Of a DNA stretch of 6,291 bases, positions 1 to 6,291 are shown in pieces. A model generated the notes under the pieces. The model ran no database searches and had not been told where the DNA came from. It was given only the letters and a program-made list of their open reading frames with translations. Each line of letters starts with the position of its first letter. The stretch's first letter is position 1. The stretch comes from a virus, in the IMG/VR virus record IMGVR_UViG_3300020026_000020, positions 1-6,291 of that record. One strand, given 5' to 3'. Made by a program: the position numbers and the translations under genes.

Positions 1-112
1 GAGGAAAGAGATTTGATTCTGTAAATCCAATGGAATGGAAGGATTTAGGTCGCACCACTTTTGGCATTTGAGTATAAAAGTCGGGTAAAGCGACAAAACT
101 ATTAACATACGA
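1..112. repeat. Terminal direct repeat, left copy. It is identical to 6180..6291, which is the assembly overlap signature of a circular 6179-nt replicon.
   Basis: Base-by-base comparison: 1..112 (gaggaaagagatttgattctg...ttaacatacga) equals 6180..6291 with no mismatch I could see. The repeat lies inside an uninterrupted reading frame that stays in frame across the junction. Confidence 0.95.
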
Positions 113-850
113 CGCAACATACGGAGCTGCGAATCCTCTCGAGAGTGATGCATCACAACGTCCGTAAGACCAAGCCTTAGATACATTTTCAAGAACAGTC
201 TGCGAGAATCGGTCGGAATTGGAAAACAATAACAAATGCCAATGCGGGCGGAAACTGGTAGGGCCGTATTCTGATACAGCGTAGTAACGTAATTTTTCAT
301 CCGGGTAATAACTTCTTAAACGTTTCAAAAACAAATCCAGGTCACGATTACAAACATAAGGAATCCTGTTGGGAACATTATGCTTAATCTTTCCAAGAAT
401 AGACAAAAGCTCCTCAGGTTTCATGGCATAAGTAAACCGAACTTCAGGGTCTTTGAAAGTACGTTCGACGGTAGAATTCTTCAACTGAACAGAAGAGGAA
501 CGAGGAATGCTGCGAAAACCAAACAAATAAGTATTAGGGTCACCAGCATCCAAGTCATTAATATTGGGAACACAGGGTACATCCGCAATATCATCCGTAC
601 AAGTTTCAATAATCGAAACCTCCAAAGTAGGAAGGAAGCAAGGAGCATAAGTAAGAGTAACAAAATAAGCATAACGGAATTGAGCAGAATAAGTAGTAAG
701 TAAGTTTGTTTGAATTCCGGAACGACGAAGAATACAAGAAGGACAAGAGCCACAAGACACAAGAACAGGCTCGTGTGTATACTTATTAACAACCGTACGA
801 GGGTGTTGACAACGAGTCACTAGCTTATTCTGCAATTCCTTAGTAATCAT
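1..850 (-). CDS. VP4: Replication initiation protein VP4 (HUH rolling-circle endonuclease), N-terminal part. The ORF runs off the left window edge and continues at 6179 on the circle. Full gene = complement(join 850..1, 6179..5335), 564 aa.
   Basis: Hand translation of the minus strand from ATG 850..848 gives MITKELQNKLVTRCQHPRTVVNKYTHEPVLVSCGSCPSCILRRSGIQTNLLTTYSAQFRYAYFVTLTYAP...RYYAVSEYGPTSFRPHWHLLLFSNS...RGFAAPYVASYVNSFVALPDFYTQMPKVVRPKS, with no stop down to position 1. An in-frame stop (856..854) lies just upstream of the ATG. Motifs found: N-terminal CxHP...CGSCPSC (754..734), RCR motif 1 FVTLTY (664..647), HUH motif HWH (244..236), and the catalytic Tyr pair YVASYVN (121..107; compare phiX174 gpA YVAKYVNK). 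The Met of the tracked ORF 5335..6246 (6246, equivalent to 67) is in frame, 261 codons downstream. Confidence 0.92.
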   Translation of the reverse strand, partial: MITKELQNKLVTRCQHPRTVVNKYTHEPVLVSCGSCPSCILRRSGIQTNLLTTYSAQFRYAYFVTLTYAPCFLPTLEVSIIETCTDDIADVPCVPNINDLDAGDPNTYLFGFRSIPRSSSVQLKNSTVERTFKDPEVRFTYAMKPEELLSILGKIKHNVPNRIPYVCNRDLDLFLKRLRSYYPDEKLRYYAVSEYGPTSFRPHWHLLLFSNSDRFSQTVLENVSKAWSYGRCDASLSRGFAAPYVASYVNSFVALPDFYTQMPKVVRPKSFHSIGFTESNLFP

Positions 851-1155
851 TTTCTATCAGTAAAATTAAGTTTCATTTGACGAGGCTTACGACCACGAGC
901 AAAGGAAACATGAACAAATGTACGATATCTTATAAGCTGGTCAAATTTGAAGGGAGAACCTTCAATAACCGAGGAGAAATCACCCATAGAAAAATCAACA
1001 GGTGCTATGTCAATGGCATCTCCAGTCAAATGCTGGGAAGTGTTAGAACCATTACACGCCTTATTCTGCTCTGGAGTACGGAGAGCAGAATTAACAGTAA
1101 AATGAATATTCCGACAGAGAAGCCATTCAACAAATTTCATTAATTCAGGATTCAT
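847..1155 (-). CDS. Zn-dependent peptidase of the M15 family (Peptidase_M15_3 / D-Ala-D-Ala carboxypeptidase-like). Candidate cell-wall hydrolase (endolysin).
   Basis: 102 aa. NSALRTPEQNKACNGSNTSQHLTGDAIDIAP...FVHVSF matches the M15 signature S-x-[YF]-R-x-x-x-x-N...S-x-H-x-x-G-x-A-x-D ... H-[VI]. The candidate Zn ligands are H42, D49 and H82, at nt 1032..910. Its stop overlaps the VP4 start as ATGA (850..847). Confidence 0.8.
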   Translation of the reverse strand: MNPELMKFVEWLLCRNIHFTVNSALRTPEQNKACNGSNTSQHLTGDAIDIAPVDFSMGDFSSVIEGSPFKFDQLIRYRTFVHVSFARGRKPRQMKLNFTDRK

Positions 1156-1158
1156 GAC

Positions 1159-1248
1159 TTACGAAAAAATTTGGGCAATAGACGTAAGAAGACTGACAGC
1201 AGCTGCAATAATAGCAGACCAGATTTTAGATTTAGTTTCACTTTTCAT
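1159..1248 (-). CDS. Small single-pass membrane protein (29 aa, MKSETKSKIWSAIIAAAVSLLTSIAQIFS). Holin-like candidate. The alternative upstream start at 1347 would give the tracked 62-aa, two-helix version.
   Basis: A charged N-terminus is followed by a ~20-residue hydrophobic helix. Stop TAA at 1161..1159 lies 3 nt before the M15 peptidase ATG (TAAGTCATG). The region upstream of Met34 is F/L/I-rich, as expected for a spurious frame on a T-rich strand, and it fully overlaps ORF 1238..1435, so I prefer the internal ATG. Confidence 0.4.
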   Translation of the reverse strand: MKSETKSKIWSAIIAAAVSLLTSIAQIFS

Positions 1249-1435
1249 CAGGAATTGCTTTAAAGGTTGAACAATGAGAAATGATAAGAACACAATCCGG
1301 ACGAAGATTTGAAGAAACAAATGCAGAAACTTCGTCAACGGGTACAAGAACAGTTTCGTTCTGATTAGGATTTACCTTTGACTGGATAGAACACAGATAA
1401 TACTTTTCCATAAAAATAAAAGTTAAATTAGACAT
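1238..1435 (-). CDS. Hypothetical small protein (65 aa from ATG 1435; 57 aa if from ATG 1411).
   Basis: MSNLTFIFMEKYYLCSIQSKVNPNQNETVLVPVDEVSAFVSSNLRPDCVLIISHCSTFKAIPDEK has a balanced, non-repetitive composition. ATG 1435 is the first ATG downstream of the candidate promoter. The 3' end overlaps ATG 1248 of the next ORF by 11 nt. I recognise no family. Confidence 0.4.
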   Translation of the reverse strand: MSNLTFIFMEKYYLCSIQSKVNPNQNETVLVPVDEVSAFVSSNLRPDCVLIISHCSTFKAIPDEK

Positions 1436-1452
1436 TGTTTTTAAAGACAGAG

Positions 1453-1485
1453 CAAAGATATAAATAAATACTTGAAAAAAACAAA
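1453..1485 (-). promoter_or_regulatory. Candidate Bacteroidota-type promoter (-33 TTTG / -7 TAnnTTTG) on the gene strand.
   Basis: The minus strand reads TTTG (1485..1482), then 21 nt, then TATCTTTG (1460..1453). This sits in a ~21% GC stretch (hand count over 1381..1520) directly upstream of the first ORF of the gene train. Confidence 0.4.
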
Positions 1486-1545
1486 TGTCAGCATAAAATA
1501 TTAACATTAATAAACAAAAGCTATGTGGGTGGCAGGCTGGTCTGT

Positions 1546-1617
1546 GAGTTTGCGTATATAAGACAAGGGGAGGAACTGAAAGCTATGAGGTAAATAGCTT
1601 TCCCTTCGGGCAAACTC
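1546..1617. repeat. Nested inverted repeats forming a two-level stem structure.
   Basis: GAGTTTGC (1546..1553) pairs perfectly with GCAAACTC (1610..1617). That helix encloses GAAAGCTA (1578..1585) / TAGCTTTC (1595..1602), which has a 9-nt loop. CCCTTCGGG follows at 1602..1610. Confidence 0.8.
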
Positions 1618-1824
1618 GTGTAGGCTTCGTCAATTTATATTTTAGGTGTTTAGCGGCGACGGAAGAGAAGAGATTAGAGGAAGATTGTTTACGCGTTGCA
1701 AGCGTCAAGCTTTGAGGAAGGCAGTACTATAGCCTGACGGCTCTGATTCCAGTCGACGGGGTCTCCCGGAATTCAGGGAGGTGTATAACCACGCTACGCG
1801 CGGTTGCCGGAAGTTACTCCAAGC

Positions 1825-1857
1825 AAAAAAACCCGGCGCGTATCACTACGAACCGGG
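1825..1857 (-). terminator. Rho-independent terminator downstream of VP2.
   Basis: The minus strand reads CCCGG-TT-CGTA-GTGA-TACG-CG-CCGGG followed by TTTTTTT (1831..1825). This is a GC stem with an inner 4-bp stem capped by a GNRA-type GUGA loop, then a U7 tract. It starts 24 nt after the VP2 stop codon (1883..1881). Confidence 0.7.
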
Positions 1858-1880
1858 AAAAACACGACAAACAAAAGTTA

Positions 1881-2942
1881 CTACCAAGGCAGAAGGTTTC
1901 CTATAGTGTTACCGATAGAAGTACCATAATGTACAATCTTATCAGCATCATAATATTTATACTTCTTTCCTTCATTACGAGAACGATACCAATCCTCGAT
2001 ACTACGAGAACGGGCGCGCTCACGATTAAATTTAGCAGCTTCAAGCTCAAATTCAGCATTAGAGTGATTTGAAGCGTTAGAAGCACGAATCAAAGAGTCA
2101 GCCGTAGCTTCAGCGACCTTATTACTGATTTTCTGACCTTTGGCACGGGCATAAGTAAGAACCTCATCAGCAAGAACCTTCTTAGCCTGATTATAGTTCA
2201 AATGGCCATGAGACATTTGGTTATAATACTCAGAGGCCTTAACATTCAAATCAGCCTGTTGCTGTTGGTCAAGATATTTATTAAGAACAGTCTTGGCTTC
2301 AGCATCAAGTAATTGAGAAGCACCTTGAGCCTGCAAAAGGCGGCCAGCAAAAGCCATATTATCAAGTTCCTGCATTTCCTTGGAATAACCAAGCTGAGCA
2401 CGAGCCAAACCAGTAGCCTTCAAGTATTCACGGGTCTCTTTCGTCATCTTAGACCAATCAACATTAGAAAGAGCCTGCATAGCCTGAGCGTCCGCAAGAT
2501 TCTTCTGACCTTGTAACTGTGAAACCTGAGCCTGCTGAACCTGAGACTGAAACACAGAACCGATAGCCTGCTGAACACCGGAGTAATCAGCTTGAAAAGG
2601 CTGCATAACAGCAGAACCGGCAGAAGAGGCAGAAGCTCCAGTGCCAACAGACTGAGCAGTTCCAGCAGAACCACCATTCATCATCAGATAAGGATTCAAA
2701 CCAGCATCTTCGAGACGTTGACGTTGCGCGGATGCAGTATTATATGCGTTTTCCTTATTCCACATATTTTCCTGGAAATCGCGCTGCTGCATTGCCATAC
2801 GCTCGTTAAACTGGTTGTTCATCTGATTTATCTTATAGTTCATCTGGTTGGTTTCCTTAACATTTTGTCTGTTCTGAGAATTTTGAATTACAGAAGAACC
2901 AATGCCAAGGAGACCACCAGCAATTGAACCAAGAAGACCCAT
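1881..2942 (-). CDS. VP2: VP2 minor capsid / DNA pilot protein.
   Basis: 353 aa. It has a Gly-rich hydrophobic N-terminus (MGLLGSIAGGLLGIGSSVI), a Q/N-rich helical body, and the microvirus VP2 hallmark ...AYNTASAQRQRLEDAGLNPYLMM... Its ATG overlaps the upstream stop as TAATG (2944..2940). Stop TAG at 1883..1881. Confidence 0.85.
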   Translation of the reverse strand: MGLLGSIAGGLLGIGSSVIQNSQNRQNVKETNQMNYKINQMNNQFNERMAMQQRDFQENMWNKENAYNTASAQRQRLEDAGLNPYLMMNGGSAGTAQSVGTGASASSAGSAVMQPFQADYSGVQQAIGSVFQSQVQQAQVSQLQGQKNLADAQAMQALSNVDWSKMTKETREYLKATGLARAQLGYSKEMQELDNMAFAGRLLQAQGASQLLDAEAKTVLNKYLDQQQQADLNVKASEYYNQMSHGHLNYNQAKKVLADEVLTYARAKGQKISNKVAEATADSLIRASNASNHSNAEFELEAAKFNRERARSRSIEDWYRSRNEGKKYKYYDADKIVHYGTSIGNTIGNLLPW

Positions 2943-3424
2943 TATTTAGAAGGTGCAGATTCAGCGGAAGCAGCAGCCGCTTTTTCTGCTTCTTGTTTAG
3001 CAGTTTCAGCTTCAATTAACTCTTGAGCTTGAGACTCAAGACGTTCAGCATAAGCTGACAACTCTTTAGACCAAGCAATAATTTCAGAAGGAGACTGAAT
3101 ATGCCGGGAGCGAACTGTCATCAAAAGGTCATCATCAGACATCTTATCCATAATTTGTTGAATCTGGGAAGTAGATTGCTTACTTTGACCAAATTTGGAA
3201 GCAACAGAAACTCCAGCACGAGAGGCCAAATCCTTATTATGAAGAATTAAACGAATATCAGAAGTGTAACGCACAGGACGAGTTTCATCAGTATCATCAA
3301 TTTCAACACGGAGCTGTTCAGTAGAATCAAAGCTAGGGGCAACCGCAAAAGCGTCAGGTTCAACATTAGGAAGAAGGCTACAACCTTGTTCCATACATTT
3401 CAAAGAATTAAATTTTCCTATCAT
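2942..3424 (-). CDS. Hypothetical acidic protein with a C-terminal coiled-coil-like tail. Possible internal scaffolding protein (VP3-like).
   Basis: The tracked ORF begins at TTG 3430; the first ATG is at 3424..3422, giving 160 aa. It sits between VP1 and VP2. The protein is acidic, and the C-terminus ERLESQAQELIEAETAKQEAEKAAAASAES is helical and low in complexity. The functional call rests on position and composition only. Confidence 0.6.
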   Translation of the reverse strand: MIGKFNSLKCMEQGCSLLPNVEPDAFAVAPSFDSTEQLRVEIDDTDETRPVRYTSDIRLILHNKDLASRAGVSVASKFGQSKQSTSQIQQIMDKMSDDDLLMTVRSRHIQSPSEIIAWSKELSAYAERLESQAQELIEAETAKQEAEKAAAASAESAPSK

Positions 3425-3438
3425 AATCAAAACAAATA

Positions 3439-5298
3439 TTAGTAAGGTACACCATCACGAGATAAATTACGGGCAACATAGCAACTGATATAAGAGTTAA
3501 CCAAAAGCTGATCAGTGTCCCAAGTAGAATCAGCAGAAACTCCGAATATTGGGTCAAGAACAGAAGGATTAACCTTAAAGAACTTGTAGTTCAAAACAAC
3601 CTTATTATTTTGATTGACATCACCTTCAGTATAACCAAAGCCAAACCATCCGGAAAGAAGAGATTCAGTAACAGGGGAAACCCAAGACTTAAGGGTAGTA
3701 GTAAACGCGCCGTTAATGACATCAAGTTTTGTCTTCCAATTGAAATAACGAGGATTATAACCGGCATTGAACAAATTGACAATAGAGGCTTTTGGAGAGT
3801 TGAAAATTTGTGTCATAGGAAGAACTTCCATACCAATATTATCAAACTCAGGAATCGGGAGAGATTCAGCATCAGTTACAAGTAACTGACCGTCTTGACC
3901 AGTAATTGTATAATCAAGCAAGGGAACGGCATGATAAATACACATAACGACACAATGCTCGTTGGTTGTATAAGTAAATGAACCATTACCAGCACCAACA
4001 CCTTTACCAGCAATAACAGCAGTATTATCAGCGGCAGCAAGATTGTTATTCACAACCTCACTGATATCAAGGTTACGAGAAATACCACCAATATAGGTAC
4101 ACAAATTAGAAAGAGCTTGGGGTAAATTCACACCAAAATGCTTACGAATCTGGTCCCGATAATCAGAATCACCAGACTGGCTGATTTCTTTCCAGCGTTG
4201 AAGTGCTTCAGCCTGACGAAGCGCAAGAACCGAAAATTGAGACTGCAAAGCAGACAAATCAGAAATCAAAGGAGACTTGAGGTCAACAGTAGAACCGGAA
4301 GTAACACCAGGAGCGCTCAAGCCAGAAGAACTGTTATCAGTAGTTAAAGGAGAATTCGTAACCGCAGAAATAAATTTACCATCAGTAGTCTTAAAACCAG
4401 CTTTCAAATCACCACCAGGAATCTCAAGATTGATTATGGCAACATCACCAAACTGGGAATCAGGGAGAACACCCATTAACATATCCTTGTTCCAGTTACA
4501 ATATTTAAGGTCAAACATCGTATCGGATTTCCAGTAAGGATCAGAAGCAGAAGGGATAGATGAAAAAAGAGAAGGAGAAGTTCCCGCATAATAATCCACA
4601 TTATAGGAAGAAGGGTTAGTTTTTTCCCATTGAGACCAACGGAAAAAATCCTGATAAATCTTCTGATACGCCAAAAGAGGGAAAAGATTCACATAATTAT
4701 TTTGAATATAAGCCTGAGTATAAGAAGTATCAGAACTATTTTTCAAAGTAGTAGACCACCAACGAGAACCAGAAGAAGGTGTAGTAGAAAGAATATTTCC
4801 ATAACCAAGATAATTCAACAACTTAAAAGACAGGTCTCCACGATTGAACCCAAACATATTTAAAGAGAAAGGAGCATCGCTAGAACCAGGCGAATCTGAA
4901 GCTCCGTTCAAAAAATAAATAAAAGAGTTCAACTGAGAAAGGGACGAAGACGGTAAATAAGTACCAAGAGACAAATTCTGAGTCAAAGACAACGCTTGAG
5001 TTTTATTAACATCCTGCATTTGTGTTAACACAGAAGGTGCGGACTTCCAAAGAAGACGCAACGGAACAGCATAGAAATCAAAATATTCACGCAAACGGGT
5101 GTAAGCAGAAGTTTCAACGGGCTGAGTACGAGTGAAATACTCAACATCAAACTTGTACTTATCACCAGGCATAGAAATATCCCAGTAAACCGGGAGAAGT
5201 TCACCAACTTTTGCAGTAAATGCATTTTTACGTCCAATATCAAATCCAGAACGGTGAGGATGATTCTGGAGGTCGGACATTCCAGTGTAAGAAGACAT
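3439..5298 (-). CDS. VP1: VP1 major capsid protein (Microviridae F-protein family).
   Basis: 619 aa. The N-terminal block HRSGFDIGRKNAFTAKVGELLPVYWDISMPGDKY and the central block LALRQAEALQRWKEISQSGDSDYRDQIRKHFGV are characteristic of microvirus major capsid proteins. ATG at 5298, stop TAA at 3441..3439. Confidence 0.93.
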   Translation of the reverse strand: MSSYTGMSDLQNHPHRSGFDIGRKNAFTAKVGELLPVYWDISMPGDKYKFDVEYFTRTQPVETSAYTRLREYFDFYAVPLRLLWKSAPSVLTQMQDVNKTQALSLTQNLSLGTYLPSSSLSQLNSFIYFLNGASDSPGSSDAPFSLNMFGFNRGDLSFKLLNYLGYGNILSTTPSSGSRWWSTTLKNSSDTSYTQAYIQNNYVNLFPLLAYQKIYQDFFRWSQWEKTNPSSYNVDYYAGTSPSLFSSIPSASDPYWKSDTMFDLKYCNWNKDMLMGVLPDSQFGDVAIINLEIPGGDLKAGFKTTDGKFISAVTNSPLTTDNSSSGLSAPGVTSGSTVDLKSPLISDLSALQSQFSVLALRQAEALQRWKEISQSGDSDYRDQIRKHFGVNLPQALSNLCTYIGGISRNLDISEVVNNNLAAADNTAVIAGKGVGAGNGSFTYTTNEHCVVMCIYHAVPLLDYTITGQDGQLLVTDAESLPIPEFDNIGMEVLPMTQIFNSPKASIVNLFNAGYNPRYFNWKTKLDVINGAFTTTLKSWVSPVTESLLSGWFGFGYTEGDVNQNNKVVLNYKFFKVNPSVLDPIFGVSADSTWDTDQLLVNSYISCYVARNLSRDGVPY

Positions 5299-5334
5299 AA
5301 AAAAACGTTTTAAAATTAAACATTATCAGTTATG

Positions 5335-6291
5335 CTAAGAAAAAATACCAAACAAATCATTAGCCTTCTTGTGCTTGACCTTATCCCGACATTTCATCAA
5401 TGAAGCGGCAGCCAAACGACGAACAAGAGGTAATTCATGGTAAGGTTTTTCCTTATTATCAGGAGGCCTGTTATAACGGAAGGAATAGTTACGAAGCTCA
5501 AAGTCTACCAAATCCTTGTCATTGGCATCTTCCAAGGTTTGATAGAAATCTACAAGACGGTTGTAATCATAACGATTCCAAAAATTAACTATCTTCTCGG
5601 AGATAATACACAAGAACCTGTCTCGTCCAAAGAGTTCTCCTCCAGGAGTGCCGCTGGACCAGAAGAGTTCTGAACATCCGTCTGTTGAATATGTCCAAAC
5701 AAATTTCGCAATTCTGAGAAAAAAGCGGTATACGCGGGAGAGACGATGAGTAAATTCCAAATCAACACCATCGTACAAACGACATTCAGAAAGAATGAGA
5801 ATATCACTATACGGTAAACGGTCTTTAGGTGCAAAAATATTTTGCTCGTCATTTCTTTTTCCATAATTATCTATATAATTTAAATACTGTTTACAAAAAG
5901 ACAAAATACTCTGTTTAGATGGAGCATGCTCGTTAAAAGGGTCACAAGTTAAATCTGCACATCCGCTACGAATGACTCGCCCGGGCGCAGTGAACGCAGA
6001 ATGTAATAATTGGTAAACACTCGATGGAAGTTTACGAATAGGGTCCGAAAATCGGGGGAATAATCGAAGGAGATACGGCCAAGTAGGTTTAATTGTACGA
6101 AAACGTTCATTGCACTTAACGCGGACTCCATCAAGGCACTTATCGGTAACCTTATCAATTTCGGCAATTCGTACCTTTCGAGGAAAGAGATTTGATTCTG
6201 TAAATCCAATGGAATGGAAGGATTTAGGTCGCACCACTTTTGGCATTTGAGTATAAAAGTCGGGTAAAGCGACAAAACTATTAACATACGA
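5335..6291 (-). CDS. VP4: VP4, C-terminal part. This is tracked ORF 5335..6246 plus an in-frame open extension to the right window edge. 6180..6291 duplicates 1..112.
   Basis: The frame stays open from 6246 up to 6291 (15 codons, ...APYVASYVNSFVALPDFYTQ-MPKVV). Stop TAG at 5337..5335. The junction reads ...NLFP|RKVRIAEIDKV, matching the tracked protein. Confidence 0.9.
   Translation of the reverse strand, partial: SYVNSFVALPDFYTQMPKVVRPKSFHSIGFTESNLFPRKVRIAEIDKVTDKCLDGVRVKCNERFRTIKPTWPYLLRLFPRFSDPIRKLPSSVYQLLHSAFTAPGRVIRSGCADLTCDPFNEHAPSKQSILSFCKQYLNYIDNYGKRNDEQNIFAPKDRLPYSDILILSECRLYDGVDLEFTHRLSRVYRFFLRIAKFVWTYSTDGCSELFWSSGTPGGELFGRDRFLCIISEKIVNFWNRYDYNRLVDFYQTLEDANDKDLVDFELRNYSFRYNRPPDNKEKPYHELPLVRRLAAASLMKCRDKVKHKKANDLFGIFS
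6180..6291. repeat. Terminal direct repeat, right copy (identical to 1..112).
   Basis: Same comparison as the left copy. The offset is 6179 nt. Confidence 0.95.

Follow-up and report, generated by a model that had tools for sequence, protein, structure and literature searches.

A hairpin-rich intergenic cassette exchanged among gut microviruses is a candidate complementary-strand origin

Introduction

Why would a 6-kb phage with overlapping genes keep several hundred nucleotides free of them? The question is raised by a stretch of viral DNA of 6,291 nucleotides, here called the window (IMG/VR record IMGVR_UViG_3300020026_000020), in which a GC-rich island separates the structural genes from a train of small genes. 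An original prediction, made from the letters alone, proposed that this island may act as DNA outside mRNA and listed what it might be: a priming origin as in G4 and phiX174, a packaging or Rep-recognition site, an attachment site for prophage integration, or an independent structured RNA. In the literature we found no description of such an RNA or DNA element in gut microviruses. Here we analyze the composition, structure, distribution and strand orientation of the island and weigh what it may do. Coordinates are those of the window throughout, unless another genome is named.

Results

A large non-coding island in a compact genome

Positions 1-112 of the window are found again at 6180-6291, a 112-nt terminal redundancy in keeping with a circular microvirus genome, here 6179 nt long. 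At 87% identity across the full genome, Dulem virus 236 is one of its nearest records, the others being Dulem virus 257 and two bajarodmic viruses; all four come from animal faeces. All long ORFs in the ORF listing lie on the - strand, where the replication protein (Rep), major capsid, scaffold and pilot genes are followed by the island, a promoter and the small-gene train. The Rep ORF crosses the window ends (850..1, then 6179..5335) and the ORF list therefore shows only part of it; in the relative Dulem virus 236, Rep is annotated as 568 aa. Ahead of Rep lies a 102-aa gene (847-1155, - strand), which we take to be the one that carries the label 'peptidase' in related GenBank records.

The listing also agrees with the original prediction that gene junctions elsewhere are overlaps or gaps of 3-36 nt, and a check of the sequence found the terminator-like hairpin and the promoter on either side of the island where they had been placed. 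The region is organized as follows.

1824..1858, - strand: terminator-like hairpin CCCGG...CCGGG (1857..1832), then T7 (1831..1825)
1645..1822, - strand: module B, a conserved hairpin string, delimited by blastn, pattern search and covariation test
1634..1644, no strand assigned: AT-rich spacer separating modules A and B, from the sequence
1534..1633, - strand: module A, known in 50 distinct sequences
1486..1520, no strand assigned: AT-rich block between promoter and module A, conserved among relatives
1453..1485, - strand: Bacteroidetes-type promoter of the small-gene train (TTTG 1485..1482, 21 nt, TAtcTTTG 1460..1453)

The terminator-like hairpin, with an inner stem-loop CGTA-GTGA-TACG, marks where the capsid/pilot gene train ends and bounds the island on the module B side; it is kept in relatives. 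It was unreported by a consensus terminator scan, which permits loops of 3-8 nt, the loop here being 16 nt. The promoter, which we assign to the Bacteroidetes type by its consensus, is conserved in 43 relatives, and the gene train behind it begins at the ATG at 1411..1409. An inverted repeat, GACATTGTTTTT / AAAACAAATGTC, lies on either side of the -7 box (1431-1442 and 1478-1489), its outer arm overlapping the -33 TTTG; it is kept in some relatives only and might serve as an operator or, when the DNA is single-stranded, fold into a hairpin. The AT-rich block at 1486-1520 bears a weak likeness to the phiX174 origin core or dif.

The jump in GC content is real, at 47.7% for the island (1508-1880, 373 nt) and 18.8% for its AT-rich neighbour (1412-1507), close to the ~50% and ~21% first estimated; the whole genome has 40.0%. 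A codon count bore out that the island is free of ORFs and has no ATG on the - strand, with 0 found against 4.8 expected from its own composition and 0 reached in 0.4% of 2000 shuffles. There are at least two stop codons per frame on both strands, and the longest ORFs, with TTG or GTG starts, reach 41 aa. A coding role is ruled out by one-base indels among the aligned relatives. The non-coding share had been put at ~6% of the genome; the large gap stands, and its extent is revised to 1412-1880 (469 nt, 7.6%). This is because relatives annotate, in place of the 89-aa ORF at 1238..1507, a gene of ~57 aa that begins at the ATG equivalent to 1411, so that the non-coding stretch reaches 1412; judging by this alignment of starts, the first ATG of the 89-aa ORF is probably unused. 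Nor is the island unconserved filler, as its two modules recur in more than 80 ~6-kb gut microvirus contigs.

Covarying hairpins on the gene-sense strand

The island is made of two modules, A (1534-1633) and B (1645-1822). In some relatives a third hairpin module of ~150 nt, A', sits in the spacer between them, and some have an insertion after module B. The predicted elements within the modules are these.

1787..1805, - strand: hairpin P5, AACCGCGC-GTA-GCGTGGTT, 8 bp including an invariant G.T wobble, with the C-GNA-G triloop GCGTAGC
1743..1776, - strand: hairpin P4, CTGAATTCCGG...CTGGAATCAG, ~10 bp, tip variable
1731..1742, - strand: hairpin P3, AGCC-GTCA-GGCT, 4/4 pairs changed on both sides
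1691..1705, - strand: hairpin P2*, ACGC-TTGCAAC-GCGT, weakly supported
1659..1687, - strand: pyrimidine-rich tract CAATCTTCCTCTAATCTCTTCTCTTCCGT, unpaired in the window genome
1623-1631, - strand: module A mini-hairpin GAC-GAA-GCC
1610-1617 with 1546-1553, - strand: module A long-range helix GAGTTTGC/GCAAACTC
1602-1610, - strand: module A mini-hairpin CCC-GAA-GGG
1579-1601, - strand: module A hairpin AAAGCTAT-TTACCTC-ATAGCTTT

Folded on its own, the island of the window is modestly more stable than shuffled sequence (as DNA, z = -2.2 for the - strand and -2.1 for the + strand; as RNA, z = -2.8 for the - strand), and the case for a structure therefore rests on comparative data. The search for compensatory changes that the original prediction had called for was carried out on 14 diverse sequences: 11 of 26 pairs changed on both sides, a number reached in 0 of 500 shuffles. 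When these sequences were read as the - strand, 93.7% of cells were paired, compared with 84.3% after shuffling and 24-38% when the partners were slid.

The wobble pairs discriminate between the strands, with 160 cells that fit the - strand against 9 that fit the + strand. In P5, which has two pairs changed on both sides, the wobble is G.T on the - strand in 53/53 sequences, the + strand equivalent being an A.C mismatch. P4 has both-side changes at five pairs and, at one position, G.T in all but one of 14 sequences, the exception having G-C; its wobble cells fit the - strand 58 times and the + strand once, and the stem extends to 10 bp on the - strand. For P2*, 0 pairs changed on both sides, the wobble cells number 42 (-) against 3 (+), and 76.8% of cells are paired. 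The 1623-1631 hairpin of the window itself has its wobble on the + strand. Taken over all aligned sequences, these wobbles and the loop sequences described next show that the strand predicted to fold is the gene-sense, T-rich - strand.

The loops follow a common pattern. Among 53 sequences, the P5 loop is GTA in 35, GAA in 12, GCA in 4 and GGA in 1, and thus GNA in 52. P3 carries GTTA (23), GAA (9), GTCA (7), GCCA (4) or GTA (3) on the - strand, appearing in relatives as a CC-GAA-GG triloop or with other GNNA loops; its loop is GNA or GNNA in ~90% of the 53. In module A, the CCC/GGG hairpin has both-side changes at 2/3 pairs, in triloop register, and GNA loops in 48 of 50 sequences (GAA 33, GTA 8, GGA 7), whereas the stem at 1623-1631 has pairs that vary GC/AT and CG/TA around a loop that is GAA in 49/50. 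The inner hairpin of A' has GAA, GGA or GTA. Several stems in the modules are only 3 bp long, and in one relative (L022) a covarying pair sets the triloop register of the hairpin loop. At the pyrimidine-rich tract most relatives have a GGAGAG/CTCTCC hairpin.

Exchange of modules among unrelated phages

We then considered how the island is distributed. A blastn search matched 18 phage records, some of which have little else in common with the window; with more distant microviruses the island is 74-77% identical where 20-31% of the genome aligns. A pattern built from the most conserved hairpin turned up in 46 viral contigs and in 83 from metagenomes, almost all of which are ~6-kb gut microviruses. 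The same pattern gave 26 matches, in unrelated taxa, among 185,579 bacterial and archaeal genomes, where we estimate ~47 by chance, and the host-derived match that the original prediction thought worth looking for is therefore at chance level only. A capsid search in genomes returned three tiny contigs only, and a blastn search of plasmids gave no relevant match.

One case of exchange is L040, which shares with L029 and L048 a single stretch of nucleotide sequence, the 310 nt of A'+B, at 90-92% identity. The Reps of L040 and mar45 align with that of the window at 22-29% identity, over short stretches only, and module B is absent from 66/66 relatives of the mar45 capsid. Since module B is common to phages with barely alignable Reps, it moves horizontally and independently of the phage's own Rep, and a Rep-recognition site, one of the original options, is unlikely. 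Module B is, on these alignments, a unit swapped among otherwise unrelated microviruses.

Two further observations concern these genomes. A 43-nt block over P5 (1780-1822; L010 801-843) is 100% identical in Dulem virus 262, whose module B (65 bits to the module B model) has diverged strongly elsewhere. Four metagenome contigs longer than one genome, L160 (4051-4246, 6883-7082), L180, L191 and L192, consist of two partial or divergent microvirus genomes joined, with breakpoints inside the capsid gene; from these joins, they look like assembly chimeras rather than prophages.

The fold follows the T-rich strand

In most genomes the strand of the fold is the gene strand. In seven (L040, mar45, mar40, mar49, L187, L206 and L231) the fold is opposite to the genes. 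It is nonetheless on the T-rich strand in 83/83 genomes (49/49 and 34/34), the seven inverted ones included. Window-type genomes have 57-69% T on the coding strand at fourfold-degenerate sites, compared with 61% in phiX174, and SpV4 and Chp2, like phiX174 known positive-sense microviruses, have a T-rich coding strand at these sites too. The inverted genomes have 42-63% A at them, L040 being a near-exact mirror of the window type, and the coding strand is A-rich in 66/66 relatives of the mar45 capsid. L040, L087-L089 and L090-L155 form a clade of gut microviruses of 5.2-6.1 kb with ~60% A at fourfold-degenerate coding-strand sites, mirroring the T-rich phiX174 (~60% T), SpV4, Chp2 and window type; reversed virion polarity is one possible cause.

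T-richness marks the strand with a single-stranded phase in known single-stranded-DNA phages, and we infer that the T-rich strand is the packaged one. If T-richness does mark the strand that spends time single-stranded, then the element is always on that strand. Because the fold follows the T-rich strand and not the genes, it is unlike a cis element of mRNA. The proposal of a DNA-level element outside mRNA is in this way partly supported, by the covarying structure and by the folding of the T-rich, gene-sense strand.

A bolder reading is that the island marks the packaged strand, and that this strand is antisense to all genes in the seven inverted genomes and likewise in the mar45 clade of at least 66 contigs, which would make theirs the first negative-sense virions in Microviridae. 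We offer this tentatively, as a possibility to be taken seriously that falls somewhat short of being probable. We know of no precedent for negative-sense polarity in Microviridae, and a literature search on negative-sense microviruses found nothing relevant. Genome-wide, C-GNA-G hairpins in the mar45 clade have no strand bias (74 vs 98), and the intergenic regions of 25 mar45-clade genomes yielded no supported helix, so the case for reversed polarity in that clade draws on base composition and the orientation of module B only.

Integration at a dif-like site beside the island

In L219 (1672-8199) a Bacteroides chromosome carries a full relative of the window phage as a prophage, which makes this microvirus lineage temperate. 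A Usp-domain gene borders the prophage at one end, a TPR gene and gyrA at the other, and the encoded GyrA shares 98% identity with the Bacteroides muris protein. The same prophage junction is present in the 34.8-kb contig L203 at ~5950. The prophage ends are 30-nt direct repeats (attL 1672-1701, attR 8169-8199 of L219), located in the AT-rich flank, outside modules A and B, and in relatives the att site of the free phage also falls in this AT-rich stretch, at a distance of 70-90 nt from module A.

The att site is matched by the motif TATATTAAACATAATnnTGAT downstream of gyrA in 14 Bacteroides/Mediterranea genomes. The empty host site, TATATTAAACATAATnnTGAT(A/T)AT, lies downstream of gyrA and the TPR gene and is conserved while its flanks vary (L239 11510, L244 8882, L247 8950 and 11 other loci); it is dif-like, with the XerD-arm-like ATTAAACATAA. 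The integrated relative has no integrase gene, and the form of these sites suggests Xer-mediated integration of the relatives of the window phage. The dif-like att core occupies the place of the 1486-1520 block in one subgroup of relatives, and the window genome has a different AT block there. Thus, the idea of an attachment site was right for the region, in the AT-rich flank of relatives, and wrong for the GC-rich island.

Discussion

A putative origin for the complementary strand

Our combined findings favour, with moderate confidence, the reading that the island is a complementary-strand (minus-strand) origin, a single-strand initiation signal read by host enzymes. We favour it because it accounts jointly for the structure, its strand, the loop motif, the independence from Rep, the exchange as a cassette and the linkage to the T-rich strand. 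After infection, host SSB would coat the circular single-stranded genome, while modules A and B would fold into a row of hairpins, most of the covariation-supported ones capped by C-GNA-G or GNNA, that would resist melting by SSB. The folded, protein-free patch might then be recognised by a host enzyme, whether DnaG primase, the PriA primosome or RNA polymerase, and an RNA primer could be made in or beside it, perhaps on the adjoining pyrimidine-rich tract, from which host polymerase would convert the strand to the double-stranded replicative form. A signal read by host proteins would be swappable as a cassette among unrelated microviruses of one host, and an origin role would require the element to lie on the strand that becomes single-stranded.

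The loops bear on this. A 2026 review (PMC13037366) reports mini-hairpins of the type GCGNAGC/GCGNNAGC where primase starts on G4, St-1 and alpha3, as well as in RSF1010 ssiA (CCGAAGG) and the N4 hairpin promoters, and states that SSB binds them poorly. On the - strand of the window this motif is represented by GCGTAGC in P5, CCGAAGG at 1603-1609 and GNNA in P3, and GCGAAGC is a further form of it among the supported hairpins; the loops of the supported hairpins point, in our analysis, to a DNA element. Dulem virus 245, a genome without modules A and B, has a different GC-rich region of 393 nt at the same position (L322 3581-3973), with GGC-GAA-GCC twice, CCC-GTA-GGG, CTC-GAA-GAG and a pyrimidine tract, and a DNA fold z-score of -4.35. 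For other microviruses, minus-strand initiation has been proposed as the role of intergenic hairpins that are conserved and show compensatory changes (PMC9865509). Of the original options, a priming origin like those of G4 and phiX174 is thus the one favoured, by covariation, strand and GNA/GNNA loops, and it is from these that we infer priming itself.

Other readings of the island

The evidence on strand and structure also applies to another cis-acting element of the single-stranded viral DNA, one for rolling-circle termination or packaging or an accessory of Xer integration. CTX phage, with its hairpin attP, provides a precedent for a folded Xer-integration site, and the dif-like site 70-90 nt from module A in relatives belongs to a lineage that integrates in Bacteroides. 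However, the crossover repeats are outside the island, and most carriers of A and B have a different AT block instead of the att core. A signal dependent on Rep should co-vary with Rep, whereas the module is common to phages whose Reps barely align, and to our knowledge microviruses package via a Rep-procapsid complex, without a separate packaging hairpin. We therefore regard such an element as unlikely.

The island could also act as a structured RNA whose sense is that of the fold, made by terminator read-through or from a separate small RNA gene and acting on a host or phage factor. The covariation and the G.U pairs suit RNA equally, some of the loops resemble GNRA, the module is mobile and complete in itself, and the - strand RNA fold has z = -2.8. 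Nevertheless, the element lies downstream of a hairpin and T7, no conserved promoter was found travelling with the module, and the fold is antisense to every gene in seven genomes, yet tracks the T-rich strand. Stems of 3 bp with triloops, moreover, are poor as RNA and good as DNA mini-hairpins (PMC13037366). No Rfam family matched at E <=10 and none reached its gathering score, the sole match touching the region in the Rfam check being the ylbH leader (18.8 bits against a gathering score of 50), and a tRNA/tmRNA search found none. We hold an RNA of this kind to be improbable; the independent structured RNA among the original options is made less likely by the lack of an Rfam match and by orientation data that fit it poorly.

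That the modules are selfish mobile DNA, spreading without serving the phage, is very unlikely. Their distribution is patchy enough, with absence from 66 mar45 relatives and presence in unrelated genomes, but they invariably occupy the major intergenic region and one compositional strand, have neither terminal repeats nor a transposase gene, and keep their structure through compensatory changes across phages of divergent hosts; ~300 nt of ballast would also be unexpected in a 6-kb phage with gene overlaps.

Our initial reading, an antisense structured RNA from the + strand, was rejected and is now hardly credible, as its G.U pairs come from candidate helices (P1, P2a and the P5 base) that lack both-side changes while the wobbles of the covarying helices fit the - strand, its sigma-70-like promoter match (1472-1499, + strand) is one of a set no more numerous than chance expectation, and its UNCG-like loops were dropped as proof of RNA because the opposite strand reads them as GNA triloops, in the register set by the covarying pair of L022. 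Apart from the - strand Bacteroidetes-type promoter, no promoter on either strand of the island was found to be conserved.

Comparison with known initiation signals

A complementary-strand origin would be an element of a kind already known, from which the island is set apart by its larger size, its modularity and its horizontal exchange. G4-type origins span roughly 140 nt and have three hairpins. The oric regions of G4, St-1, alpha3 and phiK are likewise intergenic in microviruses and made of several hairpins, there on the viral strand and here on the one presumed to be viral, and have in common with the island the GCGNAGC/GCGNNAGC-type mini-hairpin loops, which in oric exclude SSB (PMC13037366). 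Unlike them, the island is ~300 nt long in two or three modules and belongs to phages of a Bacteroides host. In a phage-wide blastn search, which matched gut microviruses only, it showed no sequence similarity to G4-type oric. The primosome assembly site of phiX174 (the n'/PriA hairpin upstream of gene G) is an intergenic hairpin signal on the viral strand for starting the complementary strand (PMC9865509), the role proposed here for the island; it is a single hairpin, unlike the island, and a search of phiX174 with the module B model gave no match.

The single-strand origins of rolling-circle plasmids (sso) and ssiA and ssiB of RSF1010 are likewise structured, orientation-dependent and host-specific cassettes that, as with the island, are exchanged between replicons apart from the Rep/double-strand-origin module. 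In P5, the loop and 3' arm spell TAGCGT (1795-1800, - strand), which resembles the CS-6 element of ssoA; this TAGCGT is confined to the GTA-loop variants (35/53). The island has the CCGAAGG heptamer of ssiA (PMC13037366) as well, at 1603-1609, with further copies in A' and in the P3 hairpins of relatives.

Similar in kind are the intergenic hairpins of reekeekee- and roodoodoo-microviruses, which were predicted with DNA parameters, have compensatory substitutions and are proposed to act in minus-strand initiation (PMC9865509). They comprise one or two hairpins of 13-64 nt, smaller than the island, and horizontal exchange, loop motifs and strand tracking go unreported in the passages on them.

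Implications

Every microvirus must make its single strand duplex, and the signal for this is known for a few coliphages only. For the abundant Bacteroides microviruses in human and animal guts, the island is a testable candidate for an origin, with a design that can be recognised elsewhere: clusters of C-GNA-G mini-hairpins on the T-rich strand of the single large intergenic region. Its distribution indicates that unrelated phages trade origin-type signals as host-specific cassettes. Taken together, cassette orientation and base composition offer a predictor of the packaged strand that needs nothing beyond sequence, and by this predictor one common gut clade would seem to be an exception to the rule that the coding strand is the one in microvirus virions. 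If that negative-sense clade is real, then it would be the origin cassette, and not gene order, that sets which strand is packaged.
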